This document shows positions 1 to 64,000 of a DNA stretch of 64,000 nt, in pieces. The stretch's first letter is position 1; each line of letters starts with the position of its first letter. The position numbers and the translations under genes were made by a program. The notes beneath the pieces were generated by a model that saw nothing but the letters and a program-made list of their open reading frames with translations, made no database searches and was not told the DNA's origin. Source of the DNA: Acidobacteriota bacterium (GTDB lineage: Bacteria > Acidobacteriota > CAIWXX01); the NCBI GenBank assembly GCA_040755995.1, contig JBFMAF010000036.1:96001-160000 (forward strand). Reading direction: 5' to 3'.

Positions 1-1654
1 CGAGGATGCTGAGCGCACGGTGTGGGTCGGAACCGAGCGCGGCCTGCATCGATGCAAAGATGGCCGCTTCAGCGTCTACACCAGCAGCGACGGGCTCTAC
101 GACGATAACATCGTCAATATCCTCGAAGACCGCAAAGGAAACCTCTGGCTCGGCGGCAAGCGAGGCGTGTTCTACGTCAGCAAGAAGGAGCTAGATGACC
201 GAGCCGCTGGAAGGATCGCGTCAGTGCGCTGCGTGGCGTTCAACGAAGAGGACGGCCTGAAGAGCCGCACGTGCAACGGGTTCAGCCGCCTGAGGCCTGC
301 TGCGGACGGGGGCAAGCTGTGGTTCCCTACCATCAACGGCGTTGCGTGTGTGGACCCCGACGGCCTCATGACGAACACGCTCCCGCCGCCGGTAGTTATC
401 GAAGAGGTCCACGCGGACGACAGAACGATCGATCCCACGACGATGACGGTTCACGAGCACGCCATCCAGGCGGGTACCAAGAGGGTCGAGTTCCGCTACA
501 CGGCCTTGAGCCTGCGCAAACCACGAAGCAACCTTTTCAAGTACAGGCTCGACGGCTATGACCGCGACTGGCATGACGCCGGCACGGCGCGCATGGCAAC
601 CTACACCAACCTGCGCCCCGGCCGTTACGCTTTTCGGGTGAAAGCGTGCAACGGTGATGGCGTCTGGAACGAAAAGGGCGACACCTTCACGTTCTTCCTG
701 GAGCCGTTCTTCTATCAGACCTGGTGGTTCACAGTCCTGGCCGCCGCCGGTTTCGTCGCCCTTTCATATTACGGGACGGTTCTCCTCAAGCACTACGTCA
801 AGATACTCGACTTCTGGAAACGGAAGTCGATCTTCGGCCACTTCGAGATCCTGGATGTCCTGGGCAGCGGCGGCATGGCCACCGTCTATCGGGCTCGCGA
901 TCGCCTCACCAAGAGCCGGATCGTAGCGCTGAAGGTGCTCCGCGAGGAAGAGAACCATGGCGAGGACCTCAGGAAGCGCTTCAAGCAGGAGGCAGCGATC
1001 GTCGACAGGCTCGCCGATCCGCACATCGTCAAGGTCTTCGAACGGGGGCAGGTCCACAATTCGCCGTACATAGCCATGGAGCTGCTGGACGGTAAGGATC
1101 TTGGGCGCTTCATCGCCGATGCTGGGCGAGTCGAGATCCCGACTGGGCTGCACATCACCGAGCAGATCTGCAGTACGCTCGTGCGGATCCACGCGGAAGA
1201 TGTGGTGCACCGGGACCTCAAGCCCGAGAACATGATGATCGTAGAGCGTGACGGCGACCCGCACTTCGTGTTGCTCCTGGATTTCGGGCTGGCCATCGCC
1301 CGCGGACAGACCCGGGTCACGCAGACGGGCAACATCGTCGGATCTCTTCCGTACCTGCCGCCCGAACGCGTCACCCAGGGACGCTCGTGCAAGGCAGGCG
1401 ACGTTTACGCCGTAGGCGTCATCCTGTATGAGCTGCTTTCCGGAACAAGCCCGTTCCAGGGGGAAGACGCGGTCGATGTGATCCAGCAGATACTCAACGC
1501 CTCCCCGCCGCCTCCGAGTAGCCTGCGGCCGGAAGTGCCCGAGGACCTGAACGACCTCGTGATGGCGATGATCGACAAGCGCCCGGAAGAAAGGCTCTCG
1601 GCCGAGGAGGCGAGAGAGGCCGTCGCCGAACTGCTGCGCGCGCTGCGGAGCTGA
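1..1654 (+). CDS. Membrane Ser/Thr kinase with extracellular beta-propeller and Y_Y_Y sensor domains (5' truncated by window edge)
   Basis: Propeller repeats (EDRKGNLWLG), Y_Y_Y motif (YTNLRPGRYAFRVKACNGDGVWN), TM helix after FYQTWWF, kinase motifs GSGGMATVY, VALK, HRDLKPEN, DFG. Confidence 0.9.
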   Translation, partial: EDAERTVWVGTERGLHRCKDGRFSVYTSSDGLYDDNIVNILEDRKGNLWLGGKRGVFYVSKKELDDRAAGRIASVRCVAFNEEDGLKSRTCNGFSRLRPAADGGKLWFPTINGVACVDPDGLMTNTLPPPVVIEEVHADDRTIDPTTMTVHEHAIQAGTKRVEFRYTALSLRKPRSNLFKYRLDGYDRDWHDAGTARMATYTNLRPGRYAFRVKACNGDGVWNEKGDTFTFFLEPFFYQTWWFTVLAAAGFVALSYYGTVLLKHYVKILDFWKRKSIFGHFEILDVLGSGGMATVYRARDRLTKSRIVALKVLREEENHGEDLRKRFKQEAAIVDRLADPHIVKVFERGQVHNSPYIAMELLDGKDLGRFIADAGRVEIPTGLHITEQICSTLVRIHAEDVVHRDLKPENMMIVERDGDPHFVLLLDFGLAIARGQTRVTQTGNIVGSLPYLPPERVTQGRSCKAGDVYAVGVILYELLSGTSPFQGEDAVDVIQQILNASPPPPSSLRPEVPEDLNDLVMAMIDKRPEERLSAEEAREAVAELLRALRS

Positions 1655-1755
1655 CGCACGGCTTGATCCGCGGGCGCGGCAAGAACCCCCCAACCTTGGA
1701 CACGGCTGTACTTGCTTGCACCCAATTTGCACGATATCATCGAAACGAGGGCAAC

Positions 1756-2145
1756 ATGGGACGAATCGTGACGCAGATGAGACTCGTGAACTTTCGTGAT
1801 CCAAGCAAGACGCTGTCTCTGAGCGCACTGGTCGATACCGGAACTGCGTACATCACGTTGCCGAACATCTGGCGCGAAAGCCTCGGCGAGGTTGAGCAAC
1901 TCGCAGAGGTCGAAGTCGAGATGGCCGACCAGTCGGTCAAGAAGGGCTTCGTTTGCGGCCCGGTACGAGACCGAATCGGTGAATTCAGGCAAATCATGGC
2001 CGAGGTGTTGTTCCTGGACATGCAGCCTGACGAAGACGGTGAGTACGAACCACTTGTGGGCTACATCGCGCTGGAGCAGGCGGGCGCCGCCGTGGATACG
2101 CCTGGCCACAGGCTCGTCCACGTCAAAAGGGTTGACCTGAAATGA
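1756..2145 (+). CDS. Small clan AA (retropepsin-like) aspartyl protease
   Basis: ALVDTGT catalytic motif and C-terminal PLVGYIALEQAG; ATG 1756 preceded by GAGG. Confidence 0.8.
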   Translation: MGRIVTQMRLVNFRDPSKTLSLSALVDTGTAYITLPNIWRESLGEVEQLAEVEVEMADQSVKKGFVCGPVRDRIGEFRQIMAEVLFLDMQPDEDGEYEPLVGYIALEQAGAAVDTPGHRLVHVKRVDLK

Positions 2146-2185
2146 CGGCCAAGGCGCGCCTGCCGCGCGCCCGCGCGGACCGTGG

Positions 2186-2214
2186 TTGACTTTTGCCGCG
2201 GCGAGGTCTATCGT
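2186..2214 (+). promoter_or_regulatory. sigma70-type promoter, probably leaderless
   Basis: TTGACT-N17-TATCGT, 6 nt before ATG 2221; no RBS. Confidence 0.5.
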
Positions 2215-2220
2215 CCCGCC

Positions 2221-3105
2221 ATGAACCGGATCTCGGCGATACTGGTGCTGTTCGCCCTGTCGGGCGCGACCGCCGTTTGCACAGGCGATGCCGCTTCAGC
2301 TGGCAGCCGCGATGCCGCGATCGTCTGCCTCTTGACAGGCCAGGCCGGAATCCTAGCCGATGGCGCCACCCCTGCCCGACCACTGGCGCTCTTCGATCTG
2401 CTGCGTCCCGGTGAGATCATACTGACGACGGACGCATCTTCCGTCAGGATCGCATTTGCTGACGGTAGGCTCTTCGAGGTGGGACCGCTCACCAGGGCAC
2501 GGGTGGATCCGAAAGGGATCACCAGGCTGACGGGATCGGTGCGGGAGATCGCCGTGAAACCGAAGCTGGACCTGGCGCCGATTCTCGACCAGACCGAGAA
2601 CTACCGGACACTCGCCGCGATGCGAGTGAGGAATGACCACGGGAGTCCACGGGCTGTCATCGCGGATCAGGCCGTGCTGGCGCACCGCGTCGAGCTCGGA
2701 GGCCCCACGTACGAGCGGTATCGCTTTCGGATCGTGGACCACGCGTTCAGAGAGATCTACTCGTGTGAGACCGCGGAGCCCAGTCTGCAGGTACCGGTCG
2801 GAGTGCTGAAGCCGGGGACGCAGAACTGCTGGACGCTGTGGGGTATCCTGGTAGATCGTGAGGACCTGCTGGTCGAAGACCGGCCCCTGTTGATCATAGG
2901 AGAGGATGCGACGAGGCTGCGGAGCGCACTGCGCGCAGGCTACGAGAGCTCCAGAGACATTTCGTGGCTCCTGCTGCTGGCCGGTTACGACGCCGCCCTG
3001 GGCCTGCGTGATGAATCGCTGCGCGAGCTTGAAGAGGCTTCCGCCCTCTCGCCTGATAACCCGGCCATCAGTCAGGCCGTTACCATCGCGCGCGGCGACG
3101 GCTGA
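2221..3105 (+). CDS. Secreted hypothetical protein, FecR-like N-terminus, helical C-terminus
   Basis: Signal peptide; LRPGEIILTT..SSVRIAFADG..EVGP resembles FecR beta domain. Confidence 0.6.
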   Translation: MNRISAILVLFALSGATAVCTGDAASAGSRDAAIVCLLTGQAGILADGATPARPLALFDLLRPGEIILTTDASSVRIAFADGRLFEVGPLTRARVDPKGITRLTGSVREIAVKPKLDLAPILDQTENYRTLAAMRVRNDHGSPRAVIADQAVLAHRVELGGPTYERYRFRIVDHAFREIYSCETAEPSLQVPVGVLKPGTQNCWTLWGILVDREDLLVEDRPLLIIGEDATRLRSALRAGYESSRDISWLLLLAGYDAALGLRDESLRELEEASALSPDNPAISQAVTIARGDG

Positions 3106-3157
3106 GCCGTTTCTGCCGTGGGAGCTGAGCCTGGCCGATGGCCTGTGTCCCGTGCCG

Positions 3158-3517
3158 CTAGGTCTTGCTACGCGCGTGTGGTGCAGCTCGATTCACGCGT
3201 ATCAGTGGCCGGACGATCTCAGCACGCGTCTGGATCGCTTGGTGAATTCGTTGGGCCAGTCCGGCGGAATCGGGATCGAACGCACAGACTATGATTCCGG
3301 AGTGCTCGATATTCTCGTCGTGCAATCGCACAAAATGGCGACGATTGAGGGTCAACATCATCCGCCCGTCTGACGTGGCGAATTGCAGAACCGCAGCATC
3401 CGAAGAAGACTTGTTTGCTTGACCCGCTTCTTGGACGGTCAGCACATCATGCCCCAGGCGCCGCAACTCCTCAACCGCAGGTAACGGGAAGTTCTCGTTC
3501 GAGTAAAGGCGTGCCAT
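3158..3517 (-). CDS. DUF5615 PIN-like toxin (VapC45-like)
   Basis: RLYSNENFP, LRRLGHDVLTV, DAAVLQFA, LTLNRRHF, HSGIIV. Confidence 0.85.
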   Translation of the reverse strand: MARLYSNENFPLPAVEELRRLGHDVLTVQEAGQANKSSSDAAVLQFATSDGRMMLTLNRRHFVRLHDENIEHSGIIVCAFDPDSAGLAQRIHQAIQTRAEIVRPLIRVNRAAPHARSKT

Positions 3518-3847
3518 TCATGCCTCTTCGTTGTCGCGGATCTGCTGCTCGATCTCGTCATGATGAGCTCGGTGGTAGGCCCACGCATTTGCCAGATCCT
3601 CGGCTCTCAGTGTCGGGTAGGCGCGGAGCATTTCTGCCTCGCTCATTCCCAGCCGCCTCGCCTGGACCAGGACCCAGACTGGAATTCGCGTCCGGACAAT
3701 ACAGGGTTCGCCGCCACAAACGCCGGCTACACTGTCGATGCCTGGGAACGCGTCGCCGAGATCGCGCACCACCCACTGGAGAATCTGGGCCTTCTCGCCC
3801 CGCGTCATCCCAGTCAGCAGCTTCTCAGCTTCTTGTATGGCGCTCAT
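3518..3847 (-). CDS. DUF433 antitoxin (VapB45-like)
   Basis: GVCGGEPCIVRTRIPVW and YPTLRAEDL..AWAY; abuts toxin start. Confidence 0.88.
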   Translation of the reverse strand: MSAIQEAEKLLTGMTRGEKAQILQWVVRDLGDAFPGIDSVAGVCGGEPCIVRTRIPVWVLVQARRLGMSEAEMLRAYPTLRAEDLANAWAYHRAHHDEIEQQIRDNEEA

Positions 3848-3944
3848 GTGTTCACCCGCTCCTGTGGTTCATTATATAGCACCCTCGGCACCTTGGCAGT
3901 GAAAGGTGAGCCTGGGCGCCTGGAGGTGATGTTTGACCAGGACG

Positions 3945-3968
3945 ACCACAACCTGTAGTGGTCAGTCA
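3945..3968. repeat. 24-bp dispersed repeat, copy 1
   Basis: accacaacctgtagtggtcagtca; 22/24 identical to 29442-29465. Confidence 0.7.
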
Positions 3969-3982
3969 TCCCCTCCGCAAGA

Positions 3983-6900
3983 TCACTCGCCGTACATCAC
4001 GAACGCGCCCCAGAAGTACGGGTGGCGGAAGCCGGTGAGTCTGAGCAGGTCCGTCTTCGCGCTCCGCAGCGCATCCTCTTTGGTCATACTGTCCTTGAGG
4101 AGGTGTGCGTAGAACCGGGTCATCAGCTCGTGCGTTCCCACGTCGCTCACGTCCCAGAGGCTCACCATGGCCGCCGGGCTGCCGGCGTACATGACAGCGC
4201 GGGTGAGTCCTGTGACACCCTGGCCCTCGGCCTGCTCCAGCCCGCTCTGGCAGGCAGACAGCGTCACCAGCCTGGCGTTGTAGCGGCAGTTCATGATCTC
4301 ACCCAGCGTCAAGAATCCGTCGTCTTGCGCATCGGGAACCTGAGAAAGCGCGATGGCCTGGAAACGGTCTCCGGCGACCCCGTGCGCGGCGAAGTGGATG
4401 TAACCGTACTTGGTGATGTCGCCGGCCTTGGCGAGCTCCTCGCACGCCTCGAGCCTGAGATTCGCCTTGTGCTCGATCTTGTTCTCCGCAAAGAGCGCTG
4501 CGATTCCCTGCACCTCCTCGCCGCTGCCCTCCAGCCGCGTCAGCTTGCCGCCGGCCCTCGCATAGCCCGCGACCGCCGGCGGTGCGCCCGCGGCATCCTC
4601 GCCGGATCGCACACCGGCTACGCCCTGTTCGGGCTTGCCCGACTTGAAGCTCTCGTAGTCGTAGACGGGATCTCCGAAGCCCACGAACCAGTCCGTGGTG
4701 CCCTCGCGCTTGTACTGGGTACGCAAGAGGTGCAAAACGGACGCCGACTGAGCGTACTTGACGGCGCACTTCTGTAGCAGGTACTCCGGCCTGGTGATTC
4801 CTCGGACAGGGAGCGTCTCGAAAGGGAGCTTCGAAAGTATCCCGTCGGGGACTATGATGAGCTTCTTGCCAAGAATCCTCTGCTGCAACGGCCCCAGGAG
4901 GCCCTGGTAGAGCGCTCTTCCATGAGTCATCTCCGGCTGGACCGCCGGGCTCGAGATCGCCAGAAGCCAGGACTTGGTGAGCCTCTCGATCTCGGAGCTC
5001 GCCAGCTTGAGCTTCATGACGTCGAACGAACCCTGAGCGGTGATGAAACAGTAGGTGGCATTCGACGAGACGAAGTACTCGACGAGCACTTCGTCGGGGC
5101 GGAGCACCTCCTGCAGCCTCGCCGACGTGGCCGTTTCCGGGTAGCTCACCGAAGCATACATCGGATTCTGCAGCCGGATCTGCGTGCGCAGGTCTCCCAG
5201 GTCGGACTCGACCTTCACGGTCTCCGCGTTGATCGCGGCCACCTGGGATTCGCTTGGGCTCTCCTTCTGATTCTCCTGCAGTTTCTGCCTCCTGAGCGAG
5301 GACAGCCGGTCTTGCAGAGCGTCCCGCCGCGATCTCAAGTCCGGCGAGATGCCTTTCTCCAGGTCCACGAGGCTCTCAGCGAGCAGGTCGAGGAAGGCCC
5401 TGGACTTGATGCCTTCGACGATCTGGAATGCATCCGGCGCGAAGCCGTGATCCAGCGCGAACTGGGCGGCCTCGACATAGTCCTCGCCGCTCCTCTCCAT
5501 GAACCCCGACTTCATCTCGGGCAACCCGATCAGCCCGCGTTGCTTCTCGCGCAATTCCAGTGCCTCGAGATAGATGTGCATCGCTTCATCGGGCCTGCCA
5601 CGCCGAGCCATGGCGCGTGCCTTCAGCAACAGCGTTGCCGCATGGAAGCCGCTCTCGTCCGTCTTGACGAACAACTCCACCGCCTTGTCCGCGAACGCAT
5701 CGGCCTTGTCCAGATCGCCGAGATCCAGGGCTACCTCGGCCTGGACCTGGTTAAGGTTTCCCAGTCCGACCAGGTATTGCGCCTTGACGAACAGCGGCGC
5801 GGCTTTCTCGCACGCCTCCGATGCGCCGAGGTTGTTGCCTGTCTTGCGCAGAACCGAAGCTTTCCTGAGGTAGATCAAGCCCCGTGCGTGGTCGTCTTCC
5901 AACTTCTCATACAAGGGGAGTGCTTCGTCGAACAGCCTCAAGGCCTTCTCGTATTCCCCTTTGATGACATGGATGTCACCCTTCCTGAGGAGGACGTTGC
6001 CATGGTCGGGCAGCAGGCCGGCCTTTACGAAATACTGATCCGCCTTGTCGAACATATCGCGCGACTTCTCGTAGTCCCCGACGGAGAAGCAGACATCGCC
6101 GATGCCGAAGTAGACGTTCCCCAGCCCGCGGGGATCGTCTGCCTTGAGGAAGAAAGGCAGGGCTTGTTGGTAGAGCCGGAGTGCCTCCACCATCGCCATT
6201 CTCTCGGCCTGAATCGCGGCGAGGTCCGCGAGCACGTTGCCCTGGCCCCACAGATCGCCGGTGGCCTTGAAGAACGGCTCAGCCTTCCCGTACATCTCCG
6301 TCGCGAGCGTTCGGTCACCTGTCCGCCATGACAGCATCCCGAGATGTTGGTAGACGATCCCCTGCCCAACCAGGTCCCCGGCACGCTCGAAGAAGCCCAA
6401 CGATTCCCCGCACAGCGTCCGCGCGCGCTCCACGTCCCCCCTTCGATCGTACACGTCACTCTGGCTCAGCAGTATGTAACCCTGTCCCCTCGGGTCCTTC
6501 GCCTTCTCGTGGAACGGGAGCGCCTGCTGATACATCTGAAGTGCCTTCTCGTTCTCGCCCATGTCCGAGTACGCGTCACCCGCGCCGCGCAGGACGTTGC
6601 CATGGCCCAAATAGTCGCCCGCGTCGCGGAAGAGCGGCAGAGCTTTCTCGTAGGATGCGATGGCGTTCGGGCTGTCGCCCGTCATGTAGGCGGCGTATGC
6701 CTTGTTGCGATACACGGCGCCGAGGCCGCCCGGATCTTTCGCCCGCTCGAAATGCCCCTGGGCCTCCACGAGATCCTGTTCTCCCTTCGCCGCGTCTCCT
6801 CCCATGAAATCCAGGTACCACTGGCTGAGGCAGACGTTGCCGAGGCCTCGCTCGTAGGACGCTTCGGCGAACTGCGCGCGGGCATCTGCGAGCAGCGCCG

Positions 6901-7417
6901 CGGCCTCGTCGCGCCGGCGCGTCCTCGAGTAGATGTCCGCCAGGCGCCTGCTTACGTTGCCGATGCCGATCGAGTCATCGTGCTGTTTGTACGAGCTCAG
7001 CGCAGATTGGAGATACAGCTCTGCCTTTGGAAAGTCCGACACGAGGTAGCAGTAGTCACCCCACCGATAGTTGACCTCGGCGATTGCGGCATCGTCGTCC
7101 AGCTCTTCAACCACGGTGCGGGCCACTGCAAGCGCGATGTCGTCCCTCTCCTTGACCGCCGTCTCGGCCATCTCGAGCATGAGCCTGGCGGAAACACTGC
7201 GGCGGTGCTTGCGCACGTACTCTCGCAACGCGTCCTCACCGCCGGTCGTATAGATGCCGCGCATCTGCAAAGAACTCTTGTCGCTGGGAGACGCCGCGGC
7301 TATCGAGCGCGCCGGCATGAATAGCGGCAGCAGCGCGACGACCCAGCTCACGAGCGTCGCAAGGCGCATCAGGCAATCAAGGGACCCATTTCTCATTTCG
7401 AATACCTCCCCAATCAT
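3983..7417 (-). CDS. TPR-repeat CHAT-domain (caspase-like) protein
   Basis: N-terminal hydrophobic signal, many 40-aa TPR-like repeats, CHAT motifs IVPDGIL, HFAAHG, LSACQSG, SLWDVSD, HPYFWGAF; start uncertain. Confidence 0.92.
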   Translation of the reverse strand: MIGEVFEMRNGSLDCLMRLATLVSWVVALLPLFMPARSIAAASPSDKSSLQMRGIYTTGGEDALREYVRKHRRSVSARLMLEMAETAVKERDDIALAVARTVVEELDDDAAIAEVNYRWGDYCYLVSDFPKAELYLQSALSSYKQHDDSIGIGNVSRRLADIYSRTRRRDEAAALLADARAQFAEASYERGLGNVCLSQWYLDFMGGDAAKGEQDLVEAQGHFERAKDPGGLGAVYRNKAYAAYMTGDSPNAIASYEKALPLFRDAGDYLGHGNVLRGAGDAYSDMGENEKALQMYQQALPFHEKAKDPRGQGYILLSQSDVYDRRGDVERARTLCGESLGFFERAGDLVGQGIVYQHLGMLSWRTGDRTLATEMYGKAEPFFKATGDLWGQGNVLADLAAIQAERMAMVEALRLYQQALPFFLKADDPRGLGNVYFGIGDVCFSVGDYEKSRDMFDKADQYFVKAGLLPDHGNVLLRKGDIHVIKGEYEKALRLFDEALPLYEKLEDDHARGLIYLRKASVLRKTGNNLGASEACEKAAPLFVKAQYLVGLGNLNQVQAEVALDLGDLDKADAFADKAVELFVKTDESGFHAATLLLKARAMARRGRPDEAMHIYLEALELREKQRGLIGLPEMKSGFMERSGEDYVEAAQFALDHGFAPDAFQIVEGIKSRAFLDLLAESLVDLEKGISPDLRSRRDALQDRLSSLRRQKLQENQKESPSESQVAAINAETVKVESDLGDLRTQIRLQNPMYASVSYPETATSARLQEVLRPDEVLVEYFVSSNATYCFITAQGSFDVMKLKLASSEIERLTKSWLLAISSPAVQPEMTHGRALYQGLLGPLQQRILGKKLIIVPDGILSKLPFETLPVRGITRPEYLLQKCAVKYAQSASVLHLLRTQYKREGTTDWFVGFGDPVYDYESFKSGKPEQGVAGVRSGEDAAGAPPAVAGYARAGGKLTRLEGSGEEVQGIAALFAENKIEHKANLRLEACEELAKAGDITKYGYIHFAAHGVAGDRFQAIALSQVPDAQDDGFLTLGEIMNCRYNARLVTLSACQSGLEQAEGQGVTGLTRAVMYAGSPAAMVSLWDVSDVGTHELMTRFYAHLLKDSMTKEDALRSAKTDLLRLTGFRHPYFWGAFVMYGE

Positions 7418-7941
7418 TCTGCAGCTTGTAGCGTCCGCCAGCCTAACACGCCAGCTCGGAGGGACTCAAGGCTGATCCAAGTGCGAAAGGGCACGGGGGG
7501 AAGGGCGGGGACGGACGCAGGCGCGATTGCACCGACTCTGGGTCGTTTCATTTGACGACCCGCGGGTTTTCGGCCAGACTCATTCGGGTGGACGCGCTGA
7601 TTCGAAGCCACCCGCGCGTTCCGGGAGGTTCTCACCAGTGAGTCCAAGGGAGTAATGTCGGGCGATGCAGTGCCACACTTGCGGAGAGGTGATGGCCGTA
7701 CGCGGGCGGGCGGTCATCGTTGCGGCTCTTTTCTCAGCGTTCGCGGGATTCTCGTCCATCCTGTCCGCCGGGGCACCCGCGCTTCCGCTTGCTTTCCACG
7801 ACGGGCCAGGCAACGTCCGGTCGATGTGCTTGCAGGGTCAGCTGAATCCGATCGCGGTGCACTTGTCGGTTCCCTTGAAGGGGTAGAGCTCGATCGCGGT
7901 CGGCTCACGGTATTCGATGAGGCGGGGACGCTCGATCTTGT

Positions 7942-9033
7942 TCAGTATGGTCGCTTGACGCCGCCCTTTCGCCGAAGGCCGAACCCCTTCAGATAGAGGT
8001 CCCGCGCATCAATCCGGCCATCATTCCTCTGATAGAAGATCCCCAACTCGATCAACAAGCGAAGAAGTTCTCTGCTGGACCGATCGGGAGCCTTTTCCGC
8101 CACACCATCCCAATCAACCTGGAGAGACATCTCCAGGTCGTGGCGCTCAATGGGTACCTGTGGATGGATCTCGGCCACTGCCGCACGGACATGCTTCATC
8201 CACGGGAATTCCTCATCTTCGATCTCCTGCACGCGACTCACGGAAACCTGGTCGACGGCCCCCCTGAGCGCGGTGTGATGAAAAAGCCTGGGCGGATCTG
8301 CGCGGGGATTGTCCAGCTCGATTGCCGCGGCACATTCGAAAAATCGGACCATGGACCGAGGCAGCACTCGCCCATTGCCATCCTGCAGGTGATTGGGAAT
8401 CCAGAGGAACGAGCTGCCTTTGGTGGGGCCGGCCCCCATGTATTTGCCGCACATGCGTTCGATGAAAGCGCGGAAGTCCTCCTCCTTCTTTGCAGCGGGA
8501 TACCAACCCAGGTCGCCGCGGTCTTCGCCCGCCGGCATGACACTCGTGAAGTAGTCTCGAATCCGGGAGTCCTGGTTGACCAGTCGCTTCGCCGTGAGGG
8601 CATAGAGATTCTTCGTGGTCCACAGAAGCTCCACACGTTGAGCAGCGATCTTCGAGACGTCAGGACCGAATAGAGCAACGCGATCAAACAGATCCCTGCG
8701 AAGAAACACCTTGGGCCGGAGACGTTGCCATCGACGGGCGTAGCTCGCCCAGAACTGTACCAGTCCCCTCAGTATCGTGCGTAGTTGATCCCAATCGCTG
8801 GCGCTGACGCGATCCAATTCATCGTAGATGATGAAGACCCATCGATCTTGTTGCGCCAGGTTGGTATCCAGACGATCCAAGGTGCTGAAGATCGCCTCCA
8901 AGTATCGTGTGACAAGGTGATAGATTTCCGCGAGAAACAGACTCGGGTCACCAATCCTGACCCCAACCTCATCCGGCACATCGCGTTCCAAAAGAGCCCG
9001 TGCCATCGGGGGCCGAGATACAGACGGGGTCAC
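7942..9033 (-). pseudogene. N-terminally truncated P-loop NTPase (Sll1717-like)
   Basis: Walker B-like FIIYDELDR, KVFLRRDLF, NHLQDG..LPRS and RKGGVK tail, but no Walker A or RBS. Confidence 0.65.
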
Positions 9034-9390
9034 GGAACTTGTGACAAGTGGGGAGCGGTGGATTCTATGGTTCTAGGTTTGTCAATGGGTCTGGCGGAGG
9101 AAAGGAGGGGGCAGCCACGCGCTGGGAGGAATGAGGCCATGCGTGCTACGCCCGCACGGACTAGGACGCTGGAAAGGCGTGAAGACTTCCGCAAGCCCTT
9201 GACGGCAAACACCTCGCCGGGGCTCTTTACGCGGCGCGTGCTATCTGGGACGAAACACAGAAACCGGGTTGCCGGTTTATGTGAAGACCATGCAAACGCT
9301 ATTCAGTCGGGATGATCCAAGGGCTTCGCTGAAGACGTAGTCAGCTTGGATCCCTTAGTCACATCTCACGAAACAAACAAGGAGAAACCC

Positions 9391-10227
9391 ATGCCTCAGC
9401 GCGAACTTGGCACCTTTCAAGACTCGTCAGGAAAGATCACAGTTTCGGTCTTTGAACGCAAGGCCGGTGATTCTCAGCAGCATTTCCATGACTACGCGGC
9501 AACCGTACCCGACGATATGATCGCAATCGGGGGTGGAGCGGAGGCCACTTCTGCACCCTATGGAGCTCTCTTGACGGCATCGTATCCGAATTCCGAGCTG
9601 TCTGCATGGTTGGCGTCGTCCAAAGATCACAACTTGCCAAACCCTCATAAACTGAAAGTCTATGCCATCGGACTTAAGATTGCGGGCATGTCGCGCGACA
9701 AACTTCTTGAACACATCCATGTCGGTCGGGACCAGAGCGGCTTAGCCCAACATCCTGAAGCATCCGAATCGATTCCCCCGGGTTATCTGCTGGTGAGCGG
9801 TGGTTTTCATGTGAACTGGTTCGACTTCAACCCTTCCGGTGGCAATCTCGCAACGGCGTCATTTCCTGAGAATGCGTTGGCGTGGAAAGCCAGGTCGAAG
9901 GATCATTATGTCGTGAGTAGGGCCAACCTGACCGTTTATGCAATTGGCATCAAGGAGAATCTACCAGTTGGACAGATCGAAAGGTCGATCCAAAGCAAAG
10001 ACTCCGCACACGCACAACACCCAAGCGCAACGGCCGACGTCCTTCCGGGTTTCGCTCTCACCGGCGGAGGCGCGGAGGTTCACTGGTCAGGAGCCGGCAA
10101 CTTACTTTGGAAACTGCAGCCAACGACGCAAACCACGAATCAGGATTTCAGCGCTGGAAGCAAAGACCACCAAGAGGTCTCACCGGCCACTCTGACCGTT
10201 TATTCTGTTGGAATCAGGGTCGTCTAG
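9391..10227 (+). CDS. Hypothetical protein with three ~80-aa repeats
   Basis: GGAG RBS; three modules (I/T)GGG..G.L..AS.P..W.A.SKDH..L.VY(A/S)(I/V)G; lower GC than flanks. Confidence 0.85.
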   Translation: MPQRELGTFQDSSGKITVSVFERKAGDSQQHFHDYAATVPDDMIAIGGGAEATSAPYGALLTASYPNSELSAWLASSKDHNLPNPHKLKVYAIGLKIAGMSRDKLLEHIHVGRDQSGLAQHPEASESIPPGYLLVSGGFHVNWFDFNPSGGNLATASFPENALAWKARSKDHYVVSRANLTVYAIGIKENLPVGQIERSIQSKDSAHAQHPSATADVLPGFALTGGGAEVHWSGAGNLLWKLQPTTQTTNQDFSAGSKDHQEVSPATLTVYSVGIRVV

Positions 10228-10744
10228 GTGCGCCCAGTGGTACCTCGGCGTAACCGTCGCTGCGGGGTTTGACGTGCTGGTAGGCGTTCCCCGCCTACTC
10301 GAAACGGGGCGATTCACTCTCTCTTCTCAGGAGGAGCCCGGGGGCCCAGAGGCGGTATGCGCACGGCCAAGAGGAGAAGCAGTTCACGGTCGTGCCGTTC
10401 ACGCTGAGCATGCAGGGGCTATCAGATGGATTCGCAGCCCCCTGCGTGGGGCGTCGCGGCGCCTGACTCGACAAGCGCGCGGAGTAGCGAATAGGACTTC
10501 GCAGCGGACAGGCTTGTCCACCCACAAGTCGTGGATGAGCTGAGCCGATGCCACGGACGGACATATGGATATTGCTAGGAATAAGGCATGACACGGTCCG
10601 GGCCAAAATCAAACCTGCGTCGACAGCGCCTCAGTCCAACAACGGCTCCGAGTCGGCGCGCAGGAACGCGCGGCTCGCGCCTGCCGTTGTGCCGCGCCCG
10701 GCCCGGGGCAACAACGCACGCCGAAACCAGGAGGCTTGGAGAAC

Positions 10745-11455
10745 ATGACACCAGAACTCCACCAGGCGAAAAGCGAGCTCCGACTCGCGCAGCGGAGTCT
10801 ACCTAAGCCGACTGAGCACACTGGCTGTAATAATTGGTGCAACATCTGGATGTTGCTGGTCGGGGCGTGGTACGCACTGTGCAAGGCGGAGCCCTGGCTA
10901 GAGATCAGGCCGCTGCGCGACACGCTCCATATCGCTCATCGGACCGCCCTCGCACACCTCTCTGGCCGCAGCTTGCGAGAGCCACCGCCGGGTCCCGATA
11001 CATGGCATGCGGGCTTCTTCCTGATCTCCGCCGAGCATCGGCTGGCGGACGTGCTGGACCGGGTAACCGATCTGGCTGTCTCTGGCGCAAGAGGTGATTC
11101 ACCGCGATGTCTCTACTGCAGGCGGGCCATTCTTGCGCGACATTGTCCCCACTGCCCCAACCATCGCTTTTCTCCACGCACGCGCAGAGGTCTCGAGACC
11201 ACAGAAACGCTTTCGCCCCTGCTCAAGGTCTATCGAAGAGTCAACGAGATAAAGCACCGCGGGAGACAAGGAAGGTTTCTCCACCTGGCCACTGATGAGC
11301 GTTGGCATGCCTCCGTGGCGGCTGTGACCGAGGCCGCTCGCCTGCTGCGAGACTTGGCCGGGCATGCAAAGACCTGCAAAGGCTGGCACCAAGACGCCGG
11401 CCGAACCGGCTCCAATGCTTACAGCGATCCCGCGCCCATAGATTCGGCAGGGTGA
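10745..11455 (+). CDS. Hypothetical protein
   Basis: ~236-aa ORF with upstream GGAG; no recognisable domain. Confidence 0.4.
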   Translation: MTPELHQAKSELRLAQRSLPKPTEHTGCNNWCNIWMLLVGAWYALCKAEPWLEIRPLRDTLHIAHRTALAHLSGRSLREPPPGPDTWHAGFFLISAEHRLADVLDRVTDLAVSGARGDSPRCLYCRRAILARHCPHCPNHRFSPRTRRGLETTETLSPLLKVYRRVNEIKHRGRQGRFLHLATDERWHASVAAVTEAARLLRDLAGHAKTCKGWHQDAGRTGSNAYSDPAPIDSAG

Positions 11456-11707
11456 ACCCGAGGAATCCGGACCATTCGGAGGGGGTCGTGGCCAACGGGA
11501 GCCAAGATACCAACGCGGTCGAGACACTCAATCGCAGGAGGGGTTATGCGCAAGCCACGCACACGACAACTCGACGGACGAGAAGCGTCTGGCGCGGGTA
11601 CGGTGAGTATGCGTCGTCCCAGGTGTCGGCCATGCAATTACGTGGAGGGCGACTTCGGGTTGGCCCCGCCGTTGGGCCAGCCGAAACAGGCCTTGAGGTG
11701 AGGACAC

Positions 11708-12535
11708 ATGACGGAGGGTAAGACCGACAAGCCAGTAGTCTTTATCAGCCACGCAACATCCGACGGGGAATTTGCTAACGCAGTGAAGCAGGAGATTGAG
11801 AAGGTGTTTGCCAACCACGTGTCCGTCTTCTGCACCAGTTCTCCTGGCGCGATTCCGATTGGCGAGGACTGGCTGGCCGGAATCGAGCAGAAACTTGGCG
11901 TCTCCAGGGCAATGATAGCCATCATCACGCCTGTCTCGATTGAGCGTCCCTGGCTCTGGTTTGAGGTGGGGGCGACTTGGGCAAAAGGGCGAACCGGCGA
12001 ATGTCGGATTTACCCGTTGTGCGCCCCCGAGATAGACATCCCCTCTCTTCCCGCTCCTCTTGATCGCCTGCAAGCCCTGAGCATGGGCAAGGCCATTGAC
12101 CTGAAGCTGCTCTTCGAAGCTCTCATCGGGCAGTTTGGCTTTGGAATGGTGTCCTCCTTCAAGGCGTCCAACATCAAGAGGCGAATCCCGAAGTACAAAG
12201 ATGTCAAGATCGCCGATGCAGACCTGAACGAGAAAGCCTTTTACTCCGGACGGTACGCCGGATACGGAGACGACGAACTGATGGAGGTTATTGACACCGA
12301 GTTCTTCCATCCCGACGAAGAGTAACACCGCAAGTTCGACATGCTCCAGACCGGCCGGGAGGATCTCATTCGTCACGGGAAGCTCATCCACTTCCGCCAA
12401 GGTGACCAGAAACTCGATCTTCCGCCGGGAACAGCAAAGCGGCTCCTGAATCAGGTCGCGGCACGCTACAAATTGAAGCCGATACTAGAGAAGGAGAACA
12501 TGGTCCGATACCGTGGCAGGAACAGAACGGAATAG
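11708..12535 (+). pseudogene. TIR-domain protein interrupted by in-frame TAA (12323-12325)
   Basis: VFISHA, IGEDW, PWLWFEVGA TIR motifs; ORFs 11708-12325 and 12341-12535 share a frame with a single stop between. Confidence 0.8.
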
Positions 12536-12541
12536 TAGGAC

Positions 12542-12926
12542 ATGTCGCGCTCGGAATCGATCAGGGAGGAGGAGCGGGCGAAGCTGGAGCTTGTCGAGGG
12601 GCTGCGCAGCCGTGGGGGCATGGGGGCCGCGTTTGAGAAGGCGAACCTGAGGGCCGCTGATCTTCAGGGGGTGGCCCTCGACGAGGCGGATCTGCGGTGG
12701 TGCGGATTTGCGCTGGGTCAACTTGCAGCGGGCGAGTCTGTGCCGAGCCCGGATGCAGGACGCGAACCTGCACGGTGCGCGGCTGGAAGGTGCCGACATG
12801 CTCGGCGCGATCATCACTGGTGCCAACCTCGACCGCGCCAGGTTGGATCCGGTCACACGGCTCCCCGACGGCACCTTCTGGACTCCGGGTTGCGACCTGA
12901 GCAAGTACGGGGTGAAGGCTATATGA
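12542..12926 (+). pseudogene. Frameshifted pentapeptide-repeat protein
   Basis: ANLRA ADLQG..ADLRW continues as ADLRW VNLQR ASLCR..ANLDR after one extra base near 12700. Confidence 0.8.
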
Positions 12927-12991
12927 CGGCGCGCCCCCGCCGGCAGAGTGACCCCGACGACCTTGTCCGAGAACGCGGGTAGTGGGCGCGG

Positions 12992-13183
12992 GATTCCCAA
13001 TTCGATCAACAAGCGAAGAAGTTCCCTGCTGGACCGGTCGGGGGCCTTCTCTGCCACACCATCCCAATTCACCTGGAGATGCATCTCCAAGTCGTGACGC
13101 TCAATGGGTACCTGTGGATGAATCGCTCTCAGGGCCGCACGGACATGCTTCTTCCAGGGGAACTCCTCGTTCTTGATCTCCTG
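12992..13183 (-). repeat. 192-bp diverged copy of 8038-8229 (P-loop NTPase 3' fragment)
   Basis: Ungapped alignment, about 27 mismatches by manual count, many at synonymous positions. Confidence 0.9.
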
Positions 13184-13628
13184 GTCTCTTCGGCGACCAC
13201 GTTGCAGAGCTGTTGGGTTTACTCCTCGACAAGACGCACGGCCTTCTCGAGCAGTTCGATGAGCTCCGGCCCCTGCTCTTCAGACTGCGTCTGACTCCTC
13301 GACGCACTCATGGGTTCGTCCACGGGTGGTCGTCCCACGACCGGAGGAGCCGGCCATGATATCGCACCACGGATCGCCGCCTGGCAGCGAGCCCGGGCGC
13401 CATTCACTCGGTCCGCCGCCGTGATCCGGATCGTCGTGGCAGTCGCCGAGAAGTACTGCATGTCCACCGCCCAGAGCCCCCCGAGAATCCTGGCGAAAAG
13501 CGCGATGATCAAAGGAATCGCGAGACCCACGCTGCCTGCCCTGATGACCATTTGTTTCCTCCGCAGGAGAGTTGGAGAGTCGCCCTGTCTTGCTCGAAGC
13601 CTGCCCGGTGGGTCTGGTCGATCCGAGA

Positions 13629-14176
13629 TGAAAGTCGGGCTTCCATACCTCGTCGCCCCCACGAGAATTCTACGCCAAATGACTCGATTGCACTACACCC
13701 AGGATTCAGTTCAACTGCCGCTGGGTCCAGCTTCCGGATGCGGAGAATTGATAGAATACCTGCGCAACAGGAGAAGCGCCGTGTGGGAATACAGGAAAAC
13801 CGACCATGCACCCATGGACTTGATGGGTTGGATGGAAGACAGGCTTGTGGCCGAGCTTGGACGCCCGCTGAGCAGGTCCCAGGGGAGCACGTGGCGGGCG
13901 CCCGATGGGAACCTCGTAACCAATGGGCCCGACGACGGGAGCTACGTCGATGAGGAAGAAGAGCATGCCGGATACTCCGATTTCATCCCGCTCGGGACAG
14001 CATTTCAGTTCTGGTGCTTCGATCATGTCTTGTCGCCCGGCCACAGCGGATTGGATCCCGACAGCAACTGCCCATATGACGATTCGGAGACCTGGGAGAC
14101 CTACATGGTTCGCGACGAATCCGGTGTGTACAAAGTCATCGACGTCAAGGTCTACGACTCGGACATGCTGTTCTAG
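13629..14176 (+). CDS. Hypothetical acidic protein or gene remnant
   Basis: Protein-like acidic C-terminal half within ORF 13310-14176; start unclear. Confidence 0.35.
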
Positions 14177-14224
14177 AGCGGTGATGAGAGGGCGCATGCG
14201 GCGCGACTTCGAGAGCAACACGAG

Positions 14225-16348
14225 ATGAAAGAATGCCCTCGCTGCGGTCTCTGCGCGGATGACTCCGTAAGCATCTGCCCCGAGGACGACGGCGTGCTTC
14301 TCGCGGCACTCGACGGTCCGCCCTTGATCGACCGTAAGTATCAGCTGCGACGAGTTCTCGGTCGAGGCGGCATGGGGACGGTCTACCTTGCCCTTCACGT
14401 GCAACTGCAAAAGGACTTCGCCCTGAAGCTCATCCTGCCCCAGCGCGCCCATGACTCGGAGTTCCTCCGGAGATTCCGGGTCGAGGCGGAGGCGCTCGGG
14501 AGGCTGAATCATCCGTCGATCGTGGCCGTGACCGACTTCGGAGTCGACGAGAGACACGGTGGACTGCCGTACCTCGTCATGGAGTATGTGCCCGGCGATA
14601 AGCTCACCACGACTGTAGAAGAGGGACCGGTGCCGGTCGATGAAGCGATCCCGATCCTGCGGGACGTAGCCGCGGCACTCGACGCGGCCCACCATGCCGG
14701 CGTCCTCCATCGCGACCTCAAGCCTGACAATGTCATCTTGCAGCGTGGACCGACAGGCAGGCTCGCCAAGGTGCTCGACTTCGGACTCGCGTTGTTGTCA
14801 CACCCCTCGGCTGTGGCCGCGCCGCCGGATCGCTTCAAAGCTGTCGGTACGCCGGAAGACGTCGCCCGACCGGCTGCCTCGTCCGAGCCGCAGTCGACGC
14901 GCTTCGGTGTCATCGTCGGAACCGCGGCCTATCTCGCCCCAGAGGCGATACGGGCCCGGCATGAAACAAGCTCCGACATCTACTCCCTCGCGGTCATCGC
15001 CTACGAGATGCTCACGGGTCGCCGGCCGTTCACCGGCTCGCACGAGGAGCTCATCGAGCAGCATCTTTCGTTGATGCCGGCCAGGCCGTCGTCGGTGTGC
15101 CCGGGCCTCCCAGCTGAGCTGGATGCCCCGTTGTTGCAAGCTCTCGACAAGGATCCGGCCCGCAGGCCCAAGCAGGCACGGGAGTTGGTGGCGAGGCTGG
15201 AGAACGCCTGGGTGCAGAGTCGCCGCCGGTCTTGGAGGGCAAGGGAGATTCCCAGGCGCGCGGGCGTAGCAGCCGGTTTGGCTTTGCTCTTCGTCTACCT
15301 CTGTCTGCTCGCACCTAGAGCACCCGCAGTGCGCCTGCTGGAGGATCTGGTTCTGGACGGCTGGTTCTATCTGACACCCGCAACGCCGATTGATTCGCGC
15401 ATCGCGATCGTGATGGTCCCGGACGCCTTCTGGACGCCGGCGGGGCTGGATGACGCGGAGGCGTTTGCGTCGGGCCTGGAGCGTCTGTACGATGCCGGCG
15501 CGCTCGTCGTCCTCGTCGATCTCATACTCCCGGAGCGCTTCGGAGCATCCGCCGGCTTCGCCAGAAGCGTTCTGCGGCATCGCGAGCAAATAGCACTGTC
15601 GGCCGCGGTCACCGAAGGTGGACTGCTGCGCGGATCGGAGTGCATCTCGGGTTTCATTGCGGCCTCGCTGACTCCCGCCGAAGCCGCGGATCTCTTCGCC
15701 GTGGCTTCGCTGGATGAAGAGCCGGACGCGCGCGTGCGCCGCTACGCTCTTCAGTATCGCCACGCGGACGGCAGCACGCGGCCGTCTCTCGCAGCGCGTG
15801 GCTGGCAGCTTGCAGGTGGAGTCCTTGGCGGCGCGAGCGACTTTCGCCCCGACTTCAGCGGCGATTGGCGGTCCGGCGTCGTCGAGTGGCCGGCGATCGA
15901 GCGGCTGTTGGCGCAGCGACCGCGGTTCTTCCAACATCGAATGGTCCTTGTCGGTGGAACATCGGAGCTCGGCGACGACGTCCATCGGGTGCCGCATCCG
16001 CGGTCGCTTCCGCAGTACGTCCCCGGCGTTGCGATCCACGCCGTAGCTCTGTCCGCGCTCGCGAGCGGCAGGGCCGTGCGAACGTTCGGTGGACCGCTGT
16101 TCTACATGGCGCTCGGGTTGCCCGCGGCGGCTCTGTGGATGGCCATGCTGTGGTTCGGGCCCCGGGCGCTGGTGTGGACGACACACGTACTTGGGGTCGG
16201 CGCGCTGCCGGCGTTTGCGTTCACGTCATTCCGGCTTTGGCGTTCAGCGCCGCCGGTAGCGGCTCCGATTGCAGTTTTCATCGTTCTCACGCTGGCGGCC
16301 TGGGCAATCGGGCGCAGGTTGCCACAGTTCCCATCTGTGGAGATTTGA
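14225..16348 (+). CDS. Ser/Thr kinase with N-terminal Zn ribbon and CHASE2 sensor domain
   Basis: CPRC..CPED; GRGGMGTVY, HRDLKPDN, DFG, APE; TM; CHASE2-like motifs (RIAIV, DARVRRY, VLVG, PGVAIHA) and three C-terminal TMs. Confidence 0.9.
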   Translation: MKECPRCGLCADDSVSICPEDDGVLLAALDGPPLIDRKYQLRRVLGRGGMGTVYLALHVQLQKDFALKLILPQRAHDSEFLRRFRVEAEALGRLNHPSIVAVTDFGVDERHGGLPYLVMEYVPGDKLTTTVEEGPVPVDEAIPILRDVAAALDAAHHAGVLHRDLKPDNVILQRGPTGRLAKVLDFGLALLSHPSAVAAPPDRFKAVGTPEDVARPAASSEPQSTRFGVIVGTAAYLAPEAIRARHETSSDIYSLAVIAYEMLTGRRPFTGSHEELIEQHLSLMPARPSSVCPGLPAELDAPLLQALDKDPARRPKQARELVARLENAWVQSRRRSWRAREIPRRAGVAAGLALLFVYLCLLAPRAPAVRLLEDLVLDGWFYLTPATPIDSRIAIVMVPDAFWTPAGLDDAEAFASGLERLYDAGALVVLVDLILPERFGASAGFARSVLRHREQIALSAAVTEGGLLRGSECISGFIAASLTPAEAADLFAVASLDEEPDARVRRYALQYRHADGSTRPSLAARGWQLAGGVLGGASDFRPDFSGDWRSGVVEWPAIERLLAQRPRFFQHRMVLVGGTSELGDDVHRVPHPRSLPQYVPGVAIHAVALSALASGRAVRTFGGPLFYMALGLPAAALWMAMLWFGPRALVWTTHVLGVGALPAFAFTSFRLWRSAPPVAAPIAVFIVLTLAAWAIGRRLPQFPSVEI

Positions 16349-17755
16349 ATGATCGAGAGCATCAAGACACGGCTGTGGGACAAGCTCAAGGAGAAGGAGG
16401 TGTCGCTCGCGATGCTCTACGGCAGAGACGGGCGGATCCTCTGGCATCGGGGCCGCGATGTATCGGGCAAGACTGTGCAGGATGCCGAGGGGTTTTCGAA
16501 GACCTACGTGCTGAAGAGCATCGAGGGCGGCGGTGTGGTGGAAAAGGAAGACGTCTTCATTGCGCTGTCTGGGCGGGACCTTCCGGTCTCCGCACATACG
16601 CTGCGCGTGAAGAGCCTAATCATCCAGCAGGTGGACCCGGAGCTCTTCCTGTACGTCGACAGCGGCAATCGAGAGTCGTTCGACTCGACGGATCGAGAGG
16701 TTGTGCGGGTCGTCGGCGAGTTGCTGGGAGAGACGATCCGCAGCATCAAGGGCAAGGGTGCCGGAATTGCCGGCGGCAGTGCCGCCATGGCGAGACTGAG
16801 AGAGCAGATGCTGCGCTATTCCCTGGAAGAGGAGCCCGTCCTGCTGATGGGCGAGACCGGGGTCGGGAAGAATCACGTCGCACAGAACATTCACGAGTTC
16901 TCCGGGCGCAAGGGCGCGTTCGTCGTGGTCCACACGCCCACGATCCCGGAGAACCTGTTCGAGAGCGAGCTCTTCGGCCACCGGCGCGGGGCTTTCACGG
17001 GAGCCGCACAGGACAAGAAGGGGCTGGTCGAAGAGGCCGAGAGCGGGACGCTGTTCATGGACGAGATCGCAGAAGTGCCTGTGGCATTCCAGGCGAAGCT
17101 GCTCCAGTTTCTCGACACCCGCAAGTACCGCGTGCTCGGCGACACGCGCGAGCGCACCGCCGATGTGCGCATCATCGCCGCCACCAACCAGGACGTCGAC
17201 GACGCCATCAAGGCGAAGCGGTTCAGAGAGGACCTCTTCTTCCGCCTGAACGTTCTCCCGATCCGGATCCCGCCGCTGCGCGAGCGCAAGGAGGACATCC
17301 GGGACCTCATTCAGGCACAAGCGGAGAGGCTGCGCGGGAAACGGCTTGAAGGGGCTTTCTGGGAGGCGGTGCTGAACTATGACTGGCCGGGGAACGTGCG
17401 CGAGCTGATCAACGTGTTGACGCGGGCCGGAATCGAGTTCGACGGGCCGGCAATCGGCTCCGAAATCCGAACTCTATTCAGGCACGGATGCGATCAGCGC
17501 GAATCTGGACCCGCAGATGTGCTCGATACGCATCGACGACGCATAGGACAGGGGGAGAGCTTCTGGGATACCGCTTGGCGCGCATTCATGGAGAGGGAGC
17601 TCAATCGCGCAGAGCTCAAGGCCTTTCTCGGGAAATACTACGCCGAGAGTGACCAGAATCTGAAGCGAATGTGCGAGACTCTGAACATCGCCAACGAGGA
17701 CTACCCGCGGTTCGTCTCGGCCCTGCACCGCTACGGCATCCATCCGAAGAAGTGA
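16349..17755 (+). CDS. sigma54-dependent enhancer-binding protein
   Basis: GETGVGK, ESELFGH, GAFTGA, FMDEI, FREDLFFRL, WPGNVREL; no receiver domain; starts directly after kinase stop. Confidence 0.93.
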   Translation: MIESIKTRLWDKLKEKEVSLAMLYGRDGRILWHRGRDVSGKTVQDAEGFSKTYVLKSIEGGGVVEKEDVFIALSGRDLPVSAHTLRVKSLIIQQVDPELFLYVDSGNRESFDSTDREVVRVVGELLGETIRSIKGKGAGIAGGSAAMARLREQMLRYSLEEEPVLLMGETGVGKNHVAQNIHEFSGRKGAFVVVHTPTIPENLFESELFGHRRGAFTGAAQDKKGLVEEAESGTLFMDEIAEVPVAFQAKLLQFLDTRKYRVLGDTRERTADVRIIAATNQDVDDAIKAKRFREDLFFRLNVLPIRIPPLRERKEDIRDLIQAQAERLRGKRLEGAFWEAVLNYDWPGNVRELINVLTRAGIEFDGPAIGSEIRTLFRHGCDQRESGPADVLDTHRRRIGQGESFWDTAWRAFMERELNRAELKAFLGKYYAESDQNLKRMCETLNIANEDYPRFVSALHRYGIHPKK

Positions 17756-17762
17756 GGTGGCC

Positions 17763-19349
17763 ATGCCAACGAGAGATTCAGGACTCGACCATCGGCTCGG
17801 GTGTGGAACACCAACGCGAGAGGTTCCGAGGTCGCGTGGCGGCAGCCAAAGCGTGGTGTGGGCCGTGCTGTTGCTGGCCGCGATTGGGTTGGCAGAACCG
17901 GTGAGCCGTGGCCCGGAAACTGCTGCAGCCGCCGAAGAGCCGGCAATCTCGCCGCTGGACCTCCATCGCATCGAAGAGGCTTACCATCTGACCGACGTCC
18001 TCGGCGACGAGCTATGGCCGACGTTCGACCTGCGTAAGGTGCCGATCGTCGTGAACAACCGCAACGTGGAGGAGATCCTGATCGGCCATCCAAACCCGCC
18101 TCCGGAGTTTAGACTTTGGGAAGGGCGCATGGTCGGAGGGAATCCGGTCTATCGGAGAGAAGGCTGCACTCGGTACGGCCCGAAGTCGGGCGGGTGGGCT
18201 GTCTCGCTCGGTGGCGCCGAGTGCGCGTACGTTGGAGTCAAGCAGCACGGACCCACCGAAGAGTACCTTCTTCTGCTCCTGCACGAGGGGTTTCACGTGT
18301 TCCAGACAGCGGATCGGCCCAGTTCGGAGGCTGCCCAGGAGGACCCGCCCGAGGATGACGCGGTTTACTCGGCGATGCTCGGTCTCGAGGCCCGGATCAT
18401 CCATGAAGCGCTGATCACCAAGGATGACCAGGAAGCGCGACGCCTGGCCTGCATGTTCGTCGCGGTGCGCCGCGAGCGCAGGAGACCGCTGGCCGAGGAC
18501 GTGGTCAGAAGCGAGATCGAGTCCGAGTACGCCGAAGGCACCGCCACCTACACGGGTGCCCGCGTCGCACAGCTGCTTGCAGGGAGAGGCGGGATCAAGC
18601 CCGTATACCCCGGTGAGGACCCGGACTACAAAGGTTTCGCCATGGCATCCGAGTCGTACAACGAGCATCTTGAGAGCCTCATTCCTCAGCCCGGCGTCCC
18701 GCTGTCGTTCGATCACGGCATGTACGAGATCGGGATGGCGCAGGGGCTAGTTCTCGATCGCTTCCGCCCGGCGTGGAAGAAGGAGATCGCCGAGCCAGAC
18801 TGCTCGCAGGCCACGCTCATGGAGAGGACCTTCAAGCTGTCGGAGGTCGAGTGCGATGTGCTGGTCAAGCACGCGAAGGAGCGTTTTCTCTACCGCCACA
18901 TTCTCGAAGAGCAGACCGCAGAAGTGAACGAGCGCAAAGCCATCATCCGCGGCTATGTCGAGGCCAAAGGACGAACGTACAGAGTCCTTCACGGCGAGAT
19001 CGCGGGCAGGTTCAAGTGGCAGCCCGCAGGTCCCGTCTATCGCGACGGCGATCGCACGATCTGGGCCGGAGGTCTCCGGCGATTCGAAAAGGGCCCGCTG
19101 CTTTTCGAGTCTCGTGAGGTTCCCATCATCTTCAGCGTGGAATCAATCGAGTGGGTCGACACCCAGCCTGATCCGGAAGGGAAGGACATGAATATCTCCT
19201 GCAGCGAACGGTCAGGAGACATCTTCGACGGCCTCGTGATGGAGACCGATGGCTTCCGCCTGCAGATCCCGCGGGCGCGCCTGGAGATAGGCAAGGATCT
19301 CGTCACGGTTCAACCGATGGAGACCGCGCCGCAGACGTCCGGTCACTGA
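17763..19349 (+). CDS. Secreted putative gluzincin-type metallopeptidase
   Basis: Hydrophobic signal, HEGFH (HEXXH) and downstream AEGTATY. Confidence 0.65.
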   Translation: MPTRDSGLDHRLGCGTPTREVPRSRGGSQSVVWAVLLLAAIGLAEPVSRGPETAAAAEEPAISPLDLHRIEEAYHLTDVLGDELWPTFDLRKVPIVVNNRNVEEILIGHPNPPPEFRLWEGRMVGGNPVYRREGCTRYGPKSGGWAVSLGGAECAYVGVKQHGPTEEYLLLLLHEGFHVFQTADRPSSEAAQEDPPEDDAVYSAMLGLEARIIHEALITKDDQEARRLACMFVAVRRERRRPLAEDVVRSEIESEYAEGTATYTGARVAQLLAGRGGIKPVYPGEDPDYKGFAMASESYNEHLESLIPQPGVPLSFDHGMYEIGMAQGLVLDRFRPAWKKEIAEPDCSQATLMERTFKLSEVECDVLVKHAKERFLYRHILEEQTAEVNERKAIIRGYVEAKGRTYRVLHGEIAGRFKWQPAGPVYRDGDRTIWAGGLRRFEKGPLLFESREVPIIFSVESIEWVDTQPDPEGKDMNISCSERSGDIFDGLVMETDGFRLQIPRARLEIGKDLVTVQPMETAPQTSGH

Positions 19350-19372
19350 GCTGCGCAGACCCTTCGCAGCTC
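19348..19372 (+). terminator. Stem-loop after peptidase gene
   Basis: gagctgcg...cgcagctc 8-bp stem; no U-tract. Confidence 0.35.
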
Positions 19373-19494
19373 CACGAAATCCGGCATGCTCGTACGGGTA
19401 TGCGGAATGGCAAACCGTGTATGCGCCCTGGTCCGCCGCATGGACCTCCTCGTGCATCTCCAAGATAGTGCGGGCGGGGGCTCGCCCAGCCGTG

Positions 19495-19511
19495 TTGGCA
19501 CGCGCCCCGCA
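19495..19511 (+). promoter_or_regulatory. sigma54 -24/-12 promoter
   Basis: TTGGCACGCGCCCCGCA: TGGCACG with GG-N10-GC spacing, ~27 nt before ATG 19538. Confidence 0.65.
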
Positions 19512-19537
19512 ATAGGACCCGCTGAAAAGGAGGACAA

Positions 19538-20071
19538 ATGAACTACAAGATCTGGCTGATGTTGCTGCTGGCGGCTGCCGCCCTCTGGGTGAGCGCGGGG
19601 GAAATGCAAGCCGCCGAAAACGTGCACTTCTTCGCCAAGGTGGGCATCGACGTCTCGTCGGACTACTCTCCACTTGGCGGCTTCGGAGATCGGTTCAACT
19701 TCGCCGGTGGCGCTGATATCACGGTAGGCGAGATGTTCGAGATCGGCCCGGAGCTGCTGTATCACCGTATCGGCGTAGAGGGCCACGATGGCATCAATGA
19801 GATCGACGGAGCCGTGAGCTTCAGGGTCGCACCCAAGCTCTCCGGCAGCATCCAGCCGTATGGATTCGGGGGAGCCGGGTTCTACCACGTGGGAGATTCG
19901 AATGGGGCCCTCATACAGGCAGGCGGCGGCTTCCGATTCACCACGAAGCCGCAGATCTTCATCGAAGGCGCCTGGCATCACTACGCGGGCGGCTTCGCCA
20001 CCAGCGCCGGTGGCGGCTACTCATTCGTCGGGTCCAACAACTTCGTCATCTTCGGCGGCGTGCGGTTCTAG
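19538..20071 (+). CDS. Small outer-membrane beta-barrel protein
   Basis: AGGAGG RBS, signal peptide, PYGFGGAG strand, C-terminal GVRF. Confidence 0.85.
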   Translation: MNYKIWLMLLLAAAALWVSAGEMQAAENVHFFAKVGIDVSSDYSPLGGFGDRFNFAGGADITVGEMFEIGPELLYHRIGVEGHDGINEIDGAVSFRVAPKLSGSIQPYGFGGAGFYHVGDSNGALIQAGGGFRFTTKPQIFIEGAWHHYAGGFATSAGGGYSFVGSNNFVIFGGVRF

Positions 20072-20111
20072 ACAAGCCCGCACGGCGCGGGCAATCAGAA
20101 GGAGGATCACA

Positions 20112-20216
20112 ATGCGCCCATTGAGGATCGCAGTCCTGGCGTGCCTCTGCGCCTCGTCGGTCTCCTGGACAGCCGCAGCGGATGCGCCGCAGACTCAGGT
20201 CGGAGGTCCGATCTAG
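20112..20216 (+). pseudogene. Signal-peptide-only stub
   Basis: GGAGG RBS; MRPLRIAVLACLCASSVSWTAAA then stop at codon 35. Confidence 0.5.
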
Positions 20217-20305
20217 GCGCTCGTTGGCGCGGACGAATCGCATCCCGCAAGACAGCGTGTCGCCCGGTTGCCGCGCTCGGCAACCGGGCGAGCCGTTTCG
20301 AATGG

Positions 20306-21127
20306 CTATTTCAGGTCGGTGTGATACCGGCGACCACCGAACGACGAGTTGGTCTCGGTGACCAGGGTCATGGTCCGAGTGACGCCCCTTGAATCTACGT
20401 ACTCGACCTTGAGGGTCGCCCAGTTGTGACCGCCCGCGTATCCGGCCACGGGGAGGGTGTTGCGCGAGTGGCGTTCGGGGACGATGCTCTTGATCCGCAC
20501 TTTGGAGCCTGCTGCCTGCAGGTGCGCGTTGGCGGTGTCTTTCAAGAACTGAACGTTCTTGGTGTTGACGCGGCCGTTTCTGTCCTTGAGTTGATCGGCC
20601 CACTGCCCGCAGTCGATCCACTTGTGGTCGGTGGTGAGGCCGGTGCCGAGCTTCTTGTAGTGGGCCAGTGCCTGGGGTTCGATCTGGTCCAGCACGTTCT
20701 TGACGGCGCGCGACGCCACCGTCTTGTCATTCCCCTTGAGGTTGTTCGACTGATTGATCTTGCCGTTGGTGAAGTCGTAGCCGGTCTTCGGCGCAGTGGT
20801 CTTGCCGGCGGTTTGCGAAGTCGTCACGGACTTGGCCGTCGTCGACTGGGTCGTCGACCGGCCCGTCGAGAACACGGAATGCCGTGCCCATGTCTCACCA
20901 GCGGCTCCTGCCTTTTCGAAGGTATCCTTGGGCGCGACGTAAGCCTTGGGGGAGCTCTTCTGCGTCGAGCTCGCGCCGGCGTCGCGTACTGCCACCACAA
21001 CCGAGGACGGCCCCTGTACGCGCGGACCTATCTTCATCGGCAACTGTCCTGCCTTCTGGTGATTCGGGTACGGAAGGCTCGGCAGCTGGGGCGGCTTCAT
21101 CGGTAGGGTGCTCATAATCTTGGACAT
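20306..21127 (-). CDS. Hypothetical protein, disordered N-terminus with possible Cys-His catalytic domain
   Basis: AGGAGG RBS; P/S/T/K-rich first half; DCGQWA and HNW motifs. Confidence 0.75.
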   Translation of the reverse strand: MSKIMSTLPMKPPQLPSLPYPNHQKAGQLPMKIGPRVQGPSSVVVAVRDAGASSTQKSSPKAYVAPKDTFEKAGAAGETWARHSVFSTGRSTTQSTTAKSVTTSQTAGKTTAPKTGYDFTNGKINQSNNLKGNDKTVASRAVKNVLDQIEPQALAHYKKLGTGLTTDHKWIDCGQWADQLKDRNGRVNTKNVQFLKDTANAHLQAAGSKVRIKSIVPERHSRNTLPVAGYAGGHNWATLKVEYVDSRGVTRTMTLVTETNSSFGGRRYHTDLK

Positions 21128-21261
21128 CTCTGACCTCCTTGTCTCCAGGGCTCTCAGCCCTTCATCTTCCTAACGCGAGAAGGAGGCGCGGAGGCTATCA
21201 TCATTCGAGCTGTGTGAAAGCCGCACCGACCGGTGGTACGATAGAAGCGATGTGCTTGCTT

Positions 21262-21301
21262 CAGGCATTCCAGCGCCCTCGCCTGGTTCCCCAGCAGCAG
21301 A
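21262..21301. repeat. 40-bp copy of TPR gene segment 21461-21500
   Basis: 37/40 identical. Confidence 0.85.
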
Positions 21302-21370
21302 ACAACGGCATCCGGCTCGCGGAGATCCTCGCCGCAGCTGGTGCCGAGCCTTCAGCGGCAGCAGGACCCC

Positions 21371-22330
21371 TCACTGCTTCATCTGCTCCTTCAGCTGTTC
21401 GATCAGCGTCTCGAGAGCTTCGATCTTGGCCATATCCTGCGCGTAGTCCTGGGCTCGCTCCAGGCATTCCAGCGCCTTCGCCTGGTTTCCCAGCTGCAGA
21501 TGGCAGTAGGCGGTGGTCTCGTGGATTTCGGAGTCGTCCTTCTTGATCTCGATAGCGCGCTCCAGATAGGGGAGGGCATCCTCCGGCTTGTTCTCCGCGT
21601 AGAGCAGCACACCCATGTTGTACAGCGCAGCCAGATTCTGCGGCTCAAGCTCCAAGACCTTGCGATATGACTCCAGCGCCTTCGCGCGGTCATTGCTCTG
21701 CTGATGGCTCATCCCCAGTTGCAGGTGTGCCGCTGCGAAGTCGGGCTTTGCCGCTGTGACCTCCTCCAGCGCTGCGATGGCCGCATCGACCTCCTGCTTC
21801 TTGAGGTAGCAGATGCCGCTCAGGTAGAGCACGTCGGTATCTTCGGGCTTCTTGACGAGCAGGTCTTCCAACAGCTCCAAGGCTCCGTCGAAGTCGCTCA
21901 CGCGGATCTTCTCATTGGCCCTCTGGACGCCACGCTGCAACTCCTGGCTTAGCTCGATCTCCTTCTGCTGTGAATCCGTGAGCAACACGATCTCCGGCAG
22001 CTCCACCTTCCGCATCTTCTCCTGCGGCGTCTCGAAGTTCCATTCATCCGTCTTGGCCGCATACCCCTTCTTCTGGATCGTCGCTTCCAACACGCCATGA
22101 GGCAGGCCCACGAGCTCAAACTCGCCGCTCCCCTTGGTCTTCGCGGCGTAGGTACGGCCCGTGCCCTGGTCGCGGATCTTGATCTCGGCACCACCGACCG
22201 GCTGGCGGTCCTTGTCCACGACCTTGCCCATCACGTGGTACTCGCGGGACTGCGCGCCGGGCGTCGCAGCGATGAGCATCACCAGCGCGTGCGCAGCAAC
22301 AAGCGCGACTCTGTGAAGCTTCTCAGTCAT
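21371..22330 (-). CDS. Secreted carboxypeptidase-regulatory-like domain + TPR protein
   Basis: Signal peptide, GKVVDKDRQPVGGA..GEFELVGL, TPR repeats. Confidence 0.88.
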   Translation of the reverse strand: MTEKLHRVALVAAHALVMLIAATPGAQSREYHVMGKVVDKDRQPVGGAEIKIRDQGTGRTYAAKTKGSGEFELVGLPHGVLEATIQKKGYAAKTDEWNFETPQEKMRKVELPEIVLLTDSQQKEIELSQELQRGVQRANEKIRVSDFDGALELLEDLLVKKPEDTDVLYLSGICYLKKQEVDAAIAALEEVTAAKPDFAAAHLQLGMSHQQSNDRAKALESYRKVLELEPQNLAALYNMGVLLYAENKPEDALPYLERAIEIKKDDSEIHETTAYCHLQLGNQAKALECLERAQDYAQDMAKIEALETLIEQLKEQMKQ

Positions 22331-22342
22331 ATACTCTCACCG

Positions 22343-22377
22343 CCCCTTGCCCCTTTCGCCTTTCCCCTTTCCCCTCT
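22343..22377. repeat. Heptamer tandem repeat (CCCCTTT-like) x5
   Basis: ccccttg ccccttt cgccttt ccccttt cccctct. Confidence 0.75.
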
Positions 22378-24908
22378 CATTCCCGCCCGCCGAGCAGCTC
22401 GATCTCCTTCAGATAGAAGCGATTCACCCAGTAGATCGGGTTGTAAGGGACGACGGGTCGGGCGACGGCCTCCCTGTCACCGAGGTAAGCAAGCGTTGCA
22501 GCGGCCAGATAGCGCGAGAAGGTGTCGAGCTGATCCGGGTTGAGATTCTTGATTTCACGTCGCGTCGCGTCATCACCGCGTCCCGCCAGCGCAGTGAAGT
22601 ACAGCTTGTAGACCTTCAGGGCGGGACTGCGGAAGGCGTTGTAATAGGTCTCGCAGTGACGGAGTCCCTCCCACGCTACCCTTCGTCTCTCCTCTTCGTC
22701 CCCTCGAAGCCCATGCGTGAGGCACAAGAGCCAGTAGGATTCCATCGAGTACGGGTTGTTCTTCAGCCAGATCTCGAGGTGCTCCGCACACGCGTCGTAC
22801 TCGCCGGCCGCGAACTCGGCCTCGGCGCAAGCCAGCGCCACCAGCTTGTGGCCTGTCTTCTGATAGGACGAGCGGAAGAGCTCGACGGCTCCGGCCACGT
22901 CGTCTCTCCCGAGCCTCCACCACCCCTCCGAGATGTCCCGGATGATTTGGGATGCGTACGCTGCCTGTAGGTCGTGATACGCGGCCTCGACGGCAGGGCG
23001 ATCCCCCAGCATGCAATTGAAAACGATCAGATTCTCAATCGGCACCGGGTCGAACGGATTGAGGTCTCGGGCCTGGCCGACCGCGCGCAGCGCCTCCTGC
23101 GTCCGGCCCCGTGCCAGTTCGGTCCACGCGAGCAGCGTATAGTGCCGGTGCTGACCCGGGTTCAGCCGGATCGATTCGAGAAGCCGTCGCTCCGCCTGCT
23201 CGATGTCATATGTGTAGATCGAGTACGATGCCAGGCCGACAAGAAGGCCGGGCGGGCCGGGGTCGATCTCGAGCCCCTTCAAGAAGTAGTCGCGTCCCTG
23301 CCGAAGGTTCTCGATCCCGTAGTCCAGTCCGATGTTCCGATGCTGGATGTAGGCGAATCCAAGCCGCTCGTAGGCGGGGGCGAAGCGCGGAGCCAGCTCG
23401 ACACAGCGCCGCAGCTCCCGGATCGCGTCGGGCAGCTGGTTCGGCTCGTACGTCCTCAACAGCAGATCACCACGGGTGTAGCACTCGAATGCCTCCTTGC
23501 CGGGGAACTCGAACTTCTCCGCTGCGACATACACTCCGGTCACGAACGCCACGGCTGACGAGATTCTTGCCACGATGGAGTAGACGTCCGAGACCCGTCC
23601 GCCCAGGGTCTCAGACCATACGATCGTCGAGTCCCTCTGATCGAGGATCTTCGCGGATGCCTTGAGGTCCTCGCCGCCGAGCAGAAGGTTGCCGTCGATC
23701 ACATATTGGACCGATTGCCTGCGCAGGACATTCTCTGCGCTGTCGCGCTCCGGGCCCTCGGTCACGTACAAGATCCGCAAGTCAGGCGACTTGCAGAGCG
23801 TCGCGATCACCTCTCCCGTGATGAGCTCGGCCAGATATCGGCTCCTCTCGTCCGCGCCGCCCTTGATCGAGGCGACGAAGATCGTCGTCCTTCCTGGCCG
23901 CATCTGGGCGCTTCGAGTGGTCCGATACCAGCGCCACAACAGGCCGGTTCCGGCGATCGCCACAACCACAGCGGCGAGTGCGACGGCGAGCTTGGACGCC
24001 CTCGACAAGGTCAGCCGCGGTGGACGATGCTGAGGCAGGCTGACGGTGGACCGTTCGGCTGCGCCGGCCTCGCGCAGGCGTTCCAGATCGGCGCGGAGCT
24101 CCGCGGCCGACTGGTATCGCCGCCCGGCGTCCTTCTCGAGCAGCCTCGACACGACGTACTCCAGGTTGCCGGGGAGGCCGAGCGCTGCGAGGCTCGGGCG
24201 CGGCGGATCGCTGACGATCGACAGGAGGGTCGCCGCGGTCGAGTCTCGAACGAAAGGGTGCTTTCCCGACAGGAGCTCGAAGAGGATTACGCCGATGGAG
24301 AAGAGGTCGCTCCGCTCATCGAGCGGCTCGCCCCGAGCCTGTTCCGGCGAGAGATACGACACCGTGCCCAGCACCTGTCCGGTGGCGGTGAGGTCGTCGG
24401 CGACGCCCAGGCGGTCGCGCGTGGCGTCCTTGATCACCTTCGCGAGGCCGAAGTCGAGCAGCTTCACACGCCCCTCGGTGGTGACCATGACGTTGGCAGG
24501 CTTCAGGTCTCTGTGGATGATGCCCTTGCCGTGAGCGTACTCCACCGCATCTATCACCTGCCGAACCAGCTCCAAACGCTGGTCTATTGCGACCTTGTGG
24601 GCGAGTGAATACGTGGCGAGATCCTGCCCCTCGACGAATTCCATCACGAGGTAGGGGACATCCTGGAACCTCCCACTGCGAAAGATCGTGGCGATTGACG
24701 GATGGCTGAGCGAAGAGAGCGTTCGGGCCTCGATCTGGAACCGCTTCGCCGAATGCTCGTCCTTCATCGTGCCCCCTGAAAGGAACTTTATGGCGACGAC
24801 GCGCTGGAGCTCCAGGTCCAGAGCTTTGTACACGGTGCTCTGACCGCCTCTTCCGATCAGTTCCAGTATCCGGTATTCGGATACCTCGGTTCCAGGTTGG
24901 AGTTCCAT
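22377..24908 (-). CDS. Membrane Ser/Thr kinase with TolB-N-like and TPR domains
   Basis: GRGGQSTVY, HRDLKPAN, DFG, SPEQ; TM; TPR-rich C-terminus. Confidence 0.92.
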   Translation of the reverse strand: MELQPGTEVSEYRILELIGRGGQSTVYKALDLELQRVVAIKFLSGGTMKDEHSAKRFQIEARTLSSLSHPSIATIFRSGRFQDVPYLVMEFVEGQDLATYSLAHKVAIDQRLELVRQVIDAVEYAHGKGIIHRDLKPANVMVTTEGRVKLLDFGLAKVIKDATRDRLGVADDLTATGQVLGTVSYLSPEQARGEPLDERSDLFSIGVILFELLSGKHPFVRDSTAATLLSIVSDPPRPSLAALGLPGNLEYVVSRLLEKDAGRRYQSAAELRADLERLREAGAAERSTVSLPQHRPPRLTLSRASKLAVALAAVVVAIAGTGLLWRWYRTTRSAQMRPGRTTIFVASIKGGADERSRYLAELITGEVIATLCKSPDLRILYVTEGPERDSAENVLRRQSVQYVIDGNLLLGGEDLKASAKILDQRDSTIVWSETLGGRVSDVYSIVARISSAVAFVTGVYVAAEKFEFPGKEAFECYTRGDLLLRTYEPNQLPDAIRELRRCVELAPRFAPAYERLGFAYIQHRNIGLDYGIENLRQGRDYFLKGLEIDPGPPGLLVGLASYSIYTYDIEQAERRLLESIRLNPGQHRHYTLLAWTELARGRTQEALRAVGQARDLNPFDPVPIENLIVFNCMLGDRPAVEAAYHDLQAAYASQIIRDISEGWWRLGRDDVAGAVELFRSSYQKTGHKLVALACAEAEFAAGEYDACAEHLEIWLKNNPYSMESYWLLCLTHGLRGDEEERRRVAWEGLRHCETYYNAFRSPALKVYKLYFTALAGRGDDATRREIKNLNPDQLDTFSRYLAAATLAYLGDREAVARPVVPYNPIYWVNRFYLKEIELLGGRE

Positions 24909-25155
24909 TGACTGCTATTGTAGCCGCGCGGCCGGCAGAAGCAAGCATGGTGCGATTCTCCCAGAGTCGGCAGATCGGACTTGCCGCCTCGCGCACGAGT
25001 GATGACACATCAGAAGTCGGATGATGGGACAGAAGCGGCCCGCCAATACACCGCCTGGCGCGACGAGACGCGGCGCAGCCCGATGGATTCAATCTGCGCG
25101 GGAGTCGCCGCGTGATGCCGCGGCCGGTCGATCTATCTGCATCCCACTTGTGCCT

Positions 25156-25194
25156 CCATTCGTTCATTTCGTCCAGTCCGTTTGTCGTTTCGTC
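25156..25194 (+). promoter_or_regulatory. Putative LytTR-binding direct repeats
   Basis: ccattcgtt/ccgtttgtc 22 bp apart and catttcgtc/cgtttcgtc 21 bp apart, resembling AlgR sites CCGTT(C/T)GTC. Confidence 0.55.
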
Positions 25195-25256
25195 GGTATT
25201 CAGCGGTTGTTTGAGGAGAAGCGAACTATCTTCAACATGACGAAAGGAGATTGAAT

Positions 25257-25985
25257 ATGACCGAACTGATTCGGTTGGAAGGTATCAAGAAGCAGTACCT
25301 GCTCGGGCGCTCCGAAGTCACTGCGCTCAGGGACGTGAGCATCGAGTTCGGCCGCGGGGAGTTCACTGCGATTGCCGGACCATCCGGAAGCGGCAAGACG
25401 ACCCTGCTCAACATCATCGGTTGCATCGACAAACCGGACTCAGGCCGCGTGATCATCGAGGGCCATGACGTCACAGCCACGCCGCTTGCTGCGCTCGCCA
25501 GCCTCCGTCGGAGGCGGCTGGGGTTCATATTCCAAGGCTTCAATCTGATCGAGGTGCTGACGGCCCACGAGAATATCGAATATCCGCTCTGGCTGGCCGG
25601 GTGGCCCGCCGAGCGCCGCCGGGAGCGCGTGAACGAGCTCCTGATGCGAGTGCGGATCGAGAGCCACCGCGGCCACAGGCCGCGCGAGCTGTCCGGCGGC
25701 CAGCGGCAGCGCGTCGCGATCGCACGGGCGTTGGCCGGCGGCCCCATTGCGGTGCTGGCTGACGAGCCGACGGCGAATCTGGATTCGCAGACGAGCGAAG
25801 AGGTACTCTCGCTCATGCAGGAGCTCAACCTGGAGCAGGGCACGACCTTCATCTTCTCGACCCACGACCCGCGGATCATCGGAAAGGCGAACCGCGTGGT
25901 GTGGTTGAAGGACGGTGCAATCGATGAGTCACTCGACATCTCGCCGATGCGGCGGCCGGCGCCGGCAGACTGCGTGACGGCGTAG
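25257..25985 (+). CDS. ABC transporter ATP-binding protein (LolD/MacB-like)
   Basis: GPSGSGKT, LSGGQRQRVAIARAL, LADEPTANLD. Confidence 0.95.
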   Translation: MTELIRLEGIKKQYLLGRSEVTALRDVSIEFGRGEFTAIAGPSGSGKTTLLNIIGCIDKPDSGRVIIEGHDVTATPLAALASLRRRRLGFIFQGFNLIEVLTAHENIEYPLWLAGWPAERRRERVNELLMRVRIESHRGHRPRELSGGQRQRVAIARALAGGPIAVLADEPTANLDSQTSEEVLSLMQELNLEQGTTFIFSTHDPRIIGKANRVVWLKDGAIDESLDISPMRRPAPADCVTA

Positions 25986-25994
25986 GAGGCTCCC

Positions 25995-27221
25995 GTGAAA
26001 CTCATGCATATCGCTTACAGAAATCTCTTCCGTAATCGCCGCAGGTCGCTCATCACAGCCTCGGTGATCGTCTTCGGAGCCGTCGCCCTGATTGTCTCCG
26101 GCGGGTTCTGCGAATCGATGTTCGTCGGGCTGCGCGAGGAGACAATTCGTACGGGCCTTGGCCACCTGCAGGTCTATCAGGCGCAATTCCTTGAGAAGGA
26201 CGAGGACAAGCCGCTTCAATACGGGCTGGACGATTGCGTGCGCGTGGCGGCGGCGATCGAAAAGACGCCCTATGTTCGCAAGACCACGGCGCAGATCGAC
26301 TTCATGGGCCTGCTGTCGAACGGCGATAAGTCGGTGGTATTTCTCGGCACGGGAGTGCAGCCGGACCGCGAGCAGGCCATGGGCTTCTCGCTCGACATCA
26401 CCAGCGGTAGCGATATTTCGACCGGAGTGGGCGAGGATGCCGAGGCCGTTCTGGCGATCGGCTTGGCGAAGTCTCTCAATGCGAAAGCGGGCGACAGTCT
26501 TACCCTTCTTACCACTACAACATCCGGTGCGCTCAACGGGCTGGACGTCAAAGTGGTGGGGATTTTCAGTACGCACATAGCCGAGTATGACTCGAAGGCG
26601 CTGCGCATCAATCTCCAATCCGCTCAAATACTGCTCGACACGACCAAAGTCTCCAAGCTGGTCGTCGGCCTGGATCGCACCGAGCACACCGACGCTGTAT
26701 CCGCGCAACTCGCGTCGCTGTTCGCCGAGCATCGGTGGCCGCTGGCGACAAGGAGATGGGTGGACCTGGCTACTTTCTATCGGCAGGTCGTCACTCTCTT
26801 TCGCGCCATATTCATCTTCCTGGGGATCATCATATTCGTGCTCGTGGTGCTCAGCAGCTCGAACACGATGATGATGGCCGTCATGGAGCGCGTGCGCGAG
26901 ATAGGTACACTGCTCGCGTTCGGCACGGCACGCCGCCAGGTAGTCACGATATTCGTGCTGGAAGGCCTGCTCATGGGGCTGCTCGCAGGCCTCCTCGGCC
27001 TCGGCGCCGGCTACCTTTCCATCCTCGGCATCAATGCCGCCGAGATCTACATGCCTGCGCCGCCGGGGAGCACCGACGGTTTCGCGATCGTCATTACGAA
27101 AGTGCCGGCGCTCTTCGCAGGCACACTGGCGCTCATGATGGTCACTCTGACCATGTCATCGATCGTGCCGGCGCTGCGCGCGTCGCGCCTGAAGATAGTA
27201 GATGCGCTGGGTCATTCCTAA
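25995..27221 (+). CDS. ABC transporter permease (LolC/E, FtsX family)
   Basis: RNRRRSLIT, ERVREIGTLLAFG, four TMs. Confidence 0.93.
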   Translation: MKLMHIAYRNLFRNRRRSLITASVIVFGAVALIVSGGFCESMFVGLREETIRTGLGHLQVYQAQFLEKDEDKPLQYGLDDCVRVAAAIEKTPYVRKTTAQIDFMGLLSNGDKSVVFLGTGVQPDREQAMGFSLDITSGSDISTGVGEDAEAVLAIGLAKSLNAKAGDSLTLLTTTTSGALNGLDVKVVGIFSTHIAEYDSKALRINLQSAQILLDTTKVSKLVVGLDRTEHTDAVSAQLASLFAEHRWPLATRRWVDLATFYRQVVTLFRAIFIFLGIIIFVLVVLSSSNTMMMAVMERVREIGTLLAFGTARRQVVTIFVLEGLLMGLLAGLLGLGAGYLSILGINAAEIYMPAPPGSTDGFAIVITKVPALFAGTLALMMVTLTMSSIVPALRASRLKIVDALGHS

Positions 27222-27246
27222 ATGCTAGGCACCAAGGAGGATTGTA

Positions 27247-27972
27247 ATGAAAGCTAAGTTGGCCGTTTGCGCGGTCTTGGCCGTGGCATCTTACACGGCC
27301 GCGGAGACAACACCCGATGCCAAGGCGATTCTGCATCGAGCCGATCAGGCGAGAGGCATCGGCGATATGTACCAGGTACAGACGAAGATCACGAATCACA
27401 AGGGGAGCGATTCAGAAGTTCATCTTTTCCAGGTGCTGGTCAAGGGAGCCGACAAGAGCCTCGTTCACTTCCTTGACCCTCGCGACAAAGGCCGATCGTT
27501 GCTGATGCTGCAGGACGACATGTGGATTTTCCTTCCGAACACGGACAGGCCCGTGCGGATCACGCCGCTCCAGCGCCTGGTCGGGAATGCTTCCAACGGC
27601 GATGTCGCGCGTACGAACTACGAGAACGACTATGCCTCGTCGCTGCTTCGCACCGAGGAAGTGGACGGGCACACGTGCTATGTGCTCGAGCTCCTCGCAG
27701 TGCGCAAAGGCGCCACGTATCAGAAGATCCACTATTGGGTGGGAGCCGAGGACGGGCTGCCGCACAAGGCTGATTTCTTCCTGGCATCGGGCAAGTGCTA
27801 CAAGACCGCCACATTCGACAGATACCAGCAGGTCGGCGGATCACAGGTATTGGCCAAGATGACGATCCGGGATCTCACCGGCTCGGATGAGTGGACCACG
27901 ATGGAGTACTCGGGTTATGCCGCGGGCAATTACCCTGACAAGCTCTTCAACAAGACTCAAATGGGGAAATAG
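27247..27972 (+). CDS. Outer-membrane lipoprotein-sorting protein (LolA-like)
   Basis: Signal peptide, DDMWIFLP..PVRI, TYQKIHYWV; operon context. Confidence 0.85.
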   Translation: MKAKLAVCAVLAVASYTAAETTPDAKAILHRADQARGIGDMYQVQTKITNHKGSDSEVHLFQVLVKGADKSLVHFLDPRDKGRSLLMLQDDMWIFLPNTDRPVRITPLQRLVGNASNGDVARTNYENDYASSLLRTEEVDGHTCYVLELLAVRKGATYQKIHYWVGAEDGLPHKADFFLASGKCYKTATFDRYQQVGGSQVLAKMTIRDLTGSDEWTTMEYSGYAAGNYPDKLFNKTQMGK

Positions 27973-27974
27973 CC

Positions 27975-29249
27975 ATGAAGAGCCTCTGGAGCGCGCCTTG
28001 GCTGGCTCTGTTGCTGCCTGCCGCCTCCGCTGTCGCAGCCGATGTGGACTTCCGCGCATTCCTGGAGGACGAGCCGCGCTACTCGTTCGTGAGCTCCACA
28101 TCGCCCTACCAGCCCGTGCTGGGGCTGATGGATCTGAGCGATGGATCCAATTTCGCGCAGATGCAGGTCCGGCTGGACGGTGTATTCGGACCGAAGTGGC
28201 GCGCCTCCGCTACCGGAGCCCTGGTCGATCTGTACGACGGCTCGCACTCCTCGCGGTTCCTGACGCGGGAGCTCTATGTGGATTGCTCGGCGACCGATGC
28301 CATCAATATCTTTGCGGGGCGCCGAATTCTCCGCTGGGGCGTGGGCTATGCCCTCAATCCCACCGGCGTAGTAGATCCCCACCGCAATCCGACGGACCCG
28401 GATGACCGGCTGAATCTCAACATCGGCCGCGATGTCATCGGGCTGGACCTGACACGCGGGTCACAGTCCTTCAATCTGGTCCTCAGCCAGCCCAATTTGA
28501 TTTCCGACGGGAGGGTCAGTGGGGAGGGTGCGCAAGCGGCGATGCGCTACAGTTTCCTTGTTCATGGCATCGACGCCGCGGTCATCGGCAGCTGGGTTTC
28601 GGGCCACCCTGACAGAGCGGGCTGCAATGCTACATTTGTAGTAGGACAGGGACTCGAGATCCATGCCGAATGGGCTCTGCAATGGGGCTCGGATGCGCTC
28701 GGCCTTCAGCCCGTTCCCGGCCCTTCAGGTGACGGGCCGCGAAGCCTTTTCGCCCGGCTCAGAACCGGCAGCGAACACCGCTTCCAGAGCTGTGTGGCCG
28801 GAATCAACTGGACCCACTCGAATGGCTGGAATTTCGTGGCTGAGTACTACCGCAACGGCGACGGGCTGACCGACGATGAATGGAATCGCTATGTGGGTTT
28901 CCTCGATCGCAACGAACGGATGGCCGGACAGGATGGGGCGTACGGGCCGCCCGAGATGAATCTCTTGTTGTCCGCGAAGGAAATGACAGGCGGCAACCTT
29001 CGCAGGAACTACGCCTTTTTGCGCATTTCCAAAGATCCTCTCGTCAGGGATTTCTCAGTCGACATGCTCTTCCTCGGCAGCCTCGACGGCAGCAGCGGCG
29101 GCGTCGGCGTGGTTGAAATCTATCGGCCCATCGGACGCTTCCTGACTGCTTCGTTCCGCGTCACTCAATGCTTCGGCCCTCCGGGCTCGGAATACCGCGT
29201 CCTGCCGGTCTCAGGCAGCGTCAGCCTGGGGCTGCGGGCCAACTTCTAA
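27975..29249 (+). CDS. Putative outer-membrane beta-barrel protein
   Basis: Signal peptide, RELYVD, GRRILRWG..NPT, C-terminal F. Confidence 0.75.
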   Translation: MKSLWSAPWLALLLPAASAVAADVDFRAFLEDEPRYSFVSSTSPYQPVLGLMDLSDGSNFAQMQVRLDGVFGPKWRASATGALVDLYDGSHSSRFLTRELYVDCSATDAINIFAGRRILRWGVGYALNPTGVVDPHRNPTDPDDRLNLNIGRDVIGLDLTRGSQSFNLVLSQPNLISDGRVSGEGAQAAMRYSFLVHGIDAAVIGSWVSGHPDRAGCNATFVVGQGLEIHAEWALQWGSDALGLQPVPGPSGDGPRSLFARLRTGSEHRFQSCVAGINWTHSNGWNFVAEYYRNGDGLTDDEWNRYVGFLDRNERMAGQDGAYGPPEMNLLLSAKEMTGGNLRRNYAFLRISKDPLVRDFSVDMLFLGSLDGSSGGVGVVEIYRPIGRFLTASFRVTQCFGPPGSEYRVLPVSGSVSLGLRANF

Positions 29250-29306
29250 GGTTGTTCCGGCTTCTTAGTGGGTGATCCCAAGATGTTGTGGTTGGCAGAG
29301 GCAACT

Positions 29307-29370
29307 GACGCGGAGACACGGAGACGCGGTGGCGCGGTGACTGAGCCACGGCCGGCCTCCGCGTCTCCGC
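29307..29370. repeat. Octamer tandem repeats (GACRCGGW x4) with inverted copy
   Basis: gacgcgga gacacgga gacgcggt ggcgcggt ... ccgcgtctccgc. Confidence 0.65.
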
Positions 29371-29441
29371 AGCGACTCCGACTTGGCGCAGCCTGGCCAT
29401 GCAGCGAAGGTGGATGCGAGGCGCAGCGCCATCGTACGCGC

Positions 29442-29465
29442 ACCACAACCCATAGTGGTCAGTCA
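29442..29465. repeat. 24-bp dispersed repeat, copy 2
   Basis: accacaacccatagtggtcagtca. Confidence 0.7.
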
Positions 29466-29537
29466 CTCTAACCCCGGAGGCGCCACTTTTGAGGTGATGA
29501 ACCACTGCGTGCGCTGTAGAATGAACCCGCGGCCAGG

Positions 29538-30707
29538 ATGCGAATGATGGCTATGATGAACGATCCGCCAATGGCAGTCGGTCCGACCAAGACGAGCTTC
29601 TTGGAAGACATGGGCCGGATGAGAGGTGGTCTTCCCAAGTTGGTCATGGTCCTGGCCATCAACACGACAATAGCAGTTTTTATTGCGCTCATTGTCATGA
29701 TGATTGCCCCGGATCTGCCGTGGAAGGTCGTTGCCCTGGGTTTTCTTCAATGCCTCGTCTATTCGAACTCAATTGGATTCCTGGTCGCCTATTCGCTGGG
29801 CGGGCTGTACTCCTGGCTCACATCCCTCCCGACCCTCGCGGGCGTGATGCTGCTCAACCTGCTCCTCATCGTCAGCGGCATTCTGGGAGATCAGCTGGGG
29901 CGGGCAATCTCGAACCTGTTCCTGCCGATGCAACTGCTTCCAGAGTGGATGCGCAAGGAAAACCGGCTGATCGATTACCTGGTGAGCGCCGCCATCTGCA
30001 TCCTTGTAGGCAACCTGGTCTATTTCTATCTGAATCTCCGAGCTCGATGGGAGCAATCGAAGGAGAGGCTCCGACAGCAGGAGTTGTTCCAGGAGCGGCT
30101 CTGGAAACTGAAGGCCGAGGCCGAGCTGTCGGCTCTGCAGGCGCGAATCCATCCGCACTTCCTGTTCAATACCCTCAACAGCATCGCCTCTCTTGTGCGA
30201 GAAAATCCGGAACTCGCGGAGAGCATCATCGAGAAGCTGGCAGGCCTCTTCCGCTACTCCCTCGCAAGCAGCCGTTCGCCTTCTGTCGCGCTGGAGAATG
30301 AGCTCGCATTCGTGAAAAGCTACCTGGAAATCGAGAAGATCCGGCTGGGGCGCCGGCTGCAGTTCGCTGTGACCGCGGACGATCTCAGCACGAAGGTGCG
30401 CATCCCAGGGCTGCTTCTGCAGCCGATTGTCGAAAACGCGGTTCAGCACGGCATCGCGCCGAAAGAGACCGGCGGCACAGTGAATGTGCATGCCGGGATC
30501 GAGGCGGAGCGGTGCGTCATTACGGTTATGGATGATGGGAGCGGGTTCGGGGGTACCGATCCGCCGGACGGCTATGCTTTGGAGAACATACGCGAGCGGC
30601 TGATGGCGGCCTTCGGGGCGGGCGCACAGCTCAAGGTCGATCGCACGCCAGACGGCTGGACGCGCGTGAGCATGAACCTGCCTTCGCGAGTGGAAGACGG
30701 AGAATGA
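29538..30707 (+). CDS. LytS/AlgZ-family histidine kinase
   Basis: ARIHPHFLFNTLNSI, LQPIVENAVQHG, four N-terminal TMs; start uncertain. Confidence 0.93.
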   Translation: MRMMAMMNDPPMAVGPTKTSFLEDMGRMRGGLPKLVMVLAINTTIAVFIALIVMMIAPDLPWKVVALGFLQCLVYSNSIGFLVAYSLGGLYSWLTSLPTLAGVMLLNLLLIVSGILGDQLGRAISNLFLPMQLLPEWMRKENRLIDYLVSAAICILVGNLVYFYLNLRARWEQSKERLRQQELFQERLWKLKAEAELSALQARIHPHFLFNTLNSIASLVRENPELAESIIEKLAGLFRYSLASSRSPSVALENELAFVKSYLEIEKIRLGRRLQFAVTADDLSTKVRIPGLLLQPIVENAVQHGIAPKETGGTVNVHAGIEAERCVITVMDDGSGFGGTDPPDGYALENIRERLMAAFGAGAQLKVDRTPDGWTRVSMNLPSRVEDGE

Positions 30708-31471
30708 GATACCGGGCTATCGTGGTGGATGACGAGGAGCTGGCTGTGAAGCGACTCGTCCGGCTGCTCGCCGAGATCGGCAATGTCGATGTGATTGAAA
30801 CGGCCATGAGCGGACCGGAAGCTGTACGGAAGATCGATGCTGAGAATCCCGACATCGTGCTGCTCGACATCCAGATGCCGGGCATGACGGGCTTCGATGT
30901 GCTGCGACGGATCAAGCGCCAGCCGCTGATCATCTTCGCCACGGCGTATGATGAGTATGCGCTGCGCGCTTTTGAAGAGAACTCGATCGACTATCTGCTG
31001 AAGCCGATCGAACGCGACAGGCTGGCCGCAGCCATGCAGAAGATCGACCGGCTGCGCTCTGGCAGCGGCGATTCGCGGCCCGGCCAGCTGCTGGCCATAG
31101 AGGAGATGCTGAAGCGGATCGAAAGCCGGCAGCAGCACAGGCGCACCAACATCTCGGTACGCGTCGGTAACAAGACTCTGGTGCTCGACATCGCGTCCAT
31201 TTCCGCCTTCGTCTCTGAGGACCGGCTGGTATTCGCATGGGTGGACGAGAAAGCGTACGCGGTGGATCTGACGCTGGACGAGATCGAATCGAGGCTCGCG
31301 GCCTGCCGCTTTCTCCGCATCCACAGGTCCGCTATCGTCAACCTGGACTTCGTCGGGGAGATCCACTCGTGGTTCGGCGGGAAATTGCGCATACGGCTGA
31401 AGCGAGGGAATCGCGAGCTCACCGTGAGCAGAGCGCGGGCACAGACACTGCGCGACGCGCTGTCGCTTTGA
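30704..31471 (+). CDS. LytTR-family response regulator
   Basis: VVDDE, LDIQMP, YLLKP, FLRIHRS. Confidence 0.95.
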   Translation: MRYRAIVVDDEELAVKRLVRLLAEIGNVDVIETAMSGPEAVRKIDAENPDIVLLDIQMPGMTGFDVLRRIKRQPLIIFATAYDEYALRAFEENSIDYLLKPIERDRLAAAMQKIDRLRSGSGDSRPGQLLAIEEMLKRIESRQQHRRTNISVRVGNKTLVLDIASISAFVSEDRLVFAWVDEKAYAVDLTLDEIESRLAACRFLRIHRSAIVNLDFVGEIHSWFGGKLRIRLKRGNRELTVSRARAQTLRDALSL

Positions 31472-31745
31472 TCCGATCCGGCCGCGCGGGCCCGACCTCT
31501 TGGCTCTTCTCAGAAGACAGGGACCGGCACAGTCCCGTAGAAGGTCTTCCCAGGGGGCCCGAGGACGCGAGAAACACGGCCCAGCTCGTCGATCCAGGCT
31601 TCGGCTACGAACTCCATGCGGACGGCGTGCCGCAAGATGTCGAGACCCTGCGCCCCCGAGTCGCCGCGTAACACGGCCTTCGTGAGGATGACCTTGTGCC
31701 TCCGTCGATCGTGGTCGCCTGGCGCACGGTGTCCTTTCACCTCGT

Positions 31746-32021
31746 TCATCCGGATCTCGGGGACTCCCGTTCGTCATCGTCCGCGGCCGGGAGCTCGGGA
31801 CACCTCTCGGTGTGATCCCCCACCTCCTCAATGATGCTCTGGAACAGCACGAGAATGAGGTCGTGCTTGTTCTTGAAGTGGTGGTAGATCAGCGCCTTGT
31901 TGACGCCTGCGCTCCTCGCGATCTGGTCCACGCTCGTGGCGTCAAAGCCCTTCGCGCCGAAGAGCCTCTCCGCAACCGTGAGGATGCGCCTCTTTGTCGT
32001 TTCGCCTCCGGTGCGCGTCAT
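31746..32021 (-). pseudogene. Truncated TetR-family regulator
   Basis: Intact HTH (GFDATSVDQIARSAGVNKALIYHHF) then stop after ~91 aa. Confidence 0.75.
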
Positions 32022-32031
32022 GCTGTTCTCC

Positions 32032-32051
32032 TTAACTGACCGTCCGGTTAA
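32032..32051. promoter_or_regulatory. TetR-type operator palindrome
   Basis: ttaactgaccgtccggttaa just upstream of the TetR RBS. Confidence 0.6.
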
Positions 32052-32204
32052 TAATATACAGGAAGAGGACACTCGTCAAGTACGGTTGGAACGGTTTCCT
32101 GCGGGGGCGCGGCGACCGCCATTGAGCACTGATCCGGCTTGACACGGCGGGACCGGACGTGAGATAGACCCGGGGGACGTAGTCAAGGAAGCAGATAGAT
32201 GTGG

Positions 32205-32549
32205 ATGCCAAGCGTATTCAGCGTCCTTCGGCCCGCTGTGGGCCCAAGCTCCTCTCACACTCTGGGGCCGATCGTCGCCGCGAGTGACTTCAGAGGGCTC
32301 CTTGCCCGAAGCAGTATCACCACCGGCCGGATCAGCGTCACTCTGCAAGGCAGCCTGGCGCTGACGGGTAAAGGCCACCTGACCGATATCGCCGTCGCGG
32401 CCGGGCTCGACGGATTCCGCCCGGAGATGATCAGCTTCGACAAGGCCGTGGCGACCATGATGCAGGTCGGGGTCGACATGTCACGGAAATACAAAGAGAC
32501 GGCTCTCGGCGGGCTCGCCGCCGGTGGTCTCGGCGAGAGCGGAGCCTGA
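32205..32549 (+). pseudogene. sdaA: L-serine dehydratase with large in-frame internal deletion
   Basis: N-terminal GPSSSHT and GSLALTGKGH joined directly to C-terminal ISFD..DM..KYKETALGGLA in 114 aa. Confidence 0.85.
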
Positions 32550-32560
32550 GGCTGGTCCCG

Positions 32561-33820
32561 ATGAGGGTCCTGCTGGTCTCGGCGAACACCGAGCGTGTGA
32601 ACATGGCCACGATGCCGGTCGGGTTGGGGTATGTCGCCGCCGCGGCACGAGCCGCGGGACATGACGTCCGATTCCTGGATCTGATGGCCGAATCAGACCC
32701 GGCTCGCGCCATCCGCGGCGCCGTGGGCGAGCATCGGCCGGAAGTGATCGGCATTTCTGTCCGCAACGTCGATGACCAGTGCAGGGCGAATCCGCGGTTC
32801 CTCCTCGACGAGGCGCGCGCGACGGTCGGCGTGTGCCGCGAGGCGAGCTCGGCGCCGATCGTGCTTGGCGGCGCCGGGTACAGCATCTTTCCCGAGGAGG
32901 CGCTGGCGTACTTGGGAGCGGACTTCGGAGTGCGCGGGGATGGCGAGCGCGTCTTCGTCACACTGCTTGGCCGGCTGCAGCGACAGGAAGATCCCGTGGG
33001 CCTGCCCGGGGTGTACAGCGCAGGAAGAATCGATGCTGCTGAGCCTCTCTGGGAGCCGATGGATGCCGCGCACGCGCTCGGCGAGGACTGGCGCCGTTCG
33101 GTGGATGTCTCGAGCTCGGATCTGTGGGTGCCGGTGCAGAGCCGGCGCGGCTGTCCCAATGACTGTTCGTACTGCTCCACCTGCCGGATCCAGGGCCGCG
33201 CGATTCGTATACGGCCCCCTCAGGCTGTGATCGACGAGGTGGTGCGCCTGGCCGATGCGGGGTTCAGGCAGTTCTATTTCGTTGACAACGCCTTCAACAT
33301 GCCCGAGTCGCACGGTCTGGCGCTCTGTCAACTGCTGGAAGAGCGGAGGCTCGGCGTGCGCTGGCGGTGCATTCTGTATCCGCACAAAGTGAGAGGCGAG
33401 TTCGTCGCAGCGATGGCCCATGCGGGGTGCGTCGAGGTGGCGGTGGGCTTCGAGAGCGGCTGCGAGCGGGTGTTGCGAGCGATGAACAAGCATTTCACCC
33501 CCGGCGAAGTGCGGCAGCTCAACGGGCTGCTCGAGCGGCACGGCATACGGCGCACTGGATTTCTGCTGCTGGGCGGTCCGGGCGAAACGCGGGAATCGGT
33601 CGAGGAGAGCCTGGCCTTCGCCGCCTCCCTCCACCTGGACGCGCTTCGGATCACGACCGGCGTCCGCATTTATCCCGGCACACCGCTTACTCGCATTGCG
33701 GCCGAGCAGGGGATGATCCAGTCAGAATCGGGGCTGCTCTTGCCGCGATTCTACCTCGCGCCCGGCCTCGAATCCTGGATCGACGAGCGCGTGAGCCCAG
33801 GTTTCTTCACGTACAGGTAG
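32561..33820 (+). CDS. B12-binding radical SAM protein
   Basis: RGCPNDCSYC; N-terminal cobalamin-binding-like domain (ISVRNVD, VLGG). Confidence 0.92.
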   Translation: MRVLLVSANTERVNMATMPVGLGYVAAAARAAGHDVRFLDLMAESDPARAIRGAVGEHRPEVIGISVRNVDDQCRANPRFLLDEARATVGVCREASSAPIVLGGAGYSIFPEEALAYLGADFGVRGDGERVFVTLLGRLQRQEDPVGLPGVYSAGRIDAAEPLWEPMDAAHALGEDWRRSVDVSSSDLWVPVQSRRGCPNDCSYCSTCRIQGRAIRIRPPQAVIDEVVRLADAGFRQFYFVDNAFNMPESHGLALCQLLEERRLGVRWRCILYPHKVRGEFVAAMAHAGCVEVAVGFESGCERVLRAMNKHFTPGEVRQLNGLLERHGIRRTGFLLLGGPGETRESVEESLAFAASLHLDALRITTGVRIYPGTPLTRIAAEQGMIQSESGLLLPRFYLAPGLESWIDERVSPGFFTYR

Positions 33821-34535
33821 TCCCTGTTGGGCATCCGGCGCCCTGATCGGTAGCCGCCAGAGTCTCGTCGATGAATCGCGCGAGTACGTGCCGGCCGCCG
33901 TGGCTGAGCGAAATGAACGCGACGCCGATCCCGTTCAGCTTCTCCCGCTCGGCAGTGGTGTGGCGGACGACCCAGCCTTCGCCGGTGAGCGGCCCCGTCA
34001 TACCGGGAAGTGGCAGCTCGAAAACGATGGGAGCGCCTATCGGGGGTCGGGCGGTTGATTCGAGCAGCATACCGGAGCGCGAGATGTTCACGGTCTGACA
34101 GCTTAGCGTCTCTTCCATGCCCTGGACCCTGACCTCCACCCGCACCTGGATTCGGGCATTTACCCGTGGCGCCACCATTGTCCGGCGGGCGATCGCCGCC
34201 TCGAGCTCATTGGGAGACGCCGAGAGCGGCAACAGCACGTTCAGGCCGTTGCCCAAGAACTGCCGGTATTCCTCCATCTGGGCCTCGGGCGCGAGCAGGA
34301 TGAGGATGCATTTCGCACACGGCGTATTCTCCGAGCGGATTGACGCCAGGATTTCGGTGAACTGCAACTCGACGGACGGCTGGCTCAGGATCACCATCCC
34401 GTAACAGGTAGACTCGATGCGTTCTCTGAGATCTCCAGTTTCAGAGACATCTTCGACGAGGAACGGAGCGCGGGCCAAGAGGCCACGGCGTACTGAGCTC
34501 AGCGAGCCCGGCAGGTTGAACAGCAGGACCCGCAT
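33807..34535 (-). CDS. PilZ-domain protein with degenerate receiver-like N-terminus
   Basis: RRTMVAPR and NISRSG motifs, GIGVAF. Confidence 0.8.
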   Translation of the reverse strand: MRVLLFNLPGSLSSVRRGLLARAPFLVEDVSETGDLRERIESTCYGMVILSQPSVELQFTEILASIRSENTPCAKCILILLAPEAQMEEYRQFLGNGLNVLLPLSASPNELEAAIARRTMVAPRVNARIQVRVEVRVQGMEETLSCQTVNISRSGMLLESTARPPIGAPIVFELPLPGMTGPLTGEGWVVRHTTAEREKLNGIGVAFISLSHGGRHVLARFIDETLAATDQGAGCPTGTTCT

Positions 34536-34658
34536 GGCGTCCACTGGTGCCGTTTCAGATTCGAGCCCGGGCATCCGGATCACAGCTCGATTGGCCGGCC
34601 GTTCATCCGCGCGACCTCGCGGGATAGGCGCCCTCCCCCATCGGGTCGGCGAGCCATG

Positions 34659-36944
34659 CTACTTGATCTCGAAGCGATAGTGGTTGCTCTCCTTGCCGTC
34701 CACGATCACGCGCACCTCGCAGATACCCTTGCGGCATCGTTTGGGTATCTCGACCTTGATCGACGTGAGGCGCGCGCGTGTGATCTTGGCGAGCCTGGTC
34801 CCGAAGTACACCTTGATCTTCGATGCGTCGGCAGAGAAGTTGTTGCCGCGGATGGTAGCAGAGCTTCCGGGCTTGCTCGTCTTCGACTTGATGCGCGTTA
34901 TCGTCGGACAGCCGGGACAACCGGCTGTGACTGTGATCGTGGCTGTGGAGCTATCGGCTGTGCCGCAGGCGTTGGTGACGCGCGTCCAGAAGTACGCCGT
35001 CGCAGCCAGTGCGACAGTCGTGTACGAGCTGGAGTCCGTACCGACCGGCGTCGACGTGTCTCCGGCGAGGCCCTGGTACCACTGGTAGTGGAGAGGCGCA
35101 GTGCCTGAGGCCGTTACCGACAGGGACGCCGTCTGGCCACTCGATATCGTCTGGCTCTGCGGATCCTCTATTACGAGGGGCGCCGTACATCCGCCGCCGC
35201 CGACAGTAACGGTCGCGGTGTTAGAGTTCGCAGCGCCGCAGACATTCGTAACTCGCACCCAGAAATTCGTCGTCGCGCTGAGGGCCGCCGTCGTGTAGCT
35301 GGCCGAGTCTGTGCCGACCGGCGTGGATGTGTCACCAGCCGCGCCCTGGTACCACTGGTAGTGCAGCGGCGCGGTGCCCGAGGCGGCAACGCTGAGGGTG
35401 ACAGTCCCCCCGCTCGCGACAGTCTGGCTCTGCGGCTGCGTGGAGATCGAGGGGCATAGGCACGTCTGATCCACGAAATTGACACCCCAGAGGTTGCCAA
35501 CGGTCGTGCTATAGCCAACCGAGGTACCGACGGTCCTCGACTGATTGAGGAATATGCAGCCAGCCTTGGAGGCGCTCACGGTATATGTCCCCGCTGGGAC
35601 ATGGACCAGTGCGTAGATCCCTCTTGCGTCGCTCGTGTCTGAGTATGCACCTGCGGTCACGAGGGCGCCGCTGATCGGGTTCCCGCACCCGTCGAGGACA
35701 CGGCCGCTGAGGATTTCGCCGCCTCCGCTCACGAAAACGTTGTACACGCACTTGTAGACTTTGTTGAAGGATGGAGACGAGGTGATGTACGGAAGGTCGT
35801 ACCAGGTATCAGACGAGCCCGACCAGCCCATGTTGAGGTGGTGGTAAATCTTGCCCGAGCTGTACCCGTAGCCGTCGCACACGATCGCATGACCACCAGC
35901 CGCACCTGTGATTCCCAGGTTTACCGGCAACCCTGCATCGAGATTCGGGTTGACCATCTCGTACAACCCGTGCCCGACGAGTTCCTGGGCGCTGTTGTAA
36001 CCCGCGATTGCATTGCTGTACCCGAACCGCGAAGTCAAGGCGCCGGCAATGGCCAGAGTGTCCGCGGCTGAGCCACCGCTCTGGTACCACATGTTAACCG
36101 ATGCGCCCGTGTCGTGCGTCAGGTACCCGATGGCCCTCCTCTGGTTGTCGGGAGTCGAACCTGGCGGGTCGTACGGCATGTTGGCCCAGTCGTAGGCGCC
36201 GCCGGACCCGTCTCCGCCCATCGTGTTCTCGCTCTGCGGAGTCTGAGACGGGCCGACGTAGATGGTGTATGAGTGCACCCCGATTCCAGAAGTCGGGTGC
36301 TGATGGAATCGCATCAACTGCGACATGGCCGTGGCGACACACCCGCAAACCCAATTGTTCGGCGTGAAGTAGTTGTAGCAGAGCCCGCCACCGTCGTTGC
36401 CCTGGTTCCACCTGCTCTGCACGAACGCGTCCACCCGCGGATCGCTAGGCGATGGCACCGAGCCTAGATCCATTCCCGGACGCGCGTCCTGATTCAAGTA
36501 GCGCCGCCAGGTCTCCCTCGCATCAGATACCTCAGTCGAGTGCGCCGCCTCGGGTCCGCCCGTCTGCATCTCGCGCGCCCATCGAAGCCGGTCCGGCATG
36601 TCCGCCATCAGGAAGTCATACAGCGGATTCTGCGGATTCGGATCGATGAAGCCGTTGGCGGAGAAAGCAATTATCGGGTGGATGTAGTCGTCTGGGGCGA
36701 CCACCACGAACCCTGCCGGATCAAGCCTGACTGCATAATAGATGATTTCTCCGCCAGGGCCCTTCTCCGAATCCACGCCCTTGATGACAGCGCTCATCCT
36801 GGCGTTCAGCGGCCGCGGCGCCAGCCGCAACCACCCGGCTACGGCAGACATCGCCTGTTCCGCGCTAACCGGATCAGCCAGAACTACCGTCGCGGCACCC
36901 GCCAAGACGGTAAGAACCACAACAAGGCTAACCAGCTTCCTCAT
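34659..36944 (-). CDS. C10 (streptopain-like) cysteine protease with I69 propeptide, two Ig domains and IPT domain
   Basis: SRWNQ, GCVATAMSQLM, GHAIVCDGY, HLNMGWSG; two near-identical Ig repeats; basic C-terminal IPT/TIG. Confidence 0.92.
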   Translation of the reverse strand: MRKLVSLVVVLTVLAGAATVVLADPVSAEQAMSAVAGWLRLAPRPLNARMSAVIKGVDSEKGPGGEIIYYAVRLDPAGFVVVAPDDYIHPIIAFSANGFIDPNPQNPLYDFLMADMPDRLRWAREMQTGGPEAAHSTEVSDARETWRRYLNQDARPGMDLGSVPSPSDPRVDAFVQSRWNQGNDGGGLCYNYFTPNNWVCGCVATAMSQLMRFHQHPTSGIGVHSYTIYVGPSQTPQSENTMGGDGSGGAYDWANMPYDPPGSTPDNQRRAIGYLTHDTGASVNMWYQSGGSAADTLAIAGALTSRFGYSNAIAGYNSAQELVGHGLYEMVNPNLDAGLPVNLGITGAAGGHAIVCDGYGYSSGKIYHHLNMGWSGSSDTWYDLPYITSSPSFNKVYKCVYNVFVSGGGEILSGRVLDGCGNPISGALVTAGAYSDTSDARGIYALVHVPAGTYTVSASKAGCIFLNQSRTVGTSVGYSTTVGNLWGVNFVDQTCLCPSISTQPQSQTVASGGTVTLSVAASGTAPLHYQWYQGAAGDTSTPVGTDSASYTTAALSATTNFWVRVTNVCGAANSNTATVTVGGGGCTAPLVIEDPQSQTISSGQTASLSVTASGTAPLHYQWYQGLAGDTSTPVGTDSSSYTTVALAATAYFWTRVTNACGTADSSTATITVTAGCPGCPTITRIKSKTSKPGSSATIRGNNFSADASKIKVYFGTRLAKITRARLTSIKVEIPKRCRKGICEVRVIVDGKESNHYRFEIK

Positions 36945-37071
36945 GTACCCCCCTCCACAAGTCGAGCTGCCATGCGTGTTCCCCCTGCCGGACGGATGTG
37001 CGATCTGACGATCGCCTCCGGCTCCACGGCAGCGCAATGCGCCTCGCCGCTCCCACAGGGTTCACGCCTGG

Positions 37072-37100
37072 AGTATACGGGCGCCGGACAGCGAAATCAA
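37072..37100 (-). promoter_or_regulatory. sigma70 promoter of C10 protease
   Basis: TTGATT-N17-TATACT. Confidence 0.6.
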
Positions 37101-37174
37101 GGCCTCCCGCGCACAGCGCTCGCGATGGCGACGCGCCACCTGTTGGCTCAAGGTGTGTGCCCGGGGGACGGAAC

Positions 37175-37693
37175 CTACTGAAGCCCGTCGCCCGCGGCCA
37201 CGGCCTGCTCGATCGTCGACACCAGCAGAAACAGCGATCGAGCTCTGTCGGCGAGTGGCACGAATCCATGTCGGCTGTAGAAGCGGGCTGCCGTGTCATC
37301 CTTGGCTTCGGCCAGCACGGCGACAATGCCGATGTCGGTGCGGGACAGACGGGAGACTCGGAGGAGGGCATCCCTGAGGAGCGCCGATCCGAGGCCACGT
37401 CCCGATGCCGACTTGTCGACGGCGAGCCTGCCCAGGCAGGCAACTGGCACAGGATATCTTGGGCACTTTCGCCGAAGATCCGGAGGAATCGATTCGAATG
37501 CGATGCTCGCCACGCTGAGCGAGCAGAAGCCATATACACGTTCCGCATCCGACGCGACGAAAGTGCGCGAGTAGTTCTTGTCCTGCTGCTGCCTCGCGTA
37601 GAGTCTGATGAACTCGTCTAGGGCTGAATTCCCGCAGTCAAAGGAGCTCCGAATGTGGTCCCTGTTGAGGGGCTCGATCCGCCAGCCTGTCAT
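37175..37693 (-). CDS. GNAT toxin (AtaT/TacT-like)
   Basis: FDCGNSALD.F, PVACLGRLAVD..GRGLG, FYSRHGF. Confidence 0.9.
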   Translation of the reverse strand: MTGWRIEPLNRDHIRSSFDCGNSALDEFIRLYARQQQDKNYSRTFVASDAERVYGFCSLSVASIAFESIPPDLRRKCPRYPVPVACLGRLAVDKSASGRGLGSALLRDALLRVSRLSRTDIGIVAVLAEAKDDTAARFYSRHGFVPLADRARSLFLLVSTIEQAVAAGDGLQ

Positions 37694-37974
37694 CGCGCCC
37701 GCACGCCCCGCAACAGCCTGCGCAACGCCTTGTTCGGTTCCGGCGGGTTCTCGATCGCCCTCAGGAAGATATCGCGATCGCGATCGCTGAGCACGATGGC
37801 CTCATGTTCGGAAAGAACGCGCCTGGCCGCGTCGCGAGCGTGTGCCAGCATGAACGCTGACAACGTGAGACCTGAGATGTCGGCTGCCCGCTCGATTTCT
37901 CCGCGGACCTGTGGGCTCAACCTGAGATCGATGCGAGCACTCCTCTGCGAGCGACGTGACGCTGACTTCGCCAT
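37690..37974 (-). CDS. DUF1778 RHH antitoxin
   Basis: RIDLRL..IERAA..SAFM, IENPPEPNKAL; 4-nt overlap with toxin. Confidence 0.9.
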   Translation of the reverse strand: MAKSASRRSQRSARIDLRLSPQVRGEIERAADISGLTLSAFMLAHARDAARRVLSEHEAIVLSDRDRDIFLRAIENPPEPNKALRRLLRGVRAR

Positions 37975-38098
37975 CGCTGACCTCCTTTCCGGCAGTCTAG
38001 CACAATGTACGGAAAATTGCCACCATTTGCCGCGATCGAGATCGAGCGATCGGCTCGCCCGCGCGTGGCGTTGGCGACGGGTTCCGTGTGTTCCCATG

Positions 38099-39262
38099 TC
38101 AGTGGGATGGGTTCGAAGGTGGCGCGAGTATCTGTCCAAGCGACCGGATTGCGTCCTCGACAGGCCATACCTCGATCTCGTCCCAGTACTCGCGGTGTGA
38201 CCCACCGTAGAACAAGTAGCAGCGGGCGGACGGATAGTCCTCCTTGAAGAGGCGCAGCCCCGCCGCATCACGTCGCGAGAGCCTGGCACCCCGCTTGACT
38301 TCAATCGCGACAAGACCGCGCCGGCCGTACGCGACTATATCCACCTCTGCGCCGGTGCTTGTGCGCCAGTACGAAATCGAGTACTCCGACGCCGAATACT
38401 CGTTCATCGCGAGCAGTTCCTGCATCACGAGTGACTCTAGAGCGGCTCCTTCTATCTCCTCGGGCGTGTCCAGCGGCCCACTCGGCCTCAGCTGCCGGTA
38501 GACACCCACATCAAAGAAGTAGAACTTCGGGTGCGCAGCCATCCGCCGCTTGGCACGCCTGGTAAAGACCGGCACGCGGAAACCGAGCAGGAGGTCTTCG
38601 AGCAGGTCGAAGTGATACCCGACCGTCCTGCGATCGATCCCGGCCTCTCGCGCAATCTCAGCCGTGTTCAGCGTTGAGGCCTGGGAGAAGCTCGCCGTCT
38701 CGAGGAACCTGACGAAGGAAGCGATGTTCCTGGTCAGCCCTTCCTGCAGCACCTCCTCCCGGAGATACGTCTTGACATAGGACGCCAGGTAGTCCCGTGG
38801 CGCAGGCTCGGAGAAGATCGCAGGCATGTGCCCATAGAGCAAAGACTTTCTTAGATCGAAGTCATCTCCCAGCTCACCCGCCACCAATGGGAACATGCGA
38901 TACGTGTGCGCCCTGCCGGCCAGAAGATTCACACCGCCCCGGCGAAGTCTGCGGGCGCTCGATCCCGTCAGGACGAAACGCCATCCTCGAGCCTCGATCA
39001 TCCGGTGTACCTCGTTCAGAATCTCCGGGGCGCGCTGGACCTCATCGACCACCACCCATCCGCGATGGTTGCGCGGGACGAAGTCGGCGAGGCGCCCGGG
39101 GTGCGCGAGGAGCGACTGGTAGACATCGGCATCCAGCAGGTCGATGAACACGGCGTCACCACAGCGCTGTTTCAGCCATGTCGTCTTGCCCGTTCCACGA
39201 GGGCCGAACAGGAAAAAGCTGTGGCCCGCGGCCAGGGGTTTCGAAAGCATTCTGGCATACAT
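38099..39262 (-). CDS. AAA_14 ATPase with DUF4143
   Basis: GPRGTGKT, VDEVQR, TGSSAR, PKFYFFDVG, EVD..IEVK. Confidence 0.92.
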   Translation of the reverse strand: MYARMLSKPLAAGHSFFLFGPRGTGKTTWLKQRCGDAVFIDLLDADVYQSLLAHPGRLADFVPRNHRGWVVVDEVQRAPEILNEVHRMIEARGWRFVLTGSSARRLRRGGVNLLAGRAHTYRMFPLVAGELGDDFDLRKSLLYGHMPAIFSEPAPRDYLASYVKTYLREEVLQEGLTRNIASFVRFLETASFSQASTLNTAEIAREAGIDRRTVGYHFDLLEDLLLGFRVPVFTRRAKRRMAAHPKFYFFDVGVYRQLRPSGPLDTPEEIEGAALESLVMQELLAMNEYSASEYSISYWRTSTGAEVDIVAYGRRGLVAIEVKRGARLSRRDAAGLRLFKEDYPSARCYLFYGGSHREYWDEIEVWPVEDAIRSLGQILAPPSNPSH

Positions 39263-39263
39263 G

Positions 39264-39296
39264 TTTCCATTCTACATTGAAAAATGGAAAAGCCAA
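39264..39296 (-). promoter_or_regulatory. Leaderless promoter with overlapping inverted repeat
   Basis: TTGGCT-N16-TAGAAT-6nt-ATG; tttccatt...aatggaaa palindrome. Confidence 0.55.
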
Positions 39297-39412
39297 GCGC
39301 CTTTCGTTTTTCGTGGAAAGGTCGACCCGCGACGGCTTGGACGGGTCTCGGCCCCCGGTGAGCTGCCCCCTCCACCATGCGCCGGTAGGCGAGGCCAGAC
39401 GTGCGGTCGGGA

Positions 39413-39775
39413 TCAGGTCACATACTGCCGCATGCGTTCGGCCTCTTTGCGCAGCGAGTCGGCTTCGCGTCGATGCGTCTCGGCCTCCACTTTCCAGCGT
39501 TCAACACTGTCCTGGTCAGATGGCGACTGTGTGGTTGCGTAGCGCTCGGCAGAACGCACTGCTGCTGCATCGGCTTCTCCGGCGAGCACCTCGGCTTCCT
39601 TGGCCTTCTTCTCCGCCTCGTCCGCAAGCTGGAGATAGCGCTGCGCCTCGGCTTCGTTCGGCTCCCTACCGCCCTCTCGCGCGAACGCCCGCTCCAGCAC
39701 TCCTCCGACCTCCTCCTGCGTCCGCGTGTCAGCAGGCCGAAAGCGCCCGGAATCGTCCCTATCTGGATCGTCCAT
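39413..39775 (-). CDS. Small acidic coiled-coil protein
   Basis: E/A/R-rich helical ORF, last gene of operon. Confidence 0.7.
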   Translation of the reverse strand: MDDPDRDDSGRFRPADTRTQEEVGGVLERAFAREGGREPNEAEAQRYLQLADEAEKKAKEAEVLAGEADAAAVRSAERYATTQSPSDQDSVERWKVEAETHRREADSLRKEAERMRQYVT

Positions 39776-39831
39776 TGTTCATCTTCCCAGGTTGGAGCCA
39801 CCGAGTGCTGCGGGTAACGGCCTCACCGGCG

Positions 39832-40551
39832 CTAGTCCTTCTTGACATCGGCGGCCTCATCGGGCTTCTCGTAGCCCTTCTTCTCGGCTACCTCTTCGAC
39901 GCCCCACGTCCGGATCTCGCCGGCCTCTCGTCGCTTTTCCCAGGCCTCGTCACCCTTCTTGTCAGCCTCTTGACGCCACGCGTCCGCGTCTTTCTGCCGA
40001 GTCTCGGCCGTCTCCTTCAGACTATCCGCGTCCCACTTGTCCTTGGCGATTTCAGACCGCGTCCCAGCCGCCTCAGCCTGCAAGTCAGCGCGCTCGGCCC
40101 TGTGCCCCGCCTCCTCCTTGCGGTACTCTGATGCCTCCGCCTGGCGGTCCGCCGCCTGGGCCGCATAGTAATCCTTGTCTTCTTTGGACTCTGCACGCTC
40201 CGCCTGCCACTTTGCGTCGGCAGCTGAGTCGTCCTTGCGCTTGGCGTACCACTCATCCCAATCCGCGTCCTGCTTCTTGTGCCCCGCCTTGTACTCATCC
40301 CAGTCCGCCTTCTCCTTGGCGGCCCGGTCATCCACGGTGTCGGCCCACTTGCCCACCGCCTCCTCCGAATCCTTGCGGTCCTTCGGCGGCTCCTCCTTCG
40401 GCTTGTCCCAATCCAGGGCCTTTTCGACCTCCTTCTTCGTCTCCGGCGTGGCCTCGGTCTTGGCTTCCGTCTTCGCCTCGCTGGTACTCGTCGATTCGGC
40501 TTTCGCTTCCGTCGACGACGTGGTGCTGCTTTCCGACGTCTCTTCGGCCAT
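39832..40551 (-). CDS. Highly charged low-complexity helical protein
   Basis: GAGG RBS; E/K/D/A-rich with periodic Trp. Confidence 0.8.
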   Translation of the reverse strand: MAEETSESSTTSSTEAKAESTSTSEAKTEAKTEATPETKKEVEKALDWDKPKEEPPKDRKDSEEAVGKWADTVDDRAAKEKADWDEYKAGHKKQDADWDEWYAKRKDDSAADAKWQAERAESKEDKDYYAAQAADRQAEASEYRKEEAGHRAERADLQAEAAGTRSEIAKDKWDADSLKETAETRQKDADAWRQEADKKGDEAWEKRREAGEIRTWGVEEVAEKKGYEKPDEAADVKKD

Positions 40552-40586
40552 GTGTCACCTCTCTGAGAAGTCCTCCGTGCTATGTC

Positions 40587-40775
40587 CTATGTCTTTCGTG
40601 CTGCGTCACGCTCGGGCTCGGGAAATGCCCTCGCAAGCGCCTGCTCGGTCTCCGACCGCGTCTCGTTCGGCGCCGCCCTGAAGCGAGCTTCATCGACCTC
40701 GCCGATCTTCTCGACGGCCTTGTCCGATTCCCGCACCGCCTCCTGTGTGATGTCCATGCTCCCCGGATTCGGCAT
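40587..40775 (-). CDS. 62-aa small protein
   Basis: GGAGGAGG RBS right after ATPase stop; shares motif with 39413-39775. Confidence 0.7.
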   Translation of the reverse strand: MPNPGSMDITQEAVRESDKAVEKIGEVDEARFRAAPNETRSETEQALARAFPEPERDAARKT

Positions 40776-40790
40776 CTGTCCTCCTCCCGC

Positions 40791-43700
40791 CTAGGCGGTG
40801 GTCGCGCGGCCCGGTCCGTCTGCCACGCCCTGGAATCCTTGCAGCACGTGCGGCCGCTGCGCCCCCGAGTTGACCAGGTAGCAGAACGCCAGCGGGTGAA
40901 TGTGCTGTGGCGAAACCTCGAACGGTGCCACATCCTGCGCCATCCGCTGCACGACCTCCACCAGGCGGCCGAAGTTGTTCACGAATCCAGGTCGCTCCGC
41001 GGCCTCCTTCAGTCGATCGGCGAGAAGCTGCGCCTTCGGCGCAAGATCCCGTTGTACCACGAACCCGTACCAGCACTGCCGCCGGCAGAACCGGCATCCA
41101 GGCTCGATGCGTCTGGGCTGCACCGCCACCTGCCCTCGGAGTTCCTCCAGGAACGCGACGATCTGGTCGGCCGTTTGTGGTGTTGTCGGGCCCTCGTTCA
41201 TGAGCCCTGAAACGGCTCCGGAGAACAGCTCCTCCAATCGGAGATACGATCGGAAGCTGCCGAGGCCTCCGCGATAGTACCCGTGCCATTCCTTCAACGC
41301 GAGATGCGCCGTCTGGACGATATTGCAGAACAGGACGCCGGGCGCGGGCTCGACGCCGCCGAGGCGCTTGCGCAGAGCATTGAGAAGCGTCGCGCGCGTC
41401 CGCGCCCACTCCGCTTTCGCCGCCGGCGGCGAGCCCGCCATCAGGCTCGCGATGAAGTTATGGCATGCCTCGTAGCCGGCGGCATCGGGGGCGTTTGCAT
41501 CGGACAGGTACATGCAGGGGGAATCGCAGGGGGCGCACCCGGGCCACCGTCGGTATATATCACGCACTGTGTCTTGAAACGCAGTCATACGCTTTCGCAG
41601 TCCCTCGCGCCCGATGTCCCGCATGAACTGTTCGCGCAGGTTGTCCTTGACGCCGTACACCTGCAGCAAGATCGGCTTGTCCAGGAATTCGTTGTGGACC
41701 ACGGCCTGGCCCACACGCAACCGCACCACGTGCTCCTTCTGTTCCTGCGTCAGGTTCATGGCATTGCCCACCGACTGCCGGTCGTCTTCCGCGACGATAC
41801 GGTGCAGGATCTTGAGATTGGTGTTCTTCAGAACGTCCGGAGTCAGCTTGGCCGGCACCTGATCCACGATGATGAACCCCTCGCCGTACTCACGGATCTC
41901 GGCCAGAATATCGGAAAACATCTCCACGGCCTTCCCGCGCGGGTTGGCGGACTCGGCACTGAGCGCGGGCGGGATGTTCTTGAGGAGCCGGTGGGACTCC
42001 TCGATCAGCGTGATGTGCTGCAGGCCGCCGCCGTAATGCCGGGCAGTCTCGCAATACTCGTAGAGGTTTATCAGGAGCAGCGCCATGAGGAAGGCCTTCT
42101 CTGCATCATCCCCCACGTTCTTGAGCTCCATCACGGACGGCTTGCCGAAGAGCAGCTCCGCAGGGTATGAGTTGCGCGTGTTCAACATCGATCCCTTGCC
42201 CGCGATCAGGAGACTCTTGATGCGTGCCTTCAAAGCCGCCGAGATATCCATGCTCAGCTGCTGTGCGTATTTCTTCCGTTCCACGACGACGTCGATCTGG
42301 CGGTACAGGTCCTCGATCGTCGGCAGATACGGCACGTAGTCGTCCTTCGATGCGTCGATGAAGCGATTCTCCGAGCGGGAGAGGTCCCATCCCCGGTCTG
42401 TGTAGACGTCGAGGACCGCTTCCTCGAGGATGTACGGCATAGAGGCGTACATCGGGAAGCTGGCATTGAATACCGCCTTGAGCAGATCGATGTGGGTGAG
42501 CAGAGGGTAGCCGCGGGCGAAATGGAACGGGTTGAGGCGAAACGGGGACGTGGTCTCGTCCCCGAGTGTGAACACCTGCAGCTCGCGTCCCATCACAGGG
42601 TCCGCCAGCAAGACCCTGTACTCGGTCTTGGCCGGCTCGATCACCAGAAACGGCACCTGCTCGCGTTCGTATGCCACCCGCAACAACGCCAGACATGTAT
42701 TGGTCTTGCCCGCCCCCGTAATCCCGGTGATGAAAGTGTGCTTCGTCAGGCTTTTCGGTGGAACGTAGAAACGATCCGGCAGGACCTCGCCCCTGTAGAT
42801 CACCTGACCCAGCGCAAACCCTTCGGCAGCCGGTGGGTTGAGACCGAAGTCGGCGATTGGCGTCAACCGAATCCCAGGAACCTCCTCGCGCGGCATCCCC
42901 ATCACCAGCGACAGCTCGACGGTATTCAACGGAGTCGCGAGCTTGTGATAGATGGGTCCCAGCGGATGAGGAGCCTGTTCCGGGAACTGGATCTCGGGAT
43001 TGCGGAATTGCATGAGCGAGTCGCGGAGCGCCTCGTCATGCGCGCTCATATCGATCGACCGCAACGGTTCAAAATATGTCTCCTCACCCGACAGCACAGC
43101 CCGGACGACACCCTGTCCGCGATGCAGCGTGTTCTCGTTCTCAGCAAGAAGGAAGGTGCCGACATTCCACAGGCCGGAATTCTTGCCGTCCTGCAGGCGC
43201 TCCACGTACCGGTCCAGCAGCGACTCGCAGAACGCCGCAGTCTTGTTGAGAATCTCACGGCTGATGCCGCGCGTGCGCTGCTCGGACGTCGTGTCGGTGC
43301 GACCCATCGAGAACCCGGCACCCCCGACCACGGCGCTCAGGATCGGGCTGGCCGCTCCGAGCAGCGGACCGAACCCGAGCATGCCTCCGAGCAGCGTGGC
43401 CCCGCCGACGATGAGGCCGCCGCCGAGCGACCCGCCTTTCTGGTCGGCCCGCGAGGTCGTCTGTCCGATGGAGTCGCTCATGGTGCCGCGGACGTAAGCA
43501 TGAATCTCGGAGCTCAGCTCGCGGCACCTCTGGATCACCTCGTCGACCGTCGGCTCGCGAATCGGTTCGGCGATCACCACCAGGCAGTACTGCTCGCCGC
43601 GCAGGCTGTTGGCCAGCCGTTCGAGCCCCTGGACAAACACATCCTTCGACCCCTCTTTCAGCGACGGAATCCCGGTGATCGCGCCGATCCGCCGCAGGCT

Positions 43701-44174
43701 GGCGATGGGACGCAGCAGTTCCAGCGAGACATCGCGCGGCCCGAGCGAGCTCAGGCGAATGCCTGGGTAATTGCCGTGCAGAGCGCTGTCCAGGACTTCG
43801 ATCAGGTCGGCCGTGTGCTCGTGGCTGGCGGCATCCGACTTGTACAGGCCCATGTAGAGCTGCGTGCGATGCCCCTCGCTCCCGACCACGAACGCCAGCG
43901 AGTGAGAGCCGTCGCGGAACGAGCTAATCACGTTCTGCATGTTCAGGGCGTGAAGGCTCCGGCTCACGTCCGGCGAATGCGCAACTTCTGTGATCCGAAG
44001 GAACCGCAGGTTTGCCATCAGATTCGCGTCGGGCTTGACCTGTACCAGCCCGAAGTCGGGGACGCCGGGGAGGTAGCGCCGCTCGAGCGCCGTCAACAGG
44101 CTCTGACTTAGAGCGCTGTCGGACAGAGCCATCATCTGGCCATGGGGTCCTGCTACCTGCAAAGGCATATCCAC
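40791..44174 (-). CDS. HerA/FtsK/VirB4-like (DUF87) ATPase
   Basis: Walker A GITGAGKT, LVIEPAK.EY, Walker B LIEESHR, EIREYG, VDQ.P; Gly-rich hydrophobic segment; Cys-cluster C-terminus. Confidence 0.9.
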   Translation of the reverse strand: MDMPLQVAGPHGQMMALSDSALSQSLLTALERRYLPGVPDFGLVQVKPDANLMANLRFLRITEVAHSPDVSRSLHALNMQNVISSFRDGSHSLAFVVGSEGHRTQLYMGLYKSDAASHEHTADLIEVLDSALHGNYPGIRLSSLGPRDVSLELLRPIASLRRIGAITGIPSLKEGSKDVFVQGLERLANSLRGEQYCLVVIAEPIREPTVDEVIQRCRELSSEIHAYVRGTMSDSIGQTTSRADQKGGSLGGGLIVGGATLLGGMLGFGPLLGAASPILSAVVGGAGFSMGRTDTTSEQRTRGISREILNKTAAFCESLLDRYVERLQDGKNSGLWNVGTFLLAENENTLHRGQGVVRAVLSGEETYFEPLRSIDMSAHDEALRDSLMQFRNPEIQFPEQAPHPLGPIYHKLATPLNTVELSLVMGMPREEVPGIRLTPIADFGLNPPAAEGFALGQVIYRGEVLPDRFYVPPKSLTKHTFITGITGAGKTNTCLALLRVAYEREQVPFLVIEPAKTEYRVLLADPVMGRELQVFTLGDETTSPFRLNPFHFARGYPLLTHIDLLKAVFNASFPMYASMPYILEEAVLDVYTDRGWDLSRSENRFIDASKDDYVPYLPTIEDLYRQIDVVVERKKYAQQLSMDISAALKARIKSLLIAGKGSMLNTRNSYPAELLFGKPSVMELKNVGDDAEKAFLMALLLINLYEYCETARHYGGGLQHITLIEESHRLLKNIPPALSAESANPRGKAVEMFSDILAEIREYGEGFIIVDQVPAKLTPDVLKNTNLKILHRIVAEDDRQSVGNAMNLTQEQKEHVVRLRVGQAVVHNEFLDKPILLQVYGVKDNLREQFMRDIGREGLRKRMTAFQDTVRDIYRRWPGCAPCDSPCMYLSDANAPDAAGYEACHNFIASLMAGSPPAAKAEWARTRATLLNALRKRLGGVEPAPGVLFCNIVQTAHLALKEWHGYYRGGLGSFRSYLRLEELFSGAVSGLMNEGPTTPQTADQIVAFLEELRGQVAVQPRRIEPGCRFCRRQCWYGFVVQRDLAPKAQLLADRLKEAAERPGFVNNFGRLVEVVQRMAQDVAPFEVSPQHIHPLAFCYLVNSGAQRPHVLQGFQGVADGPGRATTA

Positions 44175-44175
44175 C

Positions 44176-46056
44176 TCACTTCTTGAGCTGGGTCACGGCA
44201 CAGATCGCCAGCCCCCTGGCGATCGTCTCCTCCGGGTTCGGCGCAAGAATCGGCGGGCGGTCGAGAGCCGCGCGCACGGCGTCGCCCGCGAAGTACCACC
44301 GCGCACTCCCGCCCGCCAGGATGACATGATCCAGGTGCACGGGCCTGAAGCCGATCCTTCCCGGGGCCTCGACGAGCGCATCCTGCAGCTGCTTGCGTGC
44401 CTCGGTCAGGAGCTGGTCCATCTCGACACGCGTCATTGAGATGCGCGTCGGTGGATCGCCCGCCGGAATGACGCAGTACTGGACATGCTCATTCCGTCCC
44501 TCGGCAAACGACCTCGACGCCTCTTCCTTGAAATCGCGCGCCAGCAGGGCGAGCGCGCGATGGTCCTCGTCCGAGAGCTCCAACTGCAGATGCTGGAGCA
44601 ACCAGTTCTCGATCATCATGTCAAACCACATGCCGCCCAGAGGAAGCTCCGTGTGATCGATCACGACCGGAGGCGACCCTTCGCCGCGTATCTCCACGAA
44701 CGAGATGCCCAGACCCTGGCTGCCCCAATCGAGCACCATCGCGTGCTCGGTGTCTCGGGGCGCCTTCTGGAGATGGAACGCCGCCGCGGCGAGAGGCTCG
44801 GGCACGAGCATTGCCAGCGGGAATCCGGACTGCTCAACCACCTCTGCCAACGCTTGCATGCGTTCCTCGGGCCAATCGGGCGGCACACCAAGAGCCGTCG
44901 CCGCGCCCTCGTGAGAATCAACCGAGCCCGGCCCGAGCACCTCGACCAGACGATAGCACAGCATCGTGAGAAAGCTGCGTGCCGCCTGAGCCGCCTCGCC
45001 CGAATCAGCTCCAATCTCGCCTGCGAATCCCAGGCTGACCTCATCCGGCGCCTGCGGCCACAGGCCCAGTGCGGCCTGGCCGAACAGGTCGGCGGAGCCC
45101 CCGGCGGACAGCTTCACGGCTGACGGGACCATCGTGCGCGCATCGAAGCGCACGAAGTCGGGCGGCGCGAGCAGGCGCCGGCCGTCGGCGCGGGCGTAAG
45201 CCAGGTAGGAATAGCCGCGACCCAGCGCGAGCCCAGTGATCGTGCGCGCGCCTCGCCGAGCCGGACGCTCACGATGCACACGGGCCAGACTCGAGAGGTT
45301 CCTCTGGGGTTCGGGTTTCGGCGGCCGCGCCTGAGCCGGCGTCGGGGACGGCGCCGGCGCTTGCACCTGCACAACGGCGCCGGCTCCAACCAGAGCCGCC
45401 CGAAGCCGCTCCGCGACCTCAAACGACAACTCCACGGCCAGCAGCACCGGCGCGCTCGCGACGAATGCGCTCGCGTCAGAGGGATTGAGGCCGAGGACCT
45501 GCCGGAGCGCGACGATGACACGCGGCCGATATGGGCCCGCAGAGACGAGCGTTATGTTGTATCCGGTCTGAGCGGCCGGCACCGGCGCCGCTGGAGACGC
45601 TGCGATCGCCGGTGGAGCTTGAGGCTGCACCACAGGCGCCGACCTTGGTGCAGCTGGTTGTCCCGGCGTGTGTTGCGGTGGAACCGAGGCGGCCGGTTGT
45701 TGTCCAGACGTCGGCGCCACAGGTACGGCAGCAAGCGCGGCGGGAGCTCGGACCGGTGGTGACTGCCGCTGGACCGCGGGCGCGGCCACAACGGGAGCCG
45801 CTGGAGGTTGCGCTGCAGCTGTTGCCGGGGCGCGATCAGTAGACATAGTCGGAGCCGCGGTCGCTGCGGCAACGGTTGGGGTTGCAGTCGGCGCGGGCGA
45901 TTTGAGAGTTGCAGGGGTTGGCGGATCCGGCGGCCCTGCGGGCTCTCCCGCGTCGGCGCGCTCTCCGCATTTCTGGCAGAAGCGCCCTTCAGGTGGCAGT
46001 TTCGAACCACAGCTAGTGCAAAATCTCGACGGCGGATTCTTCGCGTTCTCAGGCAT
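44176..46056 (-). CDS. Zn-ribbon / Pro-rich / L7-L12-CTD-like / Hsp70-NBD fusion protein
   Basis: CTSC..CQKC; L12-CTD-like segment 45361-45561; VPSAV, GVP, EPLAAA, LGG..FD, LAGGS, PEETIARG. Confidence 0.85.
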   Translation of the reverse strand: MPENAKNPPSRFCTSCGSKLPPEGRFCQKCGERADAGEPAGPPDPPTPATLKSPAPTATPTVAAATAAPTMSTDRAPATAAAQPPAAPVVAAPAVQRQSPPVRAPAALAAVPVAPTSGQQPAASVPPQHTPGQPAAPRSAPVVQPQAPPAIAASPAAPVPAAQTGYNITLVSAGPYRPRVIVALRQVLGLNPSDASAFVASAPVLLAVELSFEVAERLRAALVGAGAVVQVQAPAPSPTPAQARPPKPEPQRNLSSLARVHRERPARRGARTITGLALGRGYSYLAYARADGRRLLAPPDFVRFDARTMVPSAVKLSAGGSADLFGQAALGLWPQAPDEVSLGFAGEIGADSGEAAQAARSFLTMLCYRLVEVLGPGSVDSHEGAATALGVPPDWPEERMQALAEVVEQSGFPLAMLVPEPLAAAAFHLQKAPRDTEHAMVLDWGSQGLGISFVEIRGEGSPPVVIDHTELPLGGMWFDMMIENWLLQHLQLELSDEDHRALALLARDFKEEASRSFAEGRNEHVQYCVIPAGDPPTRISMTRVEMDQLLTEARKQLQDALVEAPGRIGFRPVHLDHVILAGGSARWYFAGDAVRAALDRPPILAPNPEETIARGLAICAVTQLKK

Positions 46057-46072
46057 CGGATTCACCCTTGTG

Positions 46073-46100
46073 CAGTTGTCAGTTGCCAGTTGTCGGTTGC
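46073..46100. repeat. Heptamer tandem repeat (CAGTTGY) x4
   Basis: cagttgt cagttgc cagttgt cggttgc. Confidence 0.75.
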
Positions 46101-46202
46101 GGACGATGCTGAGTGCCCCGCCGCGATCGCGAACTGTCTCGGCGCCGTGACGTCGCACCTTGTGTCCCGGGCATCTCTCTTCCCGTGGAGGGGAGCGGCC
46201 CA

Positions 46203-46943
46203 CTACCCTGCGGGGCTGCCGCAGTGGTCGCAGAATCTGGCGTCCGCGTGGAGCTCGTGCCCGCAGGTGAAGCACCTCTTGGATGCCGCGGCCCCGCATG
46301 CGTTGCAGAACTTCGAGCCGGGTTGCAGCGGCTGGCCGCACTGAACGCAGGCCACCGGGCCTGCTGCAACTCCCGCCTGACCTGGCGACCCCATGGTGAC
46401 TGGCGGAGGTGGCCTGACAGGGCCATGTGGTGCGCCAGGTTGCCCCTGAGCGGAGCCGAATGCTTGCGGGCCCTGAAACGGCGCCTGGGACGCGCCGAAG
46501 CTGGGAGCCGTGCTGAATCCGGGGGCGGCGCCGGCGGGCGAGCCGCCGAACGCGGAGTTCGTCCTCACGTACTCCTCGATGAAACGCCATGCTTTGGTCT
46601 GCAACTGCGACTGCTGGTAGGCCCCGACCCCCGCCGTGATCAGCGCAGGGAAGAAGACGATGGCTCCCACGCCGGCCACGACACCCTTGTCAGCCCACTT
46701 CGCTCCTCCCATCTCGACACTCACGTACTCGCCTTCCAGGCCGATCATGGCCGTCAGAGCGGACGACATCCCGGCGATCTTGCGGAGTGTGTCTTCTTTG
46801 CGTGCCTGGACGGTCAAACCGCCGTTCGGCGCCGGCATGATCTGAGTCTGATACCCGTCCCTGGCGAACCATTCCGTGAGCGATTGGGCCAGTGCCTGCA
46901 TGTCAATGTCGGGGCCGTAGAAGTGGCGCTTCTCCATGGGCAT
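46203..46943 (-). CDS. Membrane protein with C-terminal double zinc ribbon
   Basis: GGAGG RBS; hydrophobic GVVAGVGAIVFFPALITAGVG; four CxxC pairs. Confidence 0.85.
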   Translation of the reverse strand: MPMEKRHFYGPDIDMQALAQSLTEWFARDGYQTQIMPAPNGGLTVQARKEDTLRKIAGMSSALTAMIGLEGEYVSVEMGGAKWADKGVVAGVGAIVFFPALITAGVGAYQQSQLQTKAWRFIEEYVRTNSAFGGSPAGAAPGFSTAPSFGASQAPFQGPQAFGSAQGQPGAPHGPVRPPPPVTMGSPGQAGVAAGPVACVQCGQPLQPGSKFCNACGAAASKRCFTCGHELHADARFCDHCGSPAG

Positions 46944-47012
46944 GGTCTAGACCTCCTTCAACCTTCGCTTCTATGTGCAGCGCTACGATCTGTCGGAACC
47001 GTATCTCCGGGC

Positions 47013-47672
47013 TCAGAAGAACACCGAGTCCGAGACCTTCTCTCCGCGATTGACGCGCTCGGCCACCTTGTATCCATCGAACGCGCAGGCCACCGCAAAT
47101 ACCAACCCCAGCAGCATCCACAGCGAGAAGATGCCGGGATTCGTCAACACCATCTGCTCCTGGCCGAACATGTCCATCATCGGAGTGTAGGCACCCCTGA
47201 GAATGACGAACGACGCGATCCACCAGACGGCGAGTTGAATCGCCCCTTTCTTCATCTGTCCGTTATAGAAGGCCTGCGCCCCGAACCCGCCTAGAAAGAA
47301 CCCCAGCGCCGCAGCTACGCCCTGGCTCTTCCGCTTCGAGACCGGCTGCGCCGGGTAGTATCCTGGCGGATAGGCGCCCGGTGCCTGCGCCGGTGGAGGG
47401 CCGTACGGTTGAGGCGCCTGTGGTGGTGCATAGGGCACCCCGACGGGCGGCTGGCTCGGCGGGTACTGCGGAATTGCGGGTGGCGGCGCCTGAGGCGGCT
47501 GGTAGTACTGTCCACCTGGGTAGGCAGAGGTGGGAGGTGGAGCCTCTGACTGCGGCGGGGCCGGAGCGATCGGAGGCTGTGGACTCGGAGCGGCGGCGAC
47601 GGGTGCACCGCAGGACATACAGAAGCGAGCATCATCGGCATTCTTGGTCCCGCACTGACTGCAGAATGGCAT
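47013..47672 (-). CDS. Zn-ribbon + Pro-rich + TM2-domain protein
   Basis: FCSQCG..FCMSCG; KSQGVAAALGFFLGGFGAQAFYNGQMKKG. Confidence 0.88.
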   Translation of the reverse strand: MPFCSQCGTKNADDARFCMSCGAPVAAAPSPQPPIAPAPPQSEAPPPTSAYPGGQYYQPPQAPPPAIPQYPPSQPPVGVPYAPPQAPQPYGPPPAQAPGAYPPGYYPAQPVSKRKSQGVAAALGFFLGGFGAQAFYNGQMKKGAIQLAVWWIASFVILRGAYTPMMDMFGQEQMVLTNPGIFSLWMLLGLVFAVACAFDGYKVAERVNRGEKVSDSVFF

Positions 47673-47995
47673 AGGATCACCTCTTCAGAGTATTGTCGAG
47701 TGGAGTTTCGAAGCAGACCCGCGGGTCCTCACGCCGGCTTGCGGCGCCAGGGCAGGCGATCGACCGGACGCGCTCGCGGCGAGCCTTGCGGGTAGCCGGC
47801 ATAGCGCCCAAGATAGGCGTGCCCGGCGCCGTTGTCAAGCCCGCTGCGCGCAGGAGAACGGAAGAGGCGAGTGGCAGCCTGCCCATCGGCCTTTCATGCA
47901 GCTCGCCTGGCCGTCACGTGCGTTCGACACGGGCCCGCGTCGTTCATCACATTGCACGGCGCGCGAAGGCGGCTCCATCGTATGGTATGGGTGTG

Positions 47996-48550
47996 ATGAT
48001 CAAGCAGCGAGCGAGCGAGCGGTCTGCGCGTGGCCGGCCTGCCTTCGCGCCGGATCTCCTGGCGCTGGTCATCTGCTTCGGAGCCGCGGCCGAGGCTTCG
48101 GATGCCCTCGCAACGCCTGACGGACTGCTCAGGCCGGCCGGCTTCGAGCTCGACGGTCCGACGCAGACTTACGGAACCGACGAGCGCACCCTGCAGGACG
48201 GCTCGATCTTCGATTACATGGACGGTGCGGGAGTCGCCTATCTGGAGCACGGATTTCAGCGGCTGAGCCACACGTCGCTCAAGAACGCAGCCGGCCATCG
48301 CATCGTCGTGGATTCGTTCGAGTTCTCTTCCCCCGAGCAGGCGCAGGCGGCTTTCGCAGACGAGGCCATTTGCCCGGCGGGGTACGTCGCTCTGGAAGTC
48401 CGCGGGAGTCAGTGCAAGGTTTACAACTTCTCGCCCGACTACGTGCTGTGCTTCGCCGCGGGAAATCGCATGGTCAGCATCCGCACGAACAACGATGAGC
48501 ACGCCCGGGCGGTGAGGGAGCTCGCCTCCGGGCTCTTGATGGAAAGGTAA
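47996..48550 (+). CDS. Secreted hypothetical protein (DUF6599-like)
   Basis: Signal-like segment, IFDYMDGAG..YL..GF; start uncertain. Confidence 0.65.
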   Translation: MIKQRASERSARGRPAFAPDLLALVICFGAAAEASDALATPDGLLRPAGFELDGPTQTYGTDERTLQDGSIFDYMDGAGVAYLEHGFQRLSHTSLKNAAGHRIVVDSFEFSSPEQAQAAFADEAICPAGYVALEVRGSQCKVYNFSPDYVLCFAAGNRMVSIRTNNDEHARAVRELASGLLMER

Positions 48551-48554
48551 GGGC

Positions 48555-49511
48555 ATGAACCGCAGATGGTCCCGAAGAGACTTCATCGCAGCAGGCGCCC
48601 TGGGAGGGATGGCAGGATGGTGGGCGTCGAGCAAGGCGGCAACGTTGCTGGCGCAGTCGTCGTTGGCATTCGACAGGACGAAGGTGATCGTAGCTCGCGA
48701 CGAAAAGTGCATCAACGGGCGCAACGAGTGCGACCCGGTGCTGGTCAAGAGGGCCTTCGACAGGTCACTGCTCGCGTTGACCGGCCGGCAGGATGCAAGG
48801 GCGGCCTGGACGTCGCTGGGACTGGCCGCCGCCGACGTGGTCGCGGTCAAGATGAACTGCTGCACCTGGACGATCCCGCTCGCGCCGCACAAGGAGCTTG
48901 TCCGCGCGCTCTGCGACAGCCTCGGAACTGTCATCCCGCAGAACAACATCATCCTCTACGACCGCTCGAACGAGCAGCTCGATGAGGGCGGCTTCGCCAT
49001 CAACCAGTCGAAAAGCGGTGTGCGCTGCTTCGGGAACGACCAGGGTGGAGGCTACGACGAGCAGGAGAGGCTCACACGGATCGTCACCAACACCTGCACC
49101 AAGCTCATCAACCTTGCGTCGCTGAAGTGCGTCGAGTGGCATTTCGGCGGAAGCATCTTCATGAAGAACCACATCGGCACGCTCATGAGTGAAGACATGC
49201 CGAAGTGCCACGGCAACCCCGATTTCCTGGCGGAAGTGAGCTCTCGTCCCAGCATACGGAAGAAGACGATACTGCAGCTCTGCGACGGTCTCCGGGGCAG
49301 CTACCAGAGAGGAGTCCCGTGGTACTGGGCCGGGATCATCATGGGACGGGACCCGGTGGCGTCCGAATGCGTGGCGATGGACGTGATCAACGAGAAACGT
49401 ATCGCCGAGAAGGTGCCCGCGATAGAAATGCCGGCGCACCTGCTGATTGCCGCGGGCAAGTACAGGATCGGCACCTGCAACGCGCATCTGATCGAGAGAG
49501 TACGAGTGTAA
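48555..49511 (+). CDS. Tat-exported DUF362 protein
   Basis: SRRDFI Tat motif, VAVKMN, INLASLK, MKNHIG, DPVA. Confidence 0.85.
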   Translation: MNRRWSRRDFIAAGALGGMAGWWASSKAATLLAQSSLAFDRTKVIVARDEKCINGRNECDPVLVKRAFDRSLLALTGRQDARAAWTSLGLAAADVVAVKMNCCTWTIPLAPHKELVRALCDSLGTVIPQNNIILYDRSNEQLDEGGFAINQSKSGVRCFGNDQGGGYDEQERLTRIVTNTCTKLINLASLKCVEWHFGGSIFMKNHIGTLMSEDMPKCHGNPDFLAEVSSRPSIRKKTILQLCDGLRGSYQRGVPWYWAGIIMGRDPVASECVAMDVINEKRIAEKVPAIEMPAHLLIAAGKYRIGTCNAHLIERVRV

Positions 49512-49532
49512 AACCGGATGAAGGGAGGCGGC

Positions 49533-50768
49533 ATGGAGCGGAACGGAAGATCCTGGTATCGGCGCGAGTTCCTGAAGAGCAACTTCTTGGGGGCGATCTC
49601 ACTCGGCCTGCTCGGCTCTACGGCACTCGGCGAGGAGACGTCGGCTGCCAAAGCGCCGCCGGGCCCGGTGATCCACCGCACCCTGGGCCGGACCGGCATC
49701 AAGCTGCCGGTCGTGAGCATGGGCGTGATGAATGCCAGCGGGAACGCCGCCCTGGTCAAGGCAGCGTTTGAGAAGGGCATCCGGCACTTCGATACCGCTG
49801 CGTCTTACGGACGCGGAAGAAACGAGATCATGCTCGGCGCGGTGTTCAAAGAGCTGCAGGCGCGCGACGAGGTCTGCATCGCGACGAAGATGCCCGGTAT
49901 CCCGCGATCAGTGATCGCGCAGATGGACGTCGAGCGCGTATGCGACTACTGCCTGGATCAGATCGCCGGGTGCCTCCAACGTCTGCAGACCGACCACGTG
50001 GAGATGATCTACATCCACGATGTGTCGGACCCCGCCTATCTAGTGGATCCCGGCTCCCGCAAGGCGCTGGAGATCGCGAAGCGAGAGAAGAAGGCCCGCT
50101 GGGTCGGCTTCTCGACTCACTCGAAGATGATCGATTGCCTCAACGCGGCATCGCGCGACGGCTTCTTCGACGTCGTGCTGTCTTCGTTCAACTACTCGAT
50201 GTCGGAAAACACGGCGTATATGAAGGCGCTTGAGACCGCGGCCGCCAAGGGAATCGGGCTCATCGCGATGAAGACGCAGTGCAAGCAGCCATGGTACCGC
50301 GAGCCCGAGTACGAGTCGGGCGACCAGTTCTACCAGGGTAACATCGTTCACACCGCGCTGCTGAAGTGGGTCTTGCGGCACGAGTTCATCACGACCGCCA
50401 TCCCGGGTTTCACTACGTTCCAGGAGCTGGATGAGGACTTCTCGGTTGCCGGCAACCTGGAGTACACCCCCAACGAAGAGAGATTCCTCAAGGACCGCAA
50501 TGTCAGAATCGCCATGAAGTCCGTCTGCCAGCAGTGCGGCCAATGCGTCGCCACCTGTTCCGGGCGTGCCGACATCCCGACCCTGATGCGCTCGCACATG
50601 TACGCGGCCTGCTACTCGAACTTCCAGCAGGCGCGAGCCACTCTCGACGAGATCCCTGCTGGACGCGGTCTATCGAGCTGCAGCTCCTGCGACACCTGCA
50701 CCGCGCGATGCGCCAACCGTGTCGACATCGCCCGGAGGCTGGACGAGCTCAAGGTGATCTTCGCGTGA
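49533..50768 (+). CDS. Aldo/keto reductase with C-terminal Fe-S dicluster and Tat-like signal
   Basis: RREFLK, RTLGRTG, FDTA..Y, GFSTH, CQQCGQCVATC, CSSCDTC. Confidence 0.92.
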   Translation: MERNGRSWYRREFLKSNFLGAISLGLLGSTALGEETSAAKAPPGPVIHRTLGRTGIKLPVVSMGVMNASGNAALVKAAFEKGIRHFDTAASYGRGRNEIMLGAVFKELQARDEVCIATKMPGIPRSVIAQMDVERVCDYCLDQIAGCLQRLQTDHVEMIYIHDVSDPAYLVDPGSRKALEIAKREKKARWVGFSTHSKMIDCLNAASRDGFFDVVLSSFNYSMSENTAYMKALETAAAKGIGLIAMKTQCKQPWYREPEYESGDQFYQGNIVHTALLKWVLRHEFITTAIPGFTTFQELDEDFSVAGNLEYTPNEERFLKDRNVRIAMKSVCQQCGQCVATCSGRADIPTLMRSHMYAACYSNFQQARATLDEIPAGRGLSSCSSCDTCTARCANRVDIARRLDELKVIFA

Positions 50769-50772
50769 ACAC

Positions 50773-51744
50773 ATGAGGAGAATCGTCATGGGCGGAACAC
50801 AAGACCGGTACCTGGCCACATCACTCCTCGCGGGAGTTCTTTTCCTCGATCTGCCCGGGGTCGAGCTTCGACTAGACATCGCCCCCTGCGCCGCGGAAGG
50901 TTCTGGATCCGTGCGTGCTGACCCGGCGCCTGTGCAACCGGCCTCCCCGGCAGTGGGAACGGCCCGAGAGAAGGCCGTGAGGATCTACCGGAACGAACAG
51001 GGGATGTGGGAAGCCGAGTACCCGCTGGGCATCATCATGGTCTACGTCCCCGCAGGGGAGCTTCTGATGGGATCACCCGAGGGGGAGATCGGTCGCAACG
51101 AGGACGAGGGCCCTCAGCACCTGGTGAAGATATCGCACGGATTCTGGATTGGCAAATACGAGGCCACGCAGTCCCTCATGAAGGCGCTCTTCGGCAGGAC
51201 CTTCGCTTACTATCAGGGTTCGGATGACTGCCCGCTGGAATGGGTCAGCCTGGACGACATACAGGAGCTGCTCAAGGCGCTGAATGAGAAGACGGGCCTG
51301 GCCTTCCGCCTCCCGTCCGAGGCCGAGTGGGAATACGCTTGCCGCGCGGGGACCACGTCTCCGTTCGCGTTCGGAGACAGTCTGAGCTCCGCCCAGGCCA
51401 CATTCGACGGAAGCAGTCCGTACGGCAGCGGCGCCAAGGGGACGAGCCAAACGAAACCGGGCCCCGTGGGAAGCTTTTCGCCGAACGCATGGGGCCTTCA
51501 CGACATGCACGGCAACGTGTGGGAATGGTGCGAGGACGTTTACAAGGCAGACATATACCGGCATCCGGAGCTCTACACGAATAACGCCGCCGGGAACCCG
51601 GTGTATGCGGGAGAGGGCAACGAGCATGTTCTCCGAGGCGGCGGCTGCCTAGGCAAAGGCGCGACTCTTCGCTCCGCGGCCCGCGGCCATCAAGAGTGGG
51701 GCTTCATCTACTCAGGATTTCGCCTCTGCATGGACAACAGGTAG
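50773..51744 (+). CDS. FGE/SUMF1-family protein
   Basis: FRLPSEAEWEYACRAG, PNAWGLHDMHGNVWEW, GFRL. Confidence 0.92.
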   Translation: MRRIVMGGTQDRYLATSLLAGVLFLDLPGVELRLDIAPCAAEGSGSVRADPAPVQPASPAVGTAREKAVRIYRNEQGMWEAEYPLGIIMVYVPAGELLMGSPEGEIGRNEDEGPQHLVKISHGFWIGKYEATQSLMKALFGRTFAYYQGSDDCPLEWVSLDDIQELLKALNEKTGLAFRLPSEAEWEYACRAGTTSPFAFGDSLSSAQATFDGSSPYGSGAKGTSQTKPGPVGSFSPNAWGLHDMHGNVWEWCEDVYKADIYRHPELYTNNAAGNPVYAGEGNEHVLRGGGCLGKGATLRSAARGHQEWGFIYSGFRLCMDNR

Positions 51745-51865
51745 CGAGCCTGATCCATCCGTGAGGTCGTCCTTCCCGCTCGATCTTCGCCTCCACGCGC
51801 CTCCACCCGCCCTCGAGACGCGGCCTCGGCGGCCGTCAGCTCGAAGTGGTCTCCAGGCGGTGCCC

Positions 51866-52654
51866 TCACGACGCCACCGGGGCCATGATCTTGTGAGCGA
51901 CCCATGTCCCGAGTGACCGCGGGACCAGCCGCCACGAGAAGACCAACAGCCGATTGGCGATCCCAGGCACCGTGAGTGCGCGGCGCTGCTTCATTGCCCG
52001 GTAGCCGGCCTCCGCCACCTCTCTTGCACTCATCATGGGCGTCTGCGTCATTCGGATTTTCTCCACCTTCGCCCGCGCCTGGAAACCGGTCTCGGTCACG
52101 CCGGGACAAAGCGCCGTCACGCTCACTCCTGTACCTCGGAGCTCCTCGGCGAGCGCCTCCGAGAACGACAGCACGTAGGCCTTGGTGGCGCAGTAGACCG
52201 CCATCAGGGGGCAGGGCCCGAAGGAGCCGGTGGAGCCCACGTTCAAGACGCTACCGGTCCCGCGGGCGATCATCTGCGGCAGGATGAGCCGTGTCAGGTA
52301 CGTCAGGCTCGTCATGTTGACATGCAGCATGCCGAGCAGCTGATCGACGTCTGCCTCCGCGAAGACACCGTGCATCCCGAACCCCGCGTTGTTCACCAGC
52401 ACGTCCACCTCGATCGAGCGTGCGTCGAGAGCAGCGGCCAGCTCTCTCGCGGAAACCGGATCGCTCAGATCTGCGGCCATGACAGCCACCTCCACGCCGT
52501 GCCTCCCGCGCAGATCCTGCGCGATCTCATCGAGTCTCGCCTTGTTCCGGGCGACCAGCACAAGATTGTGCCCATCGGCTGCGAGCAGGCGGCTCAGTTC
52601 GAGCCCGATGCCGCTTGACGCGCCTGTTACCAGAGCTGTCTTCTTCATCATCAT
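51866..52654 (-). CDS. Short-chain dehydrogenase/reductase
   Basis: TGASSGIG, NNAG, YCATK. Confidence 0.95.
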   Translation of the reverse strand: MMMKKTALVTGASSGIGLELSRLLAADGHNLVLVARNKARLDEIAQDLRGRHGVEVAVMAADLSDPVSARELAAALDARSIEVDVLVNNAGFGMHGVFAEADVDQLLGMLHVNMTSLTYLTRLILPQMIARGTGSVLNVGSTGSFGPCPLMAVYCATKAYVLSFSEALAEELRGTGVSVTALCPGVTETGFQARAKVEKIRMTQTPMMSAREVAEAGYRAMKQRRALTVPGIANRLLVFSWRLVPRSLGTWVAHKIMAPVAS

Positions 52655-53328
52655 CGTGTCCTCCGATTCGCTTTCCACCAAAGCCCTTGGAGAAGGGCGG
52701 TGAGAGTCTGTCTGAACGTGTCGTGAAACTGGAGCCTGAAGCATTCCATCCCCGGCATGCCGAGGATACGCTTGATCACTGGAGCCGGCTCCGCCACATT
52801 CTGGATGCCGACGACGAGCGTATATATCCAGAGCAGGAGCCGCTGTCCCTCTTTCGGCTTCGGGTGAGGCAGGCACCTCTCCAGCAGCCCGCCCGTGCGG
52901 ACCAGCCGCACCCGCAAGGCCTGCTTGAAACCCAGCGCCGTGGCGCCGTCGATGTTCCTCTCCAGTATCGCATGCCCGATCGCGATCAGGCGGGCGAGAA
53001 GCGGGTGGTGATCGACGGTACGCGTGAACAGTCCCGCCAGTTGCCTCGGCGTCGACGCGCGCGATGCGCGCGCCAGCCTTCCGAGTCCCGCATCCAGCTC
53101 ATCGAACCACCTGTCAAACTGGTCCGCGAGCAGCGCAAGAAAGAGCGCCTCCTTGCTGCCGAAGTAGAGGTACGGCGTACCCTTGGCGAGTCCCGCCCGC
53201 CGCGCGACCTCGGCCATCGATATCTCCTCGAACTCATGGCCGCGAAACAGCCCCAGCGCGACGTCCAGGATCGCCCGCCGGCGCTCCCGCTTCTGTGCGT
53301 CCCCGGCCGCCCTGTGTGTGATCACCAT
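52651..53328 (-). CDS. TetR-family regulator
   Basis: SMAEVARRAGLAKGTPYLYFGSKE; overlaps SDR start. Confidence 0.93.
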   Translation of the reverse strand: MVITHRAAGDAQKRERRRAILDVALGLFRGHEFEEISMAEVARRAGLAKGTPYLYFGSKEALFLALLADQFDRWFDELDAGLGRLARASRASTPRQLAGLFTRTVDHHPLLARLIAIGHAILERNIDGATALGFKQALRVRLVRTGGLLERCLPHPKPKEGQRLLLWIYTLVVGIQNVAEPAPVIKRILGMPGMECFRLQFHDTFRQTLTALLQGLWWKANRRTR

Positions 53329-53342
53329 TGCGTCTCCGATTC

Positions 53343-53386
53343 ACTGACCCGAGGTCAATTATTACTGACCGCGGGTCAGTTGTCAA
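53343..53386 (-). promoter_or_regulatory. Promoter with two tandem TetR operators
   Basis: actgacccgaggtcaat and actgaccgcgggtcagt; TTGACA-N17-AATAAT. Confidence 0.75.
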
Positions 53387-53702
53387 GTGGGACACGTGGC
53401 GGCGACGAGATTGCGCACAGCCAGGACGATGGAGCGAAGGAAGCGCTCAGCGCCAGCGGCAGCGAGGACGCCGGGCTTCTGGAGCGCCGCGCGCCTCTTG
53501 CTACGCTCAGGCGCCCGCTCCGGCGGCTTCCCATCGCAGACGCCCAACTGCAGTGCCCGGATGATTTCGGGATTCGTGATTTCGCCGGATCGCAGATACT
53601 CGTGCGCAGGCAGGGAAGGGGCACCATCCCGGTGGACAACTGCTCAGTCGGCTTACCCTCCGCCCAGGGGGGTCAATTCCAGATGCGCGAAAGGGGGTCA
53701 GT

Positions 53703-54249
53703 TTATAGTGATTGGCGACACTGTACGCGACCAGGGAGTTCCGTACCATGCTGGCCGAGGGGATGCACCCCCGCTTGCCCATGGACGCCAACATCGTGGA
53801 GCGGCACGCCACGGCACGTCACCCACGGTCTGGGGAGCCCTGGCCACGCGAGCAGTTCCTGCAGTGCCCGCCAGTTCCCGCGGATGGCGTCTGCGTAGCG
53901 ATCGGCTCGCTCCGCCCGCAGCCCTGCCTTGTACGCTCGATTCGCTGCGCAGGAGCAGAGGAGGAGAGCAATCGTCAGGAGGCCTGCGGCCCCGGATGCG
54001 AAGCGCAAAGCAAGGCCGCGCCTGCGCGTGTAGTGGTTGTTCATCTCACTTCTTGCCCAGCGACAGTATTGCCGTGTTGTGATGCAGGGCGTCCTCGAGC
54101 CAGACCGACTCGGATTCGACCTGCCTGATCGTGTACTTCTCTTCGAGAATCGGGCCCTGCCTAAGCGCAAGCACATCGTTCTTGAGACCGAATAGCGCGA
54201 TCATTCCACGCAATAGCCGGAACGGCTCGTCCGCGAACACGTTAGTCAC
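53703..54249 (-). pseudogene. Possible remnants of a T2SS/T4P gene pair (PilP/GspC-like 3' end; secretin-like lipoprotein 5' end)
   Basis: Fragment ending 54046 (LRQG.I.EKY.I..V) lies 1 nt from ATG 54044 encoding LLLCSCAANRAYKAGLRAE, which then degenerates. Confidence 0.4.
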
Positions 54250-54459
54250 AGCACCCCCACCTATGCTGGAACCCGACCGCCATGGAATATGTGGTGGCGA
54301 AGGCGGCTGTCAACAATCGTTTTTTCTTTCCTCCGGACATGCGCCCAATGACATACGCGCAGTTCGGAGGCGAGAACGCTATGGTGCGCGTCTTCGGCTG
54401 TGCTGAGCTGACAAAGGGCAGCGTCTCACGGACCCACGGCAGTTGTGCCGACGGCCCTG

Positions 54460-54488
54460 TTGTCGAATGGTGACGCGCTGTATAGAAT
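54460..54488 (+). promoter_or_regulatory. sigma70 promoter, leaderless
   Basis: TTGTCG-N17-TAGAAT, 7 nt before ATG 54496. Confidence 0.55.
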
Positions 54489-54495
54489 CGTGACC

Positions 54496-55110
54496 ATGTT
54501 GTTCGTAACAGGGCTTCTGATTGCGGCAGCAGTGGCGGCGCCTTTCGCGGCCAGGATTGATTCCTACTACGCCGGGGTGAACGTGCTGCAAGCCGACTTC
54601 GAGCAGTTGACCAGGTCTGCGGCCACGCGGGTGACGAAGAGCGAACGCGGCGTGTTCATGATGAGCAGGCAGGATGATCTCTTGCGATTCGAATACAGAG
54701 AGCCCGAACGCAAGATCTTCCTGTACCGATCGGGAGCGGTCGATTTCTATGTGCCGGAGGACCGCCAGCTCATCCGGTATCGGCTCGAAGAGGGGGCGGA
54801 CATTCTGCCGTTTCTTTTCCTGCTGGGGCGCAGGCGCCTGGCCGATTGCATCAGCCTGCCGCTGGTCGACGAGAAGCCCGCCGGGCCGGGCGTGGTGCTC
54901 CTGCGTCTCCAACCCGTCCGCGGCGGCGACGAGGAGTTCTACGTGGAGGCCGACACGGGGACGGGATCGGTCACGCGAATCATCTTCCTGGACGAGCTGA
55001 GGAACCGGGTCGAGATCCGGCTGTCGCACCAGAAGAGGGCGGTGGGGCTGCCGCCCGGAGCCGCCAGGATTGAGACGCCGGCCGGGGTTGAGATCATCGA
55101 GCGCGACTGA
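54496..55110 (+). CDS. lolA: Outer-membrane lipoprotein carrier protein LolA
   Basis: Signal peptide, LQADFEQ, ERG, RFEYREPERK, FYVPEDRQ. Confidence 0.75.
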   Translation: MLFVTGLLIAAAVAAPFAARIDSYYAGVNVLQADFEQLTRSAATRVTKSERGVFMMSRQDDLLRFEYREPERKIFLYRSGAVDFYVPEDRQLIRYRLEEGADILPFLFLLGRRRLADCISLPLVDEKPAGPGVVLLRLQPVRGGDEEFYVEADTGTGSVTRIIFLDELRNRVEIRLSHQKRAVGLPPGAARIETPAGVEIIERD

Positions 55111-55133
55111 AACCTTTGTCTGGTCAGGCCGTA
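55108..55133 (+). promoter_or_regulatory. SigW-type ECF autoregulatory promoter
   Basis: TGAAAC-N16-CGTA directly upstream of the sigma gene. Confidence 0.75.
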
Positions 55134-55137
55134 GATA

Positions 55138-55719
55138 GTGGTGACTGAGAGCAGGGGCGCTAACGAGAGCGACCAGGATCTGGTGGTGCGCGTACTCAGG
55201 GGCAGGAAGGATGCGTTTGGAGTGATCGTGCAGAGATATCAGAGGGCGATAGTCAACTTCACGTGCAGGATGGTGCACGACTATGAGACGGCCCTGGATC
55301 TGTCGCAGGAGATCTTCACCAAGGCCTACAACTCGCTCGATACCTACAAGCCGGGGTACAAGTTCAGCACGTGGCTCTACCGGATCGCCACTAATCACGT
55401 GATCGACTTTCTCAGGAAGAAGGAGCCGCAATGGATCTCGATCGACCAGCCGGGAGACGAGGGGGATCGCCCAATGGAGATCCCGGTGGAGAGGTCGCAC
55501 GGGATCGAGCAGATGGCGTTCGAGGAGAAGCGGGAGAAGATCGAGGCGGCGATACAGAAGCTGCCGCCGAGCTATCGAAGGCTGATCGTTCTGCGGCACG
55601 TGAACGAGTGCAGCTACGATGAGATCGCCCGGATCTGCTCGCTGCCGCTCGGGACCGTCAAGAACCGCATCTTCCGGGCCCGGGAGATGCTGCGCGCGGC
55701 GTTGGAGGGATACCTATGA
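55138..55719 (+). CDS. ECF sigma factor (SigW/RpoE-like)
   Basis: DLSQEIF, FSTWLYRIATN, SYDEIA..PLGTVKNRIFRAR. Confidence 0.95.
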   Translation: MVTESRGANESDQDLVVRVLRGRKDAFGVIVQRYQRAIVNFTCRMVHDYETALDLSQEIFTKAYNSLDTYKPGYKFSTWLYRIATNHVIDFLRKKEPQWISIDQPGDEGDRPMEIPVERSHGIEQMAFEEKREKIEAAIQKLPPSYRRLIVLRHVNECSYDEIARICSLPLGTVKNRIFRAREMLRAALEGYL

Positions 55720-56276
55720 AGGATCATCCGGATCGGGTCGAGCTATCCGCGTACATGGACTCGGAGCTGCCTGCATCCGAGATCGGCCGTATCGGGCGCC
55801 ATCTGGGTGACTGTGGGGCCTGCGCTGGATGGGTGGGGCTGCATCGCTCGATTGCGTCAGGCCTGCGGCAGGACGTCGAGGCGCCGGCGGATTTCGGGGA
55901 TCTTGTGATGAGACGGCTTGTGCCGTATGGGCACGATTGGAGGCTCACTATCGCCGCGTCCGTCGTCTTCATGCTGTTCACGCTGTCGACCGGTGCAGCG
56001 CTGATCGGGTGGGGATTGCTCAGCGATGCGCGCGCAACCGCCCAGCTTGGCGCCACAGCCGCCGCCGCAATCGATCGCGCGCTGTCGTTCACGAGATCCG
56101 TTGCGATGCTCGCGGAGATGATGTTCGATCTGGCGCGGGTGCTGATCTCGTCTCTCACGCTCGTCCTCCGGTCTCTAGGACCGGTGCTGCCGCTGGCTCT
56201 GCTGGCCGCTGTCACAATCTTGACGTACTTGCTCGGGCGAAGTATCGCCGCCTACCGGAGGAGTCGTTTTGCCTGA
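55716..56276 (+). CDS. ZAS (zf-HC2) anti-sigma factor
   Basis: LSAYMDSEL, HLGDCGAC, TM helices. Confidence 0.9.
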   Translation: MKDHPDRVELSAYMDSELPASEIGRIGRHLGDCGACAGWVGLHRSIASGLRQDVEAPADFGDLVMRRLVPYGHDWRLTIAASVVFMLFTLSTGAALIGWGLLSDARATAQLGATAAAAIDRALSFTRSVAMLAEMMFDLARVLISSLTLVLRSLGPVLPLALLAAVTILTYLLGRSIAAYRRSRFA

Positions 56277-57318
56277 TCGGCCGCCGGTTCTGACGCGGGT
56301 CGTTGCGAGACTGCGCGTGGAGACGCGAGATTGCGGCTTGTGGCTCGGAACGCACTGGGGCAGACGCCTCTGCTCCGGAGCGCTGCTGTGGGGCCTTGTC
56401 CTCATAGCCGCCGGAGCATGCGCGGACAGGTCGCGCGCCGCCTCGGCCGGCTCTGAGGGCCCCGCTCAGAGTCCGGGCAGTCGCGACATCCACATCGCCG
56501 TTGGAGAAGAGGCCCGGGAGGACCAGGTCTGCATCAAGGGCCGCATAATCATCGACGGGACCGCCCGCAGAAACGTGCTCGCGATAGGGGGCGAGGTGGG
56601 TCTGTACGGCGTAGTCAAAGGAGACGTCATTTCGGTGGGGGCTTCCGTCAGGATGGGACCCAAGGCTGTCATCGAAGGCGACCTTGTGTGCTTCGGTTCG
56701 TCTCTCGATCGGGCCGAGGGCTCCCAGGTGCTAGGCGAGACCATCTACGTCAACACGCCTCGCGAGCTCATCGATCCGCTTCTGAGCCGGCTGGAGTGGA
56801 ACCCGCTCGCGTACCGGTGGAGCCCGCTGCTGGTCGGCGCGAAGGTGGTCATGCTCTGCACGTGGTTCCTCATGGGGGCTCTCGTCATAGTCGCCTTTCC
56901 CGTACAGGTGAAATTCACTGCCGACGAGATACCGGTCCACTTCGTCCGATTCGGAATAATCGGCCTGCTCTGGGTCGCCACGCTCCTCCTGACGGCGCTG
57001 TTCCTGGCCTTCCTGGCGTTGCTGCTCGTCGGCATACCGCTTCTTCTGCTGCTCATCGTATTCGCGATCGTGATCAAGATCTTCGGGAACATCTGCATCT
57101 ACTACTCGGTCGGATCTCGATTGGCGCGCGCGCTGGGATGGCACCGGGCTCACGAGGTCCTGCACATGCTCCTGGGGCTGGCGCTCCTCGGATTCATTCA
57201 ATTCGTCCCGATCGTCGGATGGATGGTGTGGAGCCTACTGGGCATTATCGGGATGGGCGCCGCCCTGGCAACCAAGTTCGGCACAGGACAGCCGTGGCTG
57301 AGCAGGAAGAAAACCTGA
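56269..57318 (+). CDS. Bactofilin-like beta-helix membrane protein
   Basis: G.V.GDV repeats followed by several TMs; start uncertain. Confidence 0.75.
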   Translation: MPDRPPVLTRVVARLRVETRDCGLWLGTHWGRRLCSGALLWGLVLIAAGACADRSRAASAGSEGPAQSPGSRDIHIAVGEEAREDQVCIKGRIIIDGTARRNVLAIGGEVGLYGVVKGDVISVGASVRMGPKAVIEGDLVCFGSSLDRAEGSQVLGETIYVNTPRELIDPLLSRLEWNPLAYRWSPLLVGAKVVMLCTWFLMGALVIVAFPVQVKFTADEIPVHFVRFGIIGLLWVATLLLTALFLAFLALLLVGIPLLLLLIVFAIVIKIFGNICIYYSVGSRLARALGWHRAHEVLHMLLGLALLGFIQFVPIVGWMVWSLLGIIGMGAALATKFGTGQPWLSRKKT

Positions 57319-57372
57319 CGCCATCGGCACCAGCCCGCAGAACTCGGCAGTCTCGATTGGGTGCCGAAGCCC

Positions 57373-57555
57373 TCACTTCGCGTTGTATATCTTCACGATG
57401 CACTGAACCGGACAGACGGCTTCGCACGCGGCGCAATCAGTGCATGCGGAGTTGATCGTGTAGATGTTGCCCCGCTCTTCGATCGCCTCGTCTTCGCACA
57501 CCGTCAGGCATTCAGCGCACCCGATGCATTCAGAGGTTATGATGTAGGATCCCAT
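57373..57555 (-). CDS. 2[4Fe-4S] ferredoxin
   Basis: CIGCAECLTVC and CTDCAACEAVCP. Confidence 0.9.
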   Translation of the reverse strand: MGSYIITSECIGCAECLTVCEDEAIEERGNIYTINSACTDCAACEAVCPVQCIVKIYNAK

Positions 57556-57672
57556 AGGCTCAGATTATCCAGACGTTTGGGGTACATTTCAAGGGGGTGA
57601 TCCCGAGGCGTCACAGTTGCTTTCGTGAAGGTGAACAGTTCCCGGGCATCATCATGCGACGGCGGCAGGCAC

Positions 57673-58233
57673 CTACACGGTGCGCAGCTCCTGTTCCTTC
57701 TTCTTCAACGCCTCCTCGATCTTGGCGATGCACTCGTCGGTCAGCTTCTGGATCTGTTCGAGCGTCCGCTTCTGGTCGTCCTGGCTGATCTTCTTGTCCT
57801 TCTCGAGCTTCTTGACCTCTTCGTTCGAGTCTCTCCGGATGTTCCGCAGCGCGTTGCGGCTGTCCTCGGCGAGCTTGTGAATATGCTTGATGAGCTTCTG
57901 CCGCCTTTCTTCGTTCAAGGGCGGAATCGGTATCTTGATGATCTTGCCGTCGTTGACCGGGTTGAGCTCGAGATCGCTCTTCCGGATGGCCTTCTCGATA
58001 GGCGCCAGCAGCGACTGGTCCCACGGCTGCGCCGTCAGCAGATTCGGTTCCGGCGCCTGCAGCGTCGCCACCTGGTTGAGGGGAGTCGATGTTCCGTAGT
58101 AGTCCACGTGGATCCCGTCCAGAATGCTGATGGTGGCTCGCCCGCTTCGCACCGTCGTGAGCTCACGCTTGAACGCGTCCACCGACTGTTCCATCCTGGA
58201 TCTGGCCTTCGTGAGGGTCTGCTTCAGTTCCAT
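57673..58233 (-). CDS. frr: Ribosome recycling factor
   Basis: RSGRA, VDYYG, PPLNEERR, RNIRRD. Confidence 0.98.
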   Translation of the reverse strand: MELKQTLTKARSRMEQSVDAFKRELTTVRSGRATISILDGIHVDYYGTSTPLNQVATLQAPEPNLLTAQPWDQSLLAPIEKAIRKSDLELNPVNDGKIIKIPIPPLNEERRQKLIKHIHKLAEDSRNALRNIRRDSNEEVKKLEKDKKISQDDQKRTLEQIQKLTDECIAKIEEALKKKEQELRTV

Positions 58234-58338
58234 GAAACCTCCTCAATATCTGGGCGCGCATTCTATCACGGTCGTTCGCGCATGTCAGCCCGGCGGCCCC
58301 GCGGGCTCAACGGACCGAGGCGGAATCGGCCCGCCTGT

Positions 58339-59046
58339 TCAGACGACCTCTGACCCGATGCGCTCGCCCCGGACGATCCGTAAGATATTCCCGCGCTCGC
58401 GCAGGTCGAAGACTCGAATGGGCAGCTGATTGTCCATGCACAACGAAATCGCAGTCGCGTCCATGACCTTCAGGCCCTTCTTGAGCACGTCGATGTAACT
58501 GATGGAGTCGATCTTCACGGCGTTCTTGTCGATGTTGGGGTCGGCGGAATAGATGCCGTCCACGCGGGTTGCTTTGAGAATCGCCTCCGCCTTGATCTCC
58601 ATGGCGCGCAGCGCGGCGGCGGTGTCCGTGGTGAAGTACGGATTACCAGTGCCGGCGGCCAGGATGATGACGCGGCCCTTCTCGAGGTGCCGGATGGCGC
58701 GCCTCCGTATGTACGGTTCTGCCACCTCTCTCATCTCGATGGCCGACATGACGCGCGTGTACACGCGGAGCTTCTCGAGCGCATCCTGCAGGGCGATGCC
58801 GTTGATGACGGTCGCCAGCATGCCCATGTGATCGGCCGTTACACGTTCCATGCCCCTGGCCGACGCGGCGACACCGCGGAAGATGTTGCCGCCGCCGATG
58901 ACGATCGCCACTTCGACGCTCATGGCATGCACGTCGCGGATCTCCTCGGCGATCGACACGACCACGGCCGGATCGATGCCGGAGCCGGTCTCCCCCATGA
59001 GGGCCTCACCGGAGAGTTTCAGGAGGATGCGCTTGTAGGCGGGCAT
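58339..59046 (-). CDS. pyrH: UMP kinase
   Basis: [27 protein letters not shown]. Confidence 0.98.
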
Positions 59047-59173
59047 GTTTTCCAACGAGTCGCGGCCTATTCCCGACATCGATCCTGCCTCCCGGAGAAG
59101 GCGCACTGCGACCGCGTGTCGATATGTCGCGAGCGTTTGGCGAGCATGTGGTGCTCCGGGGCACCGGTCCCGC

Positions 59174-59773
59174 TCAGAGGTCCTCGCCCATGCGGTAGCG
59201 GACGAAGCGCCTGACCATGACATTCTCTCCCGACTTGGCGATGAACGCCGCCAGGATGTCGCGCACTTTCACGCTCTGGTCCTTCACGAAGGGCTGTTCG
59301 AGCAGGCACACTTCTGAATAGTAGTTCTGGAGCTTGCCTTCGACGATCTTCTCGATCACCTGGGGCGGCTTGCCGGAGTCCTTGAGCTGGGCGGCCACGA
59401 TCTCACGCTCCTTGCCCAGTATTTCCGGCGTCACATCTTCCTTCGCCACATATTTCGGTTCGGCCGCGGCGATCTGCATCGCGAGGTCCTTGACCAGCGC
59501 GTGGAACTCGGCGTTTTTCGCCACGAAGTCGCTCTCGCAGTTGACTTCGATCAGCACGCCGATCTTCCCACCTGCGTGTATATAGGACGCGATCACGCCT
59601 TCCTTGGTGGCGCGACCGGACTTCTTCTCAGCGATCTTGAGGCCGCGCTTCCTCAGATACGTGATCGCCTCTTCAGTATTCCCCTTGGTTTCGATCAGGG
59701 CGTTCTTGCATTCCATCATGCCCAGACCCGTGCGCTCCCGAAGCTCCTTGACCATTGCCGCTGTGATTTCCAT
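59174..59773 (-). CDS. tsf: Elongation factor Ts (short form)
   Basis: [25 protein letters not shown]. Confidence 0.98.
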
Positions 59774-59868
59774 ATCTCACCTCTGATCCAGGGGTTGCCC
59801 CTGTGTTCCAGTTCCCTCTCGACGCTCCGCGTTATGGGAGGTCGTCCCGGCCGCGCTACGAAGAGTCG

Positions 59869-60681
59869 TCACACCTGCAGGTCGGCCGGGTGGCCTGGAT
59901 GCTTCCGCGGGAGATGCTCAGCCGCATCCGGTGCGATCGCCGGGCCCACCCCCTCGTCCTCCGCTACCTTCTCCTCGACCGCCTGAACGCCCTGATGAAT
60001 CGCTCGCCCCTCGAGAATGGAGTCCGCGATCTTCGACGTGAACAATTTGATCGCCCGTATCGCGTCGTCGTTTCCGGGGATGGGGTAATCGATCTCCTCC
60101 GGGTCGCAGTTGGTATCCACAACGGCGATCACCGGTACGCCCAGCCGGCGGGCCTCGCTCACAGCGATCGCTTCCTTCTTGGAGTCTACGATGAAGATCG
60201 CGTCCGGCAGCGAGCTCATCTCGCGAATGCCGGAGAGGTTCTTCTCCAGCTTCCGCTTCTCCTTCTCCATCCGAGTCTGCTCCTTCTTGGTGAAGACAGC
60301 TTCCCAGCGCCCGTCGCGTTTCATTTCATCCAGCTCTTTCAACCGTTCCACAGAGCGCTCGATCGTGGAGAAATTCGTGAGCAGCCCGCCCAGCCAGCGT
60401 TGATTCACGAAGTAGCACCCGCAGCGTGCCGCCTCTTCAGCGACGATGTCCTTGGCCTGACGCTTGGTGCCGATGAAGAGCACCGTGCCGCCGCGCGACG
60501 CGATATCCAGCGCGAAGGCGCTCGCGTTCTTGAACAGCGCCAGCGTCTTCTTCAGGTCGATGATATAGATCCCGTTGCGTTCTCCAAAAATGTACTCTTT
60601 CATCTTCGGGTTCCACTTCTTGGTCTGGTGGCCGAAGTGGACGCCGGCTTCGAGCAGCTCTTTCATCGTGACAGAACTCAA
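59869..60681 (-). CDS. rpsB: 30S ribosomal protein S2
   Basis: [28 protein letters not shown] start with AGGAGG. Confidence 0.98.
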
Positions 60682-60698
60682 GTATGATCCTCCTTCGA

Positions 60699-61091
60699 TT
60701 AGCGCTTGGAGAACTGGAAGCGCTTACGGGCGCCCTTCTGCCCGTACTTCTTGCGCTCCTTCGTCCGGCTGTCGCGGGTGAGGTAGCCGGCCTTCTTCAG
60801 TTTCTTCCGCAACTCGGCGTTGTAGCTGAGGAGCGCCTTGGCGACTCCCAGCCGCATGGCGCCGGCCTGGCCGTTGATCCCGCCGCCAATGCATCGGGCG
60901 AGGATGTCGAACTTGTCGATTGTCTCCGTCAGGAGCAGCGGCTGCTTGATCGCCATCTTCTGCCCCGGCGTCTGGAAGTACTCATCGAACGGACGGCCGT
61001 TGACTGTGAAAATGCCCTTGCCGGGCCGCAGGAAAACGCGCGCGACGGCCAACTTGCGCCTGCCCGTGCCTTGATACTGAATCAGTGCCAA
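60699..61091 (-). CDS. rpsI: 30S ribosomal protein S9
   Basis: [17 protein letters not shown]. Confidence 0.98.
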
Positions 61092-61108
61092 ACCAGTCTC
61101 CCTCCGTA

Positions 61109-61143
61109 AGTGCTAGGTGCTCAGTTCCGAGCGCTGAGTGCTC
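61109..61143. repeat. Heptamer tandem repeat (AGTGCTN-like) x5 in rplM-rpsI spacer
   Basis: agtgcta ggtgctc agttccg agcgctg agtgctc. Confidence 0.6.
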
Positions 61144-61237
61144 GCACCCATCTCCCACGCCGATCCCCCGCTCCTCGCGAGGCCCCGTCCCCGCTGGCAA
61201 GTCGCCGCGGGCGATGGCTCGGCATCATGCATCACCG

Positions 61238-61678
61238 CTAGTACCGGGTGGGCAGCTTGACCGCCTCAGGAGCCTGCGCCGTGTGTGGATGGGTGGCTCC
61301 GCGGTACACCTTCAGCCGCGTCCGCAACTGCTTGCCCAGCTTGTTCTTGGGCAGCATCCCGAAGACGGCCAGCTCGACCACCTTCTCCGGCGATCGCGCA
61401 AACAGACTCTCCAGGCTCTCTTCCTTCATGCCTCCCGGATAGCCAGAGTATCGGTAGTACTTCTTACCGGTCATCCGCTTGCCCGTGAACTTTATCTTCT
61501 CAGCATTGACGACTATCACACCGTCGCCCATCGGCAGGAACGGCGAGTACTCCGCCTTGTCCTTTCCCATCAGGATGTGCGCGGCGACAGTGGCGAGACG
61601 GCCGAGGACCACGTTCTCCCCATCCAATAGCTTCCACCCGAGAGAAACATCCCCAGCCTTCGGAAAATATGTCCTCAT
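61238..61678 (-). CDS. rplM: 50S ribosomal protein L13
   Basis: VLGRLA, GYPGG, GMLPKNKLG, HPHTAQ. Confidence 0.98.
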   Translation of the reverse strand: MRTYFPKAGDVSLGWKLLDGENVVLGRLATVAAHILMGKDKAEYSPFLPMGDGVIVVNAEKIKFTGKRMTGKKYYRYSGYPGGMKEESLESLFARSPEKVVELAVFGMLPKNKLGKQLRTRLKVYRGATHPHTAQAPEAVKLPTRY

Positions 61679-61713
61679 AACCTGTGCGTCTCCTCCACAG
61701 AGTGCAAATGGGA

Positions 61714-61742
61714 AGCCTACCCCAGACACCCTGGTATGTCAA
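61714..61742 (-). promoter_or_regulatory. sigma70 promoter of rplM operon
   Basis: TTGACA-N17-TAGGCT. Confidence 0.7.
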
Positions 61743-62184
61743 GAGATTTCGGCGTTCCGGCGTGCCTGTGCGCGTCGCTCGTAGGCGGGGGACGACCGTC
61801 GGCGTAAGGACGCGCGGCGCGCGCCCTGGCGGCCCGCAGACGGGAGGCGCGGGCATCTACGTGCAAGAGAACGAGCTCGTGCGGATCCCGTGTGCCACAT
61901 CTCGAAACGGACCGCCGAATTTCGGATTGACGGGCCGGGCCGGTCCGGGCTATTGTGTTGTCGTTCAGGGGAGGAGTTTGGCACATCACTTCGGGCTGAA
62001 CCGTCCGACGCAGCCGCGGGTATGCAAAGGCTCTGTGAGCTTGAGGCGAAAGACGTGTCGCGATTGAATCAAGTTCTTGGACCGGTGCATCATCGCTGCA
62101 CGGGAGCCGTCCCCTCTCTACGCGAGGCGCGGCCAGAGCGGCCTCGCATGCTTCACCGGCCCCAGGCCGCGGCTTGCTAATATC

Positions 62185-64000
62185 ATGTGGGGCTGCTATC
62201 TGAAGATCGACGGCGAGATCCTGCAGGACGCGATCCTGCTGGATGTGGAGGTGACGCAGGAGCTCAATCGACATTGGCGGTGTCGAGTGGATTGCCACGA
62301 GGCGGAGGACAAGCGATTCCCGGTAGAGGACTGGCTGGGCAAGGACCTGCAGGTGATCGTGCGCGACCAGGATGACGCCGAGCACGTCGTGTTCGATGGA
62401 TTCGTACTGGAGTCGGGGCTGGAGCACGAGGTATTCGGCTGCTACATGGCCTCGATCGCCGGCGTGACCAGGTCACACAAGATGGACCTGACCCCGCGGC
62501 AGGCCTACTACACCGGCAAGACCATGGAGGACCTGGCAGGCGAATTTGCAGGCAACGCCGGGCTGGACGCTGAGGTGAAATGGTCGGCGAAGCCCGCTCT
62601 GGACTACGTGCAATGGGGCGAGACGGACTGGCGGTTCCTGCTGCGCCTGCTCGATGACAGCGATTGCTGGATTCGCCCCACCGCGAGCGGCATAGAGATC
62701 AGCGACTCCTTCAAGGACGCCGGCACGAAATTGCAGTGGCGCGGCGAGAGCGGGGAGAAGGGGCTCTTGAGCTTCAAGGTCAAGGGCAGGCTCACCCAGC
62801 CGTCCTTCGACGGTGCGCACTATCACGCGGCGAAGATGGAGAGCGCGACCTTTTCACAGATCAGTCAGGAGCCGACCTACTACGGCTCCAGCGGGTCCAT
62901 GGTGGACGCCGCCCAGCGCGCGTCAAAAGACAAGATGCTTACCGGATATCGTCCTACGCGCCGCCGGGCCGATTCGCTCGATGGATATGAGAAGATCCTG
63001 AAGAGCGAGAGCGAAAGATCGATCGGCAGCAGTGTCGTCGCATCGGGCGTCAGCAAGAATCCCGAGCTGGCTCCGGGCAACGAAGTCTCGATCGACGGGG
63101 TGCTCGACGCGAAGGGCAGCTATGGGTTGACCCGGGTCGTTCATCGTTGGACGCCGACGGGCTACGTAAACGAGTTCTCGTCGACACCGTGGAAAGCATA
63201 CCGCGAGCCGCATCCGGCCCCGCCCGATGAGTTTTGCGGCTTCACGCCGGCCCGCGTTGTTGCCAACGCCGACCCCGAGAGCCGCGGGCGATTGCAGGTT
63301 CAGTACTACTGGCAGGAGCAGAATCAGACGCGGTGGGCGCGCAGGATGACGCCTCACGCCGGCTCTGACCGCGGGTTCTACTTCACGCCGGAGATCGGCG
63401 ACGAGGTGCTCGTGGGGTTCCAGGAAGGCGACCCTGAACGGCCCGTGGTCCTGGGGTGTCTGTGGAACGGTGTCGACCGCGCGCCGGTCGAGGAGTTCTG
63501 GGGTGGTGAACATGGCGGGGACGACGTCAAGCGGATCGTGACCAAGAGCGGCCATCGGATCCAGATCGTCGACAAGGACGGCAAGGAGTCTATCGTCATC
63601 GCCACGCCGAACGAGTTGAAGGTCTCGATGATCGAGAAGACCGATGAGACCGGCCGCTCGATGATCACGCTGCACACCGAGAGCGGCGACATCTTCGTGA
63701 GTGCGCCGAACGGGCGTGTGCATTTCCACAGCAAGTTCTTCACGCGCGAAGTCGGCGTTGCGAGTGCAGCGGCCGCAGCGGCTCCATCGGCCGGTGGGGA
63801 GGAGAAGACGTCCTGGGTCGAGATCGAGATGGTGGACGAGGAGGGCAACCCGGTCGCGGGCGAACGATACCGGGTGACGCTGCCCGACGGGAGTGTGGTC
63901 GAAGGCACGCTGAATCGTCAGGGGTTGGCGCGTATCGACGGCATCGACCCGGGAACCTGCCAGATCACCTTTCCGAGCCTGGACCAGGAGGCCTGGGAGA
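62185..64000 (+). CDS. vgrG: VgrG / baseplate spike protein with C-terminal transthyretin-like extension (runs off window)
   Basis: Manual translation from ATG 62185 stays open to the end: QWGETDWRFLLRL, DPESRGRLQV, PEIGDEVLVGF..GDPERPVVLG.LWNG, TKSGHRI. Confidence 0.9.
   Translation, partial: MWGCYLKIDGEILQDAILLDVEVTQELNRHWRCRVDCHEAEDKRFPVEDWLGKDLQVIVRDQDDAEHVVFDGFVLESGLEHEVFGCYMASIAGVTRSHKMDLTPRQAYYTGKTMEDLAGEFAGNAGLDAEVKWSAKPALDYVQWGETDWRFLLRLLDDSDCWIRPTASGIEISDSFKDAGTKLQWRGESGEKGLLSFKVKGRLTQPSFDGAHYHAAKMESATFSQISQEPTYYGSSGSMVDAAQRASKDKMLTGYRPTRRRADSLDGYEKILKSESERSIGSSVVASGVSKNPELAPGNEVSIDGVLDAKGSYGLTRVVHRWTPTGYVNEFSSTPWKAYREPHPAPPDEFCGFTPARVVANADPESRGRLQVQYYWQEQNQTRWARRMTPHAGSDRGFYFTPEIGDEVLVGFQEGDPERPVVLGCLWNGVDRAPVEEFWGGEHGGDDVKRIVTKSGHRIQIVDKDGKESIVIATPNELKVSMIEKTDETGRSMITLHTESGDIFVSAPNGRVHFHSKFFTREVGVASAAAAAAPSAGGEEKTSWVEIEMVDEEGNPVAGERYRVTLPDGSVVEGTLNRQGLARIDGIDPGTCQITFPSLDQEAWE

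Follow-up and report, generated by a model that had tools for sequence, protein, structure and literature searches.

A VirB4-like ATPase cassette with Hsp70-like and small acidic proteins in an Acidobacteriota bacterium, and its relation to toxin-bearing loci in other phyla

The window analyzed here, a stretch of 64,000 nucleotides from an Acidobacteriota bacterium (contig JBFMAF010000036.1), carries a cassette of seven genes on the minus strand that runs from 47672 to 39413. The gaps between consecutive genes are 69, 146, 1, 15, 35, and 56 nt, which bears out the original prediction of a co-directional series with short spacing, including its figures of 1 nt between the Hsp70 fusion and the ATPase and 15 nt before the next gene. 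A candidate sigma-70-like promoter (TTGACA, 17 nt, TATCTT; 47810..47838, minus strand), identified by consensus match only, lies 140 nt ahead of the cassette and agrees with the consensus at 10 of 12 positions; since there were two such sites and shuffled sequences averaged 0.8, we regard this call as weak. None of the PADLOC models covers the accessory genes of the cassette.

The first three proteins carry zinc ribbons, as had been claimed (2, 4, and 2 CxxC motifs; Pfam Zn_Ribbon_1/DZR). Gene 1 (47013..47672, minus strand; 219 aa) joins its zinc ribbon through a Pro-rich linker to a TM2 membrane domain that scores above the Pfam cut-off. It is an accessory gene, present in one close locus, and a TM2 gene likewise stands immediately ahead of the ATPase in the distant locus L167. 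Gene 2 (46203..46943, minus strand; 246 aa) was found in six independent close loci and consists of an unnamed domain of ~130 aa with a hydrophobic segment, a Pro/Gly linker, and a double zinc ribbon. The hydrophobic stretch (KD19 maximum 2.27) sits within the larger folded domain, and gene 2 is likely membrane-anchored; of the two membrane-anchored proteins expected here, gene 1 is thus the clear case and gene 2 the likely one. A candidate Rosetta fusion of the gene 2 N-domain with the Hsp70, in the Anaerolineae locus L007, scored E 0.033.

Gene 3 (44176..46056, minus strand; 626 aa) combines a zinc ribbon, a Pro/Ala linker, an L7/L12 C-terminal-like domain, and an Hsp70 nucleotide-binding domain, after which it ends. 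An 804-aa reading frame starting at 46590 was rejected as read-through of the preceding gene, which it overlaps; the homologues begin at the 626-aa start. Compared with the DnaK of the same genome, the phosphate loops of gene 3 are degenerate (GLALGRG, DWGSQGL), and the EP and adenosine motifs are retained. Whereas DnaK/Hsp70 chaperones have a substrate-binding domain and intact phosphate loops, gene 3 has neither. The degeneration is common to the window clade and L007, so that the label pseudo-Hsp70 suits the window clade but not most toxin-linked clades, in which the loops are intact. In the window clade, the Hsp70 domain probably serves as a scaffold without hydrolysis.

Gene 4 (40791..44174, minus strand), a single-copy gene in this genome, encodes an ATPase of 1127 aa (1125 aa if counted from the ATG at 44168) with a VirB4/EccE-like N-domain interrupted by a hairpin, a HerA/VirB4 motor, and a Cys-rich helical C-domain. 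It contains one Walker A/B set, with Walker A GITGAGKT at 42702..42725 (minus strand) and Walker B ITLIEESH, and the catalytic G, K, T, E, E, and H together with Arg 759 (1125-aa numbering) are invariant across 32 homologues. The intact Walker motifs, the Gly-rich hydrophobic segment, and the Cys clusters at the C-terminal end were all as predicted, but the HerA/FtsK label was not the best one, VirB4/EccE-like fitting better. All 12 Foldseek matches at E ≤ 0.001 are TrwK/VirB4, the N-domain superposes on that of TrwK/VirB4 (Z 17.7, rmsd 3.8, 267 aligned), and chains of ESX-3 and ESX-5 come next (Z 9.3 and 7.3). The likeness to VirB4 extends over both domains of the ATPase. HerA-nuclease systems (NurA-HerA, Sir2-HerA) and the best NCBIfam match, ser_rich_anae_1 (NF033849), share with it a HerA-type motor and a Ser/Thr-rich region, but their scores are far below the cut-offs (27.7 of 800 and 96.9 of 650 bits). 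The cassette includes no NurA or Sir2 partner, in agreement with the prediction.

The N-domain hairpin (43248..43490, minus strand; approximately residues 229–309) consists of Ser/Thr-rich arms with a period of two, flanking a Gly-rich hydrophobic tip. Its length varies from 45 to 290 aa across the family, with no obvious link to envelope type when judged by eye. Over 196 distinct insertions, which come from related rows and are not independent, the lengths of the two arms correlate (rho 0.70 versus −0.54 in shuffles), the tip is centred (0.52 ± 0.08, against a shuffle SD of 0.25), the period-2 pattern recurs, and proline makes up 0.5%.

Such a fold raises the question of DNA transfer, with the ATPase working alone as a DNA pump of the VirB4/HerA type in mobilisation or DNA exchange and any toxin-immunity pair as a maintenance module. 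The VirB4 fold, weak matches to the CedD and HerA models (far below cut-off), and the presence of relatives on 42 plasmid records would agree with this, and conjugation is among the options that Bell et al. (PMC11090510) name in their section on this ATPase type. However, 23 of the 42 plasmids are typed as non-mobilizable, a relaxase, VirD4, and VirB10 are all absent from the cassette, and neither the VirD4 nor the VirB10 family is matched in the genome. The non-nuclease cargo of related loci described below (zincin, ADP-ribosyltransferase, C39-like) and its conserved protein leaders also suit a protein substrate better, and we consider DNA transfer very improbable. The two-domain fold of N-domain and motor is shared with the Type IV secretion VirB4 of R388, TrwK; the hairpin insertion and the Cys-rich C-domain set the window ATPase apart, and other Type IV families (VirB10/TrbI, VirD4, PF03135) were not found in the genome, which is 99.84% complete. 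Type VII secretion (ESX/T7SSb) resembles the cassette in placing an FtsK/HerA-superfamily motor beside small helical proteins and toxin-immunity pairs, and in the ATPase N-domain. In contrast, EccC/EssC is a multi-domain protein and the window ATPase has one ATPase domain; the WXG100 family is unmatched in the genome, the host is diderm, and the partners are Hsp70 or dynamin.

Downstream from the ATPase lie the three small charged proteins that had been predicted, all of them acidic (net charges −4, −21, and −9): a 62-aa peptide that consists of a leader motif only (40587..40775; motif at 40620–40670), a 239-aa helical protein with a low-complexity N-terminal leader (39832..40551; motif at 40399–40449), and a 120-aa helical protein with the same motif (39413..39775; motif at 39680–39730), all on the minus strand. 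The 120-aa protein is the best conserved of the three, the 62-aa peptide has homologues in two close loci, and the 239-aa protein drifts strongly in composition. Profile scans gave no family match for any of them; in the 239-aa protein, no enzyme domain was found, and the ESM Atlas search returned no feature match, with every TM score by query below 0.5. Their shared motif is a weak one (hhalign E values of 0.001 and 0.025; p 0.003–0.15), but in 10 of 11 leave-one-family-out tests the best site fell on it, and the small genes contain an independent DNA-level repeat of 35 nt (71%). It recurs in locus L008, both in an 83-aa peptide (p = 0.005) and in the toxin (p = 0.02). In most of the distant toxins it was not detected, shuffled sequences scoring as well, which rules out a universal leader motif. 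That the 120-aa protein serves as an immunity protein to the 239-aa one is disfavoured, both being acidic and L007 having the former without the latter (780 nt of downstream flank); among 8000 candidates scored, none fused the 120-aa protein to a toxin in a longer protein, which is weak evidence.

The cassette is confirmed, and conservation of its core extends across phyla. An Hsp70 nucleotide-binding domain is encoded upstream in 29 of the 36 hairpin-bearing loci with enough flank, and the 239-aa and 120-aa proteins follow the ATPase in all seven independent close loci with flank. Because this linkage is conserved, the original prediction, which staked itself on a conserved neighbourhood, stands. 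The core occurs in Acidobacteriota, Chloroflexota, Synergistota, Verrucomicrobiota, Lentisphaerota, Nitrospirota, Bacillota, Actinomycetota, Cyanobacteriota, and Spirochaetota, with partners that vary between Hsp70 nucleotide-binding domains and dynamin-like GTPases, in addition to zinc-ribbon membrane proteins. A quick tree with SH-aLRT support only, which lost four of 54 intended rows (L007, L018, L165, and L179) at the cutting step and has several unreliable long branches, gives the window clade a sister clade that bears toxins and is rich in Chloroflexota (SH-aLRT 90).

The slot immediately after the ATPase holds a toxin-type or immunity gene in 26 of 32 outside hairpin-bearing loci, 13 of them passing the Pfam cut-off and the other 13 assigned by homology or motif, and in four of the 10 plasmid loci examined. 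Compact toxin-bearing loci lie on the Lactococcus cremoris plasmid pB26B (NZ_CP032437.1, LLB26_RS11910 to RS11875) and in Streptomyces clavuligerus (I3J09_RS29225 to RS29210). The toxins are of WHH, LHH, NS_2, HNH, REase-like, zincin, and ADP-ribosyltransferase types; they are small, and we saw in them no recognisable target-entry domain. The immunity genes, SUKH, YezG-like, or DUF6985, usually follow directly. SUKH and YezG-like immunity proteins are used in secreted systems. In their Pfam texts, these two are immunity families of interbacterial toxins. At the family level, the N-terminus is conserved while the C-terminal toxin domain is swapped. L019, L023, and L026, whose ATPases are 68–79% identical, have HNH-like, REase-like, and WHH toxins, and the leaders of L023 and L026 are 43% identical over 115 aa; in L031, L037, and L018, a common leader precedes NS_2, WHH, and REase-like domains. 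The first 60 residues are net negative in 32 of 32 hand-picked cargo genes, versus 34% of 947 reading frames from the window's own genome. Toxin-like cargo is also present in relatives that lack the hairpin, and in four of these (L111, L112, L115, and L150) the leader is net-positive; thus, neither the hairpin nor leader acidity is required.

In the window cassette, profile scans detected neither a toxin nor an immunity gene; none is present in the seven independent close loci, and the host genome has no homologues of 23 test toxin and immunity proteins. The window clade might then be a disarmed or repurposed offshoot of a toxin system, serving envelope stress or membrane protein remodelling, with small proteins that are not conflict cargo. 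The missing toxin and immunity genes, the degenerate Hsp70 loops, the drift of the 239-aa protein, and an ATPase that is 74–79% identical across Acidobacteriota and Anaerolineae all point this way. Conversely, the motor is intact, the small genes stand in the cargo slot and have a motif in common with a toxin leader from the sister clade, and in L007, with an ATPase 51% identical, the 120-aa homologue is flanked by a C39-like peptidase pair on one side and the Hsp70 on the other. We judge such an offshoot improbable.

Gene content and leader architecture indicate that the family is a polymorphic-toxin system with a predicted, previously undescribed trafficking core. The idea of a translocation or conflict machine with downstream cargo was of the right class, and can be sharpened: Elsewhere, the slot holds polymorphic toxins and their immunity genes. 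Our best reading, to which we assign a probability of about 0.5, is a minimal export machine that would thread leader-bearing cargo. Comparison of loci shows a constant core ahead of a variable slot, whose protein begins with an N-terminal leader that is unstructured and mostly acidic and ends in a swappable toxin at the C-terminus. The ATPase hexamer would form at the membrane, its Ser/Thr-rich hairpins joining into a beta-stranded stem whose hydrophobic tips enter a membrane; the motor would hold the leader, remove the immunity protein, and thread the cargo outward to neighbouring cells. The part of scaffold, trigger, or membrane remodeller may fall to the zinc-ribbon membrane proteins and to the partner, Hsp70-like or dynamin, and in the window clade three non-enzymatic leader-bearing proteins, cargo or adaptors, would take the place of the toxin. 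A bolder form, which we advance tentatively, makes the single VirB4/EccE-like ATPase both motor and needle of a new minimal secretion system in at least ten phyla, its hairpins a beta-barrel of tunable length with membrane-inserting helix tips that would thread leader-tagged toxins into neighbours; such a system would connect type IV and type VII secretion through a single chain, with Hsp70 and dynamin as interchangeable partners.

Against the export reading count the toxin-less window, the channel-less operon, the weak leader motif, the small toxins with no recognisable target-entry domain, the hairpin-less relatives with toxin-like cargo, the lack of an obvious tie between hairpin length and envelope type, and the common WYL and defence neighbours. 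The host has an outer membrane, and the operon encodes neither a channel for it nor a wall hydrolase or multi-pass translocon; in the host genome, PF03135, PF03743, PF02534, PF06013, and PF05943 are unmatched. The missing translocon would suit the main rival, defence within the cell, in which the Hsp70, dynamin, or zinc-ribbon partners would let the ATPase, tethered to the membrane, detect envelope damage or phage; the ATPase would then draw the toxin off its immunity protein by the leader and so kill or arrest the infected cell, nothing being exported. On this view, the small proteins of the window would act as effectors or regulators without enzyme activity. WYL regulators stand ahead of the module in L014 and L021 (Pfam), in L037, in L016 (homologue of the L014 gene), and also in three of 10 plasmid loci, and a PDC-S01 match and a GNAT toxin-antitoxin pair adjoin the window cassette. 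Occurrence is patchy (six of 401 genomes of the phylum), and the ATPase type was, in the part of PMC11090510 devoted to it, first recorded within Type III-A CoCoNuT defence operons. A defence gene (RM, CRISPR, BREX, or PDC) lies near seven of 20 loci, in an uncontrolled scan of 135 of 195 neighbours, but the other 13 have none among the genes scanned. Moreover, the order of toxin then immunity gene, the immunity families, and the pattern of fixed leader and swapped tip are those of intercellular polymorphic toxins as surveyed in PMC3482391, and a purely cytoplasmic trigger would not easily account for a symmetric hairpin that reaches 290 aa. We regard in-cell defence as somewhat unlikely.

The claim that the system is undescribed holds for the toxin-linked core, of which the literature searched has no report, but not for the ATPase architecture, mentioned in passing by Bell et al. 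(2024; PMC11090510) as 'EccE3-HerA' in extended Type III-A CoCoNuT operons. Two parts of EccE3-HerA recur in the window protein: the EccE3-like/VirB4-like N-domain, by its matches to TrwK and to ESX-3 chain 6lar_G (presumably EccE3, given the 6sgx-G match in PMC11090510), and the VirB4-like C-terminal ATPase. The comparison is with a description there rather than with sequences. The EccE3-HerA section of that paper describes it solely as an add-on to a McrBC-type defence operon and names no Hsp70 or dynamin partner, toxin-immunity slot, or leader. Type III-A CoCoNuT has its ATPase within a McrBC operon with vWA genes, and the window cassette and adjacent genes have neither. Polymorphic toxin systems as described in 2012 (PMC3482391) share with the family a constant N-terminus, a swapped C-terminal toxin, an adjacent immunity gene, and linked trafficking genes, together with the WHH, LHH, and SUKH families of the slot elsewhere; the window differs in that its own cargo has no toxin domain. 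The routes given in that text (T2SS, T5SS, T6SS, T7SS, PVC, TcdB/TcaC, PrsW, and MuF) do not include the present core, and Hsp70 and VirB4 have no occurrence in it. A review (PMC12857230) states in its VirB4 portion that direct recruitment of substrates by VirB4 has not been demonstrated. Searches outside subscription journals and bioRxiv supplements found no link between the ATPase and toxins.

Thousands of small toxin-immunity pairs lack a known delivery route, and for one class of them a compact, recognisable core is offered here. A concrete role is thereby proposed for an ATPase type recorded once without function, and for orphan Hsp70-like and dynamin genes. With plasmid versions in harmless cultured hosts, Lactococcus cremoris and Streptomyces clavuligerus, export and anti-phage suicide can be told apart by direct test, and whichever of the two is true, the mechanism would be new.

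The cassette comprises seven minus-strand genes, from 47672 to 39413, encoding in order proteins of 219, 246, 626, 1127, 62, 239 and 120 aa, with gaps of 69, 146, 1, 15, 35 and 56 nt. The original prediction of seven co-directional genes with short gaps (1 to 146 nt) and zinc ribbons in three consecutive ones is borne out: Pfam assigns a zinc ribbon and TM2 to the first, a double zinc ribbon to the second, and a zinc ribbon, an L7/L12 C-terminal-like domain and Hsp70 to the third. The ATPase matches DUF87, and the three small proteins have no Pfam match above cut-off. Against PADLOC and NCBIfam, the ATPase gave only weak HerA-type matches, far under the NCBIfam cut-offs; the cassette falls outside the HerA-nuclease systems. 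The ATPase and the three small genes occur once each in the host genome (99.84% complete), which encodes Omp85, and the host therefore has an outer membrane. The closest named ATPase relatives belong to Acidobacteriota (75-78%) and Anaerolineae (74%), and the family is present in 6 of 401 genomes of the host's phylum, this one included. The N-domain of the 246-aa protein (46539-46943) is an unnamed domain of ~130 aa; similar structures (TM about 0.8) occur in several phyla in fusions with zinc ribbons, TIR_2 or FHA. Directly after the cassette lies an AAA_14 and DUF4143 ATPase gene (38099-39262, minus strand), which scores strongly (197.8 bits) against the PADLOC candidate defence model PDC-S01; a promoter-like site of its own is at 39296-39269. 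Also on the minus strand are a TacA-like antitoxin and GNAT acetyltransferase toxin pair (37175-37989) and a Peptidase C10 with an I69 inhibitor prodomain and Ig/TIG domains (34659-36947).

Walker A, Walker B (both read as intact in the original prediction) and one Arg are invariant across 32 homologues, and by this sequence criterion the motor is intact. The best structural match of the full-length model (pLDDT 82) is TrwK/VirB4, with HerA next. Modeled alone (pLDDT 85), the N-domain matches that of TrwK at Z 17.7, and also ESX-3 (chain 6lar_G, Z 9.3) and ESX-5 (chain 7b9f_E, Z 7.3); at Foldseek E<=0.001, 12 of 12 matches are TrwK. The N-domain belongs to a large family, with 1028 representatives at 50% identity and E<=0.001. 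VirB4 and its relatives are hexamers, according to a T4SS review (PMC12857230), and the ATPase would likewise act as a hexamer. A role in DNA transfer is very improbable for this TrwK/VirB4-like protein; the cassette is a member of neither the T4SS nor the T7SS.

Homologous loci from genomes (79, from the best 80 of 558 confirmed stretches), metagenomes (80, the best of 481) and viral collections (7) were collapsed at 90% ATPase identity to 97, of which 40 carry, within the ATPase N-domain, a Ser/Thr-rich insertion (hairpin) of 45 aa or more. The upstream neighborhood expected from the original prediction is conserved: within these best 80 of 558 and of 481, an Hsp70-like gene lies <=8 kb upstream in 29 of the 36 hairpin-bearing loci with enough upstream DNA, as counted with a profile built from the same loci and confirmed for several by Pfam. 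Two of the seven others have dynamin-like GTPases instead, as do Lactococcus and Treponema plasmid loci. No Hsp70 was found in the 18 loci with flank of the hairpin-less clade holding Melainabacteria; it is present in some other hairpin-less loci (L111, L112, L115, L150). Zinc-ribbon membrane genes adjoin the ATPase in many clades, and are not orthologous to each other. Such a small protein, with a C-terminal zinc ribbon, is encoded third after the ATPase, behind a toxin-immunity pair, in L018, L027, L030, L031 and L037, and L007 has a zinc ribbon and RDD protein. The hairpin-less Melainabacteria ATPases (L033-L079) have a constant gene setting: ahead of the ATPase lie genes for one or two large membrane proteins with zinc ribbons and low-complexity sequence, one of which gave a weak TrwB-like match, and no toxin was recognizable there; L036 and L039 have two ATPases in tandem.

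The insertion, of 77 aa in the window clade (close Acidobacteriota and Anaerolineae relatives) and 45-290 aa or absent elsewhere, lies between two N-domain helices; it is modeled with low confidence, its base predicted as two strands. Across 196 distinct insertions of 40 aa or more, whose relatedness makes p-values overstated, arm lengths match (rho 0.70 versus -0.54 in shuffles), a hydrophobic tip is centered, and Ser+Thr make up 35% of the arms, which follow a strict period-2 pattern and contain hardly any Pro. Judged from sequence, these are the hallmarks of a beta-hairpin stem ending in a membrane-seeking tip, and the hairpins may assemble into a barrel. Membrane attachment would be through these tips or the zinc-ribbon partners. 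The longest hairpin (290 aa, L015:2151-6323) has both arms lengthened by 14-residue repeats. In the plasmid locus of Streptomyces clavuligerus, the protein encoded ahead of the ATPase (L188:5399-7195) has a membrane segment and is itself Ser/Thr-rich over a C-terminal stretch.

The genes directly downstream of the ATPase form a variable slot. Among 34 hairpin-bearing loci outside the window clade (genome and metagenome loci being the best 80 of 558 and of 481), 32 had >=700 nt downstream, and in 13 of these the next genes exceed Pfam cut-offs: 11 with NS_2, LHH or WHH nucleases and/or SUKH, YezG-like or DUF6985 immunity, and two with zincins. In 13 more, the next gene is homologous to these or has a catalytic motif judged by eye (LHH in L030, HExxH zincins, HNH, PD-(D/E)xK-like). 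Six loci are left: an HNH pair lies about 3 kb downstream in L167, a C39-like peptidase gene and the gene following it are upstream of the ATPase in L007 and L028, the L094 contig ends there, and in L021 and L161 we saw no toxin-type or immunity gene. Ten of 42 plasmid records gave WHH with immunity (three), an ADP-ribosyltransferase with a small gene (one), a zincin three genes on (two) and no Pfam-called toxin (four); the ADP-ribosyltransferase-domain cargo of L188 has a strongly acidic leader (N-terminus). SUKH and YezG-like proteins are used in secreted-toxin systems. In L019, L023 and L026, with ATPases 68-79% identical, leaders are related and C-terminal tips differ (HNH-like, REase-like, WHH), and L023 shares its tip with distant L018 at 53%; on these sequences the cargo is polymorphic. 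The first 60 residues are net-negative in 32 of 32 hand-picked cargo genes versus 34% of 947 long ORFs of the host genome, a rule broken in four hairpin-less loci. The cargo would be threaded by its leader.

A 101-111-aa protein of no family accompanies the Peptidase_Mx-type zincin on either side (L008:3083-3403; L098:11331-11666; L148:5250-5573; L179:11161-11466) and is a candidate new immunity family; it was identified by tblastn in L098 and L148 and by eye in L179 and L180. A second ~100-aa family lies behind the other zincin type (L010, L011, L013, L165, L166). A bDLD1 and EAD7 (Death-like, effector-associated) gene at L010:6582-8183 follows a zincin-immunity pair. In L108, L116 and L163, zincin-like cargo precedes two genes, the first conserved (~158 aa) and without a family, the second long, with an AAA ATPase further downstream in L163.

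In the window clade, the conserved neighborhood extends downstream: all 7 independent close loci with flank encode the 239-aa and 120-aa proteins behind the ATPase, and two also encode the 62-aa peptide, although these loci helped build the profiles and most were first found by tblastn from the window's proteins. The three small proteins have no enzyme domain and no hydrophobic helix. They have in common a short motif, roughly T/P-x-E-V-x-x-x-L-x-x-A/W-F/D (hhalign E 0.001 and 0.025), which was the best site in 10 of 11 leave-one-family-out tests (p 0.003-0.15); two of their genes share a 35-nt DNA repeat at 71%. The motif recurs in L008 (ATPase about 50% identical), in an 83-aa peptide and a zincin, and was not found in most of the distant toxins. 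In a quick tree (4 of 54 rows dropped), the window clade has support 100, and its sister group (90) is rich in Chloroflexota and carries zincin, HNH, REase-like and NS_2 cargo; the toxin-less state of the window clade therefore looks derived. Relative to the genome's own DnaK, the window clade's Hsp70 no longer shows the phosphate-loop consensus (it has GLALGRG and DWGSQGL), whereas GIDFGT/S and DFGGGT are retained in most clades linked to toxins. Repurposing of the window clade to a non-conflict role is improbable, and its small proteins are most plausibly cargo or adaptors. An Acinetobacter plasmid (L185:5925-12045) encodes WYL, a hairpin ATPase, and after them two proteins (78 and 226 aa) that lack a toxin domain, which makes this the second variant without a toxin. 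It resembles the 'small helical gene' arrangement of Bell et al. (2024; PMC11090510), who describe within Type III-A CoCoNuT operons an ATPase, 'EccE3-HerA', that contains a variable insertion of beta strands and has a small helical neighbor, leaving the ATPase's role open. Judged by its described architecture, it is very likely the same ATPase type.

This first sighting in CoCoNuT operons is one argument for defense within the cell. WYL regulators, which have a role in defense, are another, together with defense neighbors in 7 of 20 loci (135 of 195 neighbors scanned, no control set) and the absence of a translocon in a diderm host. We consider such defense rather unlikely, and prefer export of the cargo, at a probability of about one half, on the basis of the T4SS/T7SS-like folds, gene order, immunity families, polymorphism and hairpin. 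That the module is a minimal new secretion machine is proposed only tentatively. It is not described in the available portions of Kaur et al. (2020, PMC7159879; 2021, PMC8195603), the T4SS review or the lactococcal papers PMC11381338 and PMC13335696. Among openly accessible papers, bioRxiv supplements excepted, none was found that connects this ATPase with Hsp70 or dynamin and with toxin-immunity pairs. Polymorphic toxin systems are defined, and other trafficking routes listed, by Zhang et al. (2012; PMC3482391). The original interpretation, a translocation, remodeling or conflict machine with the small downstream proteins as cargo or partners, is supported and can be sharpened: with a constant core and a variable leader-toxin-immunity slot, the family works like a polymorphic toxin system, of which the window holds a copy without toxin.
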